Shown piece by piece: positions 1 to 64,000 of a DNA stretch of 64,000 bases. Both the position numbers and the translations under genes were made by a program. This DNA comes from Schmidtea polychroa (lineage: Eukaryota): positions 9,364,001 to 9,428,000 of the forward strand of contig CM097885.1 in NCBI GenBank assembly GCA_044892525.1, written 5' to 3'. Numbering within the stretch: position 1 is the stretch's first letter; every line of letters starts with the position of its first letter. The notes beneath the pieces are model-generated. The model was not told the DNA's origin. It made no database searches and saw only the letters and a program-made list of their open reading frames with translations.

Positions 1-3000
1 GCCAAGAATGTGAAAAATGTCATGAATGTAATGCCATTTTTGCTTGAAGGGCAATCTTATGCAGTTTTCAAACAGTTAAAGAAAAGCAACGCGACAATGG
101 ATTTTGGTATGCGAAGAAGGCATTATTGAAAACCTTCGGTATGAGCGAGCAAGAAGCTTTTACGAAACTTTTACAGAAAAATTTATTAATGGTTGATAAC
201 TTGGATGTCCATGTAAATGAATTAAGGTCACTGTTGGAATGTTCAGGTGATCTACTAATCCGATTTTTTGTAAATAGCTTACCAAGTGATTTGTCAAATC
301 AACTAATGATGTCAACAGCGTCAACAATGAATGAGTTAGTCGCTCAAGCAAAGAAAATCGCAAGTCATCAAATTTATTACAATGAAACAGTTGCAGTAGT
401 AGTACCAAGACCAGATAGTGGAAGACAAGCCAATCGAAAATGCTATATATGCAAAAGTGCTAATCTAATAGTATTATGGGACATATTTTAAGGTTTTGCA
501 AGTCGGGAAAAGATCAAGGGGCTACACACAATGTGGAGTCGGGTGTGGCCCCAAGAATTGTGAATATGTGAGACTCCTAAAAGTAAATGGTGATGTAAAA
601 GCATGTTTAGTTGATTCGGGCAGCACTACTGCTATAGAAAAAGGAAATCCACGAAAATCTTTGACTGCGGTAGCGATGCTTGATGGTTCAATCATATTTA
701 CTGAGCGAAGTAAAGTTGATATATAGGTTGGAGATAAGTTATTTAATATTGATTGTTTAACATACCCGAAACTAGTATCCAATTATGATGTAATTTTAGG
801 AGTGAATGCTATTAATAGGTTTGGTGGAGTTCGATTGAATACAGAAGCCGTATTCGGTTGTGAAGAAGCACCTTGTCACGTAGTGTGCTATAGTAGTAGT
901 ATGTCAGAAATATTGAAGGAAAATTTCTCTGTGAGACTTGAAAACGAGAAATGGATTGTCAAATGGGATTGGAAGTCAGAGCCGCCGAAATTTGTACCTA
1001 ATAGAAATTCAAACTTTTATGATAATTGTAGTAAGGATCAGGAGACGATGTGTATCTTGAATTCTTGGATATCTAACAGCTATCTAGTTGATTACGACGA
1101 GAAAACAATGGGCAAACCGATCGGATCAGTACCTATTTATGGTATAATTCAGTTAAATAAAGCGAAAGTGCGTCCAGTATTTGACTATATAGTGGGAATG
1201 CAGATATCTGTTCTGAAAAATTACGATCATGGAGATGTTTAATTAAAGAATTTGCAATGTTAGATTTATAAAAGCATGTGGCGATATCAATCTTGTATGG
1301 TTAATGGGAAGAGATATGCGCTTACGAGAATGGGATTTGGATTGAATATCGCGCCAACGATAATGACAGAGATTGTGAATAAAGTATTGAACAACAATGA
1401 ATCAATCAAGAAATACACAAGTTCATACATAGACGATATATTCGTAGATGAATCTGAAGTTAAAGCAAATAAATTAAGTGCAGAAATGCGTAAATTTGGT
1501 TTGATATGTAAAGAAGAAGAAAAGGTCAAGGATACTCTCAGTGTAAGAGTATTAGGTATTGATGTATTTCGAAAGAATAATGAACTACATTGGAAAAGAT
1601 CGAACGATATTCGGATAAATGAATTAAATGAAGGGCTTTCAAGAAGAGAGCTGTATTCGTCATGTGGCCAGTTAGTTGGAATTCATCCTGCTCATATATC
1701 AATAGGCTATTCAGTGGAATTTGGGATGATTCAATAGAAAATCATATCGTTGACAAAGTAAAATGGTTATTAGAAAAAGTGAATGAAAGAGATCCATCGT
1801 CAGGTATTTGGAGTGTTCCCAGCAATCAGACAGGCATAATTTGGTGCGATGCAAGTTCGATCGGCATTGGAATTGTATTAGAAATGGAAGGTTCAGTGGT
1901 TGAAGATGCGTGTTGGTTGCGAAAACCTGGTGATTCAAGAAACATTAATTTGGTGGAATTAGAAGCGATTGTGAAGGGTATTAATTTATGTATTAAATGG
2001 AACCTAAAGTACATCACAATTAAATCCGATAGTAAATCAGTTGTGTGTTAGGTTAACAGCATATTATCAAGCGACAGAAAAATACATACAAAAGCAAATT
2101 CAGAGTTGTTAATACGACGAAGGCTGGAGCTTTTAAAAGATCTAGCGATTGAGTATGAACTTAAAATGGACATTGAGTTTGTATCTACAGAAAATAACAA
2201 GGCTGGTGTATTAACGAGAGTACCAGCCAACTGGATGATTATTAAAAAAGAAGTCGCAGCTCTAGGCAATCAAAAAAGCTCGAAAGATGTGTTATTAGAG
2301 ATTCACAAGAACTGCCATGTAGGGAAAAATCGTATGCAATTCTTAGCGACGGAAGCGGGGCTACTAAATGTGGATAATGAGATCTCAGAAATAATTGCAA
2401 GTTGTAATCAATGCCTATCAATTGACCCAGCGCCAGTATCGTGGGAAAAGGGTGAACTAAGCTGTGATGAAAATTGGTGCCGTTTACAATTGATGTAGCT
2501 AAATTTGATAAAGATAAATAATTAACAAATATTGATTGTGGACCATCGAGATATACAATCTGGAAGAAAATTAAGAATGAAAATGTAGAAGAGATATGTA
2601 ATGCTTTAAATGAAGTGTTATATGAAAGAGGAGCTCCAAGTGAAATATTATTAGATAATTACTTATCTTTTAGATCTAGAAAATTTCAATAATTAGCTGA
2701 TAAATGGAATGTTGAGTTGGTATTTAGAACAGTGAACCGTACAGGGGAAACGGGATCATTGAACGCAGCCATCGGACAATCAAATCGCTAGCAGCTAGGT
2801 CCTCAGGAACAATCGCAGAAGCTGTGTACTAGTTCAACAATACGCCAAACAACAATAATATTTGTCCATCTAGAGACATATTTAGATATATTCCAAAGCT
2901 GAATCTGCCAAACTACAGTAAAAAAGAGATAATAATCGAAGCAAAATATTCTGCTGGTGACCCAGTATGGATAAAACCAAATTTGAATTAAAATGCACAG

Positions 3001-3209
3001 AAAGATGGAAAGATGGACATATCATTAAACCATTATTAAATACAAAATTTTTAGTCAAATGTAATGTATACGATATGCCGCGAGTTGTTAAAGATTCAGA
3101 TGAATCTGGTGGGGATGTAGGAATAATGTAATATTAAACAATTAATGCTGTTTTAATATTATGAAAATGTGGTAAAAATAGAATTTGAAAAACGTTTTGT
3201 CTTACAACA
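1..3209 (+). mobile_element. Decayed Gypsy-type LTR retrotransposon (gag-PR-RT-RNaseH-IN, 3' short LTR)
   Basis: Fragmented ORFs: gag with CYIC knuckle remnant, protease LVDSG, RT YIDD, RNase H WCDASS, IN HxxxH..CxxC. Purine tract GGTGGGGA then TGTAG...ACAACA (~3116-3209). Many stops/frameshifts. Confidence 0.85.
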
Positions 3210-3214
3210 AGTAT

Positions 3215-4060
3215 TCACTGTATTCTGTACATTAATTTTCGAATTCAATGACTTTATCAATAACGCTTCACAGATTACACGTTCTCAATAATTATTGAAA
3301 ATTTACTTTTAAAACCTCAACAAAAAGGATTTAGAATAATCATTCTTCATTTACAATTCAACTAATTTGTCAACAGTTTTTACTGAATTTACAAAAGTAG
3401 AAGACAAAGACAATGAACGATAAATCAATCCCTTCACCATATTCTCTAATACTTGAATCCACAAAAACTTTCGGATGAAGTATAAAGACCAGTATCAGTT
3501 GGTTTTCTAAAAATTACTGTCTCATACTGTTTCTCCTTGCGTTGTATTAACATATCCAAGAAAGCAAGTGATGATATTTTCTCCGTTTCACATGTTAATA
3601 CAATGTTTTTATATAGAATGCTCATATAATGCATGAGCAGCTCAACATGCCTCTGATTTTCAAATATAAGAAAATTATCATCCACATACCGTTTATAAAC
3701 AGTGAGTTTCATAAATTGGAAAAATTTAATTTTCTTTAATAAGCTCGCTAAAAAAATTGAAACTATCGTTGATGCTAAAGGAGAACCCATAGCAACTCCG
3801 TCTATTTGTTGATACCATTCATTATTGATAAAAAATTGATTTTTGAAGTTGAAAATTCAATAAGTTCACGAAATGACCTTCCTTCCAAAACATGATGGTC
3901 AGAGATGTTTGTATTCCATAACAAGCAACATAAATCAATAGTTTCAACCAATGGTACATTAGTAAACAGACTACAAACATCAAACAAAACCATAATTTCA
4001 TCAGAAAATCTGACACTGAACGGCATGAGAACGAAATGATTCCATAAATGAAATTCAATT
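3215..4060 (-). mobile_element. Penelope-like element reverse transcriptase remnant
   Basis: FDVCSLFTNVPL, (GVA)MGSPLA, YKRYVDD, LAFLDMLI, FRKPTDTGLY; frameshifted. Confidence 0.85.
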
Positions 4061-4454
4061 TAAGAATTCTACCGTTGCGTGCAACTATAAATTATAGTTA
4101 CATTATATATAAAATCCTCCCAGTTGCACCGTGATGGTCGACAGTGCAATTAAAGAATTCTTTTGATTTCCCCGTCACTGTGGATAATCGTGTCAAATAA
4201 TCAATTTTTGTTGTTGCTGTTGCTGTTGTTGCTAGGGTTGACTGGAAAATTTGTTTTGGGAAATAAATAATAATGAAAAATTAATTGAGAAATTTTGCTG
4301 TTGAAACAGAGAAAATTCCCAATAGTGAGACTTTGTCAATGATAGTTTGATTGCAGTGCTCTATTGAAGCGTAACAATTAAGGCACATTATATCTTTTGA
4401 TTAGATCAATAATTGCACTGAGTACATCTTGATTATGTTTATGTTGTCCTTATT

Positions 4455-5360
<906 letters not shown>

Positions 5361-5821
5361 TGAAAAAAACACATTCTACATTGTGCAAGTCTAAGCCATT
5401 TTCTATCGACAAGAGATGGAACATATCAGTAAAACAAAATTAATATTTTTATCAACTCGTAAAGATCCATCATTAAGTGTAATTGATATTTTAAACTGAA
5501 GATAATTAATATTAAATAATTTTTAATATTTATTATTTTTTTTGGATGATAATCGTGGTGCATATTGTGCAAGGGTGCAACATGAAATAATTTTTTTCTG
5601 TTTAGAAAATTTTCTGAGAAACCAGCATGGGCAAGGGAAGTAAAAGAATAAATTATTTGAAATCAGTCATGTAAATCCAGCGTTTGAAGACATTAAATGA
5701 GAATAAAAAATTTAAATTTTACTGAAAATTGAATATTTGAATATTGTTTGGAATACTGATCAAATTCAAACCTTTTTAATAATTATAATTGGGTTACTTA
5801 TATTTTCTTAAATTTAGTTAA

Positions 5822-6136
5822 CCCATTCGCGGACACATGAAATTTAGAAAATGTTCGCAAAGTGACACAAGTAATTATTTGGTTTTAATGCAGATATTTA
5901 AATTCGGATTTCAGTTTTAGGTTTGTGGTTTATTTAATTTTGGATTTTTACTGAAAACAAAATAAATATAATATGTCGAAACACACCGACGTGTCCTACA
6001 TATAAAACCAATACAATCGCAGACGGGTAGGTTCGACGTGTTTATACACGATATTTTTTATGTGTCAGCATATGCCGACGTGTCCAAATTTAAGCAATTC
6101 GTAGTGTCGGCCTATGCCGACGTGTCCGCGAAAGGG
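5822..6136. mobile_element. piggyBac-type MITE
   Basis: TIRs CCCATTCGCGGACAC / GTGTCCGCGAAAGGG, TTAA on both sides, internal CCGACGTGTC repeats. Confidence 0.85.
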
Positions 6137-6859
6137 TTAATTTTTAATGGTTCGTATTATATTTGGATGCCAACTACATTTGGATAATAATGATATTACT
6201 AAATTATTTGTCATATTTAAAACAATAAAAACTATTACAGGATTATTCGTATTTATAATTTATAATCAAGATTATACACTTATAAAAATGAATTTAATAG
6301 ACAAATTAATGCAATTATATATTAATGCTATTATATTTGTCAACCAAAAACGTACTGCGAACCACAAATCTATCTATTCTTTGTACGCGGACCAATTTTA
6401 TTTTTTCGCGGCCCAATATTGGGTCGAGCACCAGCTATTGGGAAACGCTGATATATACATATACAACTATTTAATTAAATTGCCGCTTTTATTTATCCCG
6501 TGGATTAGACTAATGTTTTGTCCACAATTTAGAGTAAATCCGAAATGCTTTGAATATAACTGATAAGTAACTTTAAAATGAAGTTTCATCCCAATTTATA
6601 AGATTTTCATCAAGTACAAATATCAACTCTTTCAAAAATACAGCTTTTTATTTTAATATTATAGTTGAATTTCTTTCCACGATTACAACTGAATTAAGTC
6701 TTCTTAAATAGTTCTTAAATTTTGATATCCTAGAAGGTTTTTGTTGGGAAGTTCTCATACCGTTCGTGACGTCGCAACCCAAATTTTATTTTAATTAATA
6801 AAGAGGTTGAAAAATATTTTTTGTATAATTTTGTTTTGTAAATTTATTACGGTCTAAAG

Positions 6860-7206
6860 CAGTGGTTCTCAATTAATATAAAAGCGCGGAATACCATTCA
6901 CATGATTTTTTTCACGTGGAACACTGACAAAAAATACTTGCCCACAATGAGTAACCAATCACAAATTGCTATAAATCTGTCGTAAACGTAAACAATGCCT
7001 TCTTATAAGCAAAGAAAATACTACGCGCAACAATAACAAGCAATAAAAACACTTTTATATTTGTATGTTTATATATCTGTGTAACGGCTTTCTTATTGAA
7101 TCATCTTATAAAAAAATTAATTGAGGTTTTTGATGATATGTATCTTAAATGCAAATTTAAAGATAAAATGTCATTTTTTTCGAGGAACACGGGTTGAGAA
7201 CCACTG
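6860..7206. mobile_element. hAT-type MITE
   Basis: TIRs CAGTGGTTCTCAA / TTGAGAACCACTG; 8-bp TSD GTCTAAAG / GTCTAGAG. Confidence 0.85.
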
Positions 7207-7984
7207 GTCTAGAGTCTAGTAAAATATGATACACCGTTAACATAATGTGTGAAGGTTATCAATTTGTGTAAAAGTCTCCATAAGTACAAATAACATTGTA
7301 ATAAATTATATCAATATCAATATCAATTTTATTCATATCAATTCAGTAATGTTAAAAAAATACCAAAATTCGTACAAAATCAATTGATTAAATATTCGAT
7401 ATTTTTTTGTATCGATTTCTCTTTTTTACAGAAATTTATTAAATATAATATAACATATTTTTGAGGCCCATTTAATTAGTTAAGGACGGAGACAAGTTGC
7501 CTTGTGTTATACAAGATTGCAGCTTCATAGCTCTAACATTTAACACCATCTCACAGGATTGACACCTTTAGAGCTTGGTTTTAATACCAACTTTTAACTA
7601 ATAACTTTATAAAAGCTCCTGTTACTTTAACTAGCCTCTTTTTTCCTAGATCAACAATCATAATAATTATTATTATTTCTAGTTAATTAATTTCATAAAT
7701 ACAAAATGTATTTACCTAGTGATAATGTTCACAGTTGTCAGTTTACAATCACCATTAACAGCTTTTGATACAGAACAATGCAAATGCCCGTCACGGTTCA
7801 TCATTTGCTGTACTAATGTTACCACTGTGCATCTTCAGTTAGCGTCTAGAAATGTGAAATGGTAACTGGATGGTGATGCTACTACCGCGTCACTCCGCCA
7901 TAAATCACCATCACCAACACTACTCAACCACATTGATTCTGTGATCGTAGTTCCTCTATCGTTGTCGTTGTCGACATCTGCAAC

Positions 7985-9697
7985 AATATCGAACTAAACT
8001 GGATAGCTCGATACGGACAACCCAAAACTTTGATAATAGATCAAGGGAGACAATTTGAATCAGAATTATTTAATGCCCTATGTAAAATATATGAAATAAA
8101 ACGCAACCGAATCACTGCTTACAATCCTCAAGCAAATGGAAAAATCGAACGAATGCATAGGACACTAAATCAATGCATTCGAACCAAAGCAAATGACAGA
8201 AATTGGTTCACCGAATTACCTACTATCCTATTGGGGTTATGGAACACTCCCAACTCAATTGACAACGAAAGCCCTTCTTTCAAAGTTTTTGGCAGAGAAT
8301 CAAACCTCCCATCACTCAAAAACAAAACAACAGATAACACAGAAACAAACAAACAAACAACTAACAATAACAACGGAAATATAGAGAAAAACCCAAAAGG
8401 AATCTTAGAAAGGAGACCAGACTCCGAATTGGGTGGAAAAACAGTGCTAACAACAGACCTCGTTCTAATAAAAAAACCATTCACAAAAGGTTTCGAGTTC
8501 AAATATGAAGGTCCATTCAAACTCCTATCAATCAACAAAAACGTTGCCACAATAATTAAAAACAACAACAAAATGAAAATAAACAAGACGAATAAAACCT
8601 TACTACAAGAACCAAAACCAGCAAAATAAGCCCCATAAAGACAAAACACAAACTCAAATACAACCAAAAACACAACCAATACACAAAAACATCACATTCA
8701 ACTACAAAAATTCAATCAAACTATTTGACAAAGACACAATAATCACAACCCCATACAAAAAACGATACAGCGATTGTCTGAAATAAAACAGAAACATTTA
8801 ATAAAAAAAACAAATCACACGCACAAACAACGCTAATTGTACAGTTTTATTTATTTAATTGTATTTACGAAACTGGTTGTAAATTTTTTGTTTTATCCAG
8901 GTTGTATATACGTAAAAAAACAGAAACAAAATACATATAAAAACATATAAAACATACAATAGAAAAAAAAGGGTTATTGAATGTTATTATTTTTTGGTTA
9001 TTTTTCATTGATTCATGTTAACCTCCAGTTTTAAAGGGGGAAGTTATGTAATGTACAGTCATATCCTTTTTTATTCCTAAACAAGGTTACGCGACGCCTT
9101 GCTATTTCGTTGAGCGTAGGTCGCGCTTGAAAATGGAAAAAGGAACTATATAGCGATAATTTACCATAGTAAATAGTCACTATACAAATATTGAAAAAAT
9201 AAAAAATACAAAAAAATATTGATAAAAGAAAATAATATAACTTAAAGAAATATGTATTTTATTATGATTGAGAATTTGGACATTTGAAGACATTTGTAAT
9301 AAGAAATCATATCTCTGAAACTCCTGGTGATTTGAATTAATCCCCAGCTTCGATTTGAATTTGTATAGAATTTCGAAACTTCTGAATTCTGAGATTTTGG
9401 ACATTTGAAAATATTTAAAAAAACATATCTCTGAAACCCAGGAAACATAAACATTCGATACAATAAAGGAATCGGGAATTACAAAGTTACAGAAAGAGAA
9501 GATTTTCTAAAGTATTATTCATTTTATTGTCTAATAAAATTTGTAATTTTATCTAATTGTTGTTTTGTATCTCTTCTACACAACACGCACATTTTTTTTA
9601 ACGGTGACTCTATCGGTCCTTCAGATCTCTCTACAATCAATCATAAAGCATACTAATACACCATACAAGTAAATAAGGCAACACAAATACTATAACA
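7985..9697 (+). mobile_element. 3' part of a Gypsy LTR retrotransposon (integrase, PPT, 3' LTR 9047-9697)
   Basis: IN core DQGRQFES...YNPQANGKIERMHRTL and GPF motif (ORF 8030-8629). PPT AAAGGGGGAAG, then LTR TGTAATGTACAG...TATAACA sharing blocks with the LTR at 45496-46166. Confidence 0.85.
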
Positions 9698-9869
9698 CTA
9701 AAAAAGTACAATTAACTAAGGTTAACTAACGTTATAATAAATGCTGAAAATTTATATTCAATTTTTGATTAAATAAATACTTTGAATTATGACGTTATCT
9801 TTTGAACCTGATTTAAAAAATAACTTTCGAACTTCTCTCAAAGTTATTGTCAATTGATTCAAATCCTTT

Positions 9870-11788
9870 CACAACTGTAATGCTCTGAATCTATTGAAGA
9901 CATTTAGACAGCGCTCGGTTGCTGTAAGAGCAAAGCACCGTAAAACGAGACATACCTGTATTACCACTATTGCAAAACAATGAAATTTGGCGGTCAAGTG
10001 GAGAGCGTAAATTATTTTGAAAGATTGCTAAAAGATAAAATTGAAGACGGCAATATTTAGAAAAACTGTCCGTATCCAATAAAGCACAAATTGCATCATT
10101 TAAGGTAGCAGAAATTATAGCAATAAAGTTAAAAGCACATACCATAGCAGAGAATCTAATTTTGCCAGCATGCTCTGAGATTAATAAAATTATGTTTTGG
10201 GATGATGCAAAAAATGAAATTATGAAAATCCCTCCTACGGACGACCCAATTAAAAAAAGAATTTTTGACATGTCAGATGATATTGAGAAGAAAGTTATTA
10301 CAAAGCTTCCGGGGCAGTACTTTGCTTTGCAAATGGACAAGTTCACCGATTTTAGCGGTATGGTCTGCCTGATAGGATTTATACGTTTTAATAATGAAAA
10401 TGAAATAGTGAACCGATTTTTCTGCAGCAGACAGCTTGTTGAACGCACAACAGGAAATGTTATTATTAATCAGTTTCGTCATATTTAGATAAATTTCAAA
10501 TAACATGGGACCAATGTGTAGGAATTTGTACCGATAATGCCTTTTCAATCGTCAGCTCTATTAAAGGATGTATTGTTTTTGTGAAGAAAAAATTCCAAAC
10601 ATCATAGTGACACACTGTTTTTTGCATCGAGAATCTCTTGTATCAAAAACTTTATCTGCCACATTAAAATCCGTCTTAGACCAAGTAGTTAACATAGTAA
10701 ATTATATCAAATCACGACCTTTGCAAACCCGGTTATTTAACCCTCTCCGTATATTTGTCGAATATATTCGATATTAAAGCAAGATGTCACTTCCAGTTTC
10801 ATAGGCCATTGCAAAAGTACATCGTTTTCACCGCGCATTATGAAAAAGAAAACAGAAAGATGTGTCCCTTTTCCAGCTTTGAATCCATCGGGATGAAGCT
10901 GAAGGCACATTTTGTAACCGTTTTTGTGGGAATAGAACGGGTCACTATAAATATCAGCATTATTTTTTACACAGAGAGGGTTAAAAACCTTTGTGCATCT
11001 ATGGATGCTCAACATGAGTCTTTACTTCTGTATACTGAGGTACGTTGGTTATCACGAGGCAAAGTGTTGAATTGACTTTCGGAACTGAAGAATGAATTAT
11101 CCGTATTTTTTGAAACTTATTTAACAGACAATATTTGGTGCATGAAAATGCCATATTTAGCTGATATTTTTAATTATTTAAATATTGCTAATGCTTGTAT
11201 ACAAGGTTAAAACGAAAATATTTTAACACCCTCTGATATACTATCAGCATTTCAAAAAAGAATTTCGTTTTGGAGAACAGGTTTACTTCAAAAGAGAACA
11301 ATGGACATGTTTTCTTCAGTCCACATTCAAAATAACAATGCCGATGAAATAATGCCTATCATTACTCAACATTTAGAATTATTAGAAGAGGAAGAAGTTA
11401 TTACGTTGTCAACAGATCGTTCACTCAAAATAAAGTTTTCCCAATTAACAATTGAAGAATTTTGGATAACCGTTCAAACCGAATTTAAAACAATTTCCGA
11501 AAAACTCGTTAAATTTTTATAACAATTTTCAACATCATATTTATGCAAGCTTGAATTTTCAACATTAACCAATATCAAGACAATGTAACATGAAAAAAAA
11601 CTTGTCGCGGTTGGGGGACTCTCCCCTCCCCACAACACTAACCAAAAAGTTTAGATAGATTTTGCACTTCGTGCAAATATTGCACCTTCGTTCTCGATCA
11701 GTACTTAGTTGAAAGAACCCCAGTTGTTCCGCCAAATATTTTGAGATAGTCAAGTGCTCCTTCATTACCAAAAGGTTAAGAACCACTG
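9870..11788 (+). mobile_element. Decayed hAT (Buster/Charlie, ZBED5-like) transposon
   Basis: FALQMD, THCFLHRESL, LLYTEVRWLSRGKVL motifs; right TIR AAGAACCACTG ending 11788; many lesions. Confidence 0.85.
10741..10980 (-). mobile_element. piggyBac-type non-autonomous element carrying a TRAF MATH-domain fragment
   Basis: TTAA at 10737-40 and 10981-84; TIR CCCTCTC.../...GAGAGGG. Removing it restores the hAT frame RLFKNLCA. The interior encodes SDPFYSHKNGYKMCLQLHPDG..GKGTHLSVFFFIMRGENDVLLQWP. Confidence 0.85.
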
Positions 11789-11929
11789 ACCTATATGGAC
11801 ATAAGGTTCAAACTTATATAACATATTTTAGATATAATGACGTTATCTCTTTAATTCGAAGTTAATGAATAGATAAGAATTTATATTGAAATAAGAAAAT
11901 AACACTAGATTTGACATATCAACATTTTT

Positions 11930-12100
11930 TAAATTAACCCACTTTCCATGATCGGATAGATCTGAAATTTTGATAGCATTCAGTGCTCTTGACAACGAAT
12001 TTCAACTCAATCCGATGACGGAAAGTAAGTTAATTTGGTCTCACAAAATTTGCGCGGCACATACAAACATACAAACATCAGCGTAGTTATGTAAAGAGTA
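11930..12100. repeat. Possible Helentron/DINE-1-like non-autonomous fragment
   Basis: Inverted repeat AAATTAACCCACTTTCC / GGAAAGTAAGTTAATTT followed by ACATACAA repeats. Confidence 0.35.
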
Positions 12101-12469
12101 TCAATAATAAATTAATTGCAAAATAACACATTTTACAAAAGGTTTTATTGAATTTTTATAAAAACCAGGAAGTGATAATCACAGCTCTATTCAATGATAT
12201 TGAAATAATAGTCTTTTAATTAGCTTGAATAATGAAGGTTAATGGTGATGTGTAAATTTTGTATTGGATAACAGTAGGTAGTAAGTGGTTTCCGGGATAC
12301 CCTTTACCCACACTAGACAAATTTTTTTTTAAAAATGCTGCCTTAGGTGAAAAGCTATTAATCGTAAATTACATAATATTTTAATCTCCTTGGTCCCAGG
12401 ATTTTTTAATTACTTCAAAATATTTTCTCACTATTATTATCATATATTATCTTTCTCATCAGATGTCAA

Positions 12470-12687
12470 TTTTTAGTATCAACTAACGATAAAAGTGATC
12501 TTTTATGTCTTTGCAATACCAATCTTTTAGCTTATGTAATATTTACATTACCACAAACAACATTTACAATAACTTCAAGTAAATAGTCAATAACAAAAGA
12601 TGAAAAAACTTGTAAAATCAATATTCGTTTTGTATTTGAAGCCTTTATCAAAGCATTAAAATATGGTAAACCTCGTTCACGTTTCAT
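12470..12687 (-). pseudogene. Polinton small core-protein-like ORF remnant
   Basis: Manual translation MKRERGLPYFNALIKAS...LLEVIVNVCCGNVNIT*AKRLVLQRHK resembles the E.xxN.xxGNV conserved Polinton ORF; lies downstream of the ATPase remnant. Confidence 0.5.
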
Positions 12688-12869
12688 TATTACTAACATT
12701 ATTTCATGTAATGTATTTATTATAATTTAATCCGTTTCTTAGTTTATTTCTTACCTTTCTTACTTTCTTACTTTCTTACTACGTTTTTTTTATTATAAAC
12801 TTGTTTGGAAACATTTGGAACTAGAGTTTTTAACAATTACTTTTTTAAATGCCATGATTAGTTTTAATT

Positions 12870-13439
12870 ATTTGTTTTCAATTCTGTTAATAAATCGTAA
12901 CACTATTTACATTAAAAATATCTGTTTTAATACGTAAATCATCAGGACATTGATGTGTAAAGTCAAAGAATAAATATCATGGGGAACTTTTATTGCGTCT
13001 TGGAAAGATTCTATTAAAAATTTTCTATTATTAGGATAAGCTTGTCTTGCAAGAAAATCAATAATTGTTTGATCTATTTGATCTATAATATAATCAAATA
13101 TTGAAGATTTAAATTACGCGTAAAAAGGTTTTGTGTTATAAAAATAACTGCAACCACGCAACGTTTTTTTATTTTTTTTTATTTGCATCCTGATACAAAT
13201 CATGGATAATAATAACATCACCTTGACGTAATCTAGATGATCAATTTTTATCAAATCCTTTAATTATTGTCATTTTTAATTGGCAGAAACTGTTTTGAGC
13301 GAATCCAAGATCTTTATTTGCACTTCTATGCTAATAAAATTTATTAAATTTTAATTTAAACATGTTTGATTGTAATAAATGACATACAAATACCACTAGG
13401 TCCTACAATTTGATATACTGCATCATTTCTTAATTCCAT
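12870..13439 (-). pseudogene. Polinton A32-like packaging ATPase remnant
   Basis: Manual translation: IVGPSG (Walker A start), GDVIIIHDLY (Walker B-like), VIFITQNLF, FLARQAYP...FDF...DDLRIKTDIF; frameshifted. Confidence 0.7.
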
Positions 13440-13923
13440 TTTAATTAAATTATTTTATCTTATTTGTTTATAATTAGAATAATATCAAAAATGATAAGAA
13501 ACATCAATTATTGAGGAAGATGTTTAATAGAAGAAATGAAGTTCCCAACAGGTAAATCTCAACATGTTGTGGACAGAAGCGAAAAATATCCTATTTTCTT
13601 TCTTCAAGAGCCGGAAATGCAGGGTAACAAGATATAATAAACTATTTAATATAATTTATGATAAAATAATCAAATTTTCATTTGAATGAATTTTTCCTTT
13701 GATTACAAAAAAATTGTCTTTATTACCTTATAAAAATCTCTAGTAATCATATTTAATTAGTATAGACTAAAAAGTAGCTTCTTTATATATCATTGGAAAT
13801 TCAAAAAATTTGTAAAAATATTTGATTTTTGGGCAGGTGTGCCGCAAGCTTTTTTAAATTTTTTAGAGTGCCGTGAGCAACAAAAGTTTGAGAAACACTG
13901 ATCTAAATAATAATAATAATAAC

Positions 13924-14238
13924 CATGGACAGATCTACATATGGGCTAATAGGTCTATAGGCATGGGCCGAGATCCGCAAGGGGCCCAACCTCTCGGACA
14001 CATACCGATTATATTCTATACCAAGCACGGCTTATAAGAGAAAAGATCAAAACACAAAAAATTTAAAACACAAATTTAATATTTATTAAAAATCAACCAA
14101 ATATAATATGGCGAAAAAAATCAATGGCGGAGGCCTGAGTCAAAGCCAATAAAGTAAAAGAAAACAATTTTTTTTGAAACGTGTAGGGTCCCTTGGTATT
14201 TTTAAGCCCTGGGCCCCAAAAAGCTAGATCCGTCCTTG
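13924..14238. mobile_element. MITE (hAT-like termini)
   Basis: CATGGACAGATCTA / TAGATCCGTCCTTG inverted termini; no clear TSD. Confidence 0.5.
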
Positions 14239-14939
14239 TTGTACGATTATCCTAGTCTATTTAATGTTATTATAAAACATTCTTCAAATATTCCTTTAAA
14301 TGAATTTTTCTTTTGATCGACAGCATCTCTAAATTTAGAATGAAAGAATATTCCAGAGAAGTGTCTTTGACTATTTTATCTAAGCAAATGACGAGTTATT
14401 GATGGCCTCATTATTTCCATTATTTGTAACCAATCCATTTAAAAAATTTATGCAAAATTTAGTTTCCGACATTTTTATAATAAAGTTGACTAATAAAAAT
14501 AAAGCATTCGTATTGTCATATCTTTGTTAATCATGCTCTCGAAATGCTTGTCTTTATTAATCAAAAACAAAATCATATTCATACACATATTTAAATTATA
14601 AAATAATTCAAAATCAATAATGGAAATTTAAATATTGATGATTTGTTTGCAGAGTTTGACGATTTTAATTTCTGTTGTAAAGGTTGACGAGAGATTTTTC
14701 GAAATTCTTTCATTATAATATTGAACTGATCTTTTGATTTATTTGAGTATATTTTTATGAAATGTTGAAGATTACCATTTGATTTATCATTTATAATTTT
14801 GATATACAGTGTAATACACTGAATGTATAGTGTAAAATTATAAAATATAGTTTATAATTAAAATTAAGTCATTAAAGTCAAAATTCTAAAATGTTTTTTT
14901 TATTATCAACTTCTTTATTTCACTCATTTGAGAGCACTA

Positions 14940-15420
14940 GAAAAATTTTTTTACAATTGATAATGACTTAATTTTAGTCTTGCTGAATGAGGAATTTGTG
15001 TGTTCAGATAGATCCCATTACATTGGTCAGACTGTGATGGATCTATTTAAACTTAAAATGTACAAGCTGAAGCATGATGAGTTACAACAATATAGTAAGG
15101 AATTCAGCTGTGAAATTAGCATAATTGTTGGAAACACCGACTCCTTTTTCCTTGAAATAGAAAAATTATACACTTGATACACTTTTACTGTAAATGAAAA
15201 GAGATAACTTACCTGACACTTTCAATTATGATCCAATGTATTTGAGGAACCTTGATTCTGTCATTGGCAGGTTCAAAGACAACAATAATGGTCTTAAATA
15301 CAAGGAGTGTCGGTTTCTTAGATCTTTCTATAGTTTTTTGGACGATGAAGAAAATAAAAAACCTAAGAGTGTAACATAGAAGGTATTGCCAATAAGCATT
15401 AGTCTAGATTGTTATAAAAA
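14940..15420 (+). pseudogene. Polinton protein-primed DNA polymerase B, C-terminal remnant
   Basis: YIGQTVMDLFKLKMY, GNTDSFF (degenerate YxDTDS), IGRFKD..G..KE..FLRS.YS. Confidence 0.75.
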
Positions 15421-15689
15421 TAATCAAATTTTATCTTTCCTCAGTTAAGAATAACAAATAAAACTAACCAGTTGCTCCCGATTAAAAATAATCAAACCTC
15501 ATTAACCATAGCTGACCACCAAATGGTTGTGTGGTGCCCAATAAACTTTTGTCCAGAAAATTGCAATTATATTTATCTAGTGACGATTTTATTAAAAAAT
15601 CACCAAAACACTTTTTAGCACAAATTATTTTATTTCTCCCTTGACAAATATCAGTTCTTATTTCACCAAATAATTATAAAAATCACTTC

Positions 15690-15851
15690 AATAATCAATA
15701 ACTGCACGAATATCAATAATTTATAGGATTTCTATTGGATATAAATAATCAATAACTGCACGAATATCAATAATTTATAGGATTTCTATTGGATATAAAT
15801 AATCAATAACTGCACGAATATCAATAATTTATAGGATTTCTATTGGATATA
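15690..15851. repeat. Three identical 54-bp tandem repeats
   Basis: AATAATCAATAACTGCACGAATATCAATAATTTATAGGATTTCTATTGGATATA x3. Confidence 0.95.
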
Positions 15852-16177
15852 AATAATTAATAAACAAGCAATTATTTCCAGGTAGAAATTCAAATGAAAT
15901 TAATTGTAAAATTGTTGTTGGTGAGGATTTTTAATTGTTTTGAGCCGGTTCCTTCAGTTGTATGGTTGCGGTGCCGAATTTGACCCCGTTGGTGATAAAA
16001 TGATTCATTAAACTGAGCAAATCTGGATGAAGCTGTAATATGAAATTAGTTTTTAGGACTTTTGCAAGTGTAAGATTTAACTAAACTTTTAAATAATTAA
16101 AAACATTTAAAAAAGTAATAATAATAAATATAATAATATAAACATTACAAGCTTTGTGATACCCAGTGCAAATCTCA

Positions 16178-16219
16178 ATAGTAGACTAGTTTCGAGCTTT
16201 TGGCTCTCATCAATACTAT
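16178..16219 (-). ncRNA. Minimal type I hammerhead ribozyme motif (Penelope pLTR type)
   Basis: Minus strand ATAGTA-TTGATGA-GAGC CAAAA GCTC-GAAA-CTAG-TC-TACTAT: helix I, core (U3 instead of C3), helix II, palindromic helix III, GUC site. Confidence 0.75.
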
Positions 16220-16280
16220 GCAGGAGACGCGAAAATTTCTCTTTGCGCCAAGTAAGTATACAATATACAATTACAACAAC

Positions 16281-16590
16281 CGAGAAATAAATGTGCACAT
16301 TATGGGATCGATCCGGGGTGTGTTCGAAAGACTGGTGACGATAATTACCGGTTCGCCACCACACCCCGTTTCAATATTTTTTTTTTCATATTTATGTTTA
16401 AAAAATAATTAATTAATAAAAAAAATAAAATATACAAGATGTGTTTCCTAAGATACCCACACTATATATTTTTTTTAATATTTATTTTTAAAATTATTTT
16501 CAATATTATTTTCAAATTTTTAATATTATTTTATGTTGAAAAAAAACTAACCTCAGACATGATTTGAACCACTAGCATTTGAACCACTGT
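16281..16590 (+). repeat. Left 310-bp inverted repeat
   Basis: CGAGAAATAAATGTGCAC...GAACCACTGT. Confidence 0.95.
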
Positions 16591-16621
16591 GCCAGTCTAT
16601 TCCCACTGCGCTATCAGGGTT
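16539..16621 (-). ncRNA. Putative tRNA-like RNA polymerase III transcription unit
   Basis: A box TAGCGCAGTGG (16613-16603), B box GGTTCAAATC (16570-16561), T8 terminator, AACC/GGTT closing stem, internal ACTGGCA/TGCTAGT stem. Confidence 0.55.
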
Positions 16622-16712
16622 CTGATTTTTGTCATTTTTTTAAATTTTAATATATAAAAATGAATAATATAAATCTTAAAATTCAAGAAAAAAGTTGTGT
16701 AGTATGAACTCA

Positions 16713-16940
16713 TCATTCACAAGTATAAATCGATTCAAGTTCTTTAACTCTTTCCTGTAATTGTTTCATTTTCTTTAACCTTATCTCAGCAACTTCTACA
16801 GCTTTCATGTAAAAATGTCGATACTTTTCATTCTCTACCTCCAACTCTTCAATATATACTAATGGTTCTTCTCTTCTTTTCATTCTCTCAAGTTTAACTT
16901 CTTTCAATTCATTTCTCATTCTTTTAATTATATCATTCAT
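16713..16940 (-). CDS. Small coiled-coil-like protein of the Polinton unit (75 aa)
   Basis: Intact ORF, E/K-rich heptad-like pattern, preceded by TATAAAAATG like the MCP ORF. Confidence 0.55.
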   Translation of the reverse strand: MNDIIKRMRNELKEVKLERMKRREEPLVYIEELEVENEKYRHFYMKAVEVAEIRLKKMKQLQERVKELESIYTCE

Positions 16941-16986
16941 TTTTATAAATTATTTTTTACTGGTATATTAATTTTAATATATAAAA

Positions 16987-18273
16987 ATGAATAATATAAA
17001 AATTCAAGAAAAAAATAAATTAAATCTTGATTATAATAAAGAATTTACTCATGAAATCAAGAAAAATGATGTACTTAAAATCTCCTCAACTTCAGGATCT
17101 ATTGCAAACTTAAATCGTAGGGGTGATATAGTTTTTCAATCTCTTCAAACATCAAACCCTATAGATATTTGTAATGCCAAATTATATTATAAAATTGAAT
17201 TAGAAATTGAAGCAAACAAAGATATAACCCTAGAAAATAATTTCTTTCCAAATTTATTCTCCAACATGAGATTAAAACTAGGATCATCAGAAATTGAAAC
17301 TGTTTTACATCCAGGAGTATATTCTACAATGTTAAATTTTATTTTGACTGGTTGTGATTATAAAAACGAATATGGTGAATTAACAGGCTGGATTCCTGAT
17401 GTTAATAAAGGGGATTTAGATAAAGATGGTTTAGATTTAAATTATGGTTATTATAAAAGAGCTGAACTTTATAAATTTAAAAAATTTGAAGGTTATTTTG
17501 AATTAAAACATTTATTTGGATTCCTTCAAAACTATAATCGTATACTTCATAATGTTTTTATAGAATTAGTTTGTAATAGACTAGAAGGTGATAAAAGATT
17601 GTTCTATGGAGCTGCAGATACAAAAGCTAAATTAAAATTATCAACACTTGAATTGCATATACCTGAATGGACATTAAATCCACATTCTGAAATCAAACTC
17701 CTTGAAAAATTAAATTCCAACAAGTCTATAAATGTAAATTATTTAAATAGAATCTGTAGTGAATTTAGTATGACAGAGGGTTCAACATATTCTATAAAGG
17801 TAGCAAATTTAGCATACCGACCAAGATATATCTTGATTGGATTCAAAGAAGTAGATTCATCTTTCCAAAAAAATAACAATCTATTTATTCAAAAGATTGG
17901 AGATGATAATTTAAAAACAATCCAAATTCAATTAAATAATTCCTATTATCCAATAAATAGAATGGAGTTTAATATTGAAAAAAATGAAAACATATTCCCA
18001 TATTTAAATTATATTGAAACATGTCAAGACTTTAAAGTTGAACCACAATTAAGTCTAGAAGATTTCAAAAATTTATATTCTATATTTTGTATAAATGTAT
18101 CAGACCAAGATGATAGATTAGCCAAAAATAATGTTGATGTTACACTTCATGTAACAAAGGATTCTAATTTTAAAGCTAAAGTATATACATTAATATTAGA
18201 AGAAAAGAAAATAGAAATGAAATTGTATGGTGGAAAGATTTCAATAATTGAAAATGTCAGAGGTGATTCCTAG
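16987..18273 (+). CDS. Polinton major capsid protein (double jelly-roll), 428 aa
   Basis: Intact ORF; LENNFFPNLFSNMRLKLGSSEIE..HPG..STM, RPRYILIGF, IQLNNSYYP match Polinton MCP patterns; genomic context. Confidence 0.8.
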   Translation: MNNIKIQEKNKLNLDYNKEFTHEIKKNDVLKISSTSGSIANLNRRGDIVFQSLQTSNPIDICNAKLYYKIELEIEANKDITLENNFFPNLFSNMRLKLGSSEIETVLHPGVYSTMLNFILTGCDYKNEYGELTGWIPDVNKGDLDKDGLDLNYGYYKRAELYKFKKFEGYFELKHLFGFLQNYNRILHNVFIELVCNRLEGDKRLFYGAADTKAKLKLSTLELHIPEWTLNPHSEIKLLEKLNSNKSINVNYLNRICSEFSMTEGSTYSIKVANLAYRPRYILIGFKEVDSSFQKNNNLFIQKIGDDNLKTIQIQLNNSYYPINRMEFNIEKNENIFPYLNYIETCQDFKVEPQLSLEDFKNLYSIFCINVSDQDDRLAKNNVDVTLHVTKDSNFKAKVYTLILEEKKIEMKLYGGKISIIENVRGDS

Positions 18274-18301
18274 AGAGTTTCTCTAAATATCTATAAATAA
18301 A

Positions 18302-18766
18302 ATGTCTCTAAGTAAACCATATTGGAAATGTGAAACCTGCCAGTGTCAAGTTAGAAAACATCATAAAGGAAGCCATGTTAAAACTAAAAAACATTTAGCT
18401 CGATTAAATAATATTTTCAAAGAAACTCCAATGAATAATAATTTATGGTTAGAGTATAATCCTTCAACCAGATTCGCTTTTGAAAAAGAAGGAGCTGGAG
18501 GTGACCTACAATCTTCAAAAACAACATCTTCAATATTAAAACCCTTTACTACAGAAAAATATCCAGGCGAAAGACATTTATTCCGTCACAACTATACCGG
18601 ACCAGGAACACGTCTAGATATTAGATTAGATGAAAATAATAATCCCAAACAAGGAGAAGAACCAATAAATAGAATTGATCAAGCAGCTTTAAAACATGAC
18701 ATTGCATACAATTCAGAAGATCTTAGAGATAGACATGTTGCTGATGTTAATTTAATACATGATTAA
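18302..18766 (+). CDS. Zinc finger plus parvovirus-VP1-type phospholipase A2 domain protein
   Basis: CETC..HVKTKKH zinc finger; HNYTGPGT Ca-loop and NRIDQAALKHDIAY catalytic HD motif; in frame with the integrase past a single TAA. Confidence 0.85.
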   Translation: MSLSKPYWKCETCQCQVRKHHKGSHVKTKKHLARLNNIFKETPMNNNLWLEYNPSTRFAFEKEGAGGDLQSSKTTSSILKPFTTEKYPGERHLFRHNYTGPGTRLDIRLDENNNPKQGEEPINRIDQAALKHDIAYNSEDLRDRHVADVNLIHD

Positions 18767-18826
18767 AATAATATACAAAATCCATCAACCCAAGAAAAGA
18801 TTCAAAGAGCTCTAGTTAAATTAGCA

Positions 18827-19762
18827 ATGAAAGGTAAGATTTTTATAGGTGCAGGACTTCCTAGAATAGCAAAAGATGTTGCTAATAAAAAGATTATTGA
18901 ACAAGCAGACGCTGAAAGATCCCTTGAGAATATATCCAAGACTAGTTTATTAACCCCAACAGAATCAGAAATAAAATATGCTAATGAATTACACCATGAA
19001 TTTAGAAAAAATAAAAAATATTTAAAAGTTCAAGTACATGAAAAAGATCAAACATGGTCTGCTGATTTAGTCTTTATGCCCAAATCATCAAACCCTGAAA
19101 AATATAAAATAATTTTAACAGTAATAGATTTATATACAAGATTTGCTTTTGCAAGATGTTTAGAAAATAAAACAGGATATTCCATTACAGAAGCATTTGA
19201 AAATATATTTGAACAACATCAAAGAATTCCAAAATATTTATGGTGTGATAAAGGAACAGAATTTTATAACAAAGTTTTTACAAAGTTTTTAAATGAAAAT
19301 GATATTAAATTATATTCAACAGAAAACGAAGGAAAAGCAGTTGTAGTTGAAAGATTAAATAGAACATTAAAAAATAAAATGTGGAAATATTTTACTGCTA
19401 TTGGAAAACAAAAATGGAACAATGAATTGTTACAAAAGATTGTAAATGAATATAATAATGATGTACATAGTTCTATAAAATCAACACCTTTAAATGCTTC
19501 CTTGAATCCTTTGGAACTCGTGAATCCTGAAATAGTTAAAGTGGTAAATGAAAAACAAAAATTTAAAATTGGTGACCGCGTAAGAATATTTAAATATAAA
19601 AATAAATTTGAAAAAGGATTCACAGCAAAATGGACAAATGAAATTTTTATTATAAATAAAATACATCATACAATTCCAATAACATATGGTATCATCGATT
19701 TAAATAATGAAAAAATATTAGGTAGATTTTACAATAATGAACTACAGAAAACAAGTTTCTAA
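18827..19762 (+). CDS. Polinton retroviral-type (rve) integrase
   Basis: DDE triad WSADLV / WCDKGTEF / VERLNRTLK; KFKIGDRVRI...FEKGFTAKWTNEIF; no chromodomain. Confidence 0.9.
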   Translation: MKGKIFIGAGLPRIAKDVANKKIIEQADAERSLENISKTSLLTPTESEIKYANELHHEFRKNKKYLKVQVHEKDQTWSADLVFMPKSSNPEKYKIILTVIDLYTRFAFARCLENKTGYSITEAFENIFEQHQRIPKYLWCDKGTEFYNKVFTKFLNENDIKLYSTENEGKAVVVERLNRTLKNKMWKYFTAIGKQKWNNELLQKIVNEYNNDVHSSIKSTPLNASLNPLELVNPEIVKVVNEKQKFKIGDRVRIFKYKNKFEKGFTAKWTNEIFIINKIHHTIPITYGIIDLNNEKILGRFYNNELQKTSF

Positions 19763-19763
19763 A

Positions 19764-20360
19764 TCAAAACAAACTTTTCTTCATTTCAGCTTCTTCTCTA
19801 TCCAAATAAATATAATTATATTTTTCTTTCCAATGATTATCAACAAACATATCAAACATATTCTTATCAGGTTCAACATTTGAAAATAAATCATTATAAA
19901 TCATATTCTTGTCCCGTCGATCTAATTTAAAAAATATAAAACAATTAGAATTATTTCTTATAGAGTTTTTATCCAAAGCATAATAAGTTTGAGATATATA
20001 AATAACATTACAATTATTATTCCGTCCTCGTGTAAAGTAACTCTTTTGAATCTCTTGGTTTTTCATGTTGACAACATCATCAAATATAACTAAATTCTTT
20101 TTATTTCTAGGAAGTAAATCACAATGTAAAACATCTTCAGGTTTATTAGAGAATAAAACTTGAATCCCATGGTCTTCACAAATATAATCGTTGTTATTAC
20201 TAATATCTGATTCCATGATCTTTTCCTTGTACCAATCAACCATATCACAAGGTTGAAAAACTTCTTCAGGACATCTATGTTGGTTTTTAAAAATATCAAT
20301 TATTGCTTTTTTAGTTAATTTATTTTCAAATCCACATTTCAAAAGTTGTAATTCCGGTTG
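19764..20360 (-). pseudogene. 5'-truncated Polinton A32-like packaging ATPase
   Basis: KNLVIFDDV (Walker B), FTRGRNNNCNVIYISQTY, IRNNSN; Walker A missing, cut at ~20360. Confidence 0.85.
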
Positions 20361-20719
20361 ATTAATGGTTGTAGAATTAAAGAAGGTGGCATTCTTCCAT
20401 TAGCTGCTTTAATACCTGCAATCATTGCTGGTTTATCAGGTGCTGCTGGAATATCTGGAGGAATTGCAACTACAGCTCAAAAAGCTAAAGAATCTCAAAA
20501 GACAGACCTAGAAAAAGAAAAACTACAAACTGAAATCGATTCAATGAAGAAGAAGGGAGGGTCCGTTGGAAAAGGTCTTTATCTTAATCCATATGAAGGT
20601 CAAAAGTCCGAAGGTTAAAAGTCTGTTGGAAAGGGTCTTTATCTTGATCCTTATAAAGGCAGAGGTTTAAATGATTTTTTAAAAAATCAAATTTCTACAT
20701 CTGAATCTTTATCTTCAAA
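20358..20719 (+). pseudogene. Polinton Gly/Ala-rich virion core or membrane-active protein fragment
   Basis: EGGILPLAALIPAIIAGLSGAAGISGG and repeated GKGLYL(N/D)PY motifs; 5'-truncated, one internal stop, ends at the right IR. Confidence 0.6.
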
Positions 20720-21029
20720 ACAGTGGTTCAAATGCTAGTGGTTCAAATCATGTCTGAGGTTAGTTTTTTTTCAACATAAAATAATATTAAAAATTTGAAA
20801 ATAATATTGAAAATAATTTTAAAAATAAATATTAAAAAAAATATATAGTGTGGGTATCTTAGGAAACACATCTTGTATATTTTATTTTTTTTATTAATTA
20901 ATTATTTTTTAAACATAAATATGAAAAAAAAAATATTGAAACGGGGTGTGGTGGCGAACCGGTAATTATCGTCACCAGTCTTTCGAACACACCCCGGATC
21001 GATCCCATAATGTGCACATTTATTTCTCG
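20720..21029 (-). repeat. Right 310-bp inverted repeat
   Basis: Reverse complement of 16281-16590. Confidence 0.95.
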
Positions 21030-21421
21030 TTTGTTTTCGGACCTCTTTCGGATTCACTTTCGAATTCATTTGTACTTTCGAGCAGCACACTTAAAACGCC
21101 GATGAAATCGACTTCGTGAGCGAGAAGCGAATAATAAGGTGTGCTGCTATTATCGAATTGATTCTGATGTATGAGTCTGGCCAGCTTGTATATTGGAAGA
21201 GATTTGATAAACGAAAGTGGTTGAAATTGATAAATAAAAAAAAATGATCCGGATCAAAAAAAACTGTTGAGAGGACAGTGGAAAAAAAAAATAAAAAAAA
21301 AGATACCACTGTCCTCTCAGAGCAGTTTTACTATTTTCATAAATTTTTATGATGTTTTTATAATGTTTTTATTTTTTATTTTTTAATTAGTCAACTAGCA
21401 AGTTGCTATTTGACATCCTCA

Positions 21422-21695
21422 AGTAGTGTGGTTATATACCCAACCAAAATAGCCCTCTAACTTTTTCATAATACCATTTTCTTTTCTATTCTCTTTATGT
21501 TTTTAGTTTGAGGCTTTTGAGTTTGAGGCTTTAAAGATTAAAACAGTTAGAGTCATTAAGGGTGGTTGTTTTCAAAATATAGGGTTAAAATACTATAAAA
21601 GTATAAGTTTTAGGTTGTTTTTCTAATAGCTTAAGTGATTTGGAGGTATGTTTTTGTTGGGGGGCTGTTTTGGTTGGGTATATAACCACACTACT
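21422..21695. mobile_element. Small TIR element with AGTAGT termini
   Basis: 34-bp TIRs AGTAGTGTGGTTATATACCCAACCAAAATAGCCC / GGGCTGTTTTGGTTGGGTATATAACCACACTACT (1 mismatch); no TSD seen. Confidence 0.6.
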
Positions 21696-22588
21696 GATAT
21701 GATAACGGTTCAATAAGTCCGGATCTTCTCAAAAATTTGAAAAAAAGAGTCTATAAACAATGAAATCATGAGATAATGGATTTATTACAAAGTTTAAAGG
21801 ATCCAAACATGGTACAAGCATATAATACAATGAGAATCATACTGAATGTCAAGAACATACATCACAAGAAGAAACTCCCGAATGATTTTTTCTCGAATAC
21901 AGAAAACGACCGTTCCGTCCCGTTTTTAAAGAAAAAATAACGAAATGAAAAAATGCCGTTTTTCAGAAACCCTAGTTTCAATGAAGTTAATGAAATTTAA
22001 CTTTATGCTTGTGAAATTTTTAAAAATATACTGTAGTGCCTCTGACATTCAAATTAATAAATATACTAATTTAATAATGAAGTTTAGAGATTGTGCTCGA
22101 GAATTTGCATTATTTTGGATTTCTCATTCTCGAGAATTGTTATTTTCAAGATTCTGATTTCTCGAGAATATTTTTTAAATTCACACAAACAAAATTAGCT
22201 GTAATTATACTCAACAAAAATATTAAAAATGTGGTAATCCTCTGCGAATTTCGGGTATTTACTAGGGACCTAATGAATATAGAAATTAAAATTAAAAACT
22301 TTAGCCATCTTATTCAACAAGTAGATAAAAAAGGACTTTCTATGGAATTTGTTTTGGTTTTAGCGGACGTAATAAGTTTGAACGCCGACAATTCATGTGA
22401 AAATTGCGATTATGCGAATATCGGACACTAGAACTTTATTTCAATATTTTGCTTTCCTGGTATTTGAAATATTGTTATTCTATCAATCTCAATTTGTTAT
22501 TTTTATTAATTTGATGTACATTTTTGTTGGTGTTTTAATAATATATATTGTAAGCAAAATAATGTTGTAATAACAATTTATATTTTAA

Positions 22589-24805
22589 CCTTCAAATGGT
22601 ATTCATTTGTACCAACGCTAACCGCGTTAAGGACAAAATTGTCTACCATATATTTTTTGTATCAAAATGTAACAAAAACAAAATTTTTTTAAGTTCATTA
22701 GTTTTTTATTTACATTCAAATATATAAAACAAAAATAAAAATTCAAAAAACTATTCAAAATTTTAACCAAAATAATATAAAATGAACTTAACATAATAAA
22801 TTTCTTTAATTTTTCAATTATTATGACAAGCAGGACAAATATATTTTACATGGTTTTTGCATACATAATTTTTACATTTATTACATTTTATTGTGGTTTT
22901 CCCCGTTCTGATAGGACAAGTAGAACACATGCCTCTTTTCGAAGCTGTAGGCTTCGAAGATCCGCCAGCATCATCTTGGTTTCTTTGAGCTCCCTGAATA
23001 ATATTTCTCGCGGCAAGTCCTCTAGGTAAATGTTGTCGGCTTAGCATTTGAGGTTTTATCAAACTATCACCTAATTTTTCCAAAAATAAACGTCTCTTAC
23101 TCAAACTATTACAATTCCAAGATAAATCAACTTCCTTGTAAAGTACGAAAGCATTGTAAGCAGATATATCTAACATATTGCAAAAAACAACGAATGGCCA
23201 TCTTCTAGATTTTCTTTTCGTAGAATAACAGGATACCATTTTATCTAAAGTATCCACTCCGCCTTTTGTGGCATTATAATATTTGATAATTTCAGGTTTA
23301 CGTTGAGGTTCATTAGTTATAACTTCATCAGACAAATGTAGAGTACTTTGCATCACTACGCATCGATATTTTTTAGGTACATAAGATACTAGTGTTGTAT
23401 CTTTTGTAAAAACAAATTTTGATGTATATTGTGGCAAAGATCTTGTATTCAAAATTTCTGGTGGGATTGTTGGTTTATTTTTTCTTAGTGTACCCACCAT
23501 TATTATAGATTTTTCCAGGAGTTTTTGGCCAAGCTGATATGATGTGAAAAAATTGTCGAGTGTTATGTTGTGACCTTTGAGACCCCTCACTAAATCTATT
23601 ACAATTCTCATACCTTGATTTGTTTCGGGAGCAGCATCCGGTTGTTTTCCTAAATATGGCTGTATTTTCCAAGCGTAGTAAGACTTGCTGCAAGCTGCAA
23701 TCCAAATATTTAATCCCATATTTCGCAGGTTTATTTTTCATATATTGGCGAAAAGGACATCGACCACGAAAACCAAGTAGTTGTTCGTCAACTGTCACAT
23801 TCTCTGATGGATTATAAAACATGGGTAACCTTTCACTCCATGCATCCCACAATTCTCGGGATTGGCATTTGTCATTCATACGTCTTTTTGACCGGGTTTC
23901 TTTTTTATCAAATCTAAGAATTTTTGAAATATTTTCAAATCTTTTCAATGGCATGGTTGCACGTAACAAAGGTCTACCCGTAGTTTCATGCCATAAGCTT
24001 TCAGTTGCTTCATTTTTTGACTTATAAACCCCCACTAAAATCAAGCATCCAAAATAGGAATAAAGTTCAGTTGCATCCAAATCCTTCCAACTATCTCCAA
24101 AAACGGTGTTTCCTTCACTGTTTGAGTTTTTCAAAATCATATTTTCAATAGCTTTCGGAAAAAATATCATGAATGCACTGTTTATATCAGTGATTCGGCT
24201 AGCTGCATACCTAGTAATTCCCGGAGTCATATTCAATATATTTTCTGCTCGATTGCGATACAAATTGGTACTAACAGGTTTTTGATGCCACAATACTGTC
24301 TTATCTTTCGATAAAAAACTATTTGGCTGTACATCGCCTAAACTTTCCTGATCAGAACTCGAATACTCGCTATCATTAAAAACATGGTCATCATCAGATG
24401 GATCACCTTCGCTACCACTAAAAACTAAATCTTGAATTTCTTCATCGGTTAAATTTTGATGTGTCATCATTTTGAAAACCCACAAAATAATAATTTAGAA
24501 CAAATAACATATGTTTGTTGCAAACATATGTCAAATCAAAAATCATATGTTTGTTGTAAACAGGTAAAAACAAATCATGTTTGAACTGGAATTTCATTAT
24601 AGACATTTTTGTCCACATTACGGTCAATGTGCATTTATTTATACCTAGAAATCTGTATAACACCATAAAATAAATTAAGCGGCAAATTATTAATTAAAAA
24701 AAAAGAATTTACATTGAAAAATTTTTCAAACTTAAGTTTGTATTCAGGCGTTATTTACATTTAAAAAATAATTTTGACAAAAATGTCCACAATACCATAT
24801 AAAGG
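22589..24805 (-). mobile_element. Near full-length piggyBac transposon
   Basis: TTAA on both sides; TIRs CCTTCAAATGGTATT / AATACCATATAAAGG. Confidence 0.92.
22814..24468 (-). pseudogene. piggyBac transposase with one frameshift (~23715)
   Basis: VDEQL..FRGRCPFRQYM.NKPAKYG, LDNFFTS, YNATKGGVDTLD, C-terminal Cys-rich domain. Confidence 0.9.
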
Positions 24806-25099
24806 TTAAATACACATTTTTAAATTCGTAAAAGTAATATAAAAAATTAATGTTTTTTCTTCTATGTGCATGCTGTATAATTTGTGATATAATACATTAT
24901 TGTATAAGATAAAAAATTTTGTTCGACTTATTTTGTGAAATTTTAAACCAGTGTTTGAAGTTGAAGTTCGGGTAAAGTTCATTGAATATGACATTTTTTA
25001 TAAAATAAATTAAATATGTTATAATTCCAGTCTCATAATTAGTCATTATAATAATGAAGATTATTATAAGAACTTTTATTTCTTCCAATTTCACCACTG

Positions 25100-25935
25100 A
25101 TTAGAGTCTCAGCGGCTAATCTTTGCAATGAGATTTTGAACGCATCTTGTAACATTTTGCATTGTAGGACATGTAACACAATCAGAGCTTACATTCGCAA
25201 TATGGTGCTGCCAGTTCATATTCGCTTAATTTTTATAACTGCTGCACCTTTGAAATCACAGCTTCGTAAGTCTCAAAAATCTCTAACATCAGACTTATTT
25301 CATCGAGATTGTATATGCCACTCCTCCACCAAATGTTTCTGCTTCTCAAAGAACATCGTTTACCAAATTACTTGCATAAGATGTAACGCATCGTACATAG
25401 GCGAAACACATAGAACGTTCCAAACAAGACTCAACGAACACGTCAAGAGCAAAACCAGCAATTATCACGAACAATGGAAAAAAGTGCACAAATCAGCACC
25501 ACTCTTACACGAAACAAAATGCAAAATGTTACAAGATGCGTTCAAAAACTCATTGCAAAGATTAGCCGCTGAGACTCTTTACATCAAAAAACTTAAACCG
25601 TCCATCAACATTCAAATAAATTAATACTTAAATTAATATTTATTTAGATTTAAAATTTAAAATATAAATAACGTTTTTTTATTAAATAATTAAAAATTTA
25701 ATTAAATTATAGAATTTAAAATTTTAAAAAAATAGGAAATATTTTTGGGTAATTAAAATAAAATATAAATAGAATATAATTTAACCAATAAATTTATTAT
25801 AAAATACGAAATGAATTTATTATCCCCCAACAATAATTATTTAATGTAATAATTATCAAATTCACTTGAAAAAAGCAGTGCCGAAAATTCGTGAGTATCA
25901 ACAAACATCGATATATTACTGATTTATAGTCTTAA
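25100..25935 (+). mobile_element. Penelope-like element 3' end (GIY-YIG endonuclease plus terminal repeat)
   Basis: NIVYQITCIRCNASYIGETHRTFQTRLNEH...E.LYIKKLKPSINIQ; hammerhead-like motif at 25862-25894. Confidence 0.8.
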
Positions 25936-25959
25936 AACTCTTTTTAATTCAATAATGAA

Positions 25960-26350
25960 GATATTTGGAAATTATTCAGAAGAGTTACTGATCGTGTTAC
26001 TTGCATTTTTTGCACCAAGGCACCGAAAGATATGTGATTTAAAAAAATCATTGTTTACTGCATCACGTGCAATGTATGCAAGGAAATTTACATTGGAAGT
26101 ACAATCAAACCGTTACACCAAAGAGTTAAAGAATATCTAGATCCTAGTGGAAAATCCTTGGTAAACAGACATCTTCAACAATGTCAACCAAGGAAGGAAA
26201 GAAAAAATATTTCAATAGAAATCATAGTCAATGGAAACATGCAAACAATTGTCAGATTTAAAGAAGCAATTCTCATTGTAAACAGGCAGTCAACAATTAA
26301 CACTGTAGAAGAAATCAATAAAATCATCAATTTGATCTGTTGTCATTGAC
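25960..26350 (+). mobile_element. Second Penelope GIY-YIG remnant
   Basis: Manual translation IVYCITCNVCKEIYIGSTIKPLHQRVKEY; KEAILI...STIN. Confidence 0.75.
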
Positions 26351-27806
26351 CTTGAGAATAACTGATAATAAAAAAAATTATAGAAAAATAATAATTAAAA
26401 TAAAATAGAAATTTTAGGAAATATGCTTTCAAAAGATAGGAATAAAAATCAAAATCGAGACATTTATTAAAATATTTAAATCGCGTATGTTAATAGTTCT
26501 TGGAAGCTTTATTTTATAAATATTTTAAAATATTTTTTATTAAAATAGGGTTCTATGAGCTAATTATAGAAGCTTTAAAAATTTAAAGATTTTGGTTGGT
26601 GTTTCAATTTGAATTTTAGAGGATATTTAATTTTAATTTTAAATAATTATTTTTAAAAATGCATCAGAAAAAGAAAGTATATCATTATATTATATTTTTA
26701 ATCAATGAGAAGTAAAATAAAGGAAATAAAAGAAATATCAAGATGTATATTCGGGAAGAGGAATGCTAAATTCCAGGGGATTGACATGGACTATCTTATA
26801 GTCGAAAATCTTTTCATTAAATACATTTTTCGCAGCAAAAGGCCTAAATTATCATTTTATTGTTTTATTATTACTATTATTATCAAATATAAGAATAATG
26901 CAAACTTTTTTTGACTTGGTCGGGTCTCCCAAAATCCACCCGTCATTGTATTTTTGAATTTTGAATTTTTTTATCGAAGTGGCATCAAAGCGAACCATTA
27001 AAACATACTGATTGTTTTCTGAAGGCCTCATTAGATAGGCGCCTTTCTAGAATAAGTTAGTGCATTTAGTTTAATTTTTTTAATAATATTATTGTTACTT
27101 TCATATTGTTTTTCATTAATGTCGAAGCTACCTCTTTTGTGACATTGAAAAACCAAGGCTCGGCAGAAAGAGAATCCTAGAACATTTAATGATACAAATG
27201 TTGCCCTGATTATCAATTGAGATCTCGGATATTCACAATATATTTTCTAATTAATTGTAAAATCATTTTTTTCATCGTCAAGGGTAAATCAAATTTAAGG
27301 CAATCATAAAATTAAAACAAAGTTTTACCCAAAAAATTATACACAGACACACTTTTGCGTTTCCCTTTATTTTTCTATTGTTAGGGAAATATTTTTATTG
27401 GTTATTGTGATGTATATTTCCTGAGTTATTTGAAATATTTTTTTATTTTTCATTCGAATTTACTAAATTTCGGCAGGAATAAAACTACATTCTGATGTTG
27501 TATTTATTTAAAAGCTTGACTATGAATCAGTAAATATATCGATGTTTTTTGATATTCACGAATTTTCGGCACTGTTTTTATTAAGCGATTCTAATGTGTT
27601 AAATTAAAATTAAATTAAATGTGTTATATTAAAACAACTTAAAAATTTCAGAAACTTTCCACTTCCCTCATAAAGAACCTTCTGGAATATTATTTTAAGG
27701 AAAACTGACACTGCTTTTATTTTTTAAAAATATCGTATGGAAATTACTTACCTAAGATGCAGCGCGATTTACACTAGTAATACTTAACGATCCTTACACA
27801 TTAGAC

Positions 27807-28069
27807 CAGTGTTTCCCACGGTGATGCATCACACCTCAGAGGTGTGACACGTCCGCAATTATCAACTATTCCACATATATGTTTTTTAATATAATATGAT
27901 CATTCACGACTAAATATAACGTGCACACAGCAATTTCATTGACTGTTATCTTTGCATACTGGCAATACGATTATTGAAGTTTGACAGCAACTTCAAATGG
28001 GCCAGTGGGGCATATGACTTTTGAAAATACTACTGTGGGGCATGTTAAAAAAAAGGTCGCAAAACACTG
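27807..28069. mobile_element. hAT-type MITE
   Basis: CAGTGTTT.../...AAACACTG; TSD CATTAGAC / CATTAAAC. Confidence 0.8.
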
Positions 28070-28870
28070 CATTAAACTAAATGAATACATAATCAAGAGA
28101 ATCGCTAGAATTGAGAATTAGTATTCTAAGGAAATATTCTTTGGTTGAATGGAAGGAGTTGATGATGAAGCTCAGATCACAGCTAGGGAAACGGAGGATT
28201 CATCTTCTTGAATGTTTGGCATATTTTCTTTATTGGTTCTGATGAGAGTTAACGCTTAAGATTTCGAATGATTCATGAATTATTCTATATCGTTTGTCTT
28301 TTCTGGAGAGAAAAGATTATTTAAACAATAAATTTAATTTGATTTAGTTACAATTAATTTTAATTTAATTAATTTAATAATATATTTTAAGTTTAATTAT
28401 TAAATTGATATTTTTATTAATGTGGAAGTCCAGAGGCACTACAACAAGAAAGTACTTTAATAGAAAAATCCATGGCTTCACGATTAAGTCTTAAGTATCG
28501 AATCCTCTAACCCATACATAAAATTTCCGGTTAGACAGTTTGTTCCAAGCATCTTGGTAAGGGGTAGACTAACTTTGACAGGCATAACTGTGCCTTATTT
28601 TTTTGAGGCAAATTTCAATACCCACACTTACAAGGCCATGCTCATAATCTTTCTTTGGCGAAAAATAATATCGATCAAAAATTGCAAGAATATATGAAGA
28701 AGTGTAATACATAGATAAAATAACTGTCATGATGAGAGTGGACGTCAACAGTAATAATTCATATTAATAAATTTGTAAATTATTACATTATTATACTATA
28801 AAATAAAAATTAAAATAAAATTTATTCTATTTTACATTTGAAATATTTGAAAATAAATGCACAATAACTA

Positions 28871-29591
28871 CAGGAATACCTCGAACAGTACGGTTAATCG
28901 GTTCTGGAATCTAGCCGTACTATTTGAAACCGGACTATTCGAGCATTACGGCTTAGTACCCCTATTAAGAAATTTAAAAATTGTGATTATATAAAGCCGC
29001 ATCTTTATCTGCACTTGCTGATTCCCCAACAATACGTACGGTGTGGATACCAGTTCGTTCCTTATACCGAGAAAACCACCCTCGACTGGCCATAAAGGTT
29101 TCACCGGTTTCGGAACCAAGGTCTTCTACTTCATCTGTAGTCCCCAAGTCTTTGTAAAGACTTATTGCCTTCGCTTGAATTTCCATTTGAATAATTAAAA
29201 TACGTTTTTGGCTAAGGTCTTCTATCCATATAGATAATAGTCGCTCCATGTTAACCATTCGAGGGCTTCTAATTCTGGTTATCACTTTTAGCAAATATGA
29301 CGCCGTAGCTATACCTTGCGACTTGTATTGATCTTTATTTTTCACAATTTTCCGAACTGACGCCTCGTTCATTCCCCTTTCTTTTCCTAATTTAGCAAAC
29401 GAAGCCCCTTCTTCATGAAGTTTAATGACGCTAAGCTTCTGTTCTAAAGTGAGCCATTTGCGTTTTTTGGTTTTTAAACTTTTTTAAATTTCGAAAACAA
29501 TCATATTTTAAAAATTTCAAAACCGTACTATAGAGAAACCGTACTGATCGAAACCGTACTGATCGAAACCGTACTATGCGAGGTATTCCTG
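28871..29591 (-). mobile_element. Internally deleted pogo/Tigger transposon
   Basis: TA-flanked TIRs CAGGAATACCTCG / CGAGGTATTCCTG; CENP-B-type HTH (MERLLSIWI, FMASRGWFSRYK, GESASAD); DDE domain absent. Confidence 0.88.
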
Positions 29592-29618
29592 TATTCATGA
29601 AACACATAATAATATTAA

Positions 29619-30025
<407 letters not shown>

Positions 30026-31882
30026 ATTTTTTAATGATCATAATTTTTTATTTATTATTTTGAACTGAAATTTGAGCGAGAACATATTTATGTCCAGTTT
30101 TTTACAATTTTTGCAGAAATTAAAATTTTGTGTAATAAAATCATTTGAATTTAATGGAAGCCAAAAATTTGAAACAATTATTATTGAAAATATTATATTT
30201 TTCATCCATTCATACATTTTTAAAATTCAAAAGTTTTTGTAAAATTTTATCCAAAAAAAAACTTACATCTTCATCGTATTCTTCATTAGCAATACTTGAC
30301 TGCACACTTGACCTTCTATGGATATATAATACTGTCAATAGTGTAATAGTTAAGAATTAATTAAAACTATGTGAAAATTGTCCATTTAATTACAATCAGG
30401 GCCACGCCAAGCGGGGATGAAAAGTTTTAATGGAACCTGGTGGCACGACGTAGGGGGAGTCGCAGGCGAAAAAAAGGTTTAGTGAAAAAATGCTAATTTA
30501 TATTATATAGTTATGTACGTAAATGAATACTATAAAAATACGTCATTCATAACATTGTTAGTGTTAAGATATTAAAACTTATTAAAACTATAATTAATTT
30601 TATTATACGTTAAATATTAAATTTAAACTAAATCAATTTTAGTAAAACAACTTTGTAAATGTAAATCTCCCAGAAGAAACCTCAATATAAAAGAATAAAT
30701 ACAACTTAGAACTTGCTTCCTATCAATCATCATATCATTAGGCAGGGAAATAAATTTAAATTTAAAATTAATTTTAAAAGATCACTTCATTTAAACAAAA
30801 ATCTAAATTATAGAATGGTGTTGGCATGAAAGTTGAGAAACCCTGCTGAGAAAGACTATCGTATTCTCCTACTGCTGTCAATTTTTGGATTTTACTTACA
30901 CGCTCTCTAAATTAATTGAGCAAACAGTTTTTTAATTAATTAATCAACTAAATTATATTTTGGAAATTATGAGACTAGAGATCACAATGGATTTGATATT
31001 CATTTTTATCTTTTCATTTTCTTTCTGCTCCCATTTTCCTCAAAATATATATTTCCTGACTTTATAAGTAATCTAATAATTAAATTACCCAATTAATAAT
31101 TATCGTGAATGTTTTGATGCGTGTGTGTATGTTATTGTATGTCTGAATCCTGTCTCATATTTCATGTTAATTATTACATAATTATTACATAAAGAGATAA
31201 ATACTTGAAATGATATGTCACAAAATAGGTTTTAGAATATTCCAGACGTTTAATTATTTAACGACCTTTTGTAACCCTAAAATTTATATGATTATTAACT
31301 CAATTTCCAGTTAAATAAGTTTCATTATAAATCAAAAATAAATCTACCTGAATCAGCAAAAGCCCTCAAACCGTGAAATATGGTGTCATGAAATTTACAA
31401 AGCTTTTTCATTTTGGAATTTCTAGGTCAACACAAAATCATTTCCATTATGATCTAAGAAGCTTTAAAATATTCATTTTACATGATGCAATGTTCAATAT
31501 GTAGTTTGTTCCACCCGGTACAAAACTATGAGTGTGGCTATAATAATTGCGTTGCCTATATTTTGTCATGTAATAAAGATATTTTAGAGATAATGCAAGG
31601 TATTCTGAAAGCTACAGTTCTGGAGATATGGTCCTCTCTATGAGCCCTGCGGAAAAATATTGACAAGTCTAGGCGTTTATAAAAATCCGAAAATGATATG
31701 AAAATTAAAATGAATTTTGAATTTTCATTTTTGTTTTTTTATAATTTATGGTATAATTTTGCTATTAGAGAAGGTTTTGTGTATTTAATATTTGGGCATA
31801 GGTACGACATTGTGTAGAGTCATATAAAGGTTTTTTAAAAAATAATATTATTTAGTAGCTGATTTATTTTTTGGAGGTTTAA

Positions 31883-32429
31883 CCCTTTCAATACTGTAGG
31901 GACATATTGTCCCAGAGAATTTCTAATAATTACTAAAATAATATAAATGCTTACAAATGCATTCGGATCTGGGATTTTAGTAATCATAGGCTCGTAAACA
32001 AGTCCAAAATTGTCTACTTTATTTCTGTTTGCTTTTTTTCTTTTCTATAAAATTTTGTCAGTCTAGATGTTGCTAACCAACAGTAGACACGTGTTACGCT
32101 TATTATATGTGCTGTGCTTGGAATTGCCAAGTAAGATATTTATAATTTTATTTTACTTATTTAGTGTGCAGCAATAATTTTTATGAGTTTTTTTATTTCT
32201 AAAAATAAAAATGGGACTTATATGTCCCAATAGTGTTAATAATTGGAATATCATGTCCCATCAGTATTGAATAACCTATGTATTCAAAGTTTTCGTTTTA
32301 GAAGGGATAAACCTGTGTCAGATCATTCATTTAAATATTTGTTTTTCCTGTCAAACTAAATTAGCAATGAATATTTTGTGCTATAAATATTACATGAATT
32401 ATAAAAATAAAAATATCGTATTGAAAGGG
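31883..32429. mobile_element. piggyBac-type MITE
   Basis: TTAA|CCCTTTCAATAC ... GTATTGAAAGGG|TTAA. Confidence 0.85.
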
Positions 32430-33462
32430 TTAATGATTTAAAAAATTGGAATTAAAAAAATAAATTATTAAATGAAATAAATTTATTAAAAAGAACTAAG
32501 AATTAATTTGAATTTCTAGAGTTTGTTTAAATATTTTTTTTTCATTTCATTTATTTCCATTAAGACTAATCAACTCTTTCTTATGCAATACAAACTTTTT
32601 GGTATTGCCCTTTTTAAATTATGTTTTTAATTTGTTACGTAAAACAAAATTGATCTATAGTAATATTGAAAATAAATGAAATTCTAAAATAAGGTAAAAA
32701 CCTATCAAAAGTGCAAAAAAAGATAATTTTACTGATAGGTATTATTTGTAATTAAATCATCTCTTTCGTTTTGCAATGTTTTCTTTTTAAATAAACCGTT
32801 TTAATTGTAAATTGTAAAAATTATGCTTCATTGTTTCTTTCATTTTTGTGTTTGTTAATAAATTTGATAAGGAAATATCAATGGAGAGATTTTACAATAT
32901 TTTACGAGCATTTGGATTATCAAATATGTTTCTTTCCCTTTTAATGGAATGTTTTTTATTCCATCAGCATCACAATTTTTCCTCGTTTTAAAACTAAAAC
33001 ATTCACAGAAAAACTTTGTCCTAAAAATTTATAAAATTTCCCCTTACACAAAGTATATTTCTAATTCTCCTAAATTTGCCATTTATGTAAAATTGACAAA
33101 CAATGGCGGTCCAATTAGTGATATCTCGTGTTTCTAGACTTATTAGGTCGAGTAACAACATCCATTTAACAGAAAATCTTTATTTTAATACAAATTTCTT
33201 CAGTTTTAATGTATGCTAATTTGAGGTCATATAAACAACTTTATTTTGAGAATTCTACATTATTAACCTTTTGAATACACTTGACGTATCAATACGCCAT
33301 TTAGTTTTTTGTCCAGTGTTCCACATGACGTTCTGATACGTCATTGAAATATCGACAATATTTAACATGCTTGTTCTTGTTTATCTGAGAGTAATTAGTA
33401 TCAATTGAATTCTTGGATCTTGCATCAAATCTACTAATGCTGCCCAAATGAAAATATAATAA

Positions 33463-33687
33463 CCCATTAACACTCAAAAGAAAACTACAGGTAAAAATTA
33501 CTTTTTTCTTATGACATATTGGGTAAATTAGAATATTTATAACATAAAATATGGAGAATATTTTCGTAGACTACTAGTGCCATCTATTGTTGAAATGCGT
33601 CACTACTTCCAGGATAATCATTATAGAAAAACATGAAATCACGCCTTTAACAAGTGCATCCATGTGAGTACAGTGAGAGGTAATGGG
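33463..33687. mobile_element. piggyBac-type MITE (degenerate)
   Basis: ATAA|CCCATTAACACTCA ... TGAGAGGTAATGGG|TTAA. Confidence 0.6.
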
Positions 33688-34797
33688 TTAAAATAAATAT
33701 GAACCCAGAAAGTGAATTAAATTGTTAAAAAATAAATTATTTTTATTTAGCTTAGCAAGGCTTAAGGAGACATTTTTATATTATATAGAAAAATATTTTA
33801 AAGAAGAATTGCAATATTGTCACAGATAAATTTTATTTGATAAATAGAAAATGTAAAAATGCAATAAAAATACACTAACACACTATTTGAATTGTCAACT
33901 GATCGCGATGGTGAAGGTTCCCTGAATAGCAAATGAAGTATCATTTGAGCTTAAGAATTGAAAATAATCAGTCCATCAAAGGTTTTCATGGACTAATAAT
34001 TTATTAAATTTGTATTTTTGATACATTGGTGAACAGAAATTTAAACAAAACAGTTTATGCTTTCAAAGTAATATTTGAAGTGTGAAGAGTAAAACAAATA
34101 TTTCAAATTGTATCTTCTATAAACAAAAGAATGATACAAAATAAATACTTACTTTCTGCGGTAAATTGTTGAAACATATTTTGCTCAATTTTTTTCACAT
34201 GACCAAATTAAGAAAAATTAATTACTTAGGTCGATTTTTATCTAAATTAACAAACTAAAATCTTTATTGATTTTTATTTTTCCTCCACTCGTGTTTTTTG
34301 GTATCAAATCAACGAACTCCAAACAAAATATTGATTTAATTTTACCAAAAATTCAACACAACAATATCGCGCTGAATTCAGGAATGTCAATAGTTGGTTA
34401 CATGACAAAGATGGCATAACGGCTATGGATTCCAATTTTTAGGACAGTTGCTAAGATTTTTTAAAAAGCAATATTTCGGGTTTGCGTTTTGATTTCATAA
34501 AAATATGAGATCATTATTGAAGCTTTTAAATATTAATTTTATTCTACAATTTAATTTATATTTTATTATTAATTTTTCCGAATTTTCAGGATATTATGAA
34601 TTTTATTTTTGAAATTATTGCGATAAAAAGTGAATTAAAATTATTTTAAATTATAAATTATATTGTAAATTAATAGCCAAATATTTCTATTTTTTGCCCA
34701 AATCTTTTAATTACCTTTATTTTTCTTCGGAAATTTATTGTTTGTTGCCACCTTTCCTGTCTGATGAAAATTGTCCAAATTTGTTATTTATAAACTA

Positions 34798-35339
34798 CTA
34801 GCTGTTGTACCCGGCTTCGCCCGAGTTTACATTTATTATAATTATTCATTTAAATTAATTTTTTGTTTAATGATGTTATTACGTTCCAGTATTAATTTTA
34901 TAACAGCTTCAATTCCATGTTTAATTCACAATAAGAAAAGCTTTCAAAATAAATTTCAATTTGTAAAATCAAAAAATCACTACAATTTAAATCGAAAAAT
35001 AACTGGCAATATTTTTCCAATTGCAAACTGGTTCACTAATCAAATAAAATTCAAATTCTTCATGTTTGAATTCTGCTTTGAATTGACTAAATTATATTAC
35101 TTTCAACTCCAAGTAGCAAGCATATAATAAATTATTATTTACATGGAAAATTGCTGAACGGACAGACAAACAAACCGATTTAGGGTACCCTAGGGGTGGT
35201 AACCTGGGGTTGAAACATAGCATATGACCTGTCCCGAGTCAAATGAGGGTCACATTCAAAATTTCAGCACCCTAGGTCCAAAGGTGGGGAATTCTATGGG
35301 TAACAAACAAACTAACTTTCATCTTTATATATTAGAAGA
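34798..35339 (-). mobile_element. Non-autonomous Helitron
   Basis: Minus strand 5' TCTTCTAATATATA; 3' GC-rich subterminal hairpin region CTCGGGCGAAGCCGGG then CTAG; inserted between A and T, no TSD. Confidence 0.8.
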
Positions 35340-36750
35340 TGGATTTAGCAGCGCCTTATGGTATCCCGAAAATCTTCCAAAATAAAAGTAGTTCTCATCA
35401 TTTTCCATGGCATTTATTAATCTGATTTTGTCACCTTAGAAAATTCAATCAGCGTATGATATTTTTAAAACTTATAAAAAATATTTTGATTTTTTGTTAT
35501 GAAATCAGATATGGTAGAAGTGCTTGTATTACCTGAAATTTTATGGAAATATAAAATTAATTGCAACTAAAATATATTAATATCAATATCTCTTCATTTC
35601 CTCATAACCTTAAAGTAGAGTCCTACAAATGCTATTAACAAATTTATTATGGGAATGTCTCATTAAGATATTTTTACATATCAAAAGTTAACAAATTTAT
35701 TAACCCTTGACCGTAACCCATTTATTATCACAAGTGAAATTGTGTATGTAAGTAATTACTATTTGTTTACAGGTTCCATTTTGGACTTGAGTCTCTGTCA
35801 AATCATGTGGATCGTAGCAAAGCTGGTCATTTGTTAAACCAGATTGATGTAAATATTTGTTGTAATTTTTTAAAATGTTTGACAATTGAATTAAAATCAT
35901 TAGAATTTAATTATATATGACAATAATTTAATATCGATTTTAATATACAATTTTAACACAAATAGTTATTTAAACTAACTGATCAAACTTATAATATTTA
36001 AACTATATTATTTAAAAAAACGCAGTTTCAGAGACAATTAATTTAATATTAACATTACTATGTATATATTATAAGAATTTCTTTTGATTTTCACCCCTGA
36101 TTTCTTTTGAATAGGGATTGTATTTATAAAAAATTGACTATGAATCAGTAAAGATATCAAATCTGCAAATAAAATAAAGATGTATGGAATTTTTTAAAAA
36201 ATAAAATATTGTGCAGATGTATCTTAGATAAAAAAAATTTAAATGATCAAGTTGTAGAAAATTTTCATGTCAAAAATGTCAAAAGTCAAAAGTGAAAGCA
36301 ATAAAAATGTAAATAAGATTGATCAAGATAATTAAACTGAGCTACTGGAAAAAAGCGTAAGGGATAGCTAACCTTATTATGATGATGTATTTATTAGAAA
36401 GCTTGACTAGGAATCAGTAAAGATATCGAATAAACATCGATATATTGATTCATAGTCAAGCTTGATAATAAATACAATGTCAATTGAAATGAAATTAATG
36501 GTGAAAATTGAAAAAAAGTTCTTATAATAATTATGATGAGGTTATTTAAATGTTTTTATATAAATGAAAAATTCTAATGTATTTATATGAGGAAAATATT
36601 ATTAAAATAAAATTAGACAAATATTAGGATGTAAGCCTTAACTTTTTTTTGTTTTTAAGAAGGAAGCCAAATAATCAGTTAGAAAAATAAAAAATTATTT
36701 AGAAAAAGATTTTTGATCTTTTCCATGATGTAAACATAAGTTGCAATTAC

Positions 36751-37755
36751 CTTTCTTTTATTTTTTGAACCACTTGTAAACTTGGCGGAGGAACGACTAT
36801 TGGTGGTGGTTCAGTTGCTTTTTTTTTGTTATGCAATTGATTTGGAACCGTCATGGTCGCCGGTGGTCGAGGTTTGCTTTCTTCTATGGGCTTGGTTTGA
36901 TTTTCTTTCGGTTGAGATTGAACCATTTTTCCTTCATCATTCTTTGACTCGGAATTTTGAGACTTTACCCAGCCTACTAAAACGTTCGTCTTTTTCGGCG
37001 TTTTCGCCGGAGGAGGAGGTAAAATTGGCATATGATTTTCAACAGGTTTAGTTTTATTTGATTTTTCTGATATCGGAGGTGGAGGAAGAGGTGGATGGAT
37101 GATTTTTTCTCCAGTTGGTGATAATACTCTTGTTAATGGAGAGTTGAGTTTTAGTTCTTCGGTTGAAATTTCGGTTTCATTTTCCGGATTGAATTGGAAA
37201 TTTTGAGTGGGATTTGATTGCTTTTTTAAATCTGAGAGTCTTGGTGGTGGTTTTACAGGAGGTGGAATTGCCTTTTGATAATTTGGATCAGATGTTCTGA
37301 GGTTTGATTGAACCTTTGAAGGAAAGTTTATTGAATACTTAATTTCTTGAGTTTTTGTCGGATCTGGAGATAGTGATGGAATATTTTCTGATATCATTAA
37401 TTGGCTTTTCTTTGGTGGTGGTCTTACCAACGGTGGCGGTTCAGGTAAATTCCTTGTTGGGTACCCTTTCTTCAGATTAAGTTCTCTTTCCTGGCGAATT
37501 AATGATTCCGATTTTTCGTTTGTTTTAGTTGCATCTACTAATTCACTGCTATTATTCCAGTGGGGTCCTGGACTTCTTTTTGGTGGTTGGACAGGTACCT
37601 CTCTGCGTCAAATTATATTTACAAACATCAACTACTCTTAGAAACATTTACTTTTTAGCTAATAAAATATTAGCCTTCGAATCTCTGTCAAACACCGGCT
37701 TAATAATTGTTTCCTTCTTATTTTCAAACAAATTCATTCGGTCTTTCACAGACAT
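36751..37755 (-). CDS. Host gene 5' exons, proline-rich disordered N-terminus (product unknown)
   Basis: Exon 37755-37652 (MSVKDRMNLFENK...), 49-nt GT-AG intron 37651-37603, exon 37602-36751 open and PxxP-rich, ending at AG|GTAATT. Downstream exons not identified. Confidence 0.7.
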
Positions 37756-38350
37756 TTGGATCGGGATGTCTAGTTGTCAGAATTTTATAAACTGAAAAAT
37801 CCGAAGATTATATTATATAATTACTACCTGTTTCACTATCCATGATATTACGATGTCTCGCCTAATTTAAACACGAAAATTAATAATAATACTGAAAATA
37901 AATAACTAAACGCGTTGAAAACAGCCGTCAAGTGAATGTTTACCAAGTTGTTTTAAGTCAGATGAAATAAACAATAAATTTATTTTAACTTAAATACACG
38001 GATTCGGTAATTCTAAATTGACTAAAATTCGTCATTTTATTCAGGATATGATTTTAATATTAATTCTTAAAATTTATGTAAATGAAGTCATTATATAGAT
38101 AAAATAGCAATAGTTTTAAGATGTTGTTTTAATCGGCTGTAATATAAATATATAAAAAATATTTGGTATACTACTTTTATATACTACTTATTGTGAAAAA
38201 ATATAAATTCGTTTCTCATTGATTAAGGGATTTAATTTCACCGTTTCCTTGAGGAATTTACTGGAAATATAACAAGGAGCAGACAAATAACTCCCGTAAT
38301 AATATTTTAACAATTTTTATATAAAATAATTAATATGCAGCAATAATTCA

Positions 38351-38414
<64 letters not shown>

Positions 38415-38419
38415 ATTAT
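38351..38419. repeat. (ATT)n microsatellite at the LTR insertion site
   Basis: Direct inspection. Confidence 0.9.
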
Positions 38420-39456
38420 TGTTATGGATAGGCCTGGAGCCTTGTTGACAAAATAAATAAAAATTACTAAAATTAGAAATAGTATAAATAAAAATAATAA
38501 AGTATTACCAAAAATAAAAGATAGGTTTTATTAATTACTATTAATAGAATTAAGTAGTACATAGGAATATTTGATAATACTATTACTATATATAGTAATT
38601 ATAAAATTGCTATTAATAGAATAAATGATTAAAATAGAATATAAATACTGGTTCAAAACGAGAACCAGGGGACGATAAAACATTGAGACAACAATTTGGG
38701 CGATAAATTGGAAAGAATTATTTGGAAAATTATTAACTTATCATTTTAAAGAAAACGTGATTAAAGAATCACTGTGTTTGTCAAAATTAATTCAAGGAAT
38801 TTGTCGACAGTTCAAATTAAATTTAAATATTTCATCGTACCAGACGAAATTCCGATTCAAATTTCGGATCGATTTCAAATTTGAAAATTGGCTATAAATT
38901 GCCGAACAGAATAAACAAGAGTCAGTAAGAAAATCTCTAGCGAAAAATTGGAACAGATTTGTGAACGAAAAATAGAAAAGGAGCCATTAATTTAGACAAG
39001 GTAAAAGGAGTTCATTATTTGTGTTGTGTAAGGATAAATTATTATCCTTGTGAAGTGAATTAAAAAGCGAACACAAAGCACCGATAGCGGCTTTCGTGTT
39101 ACCTGGTAGCTCCAAAATCAGCCCACTTACTTTACCGTTATCTTTCCACTTTATTTAGCGATCGTTGTGCTACACAGGAGCCATCGATTTCTTGCAGGCT
39201 GTGGTAAACAGTAAGGATTAATAAATCCGTTTTCTTGTATTCTTTGCACATATATTATAAATTTCTGTTGTAAATTATTGAATACATTTTTGTAAAAAGA
39301 GAACGAGTTTGTTTTTAATTCAGTGATTTAAACTTATACACGCAACCACATTAAATATAAAGTATTTATATTTATTTTTATAATTTAGTTATTCTAATTA
39401 ACCTTTGGAGTCTTTGTGTTAAGATTTGTAGTCCCCGTTTTTTTTCGATCTTAACA
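38420..39456 (+). repeat. 5' LTR (~1037 bp)
   Basis: TGTTA/TAACA inverted ends, internal TATAAA (38894), followed by the PBS. Confidence 0.75.
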
Positions 39457-39459
39457 TTT

Positions 39460-39477
39460 TGGTGAGCTCGACGTGAT
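39460..39477 (+). promoter_or_regulatory. Primer-binding site, tRNA-Trp-like
   Basis: TGGTGAGCTCGACGTGAT, 2 mismatches to the complement of the tRNA-Trp 3' end (TGGTGACCCCGACGTGAT). Confidence 0.75.
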
Positions 39478-39539
39478 CTAACTTTCGGGGTAATAAGAAT
39501 TTTATTTATAAAAGACAAACATCTTTTCGAATCATTGAG

Positions 39540-40630
39540 TTAAGAAATAGGAGAGTAATAAATTTTAGACCAGTTAATAGAAATCAGCAAATAACGGCAG
39601 AGATAAATAATTTACAAAATTTAAACGAGAATAATTTACTAAATAATAATGTGCCAGTAGCTCAACCACCAGCGGTAGATTTTATGAGATACCCAACAAT
39701 TCCGATTAAACCATTTAATGGAAACCCACGGGAGTTTCCAGAATTTATGTCCGAATATTTTCAGTTAGCCAGAGCATTAGGATTCCCGGAAACGGTAATG
39801 ATTTTGAGATTACCTTTATATTTAAAAGGGATGATGCGGGAAATATATAACGATGTTATAATAGTCGAGCATCCAGTAGAATGGAATGTATTACGATTAG
39901 CGTTACAAAACAGAATATTACCGGGGGATGCAACTAGAGTGCTGAGACAACAGTTTTATAACAGGCGACAAAATTCGGGTGCGCATGTTGGGGAATTTTC
40001 ATATCAGATAATGATGTTGGCAGAGAGAGCATTTGGTAATAGGGCAGCCTGGAATGATGCAACTAGAGCATTAGTGAAAGATCAGTTTTAGTCAGGGTTA
40101 TCGTCAGCAATGAGAATGCACTCAGTTTTCACATAGAAGATAATTTAGAGGAATTAACTCGCAAAGCGTGTTTAATTGAAAGTAGCATTGAAAAGTCAAA
40201 TAATTTTGCAATTAGTAGCAATAAGTCAGATATTGAGGGTTTTAATTGTCATAAAAAGGGACATATATCAAAAGATTGTAAAAGTAGGAATAATTCTCCA
40301 GGAGACAAATTATGTACCAAGTGTGGGAGAAATAATCATGTAGCATCAAACTGTAGAATTTCGGACCTAAATTGTGAGAAATGCAAGCGCAAGGGACATG
40401 TAGCGTCAGTTTGTAAAGCTAGTTTTGGGGGGGAATAATTCAAATAATAGCAATAATAGAAATAGAAGCCCCGATAGGAATTTTCGTGGTAAAAATAATA
40501 ATAATAATTTTCAAAGTAGAAATAATTATTTTAATAATAATATTAAAAGGGATGAAGTAAATTCGAGGGGGGTAAAATTAAATGTCATAAGTGTGGAAAA
40601 TTTGGTCATATTATGCGTTCTTGTCCACAA
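39540..40630 (+). pseudogene. Gag (capsid plus four CCHC-type zinc knuckles)
   Basis: PFNGNPREFPEF, RRQNSGAHVGEF (MHR-like), LVKDQF; (F)NCHKKGHISKDC (first Cys lost), CTKCGRNNHVASNC, CEKCKRKGHVASVC, CHKCGKFGHIMRSC; stops/frameshifts. Confidence 0.85.
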
Positions 40631-42589
40631 AATCAGTTATCTAATAACAATGGTAGTAGTAACAATGGTAATAATCGACCAAAGCAGACAACGTTTGCAG
40701 TGAATTCAGACCATAAATTAACATATTTGCAGCAGCTTGAATTAGAAATTCAAGAAGAGAGAAACAGGTTAGCAAGACTAACAACAAATGAAACTGATAG
40801 GTACGATGAAAATGAAGCTGTTTATATGACATCAGCCAGAAAAAGGCGAAATAAAAATAATTATGTAGAACTTGAAGTAATGATGCTTCAAGAGAGTCCA
40901 CGAGAGGACAAAAAGGAAAAGACTATGGTCATAGAACCAGAGGTCTGTGAGGGTTTAGAGGTTTCACCCAGGAAAAATCTAATGGCTATGGCCATGGAGC
41001 CAGAAGCCAACAGAGAAATAGAAGGTTTACCGGTTTCACCAGTTAAAAATCGTAAGGCTATGGACATGGATCCAATAGCTAATGTAATTGTTCCAACAGA
41101 AGTTTTGGAAAAAAGATGGGCTTCGGTCAGTGAGCCGGAAGTTCTTATAGCCACATCATCCATGCGAGGTGAGTGTGGTAGTGAACTAATAAAGGTTAGA
41201 GAAGCATCGAAAGAGGAAAGAAATCCCATCGATGACTGTAGAAAAGTATTATTACGCAAGAGTGTACGGCAAAGAGAAATGAGACAGAAATTAGAAAATA
41301 TTCGTTTAAACCCCGTTAATGAGAATGAGGTTGACAAAGTAATGGAAATCATATCAGAGTTAGATAGAAATGAGGAATATCATCCAGAATTGAGAGAAAT
41401 TCTGAGAAATATTGGCCTAAATTGGAAACAAAGAGAGAATCTGGAAGATTCTACAATTTTTGTATCTTTCCCAAAGGGTTGTTTTCGTAGATATACAATT
41501 AACCCAAGTGAAAAGGTAGAAGCATTGGCAAAGAGAGTTTCTGTGGTAAAACCTCAATTGAGATGCAAACTATATTTATTGGGAGAAAGATTATTAGAAG
41601 GAGAAACCCTGTTATATTGTGGTATACTACCAGGGAAAAATATGGTTATAAAAGCAAAGTTTCACAAGGAAACTGTTACAGTAGTGGACTTGGATAATGT
41701 CCTTACAATAAGCGAGATAGAAATTGATCAATTAAATCAAATATCAGCCGTACCACATAGATTGGGAATCGAGCTGATGAAAAACCCAAGAGATGGGGAA
41801 GCCATTAAGATGATAATGGATTGAATACTGGAGTTGTGAATCCCAGTAGATACTCTTAGAGAGATAATGCCATTGGTGGTGTCTTTAGTAAAAGAGACAT
41901 CACAATTCCAGACACAAGCAAAGATGCTGTTGATTAAAAATGGACATGCTATCAGACATTTGGAAGGTAGACAAGGTCCAGTGATGTTAGATATCAGGAT
42001 ACCCAGGAGAGGACACCTGATACAACAATTCTCATGTTATCATAGAGTAAAGAAACTGAGAAAAAGAATATCAGAAATAGTAAAAGAATCATTCCTAATA
42101 ATGATACATTGTTGTCAGGTGGATGACGACGAATTTCTAGTAGATGTTGGATGTTTTCCCAATGAGGAAACGGTTATATTAATATTACTGGTAGAGTTTC
42201 CAGAGGATCAATGGGCAACATTGAGATTGCCGGATAATGCTGAAATGGAGGATGAAACTGTACATCCCGAGCAAAAATAAGCAGATGGGGATATTCATCA
42301 AGAACCCGTAACTACAGTGGATTTAGATGAAGAGATAGATAAGTATCTCAAGGAACTTGATAACACTGAAGACGAGTTGGTCGAAATATTTCCAACAGAG
42401 GAAGACAATGAGGTACAATTAAATCGAAATGAAACAAACATCGGAGCTAGTACTTCGCGACAAGTCGAGTCACCAAGAGTGAGCCCGAAGTTAGTCGAGA
42501 ATAAAAAGAGAAAGGAGAGAAGGGGTAGACCGAGGAAAAGTCAAATGAACCCACCTCCAAGAGAACTTCTAAAACCAGTTACTGATTGA
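40613..42589 (+). pseudogene. Gag-extension polyprotein with two ubiquitin-like domains and an AT-hook
   Basis: Three same-frame ORFs separated only by stops; TIFVSFPKG..YTINPSEKVEAL...LYLLGERLLEGETLLYCGI (Ubl ~41453-41662); weaker second Ubl ~41981-42193; RRGRPRK. Confidence 0.6.
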
Positions 42590-42599
42590 TATCATCGAA

Positions 42600-43442
42600 G
42601 TGAATTTCGGAACATGGATAACTGAGCACAAGTTTTGGGATATCAAAGAAGCGAAAGGAAAATATGAGTTAAATGAGGAGTTGTTGACAGAAAATATTTC
42701 AAGTAGTCCAAGGGGAACAGGTGGATTTACTAGCTGGATGATGATGTTGTTAGTAATGATGGGAATATTGCGACAGACAAATTCCCTAACGGCATATGAT
42801 TGTAATAAACCAATACTATCGCGAATCTACTCATTAGTAGACACAGTGGAATGCAAGGAAGCATATCCAAATAAAGTTGCAAAAAGGGAAGACGTGGAAT
42901 ATCATGTTTATCAACAAACAGAGTTTTACAGAACCAGAGTGAGGGAATGTCGAATACAGAGAGCGACGTTTGAATATTATTGTGGATCAAGTAGTTATTC
43001 GGCATTTTTAGGAGCTAAACTCATTCCTATACCGTTAATCATCCCACCAGAGGATTGTATAAATGCTTTTTGGTCAAAAACAGTTAAAATAGATCATGAG
43101 GTAACAATTACCGCAGAAGAAGGGAAAAAGTTGGGTATAACTATTACCCAGGGAGGACCGATAGCAGATGATGGTTCTTGTCATGGTAGAAAGAAAGTAA
43201 GAGGTTCTAATGTAGTAAGCTATGTGGTAACAGTTGAGGACTACACAGTAGAGCTGATCGAGTACGAAGGAACTTTCGAAGTATCCACGGGAAAAATGAT
43301 GTCGCATCCAGAATGCACCGTGAAATATGGTTATTGTAAAACCAGTTTGGCAGTATTAACGTACCAATCAATGAGAGATTTTTGTGATTTGGGATACCTG
43401 AAAAAGGTAGTATTTTCAAGGCTAGATGGGAATCAGTGCTGA
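42600..43442 (+). pseudogene. Envelope glycoprotein N-terminal half, chuvirus-G-like (3'-truncated)
   Basis: Hydrophobic signal WMMMLLVMMGILRQTNS, then LTAYDC..YSLVDTVEC..VRECRIQR..YYCG..DC..DDGSCHG cysteine pattern. Confidence 0.7.
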
Positions 43443-43775
43443 AGACCATTCTGAGTTTGAATGTTTTACTATATTGTTTTTCAACAGTTCGTTAAATATA
43501 TTTTTTGTGATTTCTATTTTTTTGGGATCCAATGGTCTTACTTTTGAGTGGACTGGGTTTCCGTTTGTCAGTATTGCGTGTTCAGTAATGTGGTTTGAAT
43601 TTCCATCGAAAGTTACTGGTTCGCAGAGTTTATCGTATTTTGCCAGTAGTGTGACTATTTCTGGTACGTGTTCAATAGTTTTGATTGTTTTGATAGTTGG
43701 TGTACTTGTTTGAATAACGCCGATGTCTACTTTCGACAAGTTTGATGTTGTGTTTCTGGCTGTTTCTTTGTCTAT

Positions 43776-44165
43776 TTAGTTGTTTTCGACTATTTTCTTG
43801 TTTCGGCAGTCCACTATTAGGTTGTAATTTGCTAGAAAGTCAGCCCCGATTATTGACTGTTGTACTTCTGCAATTGTGAATGGCCAATTGTATTTTTTTG
43901 AATTTATTGTGAGTGTTATTGTATGTTGACCAAATGTTTTAATTTTGGAGCCATTGGCAGCGGTTAGTGATTTTTCTGTAGTTTTTGCATTTTTGTATAA
44001 GTAGTGTGGTAATAGGGAGATCACGGAACCTGTGTCGATTAGAAAGTCTGTATTGTTTGAATGCACCGTGAAAGTATTATTATTGTCACCAAATGTGGGT
44101 GCTATCAATGGTGACATTTTTAGTTTTCCTGCTCTGTTTTGTGGAATTCGCAGGGTTTTATGCAT
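43776..44165 (-). CDS. Retroviral aspartic protease
   Basis: FLIDTGSVISL, LTAANGSKI, IIGADFL. Confidence 0.85.
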   Translation of the reverse strand: MHKTLRIPQNRAGKLKMSPLIAPTFGDNNNTFTVHSNNTDFLIDTGSVISLLPHYLYKNAKTTEKSLTAANGSKIKTFGQHTITLTINSKKYNWPFTIAEVQQSIIGADFLANYNLIVDCRNKKIVENN

Positions 44166-45298
44166 TTATATGCTTTGTCGCCGAATTGGTTATGAAAGTA
44201 GCAGTGGTTTTTGTTTAGGAAATCTTTTCTTGAATCCCTTTCTGGGCTACTGTTTCGGTAATTGTTGTATCGGTTTGGTGAGTTTGACCGGTTTCTGCAG
44301 TGTCCGTTTGGGGATTGTCTGTGGCTGTAGTTCTGTCTGTTGTTTCCTTTGGGTGGTCGGTCATAGTTTTGTCTGTTATGATTGTATGATAGTTGGTCTG
44401 TGTTGAAATTGTTTCTGTTGAATAGGTCTCTGTTTTCGTTTGGATTGAAGTTTTGCCTGTTGTATTTCTCTTTTATTTCGGCTAGTTCTGCTTCTATTTT
44501 TCTGTTTTCGACAATTATTTCGTCGAATTTGCTGATCAAGGTGTTTATTAATCGATTGGTTGTTTCATTTGGTTCGGAGTTTTTGTTGATTGGTTGGTTG
44601 TTGTGATTAGTTTTATTTCTGTTGTAGTTTTGGGTAATACAGGTTGTGGGGTAGATTTCTTCGTTTATTTTATCCGCAATGTCAGCGAGTGTTTCGACGT
44701 CAGCGTTACTGTTAGCGGCTAGGATTCGTCTAATTTCCGCTGGCATAGCACGCATGAAGAATTCTTTCACCAATTTGTTGGAACCGGAGTTTGTTATGTT
44801 TGGTTGTAGATACTCCAGTTTTTGTTTCGATTGTCGTAGGAAATCTGTGGGCTTGTTGTCCCCTAACTGTGTATTGTTGAGGCATGACTCTAGCATTTGC
44901 CTTCTGTTGACCTTGTTTTTGTTGGTCAATATGTTACACAGTTTGGTAAAAGGGTCGTCGTCTTTTGATATTTCATCGATTTGATCGGCGATTTCGTTTA
45001 ATTTGTTGCTTGGTAGTGCTGCTATTATGTTGGAGCATAGGGATTTTGTTGACTTAACTCCCGATAGCGTTAGGATTAGTTTCGCGAATTCTAACCATTT
45101 TTGCGGTGTTCCGTTGTCATCTGTGAAATAGTTGGGGATATTTGTTTTTGGGTTGATTATTGAATTAATGGTATGTGTGTTTTCTGGGTTGGTGTTTGGG
45201 TTGTAGTAGTAATTTGTGCTTTCAGGTGTTTGAGTATTATCGTAGTTGTTTGGTATTTGTGGAATATTTGTTGGATTTGTTTGATTTGAAGCCATCAA
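44120..45298 (-). CDS. Gypsy Gag, 392 aa, intact ORF
   Basis: LGDNKPTDFL, FMRAMPAEIRRIL, LADIADKI, CYFHNQFGDKAYKC.KPC. Confidence 0.85.
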   Translation of the reverse strand: MMASNQTNPTNIPQIPNNYDNTQTPESTNYYYNPNTNPENTHTINSIINPKTNIPNYFTDDNGTPQKWLEFAKLILTLSGVKSTKSLCSNIIAALPSNKLNEIADQIDEISKDDDPFTKLCNILTNKNKVNRRQMLESCLNNTQLGDNKPTDFLRQSKQKLEYLQPNITNSGSNKLVKEFFMRAMPAEIRRILAANSNADVETLADIADKINEEIYPTTCITQNYNRNKTNHNNQPINKNSEPNETTNRLINTLISKFDEIIVENRKIEAELAEIKEKYNRQNFNPNENRDLFNRNNFNTDQLSYNHNRQNYDRPPKGNNRQNYSHRQSPNGHCRNRSNSPNRYNNYRNSSPERDSRKDFLNKNHCYFHNQFGDKAYKCIKPCEFHKTEQEN

Positions 45299-45714
45299 TT
45301 GTTTTGTTGCTGTTTTTTTATTGTTTGTTGTGCAAAAAAAATAGTGGTTTGTTTGAAGGATATGGCCTACTGTGTTCGGCCAACAGTGTCACTAGCCTTT
45401 ATAGTTCTATAATAACTATACTGAAAGGTTTCGTGATTGAAAGAAGACGTCGAATGCGAGTGTCGTGTTGTGTTTGCTTTGCTTCTGACACCAATTGTTA
45501 AGTGGTAGGTTTAATAAAATAATTGATGGAGTAGTATGTTTGGTAAGAAAATTGATGGGCCCGAAAGAGTCTCCGTTAAAACATGTGGCGGGACAATCAG
45601 GGTGCAGGCTGTGTTATGTGATTCAACAAAAAATAATAAAAACAAAATTAATATTTAACAATATTCAATTATTATAATAGCAAAATAAAAATAATCGTAC
45701 TTGGGTCAGCTAGT

Positions 45715-45940
45715 TATTCAGTTCTTAATATAATTTCTTTAATCAGCTTCTTAATATAATTCCTTTAATCAGTTTCTTAATATAATTTCTTTAATCGTTT
45801 CTTAATATAATTTCTTTAATCAGTTTCTTAATATAATTTCTTTAATCATTTCTTAATATAATTTTTTTAATCATTTCTTAATATAATTTCTTTAATCGTT
45901 TCTTAATATATTTTCTTTAATCGTTTCTTAATATAATTGG
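45715..45940. repeat. Minisatellite (~25-27 bp unit) inside the LTR
   Basis: TTTCTTAATATAATTTCTTTAATC(A/G) x ~8. Confidence 0.9.
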
Positions 45941-47255
45941 TTTAGCTTTCGAACTTTCTAATAGAAGTTTTTTAAACTATATCATTAATCATTTTTTTCT
46001 TTCGATTTTTGTATTTCCTATAGGGATAATTTACTATGGTAAATTATCGCTATATAGTTTTTTTTTTGAGAATCTGGATTTCCGAGATGGTGGCATTTTA
46101 TATTTTAGTGTTCACAATTCCTGATTGTGAACACTAAAATATTAACAAAAATAGCTGTACATTACAGCGTTGATGTTTTGATTTTCGGCGTGCTCGCCAG
46201 TTAAATCCATCTTTAAATCCATTTTAAATTTCTCAGCAAAAATCTTGAAACCAACAATAAATATTTAATCAAAGAATTTATAAATAAAAAGTTTTTAATT
46301 TTTCACAAAAACCGCCAACTCCAATTATTAAAACAAAAAGATATGTAACTTGCACGTTAAGTTTTTCTAATTTTTCTATACTGGAAAAATCATATTCTAA
46401 CTTGTTATGGAATATTTTGCAAAAAATTATTTATATTCGTAAGTATTTTGTATGTTTCAAATGTTACATTATTCTGTCAGAGCGAAAATTACATGCATGT
46501 ATATTATTTTTTAGATTTTAGTGAAATATTTAGAAAATTTAATTAATAAACTTAAATAACAAATATTTTTAAAATTTATGAAATGTTAAATTTTTTCTTT
46601 TTCGCTAAATTAGATAAATTAGTTAGATAAATTTTTAAGTTTGAAAATATTTTGTATTTGGTAAATTTTAAACAGTAAATTTAAATTTCAGAATCCATTT
46701 ATATTTTTAAACGAGTAAAAAAAGATTTTTATCGAATGTTTTTTTTTACAAAAACTTTGAAATTAAACGAATAAAAGCTACATGAGTAAGTCCTTAATCA
46801 CGGTTGATGATATTTGTACTTAGTATAATATGAAATTATGAGCGTTTATTGAATTATTATATTATCACTAATTATTTATAACAATTTGCAAACACATTAA
46901 ATTAATTAAAATCATTAAAATATTTTTAATAAATTTTATTTTTGGAGAATATATTTTCAGTTATCATTATACTAACCCAGTATTGTATTACGTGCATTAT
47001 ACTTTTCATTCAATAAAAAATTGCTAAATATTACTTTAAAGCTTATAACTTTAAAAAATTTTATTTAGAAAATGGATAAATTTTAATAAAAAAAATAACT
47101 TTGAATTAACTATATTCTTAAAATATCAAAATTAATTTATAAGCAATATATAATATTTATTGTTAGTTTTGTAAAGTAATTTGTTTTAATATTTGTTTTA
47201 AATAAGGTTTTTTTAAATATCTTTTTTTTACTTTATTTACAATTTTACAAACATT

Positions 47256-48576
47256 ATGACTACTTATGATCCCAATGGAAATAACTGGGTTGCTAGTGAT
47301 AGCATGGGGAAGCGACTTTTAATTAAAGCAGGTTGGTCTAGTGGTGAAGGTTTAGGTAAATACAAACAAGGTTCTAATGTTCACATAAAGGTTGATTCAT
47401 AATTATTTTATAAAATGTTATATTATTTTAGGTATCATTAAAAAATGAAAAAGACGGAATAGGATTGAAATCGGGTAAACGTGAAAATGATTTAAGTCTT
47501 ATGCAATGTTTTACATTTGACAATATTTTAAAGTCGAAATATGGGAAATCTACTGAAACTAATGATGAAGAAGAAAAGCAAATGGAACGAGGATTATCTC
47601 GTGCAAGATTTGGTAGAGCAGTTCCAAAGGAATTTTTTAATCCAGTTGCATCAGATGATTTAAATAAAATTCTCTGTAAATCAAAAGTTGACAAGAAATC
47701 TGAGCTTCCAGTGAATAACACAGAAAAAATTACCAGTGAAGGAAATGCAAATTTTTTTAGTTCATATACTGTTTTTGAATATTTTTCGATGAAAATGAAG
47801 TCGTCTAATATTAAATTGGACAATCTTAATGGATTTATTTTTAATAAATTAGATAGTGTACAAAACTTAAAACAATCTGATACAAATGACTTAGAAAACA
47901 ATGAAGATAAAAAACATGATTCACCAGTAGACAACATGGATTTAAGTAAAACCGAGGATTTATTAACAACCGAAAATGTTTCCATTATTAAGAAAAAGTC
48001 TGAAAAGGTTGATGAGAATTTATCAGAAAATATTGCAAAGAATAAAAGAAAATCTTTAAAATCAAAGAATAAATCTCTTACAGAAGGAAATGAGTTGGAT
48101 TCAGAAATATCTAAGATTTCCAAATCAAAGAAGAAACTCGAATTTTCTAATTTAGAATTTGAAATTACAAGTGGCGAAAAATCAAATAAACACGATGAAA
48201 CTATCTGCATGGAAATCGATAACAAAATATCCCAACAAATAATTTCAGACCTTGAAAAAAATTTCATTAACAAATCATCCAAGAAAAAATCGAAAAAACG
48301 AAAATTATCCGATTCCAAATCCGAAAATAAAAAATGTAAAAAAAATCTTTCGGTTACTTTAGCCAGTTCGGAAGATGACGTAGCCAAAAACAATTTGGTC
48401 ACACAATTTTCAGCTAGCCTTAACAAATCATCCGTAAATGATTCTATAGAAATTATTGAGGATCGTTAGTTACACAAAATAATTTTAAATGACTTTTAAT
48501 ATTTTGTTTTTTAGATAGCTTTTGTCCCTGGAACACAAGCAATGTCAATGAAATTGAGGGCTACAAATATTATTAA
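47256..48576 (+). CDS. PINX1: PinX1/Gno1-like G-patch protein (3 exons: 47256-47390, 47432-48464, 48515-48576)
   Basis: DPNGNNWVASDSMGKRLLIKAGWSSGEGLGKYKQG..HIK|VSLKNEKDGIG G-patch; FDNILK, DDLNKIL, YTVFEYF; K-rich tail; 41- and 50-nt GT-AG introns keep frame. Confidence 0.78.
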
Positions 48577-49870
48577 TGCTGTTTTTTTAATAAATCGGGT
48601 CTTTCGTTTTTGAAATGCGCTTTTTTAATATTTAATATTTGCTAATTATTTCAGTAATTATAATTTAAGGTCAAATGAATATTTAAACAAAATGCAATAT
48701 GAGAGTTAGTAAAAATCTATTAGTTAAAATTAATTTTAATATTTTTTTGTAGTGTTAAATAAAAATGATCTTTTTAGATTATGGGTTTCATAATAAAATA
48801 AAATAAGCTTTTTAACACAATAGAGTTTACTAAATGATATTTCACTCTTTCTAGTTTTTATTAGAAATTGTTTATTTTTAGATACTAATTTTCGATGTGA
48901 TTTACAAATATTTTGAGAGTACAGGTGCTGCTCTAGAGTGTAAAAGAAAATAGATAACTGATTTGAACACAAGCACATACAAATTTTAAAGTAATATTTT
49001 AAGGGGACAGAGAAACAAACGACTATAAATTATTTTAATGTTCTTATTGTATTGCCATAATTTCCTAACGGTTATGTATTTTTAGTTACGTTCTTTCTGC
49101 CGTTTTATTAAGTCGATAATAATAAAGTTAAATGCTTAAAAATCGATTCAAGTCTGAACAAAAATGTTTTTTTCTAGTAAATCTGTAGAGAAAGCTGCCA
49201 CAAATCGAATGGGGCATGAAACTTTGAAATCGTCCAAGTAGTTTCTCGAGAAATTGTAAAGGATTCCTTCATTGATTTTTTTCTTGTAAAGCATTAGGAA
49301 ATGTTTGTAAGTTGGTGTGAATCGAATGAGCTATAACATTTTGAAAATGGTCAAGTAGATTTCTTTGAAATCAAGAAAAGAAAAATATTTAAAGTGGGGG
49401 ATAAAAATTTAAAGAAGGTTTGTTTTATTAGAGGGTTGTCATTTTCCATTTGGTACAACGGCCTCACTAATTACTAATTATCTACACTATTTAGTACTGA
49501 TGTAATGCAAAAGATTCGTTTGCTTTTTACTACTAATTATGATTTTGTTTGGTGCTAAAATAACTCAGATAAAGCAGTATGTATGTAGGTATTAATTTTC
49601 GAGTATTTTATCAAAAATTGAAACTAGAATGACTGTGCCACCGAAAACCTTTTATAAATACACAGAATCTTTGTATTATGGTGATAAGCAAATTATTTAA
49701 ATTAATTGATAAAGCAGACCGCCAAAGAATTATAAACATTCAGAAATATATGTCAGAGAATCAAAATCAAAACGTGATAAAAAAGTTAACAAAGAATATA
49801 TAAATATTAGAAGGTTTTGACAAACACACTTTTTTTTATTTAATTTAAAGTCTAACTCAGGGGTGGGGAA

Positions 49871-50227
49871 CAATGTTCCCTCTAAGCCATAAGCAGCAGT
49901 GCGCGCAAAGTCAGCTGCGCTGAGCAGCCTTTAAATACAAATGAGCGTTAAAATGCTATAATGTGGTTGTAAGTGTTTTAAAACGACACTACTGAAATAT
50001 ACCGTTATTATGCATCTGGTTATTAACATTGAAAATTTTTAAATATTCAAAATGAACCACATAATAATATTGAGTATCAAAAATTCGTAATGTTTAATAA
50101 TAAATATGTTAATTGGAAGGTGAAGATAAAATAAAAAATAAAGTATACTGCGCTGAAAATAATTTTGCTGCGCTGGGGTGTTGGAGGTGTTGCGCGCGCG
50201 CACGCACGCAGCTTAGAGGGAACGTTG
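49871..50227. mobile_element. hAT-type MITE nested in the TIR of another hAT-type element (starts 49858)
   Basis: TIRs CAATGTTCCCTCTAAGC / GCTTAGAGGGAACGTTG; perfect 8-bp TSD GTGGGGAA. Confidence 0.88.
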
Positions 50228-50486
50228 GTGGGGAACCTTTTGATTTCCATAGGCCACATTGAAATTTTTCGCTTCCTAAAGAGGCCGCAGTCAAAATGTA
50301 TTTTAACATTAATTAATTTCATTTTAAAACTTTTGTTTATATACAGTTAGTAATTAAAACAATATTTATAATCAGTCTACAGATTAGTTTTACTACAAAA
50401 ACCAATGTTGGTTATAGTGACGATATTTAAATTGATATATTGTTTAAATATTCAGATTTGATAATAAATAGATATTTGAAAATAAC

Positions 50487-52941
50487 GTGTTAATTGTAAT
50501 GAACTTTAATGAAAATGTTACTTGCGACCACGCCGAAATCGCATCTCTGACGAGATCACAACAAAGGCAGAAAATTGTGGATTCTTTGTCAAAGAATATT
50601 CAAGATTCAATTTATCCAGTGATAAAGAAATTTCTTGGAAGACTGCAAAGAACTGGCCCTTATCTATTGAAGAATTTGTGTCGATAAATTCGCTCAATTT
50701 AGGAGCAGAATTCGATTTGTTATTGCATGGAGACGCAAAAGAGTTATGGATGGCCTTTAAGGAAGCACAAAAGACTCCGGCTTCAGATCAAAAGATAAAA
50801 AGTCGGTTTATTTTAAAATATGTAAAATTCAAAAGTTTTTTGCAAAATATCGAAGACATGAGTTTGATAAAGCAGAGATCGGACGAAAGGTTTGAAAATT
50901 TTGTAATCAGAATGAGGAAATTAGTGCGCGAAGTTCTTTCTTTACGCAAATCAAACAGAAGACATGATTGTCAAGTATATTGTAACAAGACGTATGTATT
51001 CAGAAAAAGTTAAGGATGCAATTGCAATGAACCCAGAAGTATCTCTTAGAGAAATCTCTATTAAGGAGTAATAATACAAGAAGAATTCACTGTATTCAAG
51101 AAGAAAATAATTTAGGAAATCTGACCTATTCGTATGAAGACGTTGAGAATGATGTTACGTCAGAATCTGAGTAAATGAAATAGGATCGATTACAGGAAGT
51201 AATAGGGAAAATGACAAAGACCATCATTTAAACGAGATACACTCCATGGCAAACATTTTGTCTGTGGAGTCATTGAATTAAATGTGCAGAACACAGAAAA
51301 CCGAAATGTTATGATGTTCAAGAAGACGGATGAAAGGTGGTGGAGTTGTGTTCAGTGTTGTGGAATAGTGATTGAGATGTTGTGGGATACAGTTGCGTCA
51401 GTTACTGTAATGTCAGGAGGAAGTGTGGCAGTCCAGTTTCAAAACCAGTAGATTTAGCGCTCAGAGGGGCGTTTGGAAATAAGCCGATATCATGCTTAGG
51501 TGATTTTACAACTTCGATTGTTTGGAATGAATTATGTCAGAAAGTGAATGTAATTGTGGTTAGGGATATAAGTCCAAGTTTTGTAGGTGGAATGAATTTG
51601 ATATTAGCTTTTAAAATAAAACTTGTGTCAGATACATCAATTGCATTAATAGATTCAGATACGGATGGTGTTAGCTACAGTGATACCGAACGATGTAAAA
51701 AAGCGCTGGATGTTTTTGGACCAAATTCAGTCCGAAAACTGGTGGAGTTAATAACCATGTATAGTACGATCTTCATGGCATCAGATTTTGATCTAGACTG
51801 TACTAGTTTGGTCACACATACTATAAAAACGTCTGGAAATCCAATTATTCAAAATTATAGGCGCATAGCAATGGAGATGGAATCAAAAGTGGAGGATATG
51901 ATTATGAAATTATTAAAAATGGGCATTACCAGGAAATGCCAAAGCCCATGGAACTCACCTACGGTCGTGGTGGGTAAGATAGACGGATCAATCAGGATGT
52001 GTCAAGATTTTAGGAAGGTTAATGAAGTTATTGAAAAATTCAGTTTTCCAATGGCAGATCCTCAAACAATATTCGATTCTTTGTCCGGATCTTCAGTTTA
52101 TTCATCCCTAGACTTGGGACAGGCATATTATCAGGTACATGTGTATGAAGCGTCTCAGTTAAAAACAGCGTTTTCTAAAAAGAAAGGACGGTTTTGCTAC
52201 AATCGAATGCCATTTGGATTTCAAAGACTTTCCAAAGACTTATGCACATATTATTTGATGATTATTTGTATAACGGTGTTGCCGCATATTTAGATGATGT
52301 TCTGATATATGGGAAAACGATCAAAGAACACAATAGAAATTTAGAGGAAGTGAATTGATATTCTTGGGCCATAAATTTTCAGCAGAAGGAATATCCACGA
52401 ATAACAATATAATAAAGAGAATTATTGAGGTTGAAATACCGAAATGCAGCAAACAAATACGTTCATTTTTGGGATTAGCAAATTATTATCGCAAATTTGT
52501 TCCAAATTTTGCTGAAATAGCCAAACCGTTGTATGAAGCTACAAAGGGACATGAAGAAAGTTTGTAAAGAAAGTTTCCGAAAACTTAGACAGGTATTATC
52601 GAGTGCACCAATCTTGGCGTTTCCAAATAAGGTCGATTGCTTTACTTTAGATACTGACGCGTGTTTTAGTGGAATTGGTGCAAAATGGCTGTGAAAAAGT
52701 TATAGCATATGGTTCAAGACTTTTAAGTGCTCACGAGAAAGGATACAATGTAACTAGAAAAGAACTATTAGCAATAAACGAGTACGTCCTATATTTTCGG
52801 CATTATTTATATGGAAAAAAGTTTGATATACGTACGGATCATAAGGCTTTAAAGTTCTTAAAATCAACTTCGAAACCAATAAGTCCACAATTCCAAACAT
52901 GGTTGAGTGAGTTGTCAGGTTATGATTTTGACTATTCTTGA
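50487..52941 (+). mobile_element. Decayed Gypsy retrotransposon (gag, PR, RT, RNase H)
   Basis: SPWNSP, DFRKVN, LDLGQAYYQ, MPFG, LDD, FLGLANYYRKF, DTDA, RKELLAI, RTDHKAL. Confidence 0.88.
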
Positions 52942-53057
52942 ACTATTTGACAATTAATTATTTATGCGTATATTTTATCGTATGTAAATATTATTTATGT
53001 GTATTTTCATTTGGACAATTAATTATGATCATTTTATTCTTTAACTGTTTATTCATA

Positions 53058-53275
53058 CCGTATATACTCGAATATAAGTCGAGTTTTTTTTCGAGAAATT
53101 TTTAAAGTCCTAAATTGAAAACCCGCGTTTAAGTCGAAGTAACAAAAATAAAAAAGGTTTAATGATTTCATTAAAAATTAATTTGTACGTTTTTTGACCC
53201 ACGTATAAGTCTAAGTGGCTATTTTGACCTAAATATTTGACGTAAATTTCTCGACTTATACGCGAGTATATATGG
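53058..53275. mobile_element. Tc1/mariner-pogo-type MITE
   Basis: TA|CCGTATATACTCGAATATAAGTCGAG ... CTCGACTTATACGCGAGTATATATGG|TA. Confidence 0.85.
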
Positions 53276-55282
53276 TATATCTTTTTTCTTTATTCTTTAT
53301 TCTTTAATAGTTGATTAATTTTTATGTACAGACATGATTTTGTGAATATTTTATTAATTAAAGTTTTTTTTATACACTTAAAGTTATAATAAAAAGGGGA
53401 TTAAATAAATAAAGCGAATTATTATAAAATATTAATTATTATAGTCAAGATAAATTATTTAAAGTACAATGAATATATTTATTTATATAAGCCGGAAAAA
53501 AAATCAGAAGAATAACATAACATCTGCTATAAGAAATAGCATAAAATAAATATAATATGATAATATCTGATATAAGAATAGCAGCTGGTAAGAAACAGCT
53601 GGTAAAATATATTAAAATTTATATAATATTATTCCGTGCGTATAGGTCGGAAATTAAAACAATTTATTTATTAATCTTAAAAAATAGTATAAATACTCTA
53701 ACAATAATCAGAACAATCGCCAAAAATTAGCGTTATAGAAATTTCGAAGGTTAATCCGGAGAAATAATTAAAACCCGAGATAGCACAGAATTGTCTCACA
53801 AATTTTCTAAAAAGCAGTAATTTTTGCATAAGCACGTTTTACATAGCATATTAACAAAATACATATTTTCAGTCATTTTAAAGTAGCTCAAAAGCAATTG
53901 AATAAAAGAAATAATTGTTTGAATTGATAATACGATTTTATTTGGAAACTTGAATTGTTTATTTTAAGTAATTTTTATTATTAATAAATATTTATACCGA
54001 GACGTAGTTTTATTTATATAAGAACCAGCAAGGTTGAGTGTTTCAAATATTTGGACCTCAACAATATGAAACATAAACAATATGAAACTGAGTTATTTTA
54101 TAAGGTAATATTACACAATAACTGTATATACACACAATTAAACCACATATTACATAATACTATATATTCCAGGTCATCATTACATTACCATTATGATATC
54201 CAACTACTAAATGCATAGCTGTTACGCAATTGACATAAAATTCAACCGATCATTACATAACCCAATCCATTATTATATAACTATTACGTCACGCCAATAT
54301 TAAAGTCTTAGAATATACGTATCAAGAAAACAATTTTTATATTGATAAAAAGTTCAAAAATCAAGCTATATCAATTTTCAAAAATGGGACAAGAGCAGAT
54401 TAAATGACGGCAAGTAATATGACATTAATGGTTTTCTCATAAATTTTTAATTAATTAATCAAAGAAAACTCGAGTCGATAAACAACGGGAAAACTAGCAA
54501 ATGGGATTTCGGGAAATCATTATCGTGACAACATGATTAATGGGAGCAAATGAGAAAATATTATCGCAAGGAAGCTCCATATAATGACTATTAATTATTT
54601 CTTTTAAATGAATCCATGAAAGGAAGCCCCAAATTGAATGTTGTAAATGAATTGTCAAACAGACGTGAATTAGCTCAAAAGTCATTAATTATTATATATT
54701 AAGTAAGACAGAATTGTAAACGAAAGGCAAGTTACTATATAAACCTAACAAAATAGGTTGCTTTATATTTAAATGTAACATGGAGAAGACTGAGTTTTTA
54801 CTTTTATCATTGACAGATGAGAGATGCCCTCTCTAATTTCTTCAACAAACTTCTTGGATGTTTCCGGACATATGACTTTCACGCCTTTAATACTTAATAA
54901 GGAAAACAAGTTTTTTATTTAAAAAAAAACTAAGCCTCCTATAGTCCTCCAATTAATTGCAATATAATTTGCAATATATTCATTTTTATCTTTTAATTTC
55001 CTACCAGCTTCCACTTCCACTTGAAAAATATTGATTCTAGGATTTCGCAACTCTTTTTTTAGGTTAGTTTCATTTTCATTAATTTTTAATGTCTTTTGTC
55101 ATTCTTTATTATTTTGACTAAGTTATTCATAAACTGCATTTAAAAAAAAAATCATCGATTTTTTGAAAATTTAATAATTTTCAAAAATTTTTTTAAATAA
55201 TTTTTCCTTTTTAAAATCTTGAGAAATTGCATAATTTCTACAATATATAAGGGACTAAAATTTTTAATTTTCACAATTTTAA

Positions 55283-56257
55283 ATGACTCATCATTCAAAG
55301 TTTCAAGATTTAAGTCATTTTTACAACAAAAGAAAAAATTCTAAAAATTCCCAAAAATATTTAAAACAACTTTTTCAAAAATTAAAACAAAAGAAAATTA
55401 ATTTTATCTTTTTCAAGCCTAAACCATATCCAATAAAAGAATTGGAAAACAATTACACAATTTTGGAAATGTTATTTTCCACCAAAGGTTCTTCGATATA
55501 TTTAGCTAAGCACAAACATTTCGGTTGTTTAAATGTAATGAAAACATATAAAAATAATGAATGTTTGAAAAATGAATTGAAAATTCTTAGTGAAATCGGT
55601 TTTCATGAACACATTATTCAACTAATTGAGTATAACAGATCGGATTCCTTTGGAAGGTCTTTGATGTATGAATATGCCAATGGGGGGGACTTGTGCACTG
55701 AAATGACAAATTTTGGAAAATTTGACACTAACAAGGCAGGCCGAGTTACTTTGCAAATTTTAAGTGCTGTTGAATTTTTGCACTCGAAGTCAATAATTCA
55801 CAGAGATATTAAATTAGAAAATATTGTTTGTTTTAAAAATCTTGAAACTTTGTTAAAAGTCAAATTGATAGATTTCGGGCTCTCAATTTTTTATAACAAG
55901 AAAAATCCTAAAACCAGCTCTGCAGGCACGAGGGGTTATATGGCTCCTGAAACCCTTTTAAATTACCCACAAAACTTTACTGTTGATATATGGGCTTGTG
56001 GAGTTGTCATGTATGCTATTTACACCGGATATCATCCATTCTACTCAAGTAAATTCTCTACAAACGAAATCACAAACATCACTCTTAACAACGATCTTGA
56101 TGAGAAGTACCTTCAAAACATCGACGTTGAAATTGCAATCCTCATAAAAGTTATGTTGCACAAAGATCCTATAGAAAGGCCGTTTGCAAAGGAAATTGTT
56201 CAAATCTTTAGAAAGTATTGCGTTTCTAATAATATTATTAATTGTTATGGCATTTAA
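55283..56257 (+). CDS. Serine/threonine protein kinase (CAMK-like), single ORF
   Basis: VMK, HEHIIQL, EYANGGDL, IHRDIKLEN, KLIDFG, GTRGYMAPE, DIWACGV, ERP. Confidence 0.9.
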   Translation: MTHHSKFQDLSHFYNKRKNSKNSQKYLKQLFQKLKQKKINFIFFKPKPYPIKELENNYTILEMLFSTKGSSIYLAKHKHFGCLNVMKTYKNNECLKNELKILSEIGFHEHIIQLIEYNRSDSFGRSLMYEYANGGDLCTEMTNFGKFDTNKAGRVTLQILSAVEFLHSKSIIHRDIKLENIVCFKNLETLLKVKLIDFGLSIFYNKKNPKTSSAGTRGYMAPETLLNYPQNFTVDIWACGVVMYAIYTGYHPFYSSKFSTNEITNITLNNDLDEKYLQNIDVEIAILIKVMLHKDPIERPFAKEIVQIFRKYCVSNNIINCYGI

Positions 56258-59200
56258 ACATTTTTAATAAATTCGTTATGAAGGAAATAAAAAGATAAAA
56301 CTGAACAAAACAATACTCTACTGAATTTTATTTGAATTCGATAGGATAACTCCCACGTCTGATTCTTCGTGTCCTTATATTATGAACAAGACCCAACAAA
56401 TTATAAATTTCTATTTCTTTGAACGATTATATGCACAATCTCAGTTGATAATTACAAATCAATCCCATTCAATATTCACAAACATATTTTAAATTAATAC
56501 CAAATCATCTTGTGGGCAGCGGGTGGGACAGCACTGTATTAGATGGGATAATCCTTTTCAATTTTTAGGGTATAATAATAATAATAATTTTAGATTTTTG
56601 TATTTTATGTGATAATGGTTATTAGTTTTGTTTTTTTAAATATGATATTTGGTTTTTTTAATGTAGAATTCGAAGTTTTGAAATAATAAATATTTAGAAT
56701 TTATTTTATTTTAGTTGATGTTATCAAAGTTAGTGAAAATGAATGGAATTATTTTATGCATTTAAATTATTTTATGCAAAATCAACAAATCAAGAGCAAT
56801 GATTATCAATCTAATTTGGAATAGTTGCAGCGCTATATTATAGCAAGTGCAACAAATGCAATTGCACTGAGGCCTCTATTTTTGAGGGGCTTCCAAATAT
56901 TAAATACATTAGAAAAACTTCTCCAATAGCAAAAAAATATCACAAATCGAAAAAAAGCAAAGATGAAAATTCAAAATTTGTTTAACTTTCAAACAAATAT
57001 TTTTAATTAAAATCAATAAAAATGAATGCAATAAAATTAAAAAATCCATTTTAGTGTCTGCACAGGGCTCCTAAAAGTTACAGATATAGTTGATATAGTT
57101 GAATTTAAACGATGAAATAGGTCTTATAATAAATTTTATAATCATTTAAATCTGTTATAATTCTTCATTAAATGATTTCTGATAGTATGAATGCTGCTCA
57201 TTCGAATTTTATTCATGAAAATTATGAAAATCATGAAGAAACAATTAATTTAATGAGAGAAGCAGTTGATAAAGATAAACTATATATTGTGCAAAAACTA
57301 ATTTGTTGCACGGATAAACATAAGTTGGAATAGAAATACGCAAAAATAGCACATAGATATAGCCCGAAGTGGAGTGTTGGTTTCTTAGGGGTGTGTCACT
57401 TTCCCATTTTAAAATACGTTAGGGGTAATCATAATTAAGCACCTCCATGACTATTGCAATTTAAACCATTTGTGTACCCATGGCGACGACCATGTTGGTA
57501 CTGTACACAAAGGCGAAAAAACAATGAGCAGGTGAGCTCTATTGCTAAAACTACTCCCCATTGTATTTTCTCTTCGGGTTCTAGACGGCCGATAGAAGGT
57601 CTTACGTCATCGATCATTTTCTATTTCTACTTTTCTATCTCATTCGGCTATGGTCCTCATTTATAGATGTTTTCTATTGTTTCCTTTCAAAATTTTGTGC
57701 AGGGATGCGCCCTTAATTTTCTATTAATAATTCCTTGATATTTATGAATATTTAACCTATCTCGAAAAAAATTTGAGCAGGGATCGGCCCTTATTTCCAA
57801 GTTAATCCACGTTTCCCATAATATTTAAATTGTACTTCAAAAAATTTGAGCAGGGATCTGCCTGTATTCTTAGTCCTAACCTATTTCCGACTAGAAAATA
57901 CTTACGGAGACGGACCAAGGGAGAAGCCTCCTCGTTATGGTCCGATCAATCCGTGTGAATCTGCAAAGCCAGCTGACCTACTTGCAATAGGAACAACTAG
58001 TGTCCCTTAATGCTGTGGCCTACTGGATTCCAGTTCCACTATAACTACTATTCAAAATTAACTAACGTGAAAGTTGAACCGAATAAAAATTATTATTTAA
58101 AACTTAAAACTAAATGAAATTAAACAATTAAAAAGGACAACAAAAGAAAATCTAACTAAAAAATTTATTTCATGTAAAATTTATTAAATTAAATCATTTC
58201 GTAAAAATTACAATAAAAATAAAAATAAATTACCAAATCCACGATGGCATAAAATCGAAAACTGAGAGCTTTACTGTCTGCAATTTAAGTTGTGATGTTG
58301 AAAAAAAGTTTTTCAAATGAATTTGTGATCAGTATTTATACTGATTTTGAATGCGCATTCATGCATGCGTTGTCACTCTATCCAATCAGAGTGCGAGAAA
58401 TTTTGAATTAATTTTGCATACATGCATGAATGTGTGTAATTATTTATTTAATTTCATTAATTTAATTAATTAATTATTTAATTTTTTTTATTAATTTTAA
58501 TAATTTATAAATTTTATAATTTAAATAATTCGAGTTATTTTAATTTTTATTAATTTAAACACTCTTATTCTTTAAATTTAATAAGTTACGTAATTCTAAC
58601 CATTTAATTCTATAAACTTTACAATTTACATAATGTTAACTAATTTTATTATTTTGACGATTTAATTTTTATATCGTTTAAATAATTTTCAAATAATTAT
58701 TATTTTCCTATCGAAAATTTTTAAAGTGTTCAATTTTTTGTTACATTTATTTATCTCTTTATTCTATTATTGATTCTATTATTGATTCTATTGATTCTTA
58801 ATGTTTATTTTATTTATTCTATAATAAACCTTGATCATAAATTTTTTCCAATTGGCGGTTTTTGTGTTAGGTATTTTCGCTCGATTAAAACAAACTCTCA
58901 TTTCTCGGTTTCAGCCCAACAGGAGTAAAAATCAAAACAAATATAAACATAAAGGAAACATCATAAAACAGAGATCGCATAATATCAAAATGATAAAACA
59001 CAAAATAAAATAAAATAATAACAGGTGCAAGAAGTATGACACAAAACAAACCGACATAGAGTAGTTAAAAAACAGAAAGTAAACAAAATCGAATTATTGA
59101 TAACAAAATCAAAAAATTGAAATGGAAATGAAAAGCTTTTCCATAAAATAACGTTATAAAACGTGTTATGAATTAAAACTATAGTAAAAATGATAAAACA

Positions 59201-59696
59201 TTAGAATATTATTTGAAAATGGCAAAATAGAACATGGTGTCGACATCAGCAACTAAATACAAAAATAAGATTTAGAAAATTAAACCATCATAAAATAGTA
59301 AGAAATAACTAAAAGATTGAAAAAACGAAAAATGAATTATATAGGAAAACTATTAAAAATAGCATAGAATTAGAAAATGGCAGTATCCATCATGTCGGAC
59401 ATCACGGAAAGATTTCCATTCATGTAAGCAAGTTTATCTAATAGTGAGTTTATTGAGTAACGATTTTGACTTCAACAAGTTATAAAAATAATAATAGTAA
59501 TAATGTTGGGATATTTAAATGTTTGTAGATGGAACTAATTCTTGATCCGATCCCTCGTGTTAAGCAATCAAAGAAATAGAACTAAATCTTTATTTTCAAA
59601 TTATAAAAAAATTGATTTTTACCTTTTCCAAATTTTAATTGATTTTGATAATTTGTAAAATTTTTTGTTTTTATTTCTAATATTTTGTATAAGCCC

Positions 59697-59873
59697 AACA
59701 ATAATAATAATAATGCTGCTGCTGCTGCACATAATAATAATGATAATAATAATAATGGCAATAATAATAATAATTGTAATAATAATGATAATCAATAATA
59801 ATAATGATAATATAAAGTGATGATTTCTTGGTAGCAGCATTTATTATTTAAAACAATAAAATGATAATAAATG

Positions 59874-59944
<71 letters not shown>

Positions 59945-59945
59945 T
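59697..59945. repeat. (AAT)n-type microsatellites
   Basis: Direct inspection. Confidence 0.9.
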
Positions 59946-62534
59946 GTGTATTTCAGTAATTGACAAACATAGGTCGTATAAAAATATTAGAGGGGAAATA
60001 AAATGAAAGGGACATCCACAGGAATTGAGAATTACATGCAAATGTGGATTTTGCTGTTCATAAAAAGTGATTGATAGCAAATCCCATTAACATTTACTCT
60101 TTATTAGAGGATAGCAAAACCTTTGAATATGCGATAGACAAAAGCCCCGAATTAAAAAAAAAGTTATACCCAACACAATTTAAATATAAGTTCCAATAAT
60201 ATAAAGATATAGATTAAAATAAATTTAATCCCCACAGCATTATTGAAAGTTTGCCAAAGTTGAATATAAACAAGCGGAAGTAATCAAACGATAAAATGAA
60301 AATTCTTAAAAAAAGAAACAAGAATCATTGAAAGATGTTCAAAAGCTCTTGTTCATACTGATAATTAGACTTGATTTTTGATAAAGGTTTGATAGAAATG
60401 TCGATGATGTCTGACATGCTGAGAATGATGGACCCATCCGACTGTTTCAATATTGACGCATTTGTCTGTTTGACACTTCTACAAAAAATTGAGAATTATT
60501 TCCCTAAAAGATTTAAGACAAATTACTTACAATTTATCAACACAAGCTTTTTTAAATTTAATCAGTATTGAGCAATCCCGAACTGTGAGCGAAACCAGAA
60601 ATTTCTTCAACTATATATTAAAATAATAACAAAATTAATTTAATAATAATTTTCAATTAATTAATTATATTGTGCCTGGAAATTCAAAGGAATTCATTAA
60701 AAATAGTGATTTGTAACAAATTTTTATTTAAATTAAAAACATTTTTTATAAATAAAATTGATGACATTTTAAAATATTGTTGGGTTATTGAGTTGGTGAT
60801 AATATTTAAAGGTTACCAATCAAATCTCAGACTCTAAAGCGTGCTTTATTTGATCCACAAAATGACAATTCTCAGACAATAAAAACCTTTATTGATTATC
60901 ACAATTGATTACACGAATTATAACAACACGATCAATTCAATACTAAAATAGGTAATTACACAGAGCTTATTATGACACTACGTGAGGAATAGCTCTACCC
61001 AATTACTTAACAATTAAAAGCCGCTGATCTGATTCAATAGTTTCGTAAATTGAGTTGAATTTCTTTTGCTTTGACTTGAATTTATTCAGTATACTTTAAA
61101 CCTTTCTTATTGAACTAAAATTTATCGCAACATTTAGTTCCAACATTTTCTCTTCTTTCCAATTTCTAATATTCCAATTCCGAATTATTTCTCAATTATC
61201 TTTTTAATTTTTCCCTCGACCACTAAATTTTCCTTTGCTTAGTCCGCACTTGTCCGGCACTTGTGATAAATTTTTTTTTACTTCCTGTCTCTCCATAATT
61301 TGTATAGCTCCTGTGTTATCACCGATAGTTCGGCACTCGAGATAATTTGTCATCCCCCCATTTTGCCTCTGGCACTTCCCATACTTTTTCCAACTTTCGT
61401 GTTGCCCTGACAATTCGGCACTCAAGATAATTTTTCATTTTTTCCATTTTTGTTTCTGGCATTTTGCATATTTTCTTTCTATTTCCCACGTTATCTCTGA
61501 AAGTTCGGACTATTATCAGGGCTTTATTCAATCAACATTAAAACCTGCAAATACTATTGGATGAGTGCAATGGAGTTTTGGTAAACCTTGTCTCACTCTG
61601 GCAAATCATTCTCCAAAATTTCTCAGGTCAAATAAAATCCGAATTTCGCAAAAACATAATATCGGAAACATAATAATGAAATTGTAAGATTTAAAGAAAT
61701 TTAATTTTCATAGAAAAATCTTGCAAATCTGGTTAAGAGAAGAACGACAGACATCGTGTTTAGTCAATAAAATGTATATCATTTGGAATTGATTATTGTT
61801 GATTAAAACACGCTTGAAGTCAGATCTATAATTGATATTTTATTAATTTACCAATGAAAAGCACAAAAAGGAAAATCAACAAGTCATTAAAATAGAAAAC
61901 GACTAAACTCAGAGATTTTTTTATTTAATATTTACGTCGCAGCAAAAGGATTATCTTATCATTTACTTGTTTATCACCGACAAATTTCAACAATGATCTG
62001 AATATATGGCCTCTTGGTAATGCTTAATTCCATAATAATAATTGGTATTTAATTTGTTAATACACAAATACCTGGAAATACTGATAAAATAACGATAGTT
62101 GCCCTAAAACAAATTGCTGTATAACGAATCACTTATAGTCATAAAAAGCTGTACATAATAATAGCATTTACATAAACATAACATGACTTTAACAACATTA
62201 TAAAGCATTTCATTTTATGGTCAACTATCTAGAAAACGATTTTGGCCGCAGAGTAAAGAATTAGTTTAAAGTATTATGGAAAAAGTTTGTTAACTAACAA
62301 TGTTTTAATATTACAGAATTTGTAACATTTTCTAAAATAATTAAATAAATTTTTTCTGAAAATATTCAACTGAGTTCTGTCCACTTTGATTTAAAAATAA
62401 ATACAAATTTGATTTAATATTTGTCAATTTTTCTTTTAATGACATTTTAATATTCAATAACGATAGATCAATAAATTTGTGGTTATATATAATTTACTGA
62501 TTCATAGGGAAAGCTAATCTATAACGGTTGTTAC

Positions 62535-64000
62535 CAGGCCCGTACCGTCGGGGGGGGCCCAGGAGGGCCCGGTCCCCCCAAATAAAAAAACGGACATGAA
62601 TAAAAAATGATGGTTTTACTTCAAGGTGAAAATGAAATAAACAATTACATTTATTCATGTACCATAAATGATCTAATAAGCACTATATAATGGGCCGAAT
62701 CCTAAAGAAACCTTTTAATTAAAGTCGGAGCATCGTTTTAAATTTCACTAAATAAAAACTTTCTCGTATCCTAATTAACTGAGACTTAATCATTTTCTTA
62801 AGTTAAAAAAGATTCTCTAACAAAACTTTCAATGGGTGGTGAGGTCTTTTAAATTAGTAAAGCAATGTTACATGTCGCGAAATTTCTCAGATGTGTACGG
62901 AATTCAAACCCCGGAGTGTGTCTATAAATTTCCCCAAATCGTTAAAGGGTAGTGCTGGACAATTAAAATATTAGCCTCACAGGATTGCTTAACACCAAAT
63001 GTTAACAGCGCAACAATTGTCGATACCAAACGTTGTCGACAACAGTTGCTCTGATGTGAATCACTGCATTACATTCAATATGTTTGATAAAAGAAAAATT
63101 GCTATCGTGCACACATGCATTGACATGGGTGTGCATGAGTTGCACATGTAGAGGTTTATGTAGTATGGACGGGGGTAGGATGTTCCATCTATCTGCCTCA
63201 CTGGAAGAGACTGGCATGTGAAGTCGGTGGCGTGGGTAGGGTGCGTGCTGTCTGCTTTCCTGCCTCACAGGCAGTAACAACGCATGGAGGCATGATTGAG
63301 TGTCAGAGCACGGAGTGGGTGCATTGTGGTCTTTATACGATGGTAGAGAGATAGGCCAATGAGAGCACATCACATGTCATTATACTCAACTCACTCCTAT
63401 GGCAGAGTGACATGTTAATTGATCATATTTTGTAACATTATTTTCATCGTATTAGAACATGTCGACACAAAAGAGTATCATGAATTTCTTCCAAGTCATT
63501 CCAAAGAATTCTGTGACATCAGTCACTTCATCCAGTGATAGTATCTCTGCTACTATGTCCTCAACTTGTGCTAGTCCTTCATCTGTACCTGCTATTTCAT
63601 GTATCCGTGACAGTGCAGTGATGTCCTCATCTTCTTGTGCACCTGCTAAGACTCTGTCATCTACTAAATGTGATCTGGGTGAAGAAATGCCACGCCAGCC
63701 AACTGATGTAAATTTCCCAAAGACTTCGTTTGGTTCAAGGGAACGCTCATTTTTGTCTGTGTGGTATAATGGAAGACCATATTTGGAGTACTCTATTGAG
63801 AAAGATGCAGTCTTCTGCTTTTGCTGTAGAAAATTTTCATTGCCCGGCTCTGCTGGCGAAAGTGCTTTCAGAACAGGAGGATTCCGAAATTGGAAATCGG
63901 CTCTAGAAAAAGGTTTTCAAAAGCATGAATCTTCTGCTGGCCACATCCATGCCATGGAACGCTGGAAAGAGAAACAGCTGACATGTGAAAAAGGTGAGGA
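62535..64000 (+). mobile_element. hAT transposon 5' part (ZMYM1/TTF-zinc-finger type), runs off the window
   Basis: Left end CAGGCCCGTACCGTCGGGGGGG; downstream open frame with a TTF finger. Confidence 0.7.
63459..64000 (+). CDS. hAT transposase N-terminus with TTF-type zinc finger (partial)
   Basis: Manual translation MSTQKSIMNFF...RSFLSVWY..PYLEYSIEKDAVFCFCC..AFRTGGFRNWKSA..FQKHESSAGH; open to window end. Confidence 0.85.
   Translation, partial: MSTQKSIMNFFQVIPKNSVTSVTSSSDSISATMSSTCASPSSVPAISCIRDSAVMSSSSCAPAKTLSSTKCDLGEEMPRQPTDVNFPKTSFGSRERSFLSVWYNGRPYLEYSIEKDAVFCFCCRKFSLPGSAGESAFRTGGFRNWKSALEKGFQKHESSAGHIHAMERWKEKQLTCEKGE

What the first reader, a model, noticed from the sequence alone, without database searches (positions are those of the whole stretch)
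10737..10984. Pack-piggyBac: a 240-bp TTAA element made almost entirely of a captured TRAF MATH-domain fragment
Seen: TTAA duplication, CCCTCTC/GAGAGGG TIRs, and clean interruption of a hAT transposase (removal restores RLFKNLCA), so the unit moved as a transposon. About 190 bp of its interior is a stop-free frame matching TRAF MATH/TRAF-C motifs (PFY..GYKMCL, G.GTHLS.FF..MRGE.D.LL.WP). Known: Pack-type host-gene capture is well described for plant MULE/CACTA/Helitron elements, much less for piggyBac in animals; TRAFs are expanded in planarians. Inference: a mobile carrier of immune-adaptor gene fragments that could feed TRAF diversification or produce antisense/piRNA regulators.
Basis: partly seen in the sequence, partly recalled or inferred. 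Interest (0 to 1): 0.75.

Follow-up and report, generated by a model that had tools for sequence, protein, structure and literature searches.

The report
Jumping DNA carrying immune-gene fragment
A 240-base jumping DNA element is three-quarters a copied piece of an immune-signalling gene (TRAF) and has spread to many places in this animal's genome, which could turn that gene into an accidental target of the cell's transposon-silencing small RNAs.

Summary
Window 10741-10980 (240 bp) has TTAA on both sides and 13-bp CCCTCTC-type terminal repeats (11/13). It interrupts a decayed hAT transposase; other hAT copies carry the empty site with one TTAA (5 contigs in 3 of 4 runs laid). The interior 10785-10959 (175 bp, 73%) encodes about the first half of a TRAF MATH domain (Pfam E 3e-20; 55/58 residues identical to a stand-alone TRAF, P0002). 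Contigs of a TRAF gene continue in frame beyond both edges, so this is a cut-out. Read depth over the element is 10-60 times that of the multicopy hAT flank in two runs, roughly hundreds of copies, and contigs leave the TTAA into differing flanks. Best reading: a young non-autonomous piggyBac-type Pack-MITE, moved by a transposase in trans, with the TRAF piece as passenger. Single-copy Pack-piggyBacs are published (8 of 370 Pack-TIRs); amplification on this scale was not reported there. A role in TRAF diversification is unlikely (half domain, no native start). A role as antisense piRNA source against traf mRNA is untested but testable. No call named the organism.

The parts
10737..10740 (.). 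TTAA target-site copy, left; its TAA also stops the minus-strand frame
   Evidence: contigs leave the stretch here into differing flanks (table 7)
10741..10753 (+). 13-bp terminal inverted repeat, CCCTCTC type
   Evidence: 11/13 match to the other end
10756..10773 (.). Subterminal palindrome: 14 bp perfect in this copy (10758-10771); 18 bp with the letter that other copies show at 10772. Inferred transposase-binding site
   Evidence: table 3 (T>C at 10772 in 14 contigs of X1, 14 of X5, 3 of X7, 1 of X11); extension to 18 bp read by hand
10741..10784 (+). Transposon-derived end, 44 bp, not TRAF
   Evidence: similarity to P0002 stops at 10785; TRAF contig diverges there
10785..10959 (-). Captured TRAF MATH-domain coding fragment, 175 bp, 58 full codons, matching P0002 residues 121-178
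   Evidence: edges from loose ends in X7
10960..10980 (-). Transposon-derived end, 21 bp: T-rich spacer and 13-bp terminal inverted repeat (10968-10980)
   Evidence: a variant end in X1 matches the other terminus at 12/13 (table 7, compared by hand)
10981..10984 (.). TTAA target-site copy, right
   Evidence: X11 and X7 contigs leave here into unrelated flanks
10045..11788 (+). Host: decayed hAT-type (ZBED5/FAM200/GTF2IRD2-like) transposase relic with stops and frameshifts; a likely right terminus at 11775-11788; left terminus not found
   Evidence: weak DUF4371 hit E 0.059; Atlas look-alikes FAM200/GTF2IRD2/ZBED8 at 0.90-0.91; terminus motif (family label recalled); multicopy with empty sites

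Best explanation
A young, high-copy, non-autonomous piggyBac-type element (Pack-MITE). Step 1 (inferred): the interior of a piggyBac with CCCTCTC termini was replaced by 175 bp of a low-copy host TRAF gene, cut from within the MATH coding region, most likely by gap repair or template switching after a break, leaving 44 and 21 bp of transposon ends. Step 2 (shown by sequence and contigs): the chimera kept both termini and inserts at TTAA with duplication of the site. Step 3 (inferred from known piggyBac chemistry): a transposase encoded elsewhere cuts and pastes it, and repair from the sister copy raises its number. Step 4 (shown roughly): it reached about 10^2, possibly 10^3, copies, one of which landed in this dead hAT. 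The TRAF piece is most likely a passenger that serves as spacer between the ends and makes no working protein.
For: TTAA duplication and 11/13 termini. CCCTC is one of four common piggyBac terminal motifs and TTAA the usual target (PMC10813416, passages). Exact empty site, a joint skipping 244 letters, in X1 (1 contig), X5 (3) and X7 (1); none in X11, where only 1 contig was laid. Contigs leave the left TTAA into flanks that disagree with each other: 6 in X1 (agreement 0.59), 5 in X5 (0.55); an X11 contig covers 10768-10984 with 2 differences and goes on into another flank. Lowest bin over the element is 143 (X1) and 345 (X5) times the median single-contig depth, and 10 and 24 times the summed hAT flank. 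Interior 55/58 identical to P0002; 50/58 and 48/58 to P0003 and P0004, which end right after their MATH domain. In X7, contigs run on past both edges; read by hand they match P0002 residues 179-188 (10/10) and 111-120 (9/10). Only 1% of what was laid runs on unlike the stretch in X1 and X5, against 17% in X7, which fits a low-copy, expressed donor.
Against: No genome assembly was held, so copies, donor locus and partner transposase were not seen directly. The tool warns that summed depth is no copy number: overlapping contigs inflate it, a filter removes human-like contigs. No autonomous partner found: the window's own piggyBac (22589-24805) has other termini. No listed contig bridges this particular insertion, and the empty-site contigs are diverged paralogues (about 30 differences in 259 bp), not the orthologous allele. 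X7 being RNA is a guess. The capture mechanism rests on published models and one weak joint (10787 to 10959, 26 letters on the short side, X7 only).
Confidence: 0.82

Rival explanations
1. Same element, but with a regulatory effect: copies are transcribed in both orientations or sit in piRNA clusters, yield piRNAs perfectly complementary to the donor traf mRNA, and trigger its slicing and ping-pong turnover in trans.
For: The captured piece appears identical to the donor over 156 bp in X7: one contig (10785-10940, depth 579, 0 differences) alone covers two bins and begins at the capture edge. An element-specific contig (10758-10814, depth 384) is in X7, which may be RNA. In S. mediterranea, SMEDWI-3 degrades many traf mRNAs by ping-pong and needs near-perfect complementarity (PMC6824462, passages).
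Against: No small-RNA data seen; organism not identified; X7 not shown to be RNA, and its enrichment over the hAT flank is only 2-5 times that of X1 and X5. The published genic piRNAs cover many traf genes, whereas this element matches one subfamily; the next relative is 73% identical in protein.
Confidence: 0.22
2. The donor is another mobile element rather than a host gene: a MATH domain of a Burro/GYPSM1-type LTR retrotransposon, or a larger TRAF-carrying transposon of which this is a deletion product.
For: Planarian Burro elements encode MATH_TRAF_C, in the polyprotein or as an accessory ORF (PMC6431247, passages). P0002-P0004 are N-terminally incomplete or short and show no RING domain.
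Against: P0002-P0004 have coiled coil plus MATH and end at the same place, 82-85% identical over about 200 residues. No long protein above 48% identity appears among the best 150 of 4474 hits. Only 1% runs on unlike in X1 and X5, where a donor in hundreds of copies should show.
Confidence: 0.1
3. The element feeds TRAF diversification by donating MATH sequence to new genes, through exonisation or gene conversion.
For: The frame is open over 81 codons; MATH genes are expanded in S. mediterranea (PMC6109357, PMC7586133, passages); some Pack-TIRs form chimeric transcripts (PMC8277862).
Against: Only profile positions 3-60 of 125 are present; the first Met is codon 25; openness of the two ends is at chance level; this copy sits antisense in a dead hAT; a search for proteins of 44-142 residues found none.
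Confidence: 0.06
4. A one-off repair insertion or assembly artefact whose termini are coincidental.
For: No listed contig spans this insertion; only one copy in the 64-kb window.
Against: High depth and heterogeneous flanks in two studies, exact empty sites in three runs; chance rate 5 in 150 windows.
Confidence: 0.02

Closest known systems
Animal Pack-TIRs, incl. Pack-piggyBac cases (Tan et al. 2021, PMC8277862)
   Same: Terminal-repeat DNA transposon ends around a captured host piece; median captured size 224 bp. 8 of 370 listed cases are PiggyBac superfamily: 2 medaka, 5 on assembly strPur2, 1 zebrafish.
   Different: That survey found only four multicopy cases in reference genomes (three frog, one alligator; the example has 3 copies) plus Ssk-FB4 with four copies. 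Here depth suggests hundreds, and the cargo is protein-coding and 73% of the element.
piggyBac-derived MITEs (e.g. coral CMITEs, PMC2872659)
   Same: Short, non-coding, probably moved in trans by piggyBac-like transposases (abstract only).
   Different: The CMITE interior is of unknown origin; here the interior is traced to a TRAF coding region with both edges mapped.
Plant Pack-MULEs
   Same: Gene-fragment cargo, about one third multicopy, antisense small-RNA effects proposed (as cited in PMC8277862).
   Different: Other superfamily and kingdom; long terminal repeats and 8-11 bp target duplications there (recalled), 13 bp and TTAA here.
Bat Helitrons carrying gene fragments (Thomas et al. 2014, PMC4224331)
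   Same: Host gene pieces amplified to high number in an animal: 12,382 copies over 54 genes and 16 non-genic regions.
   Different: Rolling-circle mechanism without terminal repeats or TTAA duplication. It shows that high-copy gene-fragment cargo is known in animals, but not for this superfamily in what I read.
TRAF family MATH (TRAF-C) domain; nearest P0002, P0003, P0004; TRAF3/TRAF2/TRAF5 in the PDB
   Same: Clear homology over the first half of the domain.
   Different: No RING, zinc fingers, coiled coil or second half of MATH; not a TRAF gene.

Membership tests
piggyBac superfamily, non-autonomous | TTAA target duplicated on both sides | tested here: met
   empty sites hold one TTAA
piggyBac superfamily, non-autonomous | Short terminal inverted repeats (about 12-19 bp) starting CC/CCC | tested here: met
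   13 bp, 11/13, CCCTC start; criteria from PMC5381638 and PMC10813416
piggyBac superfamily, non-autonomous | An autonomous piggyBac with the same termini in the genome | tested here: inconclusive
   Only the window could be searched; its piggyBac has other termini. No genome held; published terminus tables not readable
piggyBac superfamily, non-autonomous | Precise excision and mobilisation by a piggyBac transposase | not testable with these tools
   needs an excision or transposition assay
MITE | Short, no transposase, many similar copies at independent sites | tested here: met
   240 bp; depth and differing flanks; copy number only rough
Pack-TIR | Internal sequence duplicated from a parental locus that continues beyond the captured piece | tested here: met
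   TRAF-coding contigs run on past 10785 and 10959 in X7; P0002 match
Pack-TIR | Parental copy is a non-TE host locus | tested here: inconclusive
   Indirect only: stand-alone TRAF-like relatives, 1% run-on in X1 and X5; locus not seen
Pack-TIR | A known parent transposon with the same ends and no cargo | tested here: inconclusive
   One weak joint 10787 to 10959 in X7, interior not given
Kolobok / T2-MITE (also TTAA) | Termini begin with two purines (recalled, from no call) | tested here: not met
   termini begin CCC
TRAF gene | Complete MATH domain after a coiled coil | tested here: not met
   profile 3-60 of 125 only

The most novel reading that the evidence does not exclude
A piggyBac MITE captured a host immune-adaptor exon piece, amplified it to hundreds of near-identical copies, and thereby put the host traf gene under piRNA control: transposon-silencing piRNAs from the MITE slice the donor mRNA in trans. 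If the host is a planarian, this would give a concrete origin for the antisense triggers behind the reported PIWI ping-pong turnover of traf mRNAs, and the cargo might persist because it damps an immune or stress pathway.
Probability: 0.2. Interest if true: 0.85.

Novelty: new variant of a known kind. Interest (0 to 1): 0.6.

Why it matters
Animal Pack-TIRs were reported as almost all single-copy and made without transposition. A piggyBac Pack element that went on to amplify a coding fragment to hundreds of copies is a clear counter-example and a clean system for the capture mechanism, as both edges are mapped to the base. It also matters in practice: such a repeat inflates MATH-domain counts, confuses read mapping, probes and RNAi for the donor TRAF, and causes repeat masking of a real exon. 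Most importantly it makes a sharp, cheap test of how host genes become piRNA targets: piRNAs and cleavage should concentrate in the 175 captured bases of the donor mRNA.

Tried and rejected
No whole genome was held, so no genome-wide BLAST. No second copy in the window by blastn or tblastn. Metagenome scan: 4 of 306 candidate stretches encode relatives, all distant TRAFs at 48-56%. Viral contigs: 0 matches to a 20-base terminal pattern. Prokaryote genomes: 2 matches to a 20-base internal pattern, both isolated 21-base chance hits. Protein search at 44-142 residues: none. Rfam: 0 matches. The RNA fold z-score of -3.8 is largely the pairing of the termini and was not taken as a structured RNA. 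The dip in depth in mid-element was not interpreted, since human-like contigs are filtered. The window's kinase ORF did not name the organism (best 39% identity). Two other TTAA-bounded MITEs in the window gave no Pfam hit above cut-off in 14 of their 16 stop-free frames of 28 codons or more that were sent. The hAT pieces gave no Pfam hit above cut-off. Earlier scan notes: nothing by sequence or words. Literature: no description of this element in searches; Repbase and most subscription journals were not searchable, so it may already be catalogued as a repeat. Supplements of PMC10813416 and PMC5381638, which list piggyBac termini, could not be read; bioRxiv supplements are closed. PMC10954484 and bioRxiv 10.64898/2026.01.28.702291 do not mention TRAF in the main text. 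Kolobok rejected on the CCC termini.

Full report
1. Observation. The stretch 10737-10984 reads TTAA, 240 bp, TTAA. The two ends match at the first 7 bases and at 11 of 13. Such a pair of ends arose 5 times in 150 simulated windows, against 4 in the real one. Taking out the 240 bp and one TTAA rejoins a reading frame of the surrounding transposase relic. That relic has a weak DUF4371 hit (E 0.059, below cut-off), and its piece just upstream of the insertion resembles FAM200/GTF2IRD2/ZBED8-like clusters at 0.90-0.91, so it is hAT-like; the family label Buster/Charlie is recalled. On the minus strand, 10982-10740 is open for 81 codons and matches TRAF-mep_MATH (E 3.1e-20) and MATH_2 (E 9.9e-15), and 28 PDB sequences, all TRAFs, TRAF3 first.

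2. It is a family. No genome was held, so I laid public contigs of 4 of 23 listed runs on 10400-11300 at 80% likeness. Summed depth over the element is 6,564-97,485 in X1 and 12,404-78,001 in X5, while single contigs have a median of 46 and 36. The lowest bin is thus 143 and 345 single-contig depths, and 10 and 24 times the flank, which is itself multicopy. The tool warns that this is no copy number, so I take it only as order 10^2, perhaps 10^3. Six contigs in X1 and five in X5 leave the left TTAA into flanks that disagree with one another; single contigs in X7 and X11 leave the right TTAA into other flanks. The X11 contig covers 10768-10984 with 2 differences. The family looks young: 106 of 250 contigs laid in X1 (element and flanks together) are 99% alike or better. 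A joint that skips exactly 244 letters, the element plus one TTAA, is in X1 (1 contig), X5 (3) and X7 (1). These are diverged hAT paralogues, not the orthologous allele, but they show that the hAT family lacked the insert. No listed contig bridges this very insertion, as expected for a high-copy repeat, so its junctions rest on the window alone.

3. The cargo and its edges. The closest protein, P0002, is identical at 55 of 58 residues; P0003 and P0004 at 50 and 48. [quoted passage not shown] Among the best 150 of 4474 hits in the 50% library, only P0003 is close; all others are at most 48% identical to P0002. In X7, one long contig leaves the element at 10785 and one at 10959. Read by hand, their 30 shown letters match P0002 residues 179-188 (10 of 10) and 111-120 (9 of 10), in frame with the interior. 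That both belong to one gene is inferred. The captured piece is therefore 10785-10959, 175 bp, 73% of the element, with 44 and 21 bp of transposon ends. In X7 one contig spans 10785-10940 with no difference and alone accounts for the depth of two bins (579); an element-only contig ends 30 bases into it. This suggests donor and element share that path, hence a recent capture; filtered contigs could hide a differing donor. Neither edge shows an AG or GT splice dinucleotide in the element, so the cut is probably inside an exon; the donor's exon map was not seen. Two other X7 contigs with short matches read as more distant TRAF paralogues (by hand). A donor in many copies should show as contigs running on unlike the stretch; these are 1% in X1 and X5 and 17% in X7, which favours a low-copy gene, expressed if X7 is RNA (a guess by the tool).

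4. Mechanism. Shown: intact ends, TTAA duplication, empty sites, many copies, cargo cut from a TRAF coding region. Inferred from piggyBac biology (PMC5381638, PMC10813416; passages): a transposase in trans binds the termini, and probably the subterminal palindrome at 10756-10773, which is longer with the letter most copies carry at 10772. Inferred from PMC8277862 (passages and Supplementary Data 1): capture by gap filling or fork stalling and template switching, then transposition. One X7 joint (10787 to 10959, 26 letters on the short side, interior not given) may be a sibling with the same ends and another interior; it is a lead only. The partner transposase was not found; the piggyBac at 22589-24805 has other termini. 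The cargo is most likely a passenger: profile positions 3-60 of 125, first Met at codon 25, and end-to-end openness at chance level. Confidence 0.82.

5. Rivals. Regulation by piRNAs (0.22, compatible with the best reading): in S. mediterranea SMEDWI-3 degrades many traf mRNAs by ping-pong and needs near-perfect pairing (PMC6824462, passages); a repeat identical to a traf exon is a natural trigger. I saw no small-RNA data, X7 is only 2-5 times richer in the element than the other two runs relative to the flank, and the element matches one subfamily only. A mobile donor (0.10): Burro retrotransposons encode a MATH domain (PMC6431247, passages); the evidence in section 3 is against it but indirect. 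TRAF diversification (0.06) and one-off insertion or artefact (0.02) are poorly supported.

6. Comparison with what is known. It works like a Pack-TIR and like a MITE, and meets the two sequence criteria for piggyBac that I could test; the autonomous partner and mobilisation are open. Capture by piggyBac in animals is published: 8 of the 370 rows in Supplementary Data 1 of PMC8277862. That paper found four multicopy cases in reference genomes, in frog and alligator, and Ssk-FB4 with four copies. High-copy gene-fragment cargo in animals is known from bat Helitrons (PMC4224331, passages). Coral CMITEs are piggyBac-linked MITEs with an interior of unknown origin (PMC2872659, abstract). I found no account of this element in searches, but Repbase and most subscription papers were out of reach. 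TRAF expansion in planarians is published (PMC6109357, PMC7586133; passages), but no call named this organism: low GC and AAT repeats fit a planarian and do not prove it. Other papers opened: PMC11663942 (passages), PMC10954484 and one 2026 preprint (term search, no TRAF mention).

7. Verdict. Real, and larger than first reported: a young, high-copy piggyBac-type MITE made mostly of a TRAF coding fragment with base-level edges. It is a new variant of a known kind. Interest 0.6; 0.85 if it proves to be the piRNA trigger against its donor gene (probability 0.2).

Noticed in passing
window 16275-21035: 4.8-kb element bounded by 316-bp inverted repeats (99.7% identical) with a double-jelly-roll capsid-like ORF (16978-18273) and an rve integrase ORF (18767-19762): a Polinton-like, virus-derived insertion. 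No polymerase-sized ORF in the list.
   Followed up: no
window 22589-24805: TTAA-flanked piggyBac, 2.2 kb, transposase in two overlapping minus-strand frames (DDE_Tnp_1_7 hits), termini starting CCTT; not the partner of the TRAF element.
   Followed up: partly
window 5822-6136 and 31883-32429: Two further TTAA-flanked MITEs with CCC termini (12/13 each); no Pfam cargo found. Several piggyBac lineages are or were active here.
   Followed up: partly
window 6860-7206: About 350-bp unit bounded by inverted motifs like the terminus at 11775-11788: probably a hAT MITE of the same group as the interrupted relic.
   Followed up: no
window 55283-56257: Uninterrupted 324-codon protein kinase ORF (Pkinase E 1.3e-50) with no close relative among the best 120 hits, at most about 39% over two thirds of its length.
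   Followed up: partly
window 11931-12036: 39-nt inverted repeat arms, 82% complementary, 28 nt apart, beginning near a TTAA-CCC motif; perhaps a decayed MITE.
   Followed up: no
run X7, joint 10787 to 10959: One contig holds both ends of the element but not the TRAF interior; possible cargo-free parent or sibling.
   Followed up: no
window 28974-29483: Tigger/pogo-like transposase fragment (CENP-B_N, HTH_Tnp_Tc5) next to a long AAT repeat.
   Followed up: no

Follow-up and report, generated by a model that had tools for sequence, protein, structure and literature searches.

Polinton/Maverick elements end in long TIRs with AGT-type termini and are bounded by a 6-bp target-site duplication, and these ends are usually regarded as plain replication and integration signals. 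To our knowledge, how the elements stay expressed and evade silencing after integration is an open question. In our literature search, whose reach left most subscription papers and Repbase reports outside, we found no account of Pol III promoter units in the TIRs of Polintons, and the statement of the original prediction for this locus that Polintons have no established VA-like equivalent holds within the same reach.

Adenovirus VA RNAs inhibit PKR or compete for Dicer/Exportin-5, and the TMERs of murine gammaherpesvirus 68 join a tRNA-like head to pre-miRNA hairpins. According to the available part of PMC8223928, their type 2 promoters have a triplicated A box, while adenovirus VA RNA is described, in the available part of PMC7589676, as a molecule of ~160 nt with a terminal stem and a central domain, together with a very stable apical stem. 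Nearer to the Polintons, whose gene set comprises a protein-primed PolB, an rve integrase, a packaging ATPase and a jelly-roll capsid, tRNAs have been flagged in some MELD viruses (both from the accessible portion of PMC8502044), and cloverleaf tRNAs detected by ARAGORN or Rfam are known in polinton-like viruses and virophages, where a translation aid has been proposed (PMC12220804, in part). In fission yeast, the barrier at the centromeric cen1 tDNA-Ala needs the A box and the full Pol III complex (PMC2040200, in part). B-box clusters in the inverted repeats IR-L/IR-R bound a chromatin domain, and these repeats favour its silencing (PMC7474672, in part).

The unit presented here, Z, shares features with each of these systems. 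Like tDNA/TFIIIC barriers, it has Pol III internal boxes at a domain edge in inverted repeats, and in both it is the boxes that matter, not the RNA fold (as far as described in the available parts of PMC2040200 and PMC7474672); unlike them, it lies in a mobile virus-like element and has a degenerate tRNA body, and its barrier activity and factor binding are putative readings of the sequence. Intragenic boxes A and B, a T-run terminator, a DNA-virus context and a proposed tRNA origin are common to Z and adenovirus VA RNAI/II (PMC7589676, in part). As with the TMERs, several tRNA-like type 2 promoters are clustered in this element, but Z stops at a T8 run without a hairpin and has a duplicated B region where the TMERs have a triplicated A box. 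The tRNA genes of polinton-like viruses, virophages and MELD viruses are, like Z, tRNA-related cargo in Polinton-related elements, whereas Z has neither cloverleaf nor anticodon arm and sits in the TIR. Judged by comparison of its copies, Z is a real, selected, element-borne Pol III promoter unit, and we give about an even chance to the reading that it would act in cis, as a TFIIIC/Pol III site at the inner edge of both TIRs of a very abundant Polinton lineage.

Layout of unit Z and of the Polinton around it

Unit Z lies on the minus strand of the window (the whole 64-kb stretch of DNA analysed, from an AT-rich eukaryotic genome of 781 Mb), with the following parts:

16539..16620, minus strand: unit Z, a type 2 Pol III promoter unit of probable tRNA descent; 16620 is the start expected if the A box lies at +8 as in tRNA geometry
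16603..16613, minus strand: A box of unit Z; one common variant among copies, A/G at the purine position
16577..16585, minus strand: B1, imperfect B-box copy of unit Z, within a 15-16-nt tandem duplication; constraint weaker than in B2
16561..16570, minus strand: B2, canonical B box of unit Z, 43 nt from the A box; no shared variants in three samples
16539..16546, minus strand: T8 run of unit Z, Pol III terminator-like; at least 5 T in 96 of 96 flank-anchored units

The A box and the T8 run are thus where they had been predicted on this strand. The duplicated B box, also predicted, stands as far as B2 is concerned, which is canonical; the first word, B1, lacks the final C of a B box, tolerates an insertion, and is part of the 15-16-nt duplication, which is unstable and occurs in one, two or three copies depending on the element copy. 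A one-B-box variant of Z, 16 nt shorter, is itself amplified, and some element copies carry the unit in tandem pairs. The layout of A box, duplicated B region and T run is that of an element-borne type 2 Pol III promoter, as originally described: A and B boxes are intragenic, their spacing is workable (43–44 nt from A to B2, the spacing in the host tRNA genes measured), and a T-run terminator follows. A scan for A box, B box and T run gave a single match in the 64-kb window and none in 50 block-shuffled windows, and a T7 run 10–25 nt downstream is found at just 48 of 1795 non-coding element positions. ARAGORN detected no tRNA in the window and Rfam gave no match to Z; by these two tools and by the pairing under tRNA geometry given below, the acceptor, D, anticodon and T stems of a cloverleaf are absent from Z, in keeping with the original prediction.

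The element that contains Z has these features in the window:

16275..16590, no strand: portion of the left TIR for which pairing with the right TIR persists, its outer part being lost; contains only the head (16368-16301) of a second unit, W
20720..21695, no strand: right TIR, starting at the deletion junction and running up to the ...ACTACT end of the element
20720..20771, plus strand: 3' half of unit Z (B1, B2, T8) without an A box, a remnant of an internal deletion
16713..16949, minus strand: small ORF of 78 aa (stop to stop) that faces outward, located between capsid gene and unit Z; no family; missing in many copies
16987..18273, plus strand: double jelly-roll capsid gene (PF21738), divergent from unit Z
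18302..18766, plus strand: phospholipase A2-like ORF (PF08398)
18767..19762, plus strand: rve integrase (PF00665)
19764..20399, minus strand: packaging-ATPase-like frame; no Pfam match in the window, while the aligned ORF of copy L134 matches Pox_A32
20352..20618, plus strand: remnant of a pX-like ORF, whose aligned counterpart in L134 has a weak match to Adeno_PX that stays below cut-off

This copy is damaged: its left arm is cut at 16275, its interior is deleted with the pX-like region abutting the TIR at 20720, and the polymerase side is lost. In a copy with both ends (L133/L134), the TIRs are 995 bp long and 99% identical, the ends read AGTAGT and each flank shows the same 6-bp target-site duplication; this copy includes frames for DNA_pol_B_2 (PolB) and a Pox_A32-type ATPase, with its polymerase and capsid frames in pieces. 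Taken together, the window and L133/L134 hold the long TIR, the termini, the 6-bp target-site duplication, PolB, rve, ATPase and jelly-roll capsid of a Polinton/Maverick. In L133/L134, the TIR stops 17 nt upstream of the A box, so that each end holds a complete unit Z that faces outward; one unit is head to head with the polymerase region, the other with the capsid gene. Measured from the A box, the polymerase region has its first ATG at 87 nt and the capsid ATG is at 329–374 nt (329 in L133/L134). The original claim that the unit crosses the left inverted repeat while the right one keeps only the B-box half is accordingly true of the window's damaged copy, where the half unit is found on the right because the internal deletion has its junction at 20720, and does not extend to the two-ended copy.

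The surrounding sequence shows further rearrangement. The AT-rich start region of the capsid gene (16952-17014) is duplicated 327 bp away, directly upstream of Z (16625-16693). An inverted copy of the terminal 40 bp (21422-21461 and 21656-21695) bounds the outermost 270 bp of the TIR, and short-ended relatives retain only a block of this kind. Just right of the element, a two-frame ORF (22814-24494, minus strand) resembles a piggyBac-type transposase by its motifs.

Constraint on the boxes and the fold of the predicted RNA

For the conservation test, units were located by their flanks and not by their boxes, the samples were chosen without reference to the unit, and a column was counted as variant when it held a variant common to at least two copies. 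Variant columns made up 1 of 30 in the boxes and 21 of 48 elsewhere for the capsid-selected set of 21 flank-anchored units (p 6.5e-5), 1 of 30 and 11 of 48 for 17 units from 20 loci selected by the sister unit Y (p 0.024), and 3 of 30 and 21 of 49 for 28 rows from 30 W-selected loci, one row being a false anchor (p 0.002), with all three p values overstating independence since the copies are related and column counts are not independent events. The three samples agree that the boxes are conserved across copies of the element. The common A-box variant falls where the consensus permits either purine, and in the W-selected sample a change in the last base of the A box is common to two copies. For the 18 capsid-selected loci with Z, diversity is 0.00–0.02 in the boxes, compared with 0.026 for second codon positions of the capsid gene and 0.152 for its four-fold sites. 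The leader, the B1-B2 spacer and the 3' part vary at neutral-like rates, while the stretch from the A box to B1, with a diversity of 0.08–0.14, lies below the leader and the 3' part. What selection appears to preserve is the set of signals read by TFIIIC, together with the terminator, rather than the RNA.

The fold of Z shows no comparable constraint. Its folding energy gives z = +0.48 relative to shuffles and those of five variants range from −0.29 to +0.66 (5 of 5), with the host tRNA-Cys at −2.1, so that the closing and internal stems originally described are no better than chance. These stems are paired in 77% of cells, a level reached by 71 of 500 shuffles, and tRNA geometry imposed on Z pairs 53% of cells. 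The covariation proposed as a check across copies also fails to appear: RNAalifold on 42 distinct Z variants gives six pairs, none of them compensated, a common variant breaks the sole consensus hairpin, and the covariation score of the proposed stems, which exceeds that of 499 of 500 shuffles, is outscored by the same structure slid two columns. The RNA of Z, if made, would have no fixed shape, and it is likely to be an unstructured molecule with a predicted length of ~75 nt.

These results bear on what Z could do as an RNA. A type 2 promoter in a virus-like element related to adenoviruses, in tandem pairs in some copies, would suit the VA-RNA analogue raised in the original prediction, read here as a double-stranded decoy against host dsRNA/RNAi defence; we consider this very improbable for Z, since its predicted RNA is half the length (~75 vs. 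~160 nt), lacks the apical stem, central domain and stable terminal stem described in the available part of PMC7589676, has no stable or conserved fold and no Rfam match, and varies freely in its 5' leader and 3' part. The short RNA might also be the product while acting in trans without a fixed fold, either by giving rise to small RNAs that resemble tRNA fragments or by serving La-type/RNA-sensing proteins as a decoy with a 5'-triphosphate and a U tail. Of interest here are the ~2,470 templates, the tandem unit pairs of some copies and the fact that the A box and T run have been kept alongside the B box, since binding-only sites need neither (PMC2040200, in part). The neutral-like variation of the leader, B1-B2 spacer and 3' part, the amplification of a variant that is 16 nt shorter with one B box, and the common variant that breaks the only consensus hairpin weigh on the other side, and we hold a trans-acting RNA to be possible but unlikely.

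The cis role of Z is favoured because the boxes, their spacing and the T run are constrained while the fold is not, and the second option of the original prediction, a TFIIIC-bound insulator, would fit best on the same ground. Several observations temper this preference. The column counts come from related copies, in which end-swapping could homogenise the core; the covariation score of the stems did exceed 499 of 500 shuffles, even if the slid structure scored higher; and the low diversity between the A box and B1 leaves room for a role of the RNA sequence.

A folded neighbour in the same TIR

Outward of Z, starting ~330 nt from its A box on the same strand, lies W, to which the original prediction did not draw attention and which is whole only in the right TIR of the window:

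20942..21329, plus strand: W, a strongly folded, structure-conserved RNA candidate of roughly 390 nt with approximate limits and a tRNA-like head
21150..21210, plus strand: G-U-rich pre-miRNA-sized hairpin within W, folding on the outward strand only

Read on the outward strand, W folds with a z of −7.4, against −5.6 for the opposite strand. Across 46 copies, 64 chosen pairs hold in 99.3% of cells, and two compensated pairs are found in 20 cells, a level that 0 of 500 shuffles reached, the structure tested being taken from the alignment's own prediction. The ~61-nt hairpin folds at near −24 kcal/mol outward vs. −2 kcal/mol for the reverse complement. Of its 25 pairs, 10 show one-sided variation and still pair. 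The outward-only fold and the one-sided changes that keep the pairing therefore indicate an RNA structure rather than a DNA palindrome. The head of W combines an A-box-like word with a D-arm-like stem, its B-box-like word is non-canonical, and the first T5 run is at 21344; all Rfam matches to W are below cut-off. The W pattern has 2,627 matches in the genome, and all 30 of the W loci sampled have Z upstream, identified by anchor in 27 and by place in 3.

As in the TMERs, W has a tRNA-like head followed by pre-miRNA-sized hairpins, so that the TMER-type layout would be carried by W, a putative transcript, and not by Z. Compared with adenovirus VA RNA, W is structured but ~390 nt long, and its B box is non-canonical. 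On these features, W is a better candidate than Z for a virus-style defence-blocking small RNA; the VA-RNA label is unsupported for Z and may apply to W. It can be tentatively proposed, as a possibility that we consider far from probable, that the two form a swappable TIR module in which Z would assemble the Pol III machinery and shield the ends while W would yield a tRNA-headed hairpin RNA, to be cut into viral microRNAs or to jam host RNA silencing.

Copies, origin and a possible role in cis

The Z pattern has 2,467 exact matches in the genome and one variant has 307. Such a copy number would also be expected of a dispersed SINE head that happens to sit in the element, a reading that we find scarcely credible: 40 of 40 sampled matches (taken in list order from 100 listed places of the 307-match variant, on contig C1 only) lie in element ends, with TIR sequence downstream and element interior upstream, the sole tandem array found consists of element ends, and no body or tail follows the T run. 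The refuting case named in the original prediction, a SINE head dispersed independently of Polintons, is therefore not what these contig C1 matches show. A host tandem array as the source of Z was considered and rejected, as the strand excess among matches to the Z variant was traced to an array of element ends on contig C3. This array, from position 25,478,841, repeats with a 964/976-bp period a segment in which the one-B-box Z is joined to the complete W region and to 189 bp from the start of the capsid gene; it has at least 53 repeats among those listed and about 120 by the strand excess, and its far end was not found in two further stretches examined. It could be a small-RNA source for or against the element.

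Presence of the module varies among related elements. Among 30 loci selected by the capsid profile, which include four pairs of identical capsids, 18 carry Z, 9 have short ends with neither Z nor W, 2 are cut at the Z flank and 1 is set aside. On a capsid tree built from 39 of 77 capsid rows, ends without the unit occur in both main branches, beside unit-bearing ends, which makes Z-W an accessory module with more than one loss or swap in its history. This counts against a cis role to the extent that the module is dispensable. Farther afield, IMG/VR scans with a capsid and a capsid alignment gave no relative, and the A/B/T unit was found in 0 of 20 metagenome loci with capsid identity of 24–52%, loci of 1–9 kb in none of which an element end was located.

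In many copies, two further tRNA-like units separate the capsid gene from Z, namely X and Y (1,306 matches for Y); the window's lineage has neither. Y passes the Rfam tRNA model (32.4 bits, cut-off 29), and in its 5' half it matches host tRNA-Cys best among four isotypes tested. Beyond the boxes, Z has no match to tRNA-Cys (p 0.8–0.9), while 52 of 79 columns agree between Y and the window's variant of Z (p 0.002 with boxes held fixed); for a second Z variant, the similarity to Y beyond the boxes is not significant. From this similarity to Y, we infer that Z probably descends from a tRNA gene. The 490-bp segment with X and Y is 94–97% identical to subrepeats of the host rDNA intergenic spacer on two contigs, and these two stretches contain no other Polinton sequence and no Z. 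Capture of X and Y from the rDNA spacer by the element seems the likelier direction. Boxes shared by X, Y and Z were also considered as a sign of selection inside the element and set aside, as X and Y match the host spacer at 94–97%; only variation among Z copies therefore informs on selection.

In the spacer itself (contigs C21 and C115; L195:5559-6350 and L194:297-1268), tRNA-like subrepeats follow one another in tandem at ~243-bp intervals, X coming first and two or three Y after it. They run antisense to the rRNA genes, and every one has an A box, a T run and a B box spaced at 44 nt. One subrepeat passes the Rfam tRNA model at 38.8 bits, and a further tRNA-like unit upstream (L195:5559) was not seen in the Polinton. 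At 32-57 kb of contig C1, 5.8S genes are found no more than a few kb to tens of kb away from element ends that carry the unit, and this proximity is a possible capture route for the rDNA spacer. Host tRNA genes are found in long tandem arrays (contig C1:269.25-269.29 Mb and other contigs), including Lys and Arg arrays; the tRNA-Cys pattern has 994 matches, with a 281-bp period among the matches listed.

That the element did capture host rDNA-spacer DNA with X and Y, a pair which the window's lineage lacks, also makes room for Z as a passenger, a captured tRNA-like scrap in the TIR that is linked to W and has no function of its own. Z and W do travel together (in 30 of 30 W-selected loci), and ends with neither exist. 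A passenger is hard to reconcile with variation that avoids the boxes in three samples, or with a B2 that has no shared variant in any of them, and we regard it as rather doubtful.

Returning to the cis role, TFIIIC, TFIIIB and Pol III would assemble on Z at the inner edge of each TIR, and any unstructured ~75-nt RNA would be a by-product of the complex. Z has the conserved B box and A box at a domain edge that mark a barrier-type site, and the survival of both A box and T run suggests that the complete machinery assembles and makes a short RNA, as at the tDNA barrier of fission yeast. The complex would sit beside the inward promoters of the polymerase and capsid genes, the two outermost, and beside W; we know of no mechanism that would let a B box activate a separate gene downstream of it. 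In what is the weakest step of the proposal, the bound complex might keep nucleosomes off the element ends and form a barrier to silencing that enters from the flanks. The B-box repeats described in the available part of PMC7474672 favour silencing of the domain they enclose, so the sign of such a boundary is not predictable.

A Pol III promoter under apparent selection in both TIRs, beside an RNA candidate with conserved structure, bears on how Polintons are expressed and evade silencing. If active, ~2,500 scattered TFIIIC sites could shape host chromatin, and close relatives without the module provide a natural control. If the joint reading of Z and W is true, an animal Polinton would have a counter-defence like those of VA RNAs and TMERs, which could help explain its thousands of copies.

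Follow-up and report, generated by a model that had tools for sequence, protein, structure and literature searches.

Burro (GYPSM1), a giant planarian gypsy element, encodes a polyprotein that comprises gag with CCHC knuckles, ubiquitin-like, BCL2-like and mononegavirus-like env domains, a protease (PR), a dUTPase-like domain, reverse transcriptase (RT), RNase H (RH) and integrase (IN) (PMC6431247, citing Jurka 2007 and Grohme 2018). Six Schmidtea mediterranea GAG-ENV-POL errantiviruses have listed spans of about 14.5-18 kb (Chary & Hayashi 2026, PMC13524379). The words Bcl, fibronectin and Burro do not occur in the main text of that study.

We analyzed a window of 64,000 nucleotides from contig CM097885.1 of Schmidtea polychroa and found in it the 5' half, truncated and decayed, of a Ty3/gypsy LTR element of ∼15.3 kb, which belongs to the planarian Burro/errantivirus clade. 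Its family resembles Smed_errantivirus_4 and the five other S. mediterranea elements in length, in its Ty3/gypsy pol, in its HSV/gB-type env and in the order gag-env-pol. This order has thus been described already (PMC6431247, PMC13524379) and is not the novelty that an initial annotation of the window had implied. The family is distinct from Smed_errantivirus_4, with 164 of 252 residues identical in an env segment (∼65%, by a manual count against supplement file 3), and has clear LTRs, a tRNA-Trp primer binding site (PBS) and 4-bp target duplications, whereas neither an LTR nor a PBS is entered for any of the six in the table of PMC13524379.

Results

The window element lies on the forward strand and directly follows a (TAA/TTA)n microsatellite (38355..38419, no strand assigned), recognized from the sequence as its insertion target. 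The 5' LTR (38420..39456; 1,037 bp, TG...CA) matches both LTRs of complete copies, and the PBS (39460..39477) is complementary, with one mismatch, to the 3' terminus of a host tRNA called tRNA-Trp(CCA) by ARAGORN; in most other copies the match is complete. The capsid-like region of gag (39678..40204), mapped from an unbroken copy, is interrupted by a stop codon (40089) and a frameshift (40117); its counterpart in a sister family (36% identity) matches Retrotrans_gag (E 2e-9). The nucleocapsid (40238..40624) has four CCHC zinc knuckles, at ∼40238, 40313, 40373 and 40583, and frameshifts at 40433 and 40566. A weak ubiquitin-like domain 1 (41456..41665; PF00240, E 0.033, and E 2e-4 in a sister family) precedes a probable ubiquitin-like domain 2 (41981..42193), which is flanked by stops at 41822, 41837 and 42278. 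The latter shares 33-40% identity with the corresponding stretch in two sister families and has neither a Pfam match of its own nor significant similarity to domain 1.

Most of a Bcl-2-like domain (remnant 42581..42650) was lost to a 367-bp deletion at 42582, which is absent from all of the first 20 other copies. The predicted internal env signal sequence (42717..42788) is a hydrophobic stretch that aligns ahead of the ectodomain start in four families, and it passes the hydropathy cut-off in three of them but not in the window family. It is followed by the N-terminal ∼40% of a Monjiviricetes/chuvirus-type (gB-like) fusion glycoprotein (42789..43432), which matches PF24664 (Monjiviricetes_fusion) with E 1.4e-19 in the window and 1e-81 where the copy is unbroken; searching PDB sequences with the env piece of the window gave no match. 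Similarity to other copies stops at 43432, where a tail-to-tail joint with an unrelated gypsy fragment on the reverse strand (43426..45500; gag, protease and RT start, itself cut where its RT begins) marks the truncation. The window copy is thus not one ORF, being broken by four in-frame stops, three frameshifting small indels and the 367-bp deletion. Neither D[ST]G[AS] nor Y[IVM]DD occurs in any forward frame of 39481-43440. These data bear out the initial annotation in its description of the copy: an LTR, a tRNA-Trp-like PBS, gag with four knuckles, no pol motifs, a Cys-rich viral ectodomain and a break at ∼43435.

The genome contains at least 77 LTR-PBS junctions. In 17 copies of 14.7-15.4 kb the two LTRs are 99.6-100% identical to each other, and 16 of the 17 are bordered by a 4-bp target duplication (nine of these outside microsatellites, where the duplication is not trivial). 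The family is young. (TAA)n tracts host 11 of 24 insertions. The dN/dS and insertion-site counts leave out c23, which had been taken in the wrong orientation, and c06, whose flank is the same as that of c05; the insertion-site count also leaves out the tandem copy c10.

An uninterrupted 3,516-codon ORF1 and a 775-codon ORF2 are found in seven of the first 20 copies fetched; ORF1 reads from gag through the ubiquitin-like and Bcl-2-like domains and env to PR, RT, RH and IN. The Pfam order in an unbroken copy is CCHC, ubiquitin (weak), PF24664, aspartyl protease, RVT_1, RNase H, H2C2 and rve. Env precedes pol wherever a copy has both, and pol lies between gag and env in none of 29 copies; a break of colinearity in c10 stems from its tandem neighbor. 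A pol domain is retained behind env by 26 of the 29 copies, and RT by 23; the remaining three end within or just past env. The initial annotation had offered several readings, of which env upstream of pol in one polyprotein, a chuvirus-type glycoprotein homologous to viral fusogens and a non-arthropod host were supported, and a pol-less satellite and a link to BEL/Pao were not. Both observations that would have told against it, pol between gag and env and an ORF unlike viral fusogens, were looked for and failed to appear.

The best solved relative of the RT is Ty3 (E 5e-51). The pol order is PR-RT-RH-IN, and Pfam returned Ty3/gypsy-type RNase H and H2C2 integrase families but no Pao family. 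Five gag-env-pol families, one of them Burro1-like (a label that reflects domain content compared with PMC6431247), form a single RT-RH clade with support of 99/97, in a tree of elements of this genome alone that includes five other gypsy RTs from flanks and no named BEL RT. In all five families env is in frame with its neighbors. A single polyprotein, ubiquitin-like (weak) and BCL2-like domains ahead of an in-frame env, and the RT grouping place the window family in the Burro clade in the broad sense. It is not a giant Burro in the strict sense: with 15.3 kb versus over 30 kb, and 3,516 versus 4,873 amino acids, it is about half the size, and has four knuckles and no Pfam match to MATH, BIR or ankyrin. 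It also fits the GAG-ENV-POL errantiviruses of HSV/gB type in that its env lies between gag and pol and is homologous to the gB-type set.

A four-family profile of the Bcl-2-like region matches BOK (E 1.6e-4) and Bcl-xL, and the domain of one family (f3) matches PF00452 (E 3e-6). A match of this region to coronavirus spike was discarded as a short helical match inflated by construct repeats. The Burro1-like element carries other cargo, BIR and MATH/TRAF-like. A search for homologues among proteins near env in length returned only P0004, a chimeric gene model joining an env piece to an ion-channel fragment.

An ORF2 profile matches ISG20L2 (E 8e-12), with catalytic motifs altered in the window family, and its product is likely an exonuclease fold that binds RNA but is catalytically dead. 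The reading frame of ORF2 differs from that of ORF1, whose end it overlaps, and ORF2 needs its own route of expression; it was not found at Burro1-like loci. LTR elements of bdelloid rotifers likewise have an extra downstream ORF for a DEDD-superfamily exonuclease (the DEDDy ORF3; Rodriguez et al. 2017, PMC5408684). The window family differs from these in that its exonuclease is of ISG20/REXO type, is carried by an element with env and lacks catalytic motifs, yet is still strongly selected.

Purifying selection acts on env and the accessory domains. For variants shared by at least two of 29 copies, which are not independent events, and with an assumed ts/tv ratio of 4, dN/dS is 0.02 for the exonuclease-like ORF2, 0.04 for RT, 0.07 for env, 0.17 for the Bcl-2-like domain, 0.20 for the post-integrase ectodomain and 0.59 for the linker; private variants give 0.27-1.05. 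The stretch that separates the env anchor from PR likewise shows purifying selection (0.10).

Hydropathy and alignment, on which our predicted topology is based, place a signal, an ectodomain and an anchor behind the integrase in four of five related families; in family f2 the anchor is absent from the single copy examined. A second hydrophobic stretch behind the env anchor is placed with less certainty. The post-integrase protein varies in size and cysteine content among families, and BLASTP found no similarity between the tails of the other families and that of the window family, whereas env is 35-42% identical between families. The tail of the Burro1-like element is Cys-rich and has the same signal-ectodomain-anchor plan; its homology to that of the window family is putative.

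A fibronectin type III (Fn3)-like nature of the ectodomain is only a lead. Fn3 was returned with Atlas values of 0.89 and 0.92, accompanied by low recognition values, and by PDB profile at E 0.19 or worse. Models of the domain are of low confidence (pLDDT 38 alone, 43 with a four-row alignment), and a fold search with the latter gave nothing at E ≤ 0.001. A tail-alignment profile had four matches among 1.84 billion proteins: P0007, which looks like a true relative, one fn3-repeat protein, and two unrelated repeat proteins.

Discussion

The window copy is dead and truncated, and unbroken copies encode gag-env-pol in one frame, probably as a single membrane-threaded polyprotein that would be processed into the components of an enveloped particle. 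The cytosol would retain Gag, the ubiquitin-like units and the Bcl-2-like domain, and the internal signal behind the Bcl-2-like domain would direct Env into the ER, its stub after cleavage possibly staying as a tail anchor of the kind usual for Bcl-2 proteins. The Env anchor would halt transfer and return PR-RT-RH-IN to the cytosol, and a second signal past the integrase may export an all-β ectodomain, possibly of Fn3 type and separately anchored. The parts would be freed at ∼1:1:1 by signal peptidase and the element protease, with no need for frameshifting between gag and pol or for splicing of an env mRNA. Particle formation, membrane fusion and cleavage are predictions from sequence.

For the predicted second membrane protein, the most probable role is that of a partner to the fusogen, in attachment or as a receptor decoy. 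A serious competitor, if somewhat below even odds, is that it acts in the producing cell, as a receptor decoy, as a superinfection block or as an anchor for Pol at the budding membrane, rather than in virion attachment. Its far faster divergence than env, its variable size and cysteine content and the host-control cargo of the clade (Bcl-2-like, and BIR and MATH/TRAF-like in the Burro1-like element) fit such a role, but receptor-binding proteins also diverge fast, and the protein would be co-translated with Env and is retained in most families.

Alternatively, one DNA frame could give rise to Gag-Pol and Env as two products of differing abundance, by splicing or internal starts. Env is spliced in retroviruses and in Drosophila gypsy, a 1:1 ratio of Gag to Pol is unusual for particle assembly, and ORF2 must have its own expression in any case. 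We consider this unlikely: the frame is open across all joints in the unbroken copies, the env anchor-PR region is under purifying selection, and env is in frame with its neighbors throughout the clade. Contigs of four runs, one of which data sets may be DNA, contained no usable splice joint and weigh neither for nor against splicing.

A single polyprotein thus remains our preferred reading, and two further alternatives are very improbable. A pol-less gag+env satellite would account for the missing pol of the window copy and of three others, but most copies retain pol, shortened copies stop at different places, and the window copy lacks a 3' LTR and runs into another element at a junction; for that copy the satellite reading is refuted. 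An Anakin-like BEL/Pao element with a captured chuvirus glycoprotein would share the family PF24664 (Dezordi et al. 2020, as far as reported in PMC13524379, section 14), but those elements belong to another superfamily and host group, and Pao-type RT and protease are lacking here, where the RT is nearest Ty3 and groups with the Burro1-like element.

The placement of env ahead of pol in a single frame is itself not new. In the Burro/errantivirus papers compared here, PMC6431247 and PMC13524379 among them, we found no description of a predicted second membrane protein behind the integrase, of an env signal directly behind a Bcl-2-like domain, of a selected yet catalytically degenerate ISG20-like exonuclease in ORF2, or of a (TAA)n insertion bias. 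We tentatively propose, as a view that may well prove wrong, that the gag-env-pol elements of planarians are endogenous agents akin to retroviruses and enter cells by means of two glycoproteins. Both would come from one polyprotein with four ER membrane crossings, a class III fusogen preceding Pol and an attachment protein, captured and of Fn3 type, following the integrase; the stub of the env signal would also anchor a viral Bcl-2, and (TAA)n microsatellites would be the sites to which integration is directed. On this view, all of these features would be previously unreported.

The family is nevertheless useful, since it is compact, very young and rich in unbroken copies and so displays the Burro plan in its minimal form. 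In an AT-rich genome, a bias towards (TAA)n would amount to a simple safe-harbor strategy. Herpesviruses and paramyxoviruses use a fusion-plus-attachment protein pair; should the predicted second membrane protein prove real, such a pair would also be used by an LTR retroelement, made by flavivirus-style membrane threading. If true, this would bear on the cell-to-cell movement of invertebrate errantiviruses in animals whose stem cells supply both soma and germ line.

Results

The copy in the window opens with an LTR (38420-39456, delimited from the sequence and by comparison with other copies) and a primer binding site (PBS) that starts at 39460 and is complementary to the 3' end of a host tRNA, identified by ARAGORN as tRNA-Trp(CCA). 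These are followed by four CCHC knuckles, by ~700 codons in which no protease or reverse transcriptase (RT) motif could be detected in any forward frame, and by a stretch matching PF24664 (Monjiviricetes_fusion, E 1.4e-19). The LTR, the tRNA-Trp-like PBS, the knuckles with their pol-free continuation and the viral glycoprotein ectodomain proposed in the initial annotation are thus all present. The copy is damaged by four stops, three small frameshifts and one 367-bp deletion; this deletion is absent from the first 20 other copies. It ends at 43432, in agreement with the break previously placed near 43435, where an unrelated gypsy fragment in inverted orientation joins it tail to tail; that fragment is likewise truncated, where its RT begins. 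Because both elements are cut at this junction, a rearrangement between the two appears to account for the truncation.

Elsewhere in the window, a run of ORFs of 431, 159, 331 and 211 amino acids (16978-20399, + strand) resembles by eye the capsid, integrase and ATPase block of a Polinton/Maverick element. Two overlapping ORFs (22814-24494, - strand) resemble, also by eye, a frameshifted piggyBac-like transposase, and an intronless protein-kinase-like ORF of 324 amino acids lies at 55283-56257 (+ strand).

A search of the same genome returned 186 candidates, 40 of which were scored (identity 92-100%). Besides the window copy itself, 39 copies were thus scored; 30 of these were retrieved and one, mis-oriented, was left out, leaving 29. 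The exact LTR-end/PBS pattern occurs 77 times in the genome (control, 0). Both LTRs are found in 17 copies (pair identity 99.6-100%), which measure 14.7-15.4 kb except for one internally deleted element of 11.1 kb; 16 of them show a 4-bp target duplication, and the remaining one sits in a tandem array. Seven of the first 20 copies have a single, natural 3,516-codon frame, as the suggestion of one continuous ORF had anticipated, together with a 775-codon second frame (ORF2). Pfam domains in one natural intact copy run in the order CCHC, ubiquitin (weak), PF24664 (1e-81), aspartyl protease, RT, RNase H, H2C2 and rve. In none of the 29 copies does pol sit between gag and env, the arrangement expected if the window copy had simply lost it; a pol domain lies behind env in 26/29, and RT is present in 23/29. 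The closest solved relative of this RT is Ty3. The window family is a young, autonomous LTR family with a tRNA-Trp PBS, 4-bp duplications and gag-env-pol in one frame.

Three element copies lie head to tail with LTRs in common at 100.88-100.91 Mb of contig C2 (period 14,218 bp). The primer tRNA-Trp(CCA) is encoded in a tandem gene array of 284-bp period from 55.02 Mb onward on contig C4 (loci L062-L070), with 830 pattern matches genome-wide.

Among 24 insertions with a readable end, all from top-scoring matches rather than a random draw, 11 lie in (TAA)n tracts, which hold 1-2% of random positions in the fetched DNA (binomial p ~1e-12; 7e-6 at an assumed 10% background). Such tracts were found at 0/3 sister-family copies inspected.

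We calculated dN/dS across 29 copies including the window copy, with ts/tv set at 4 by assumption. Variants common to at least two copies, which are non-independent, gave 0.00-0.25 in every region but one linker (0.59); private variants gave 0.27-1.05. ORF2, env and the Bcl-2-like and post-integrase domains were therefore maintained as the family replicated.

Searches with PF24664, PF00452 and PF00653 located four further families. One has MATH-like, Bcl-2-like, env, pol, ankyrin-like and BIR parts matching the description of Burro1 (MATH and ankyrin labels by eye). In an RT-RNase H tree of 15 rows, built without named reference elements and with long branches flagged, all five families cluster at 99/97, apart from five other gypsy RTs taken from flanks. 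In four aligned families the Bcl-2-like domain is followed within ~25-50 residues by a hydrophobic stretch opening env. The four-family profile of this domain matches BOK and Bcl-xL; the window family alone gives only E 0.03-0.05. Four of the five families end, behind integrase, in a hydrophobic signal-like stretch, an ectodomain of 230-400 residues and a hydrophobic anchor; in the fifth (f2), seen in one broken copy, the anchor is absent. An Fn3 assignment of the ectodomain is a lead only, and structure prediction for the domain returned no usable model. ORF2 of three families contains an ISG20L2-like exonuclease fold (E 8e-12); one family seems to keep its acidic and His motifs complete, and in the window family these motifs look altered.

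Unlike the window family, a sister-family exonuclease ORF (L084:4232-5689, - strand) has seemingly complete DEDDh motifs. A Burro1-like polyprotein (L107-L108, contig C1, 10.237-10.259 Mb) ends in a signal, three Cys-containing beta repeats and an anchor, with TRAF-like, BIR-RING and coiled-coil ORFs downstream. Family f3 (L086-L088) has an ORF2 that extends into its 3' LTR, and its PBS is not of the Trp type found in f0, f1 and f2. Outside the clade, multi-copy Bcl-2-like ORFs of 150-180 amino acids, often with one internal TAG, occur at many genomic sites and are possibly Polinton cargo. The database protein P0004, which joins a sister-env piece to an ion-channel fragment, is probably a gene-model artefact.

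Discussion

The feature flagged in the initial annotation is real and was correctly spotted, but its env-before-pol order is already published for this clade. Burro is described as having gag, ubiquitin-like, BCL2-like, env, protease and dUTPase-like parts in a single ORF and is called the first case of an in-frame env between gag and pol (PMC6431247). GAG-ENV-POL elements with a gB-type env are reported from Nematoda, Bryozoa and Platyhelminthes, with six listed for Schmidtea mediterranea (PMC13524379); the env of the window family matches that of number 4 at 164/252 residues by hand count. Together with the presence of the Burro1-like element, this match makes it very likely that the host is a planarian. 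DEDDy exonuclease ORFs occur in rotifer LTR elements (PMC5408684), and an anti-apoptotic role is cited for the Burro1 IAP (PMC13465017). The accessible parts of PMC8532177, PMC11410931 and PMC13238120 add nothing on architecture. We place the window family in the planarian gag-env-pol (Burro-related) Ty3/gypsy group, as a new and compact member distinct from the strict giant Burro elements. Literature listings returned no description of the post-integrase Fn3/membrane domain, the exonuclease or microsatellite targeting, which Grohme 2018, Lee 2026, Repbase entries, figures or bioRxiv supplements may carry.

Still of interest are the (TAA)n bias, the exonuclease that looks catalytically dead, the junction between the Bcl-2-like domain and env, and the second membrane protein predicted here. 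We infer that a single polyprotein may be threaded through the ER. An internal signal would export Env and, after cleavage, tether the Bcl-2-like domain that precedes it; the Env anchor would bring Pol back to the cytosol, and a second signal would export the post-integrase domain. The parts would be separated by signal peptidase of the host and by the protease that the element encodes; similar hydrophobic motifs are found at several domain borders. All this would likely serve to make an enveloped particle, while the Bcl-2-like domain would keep the producer cell alive.
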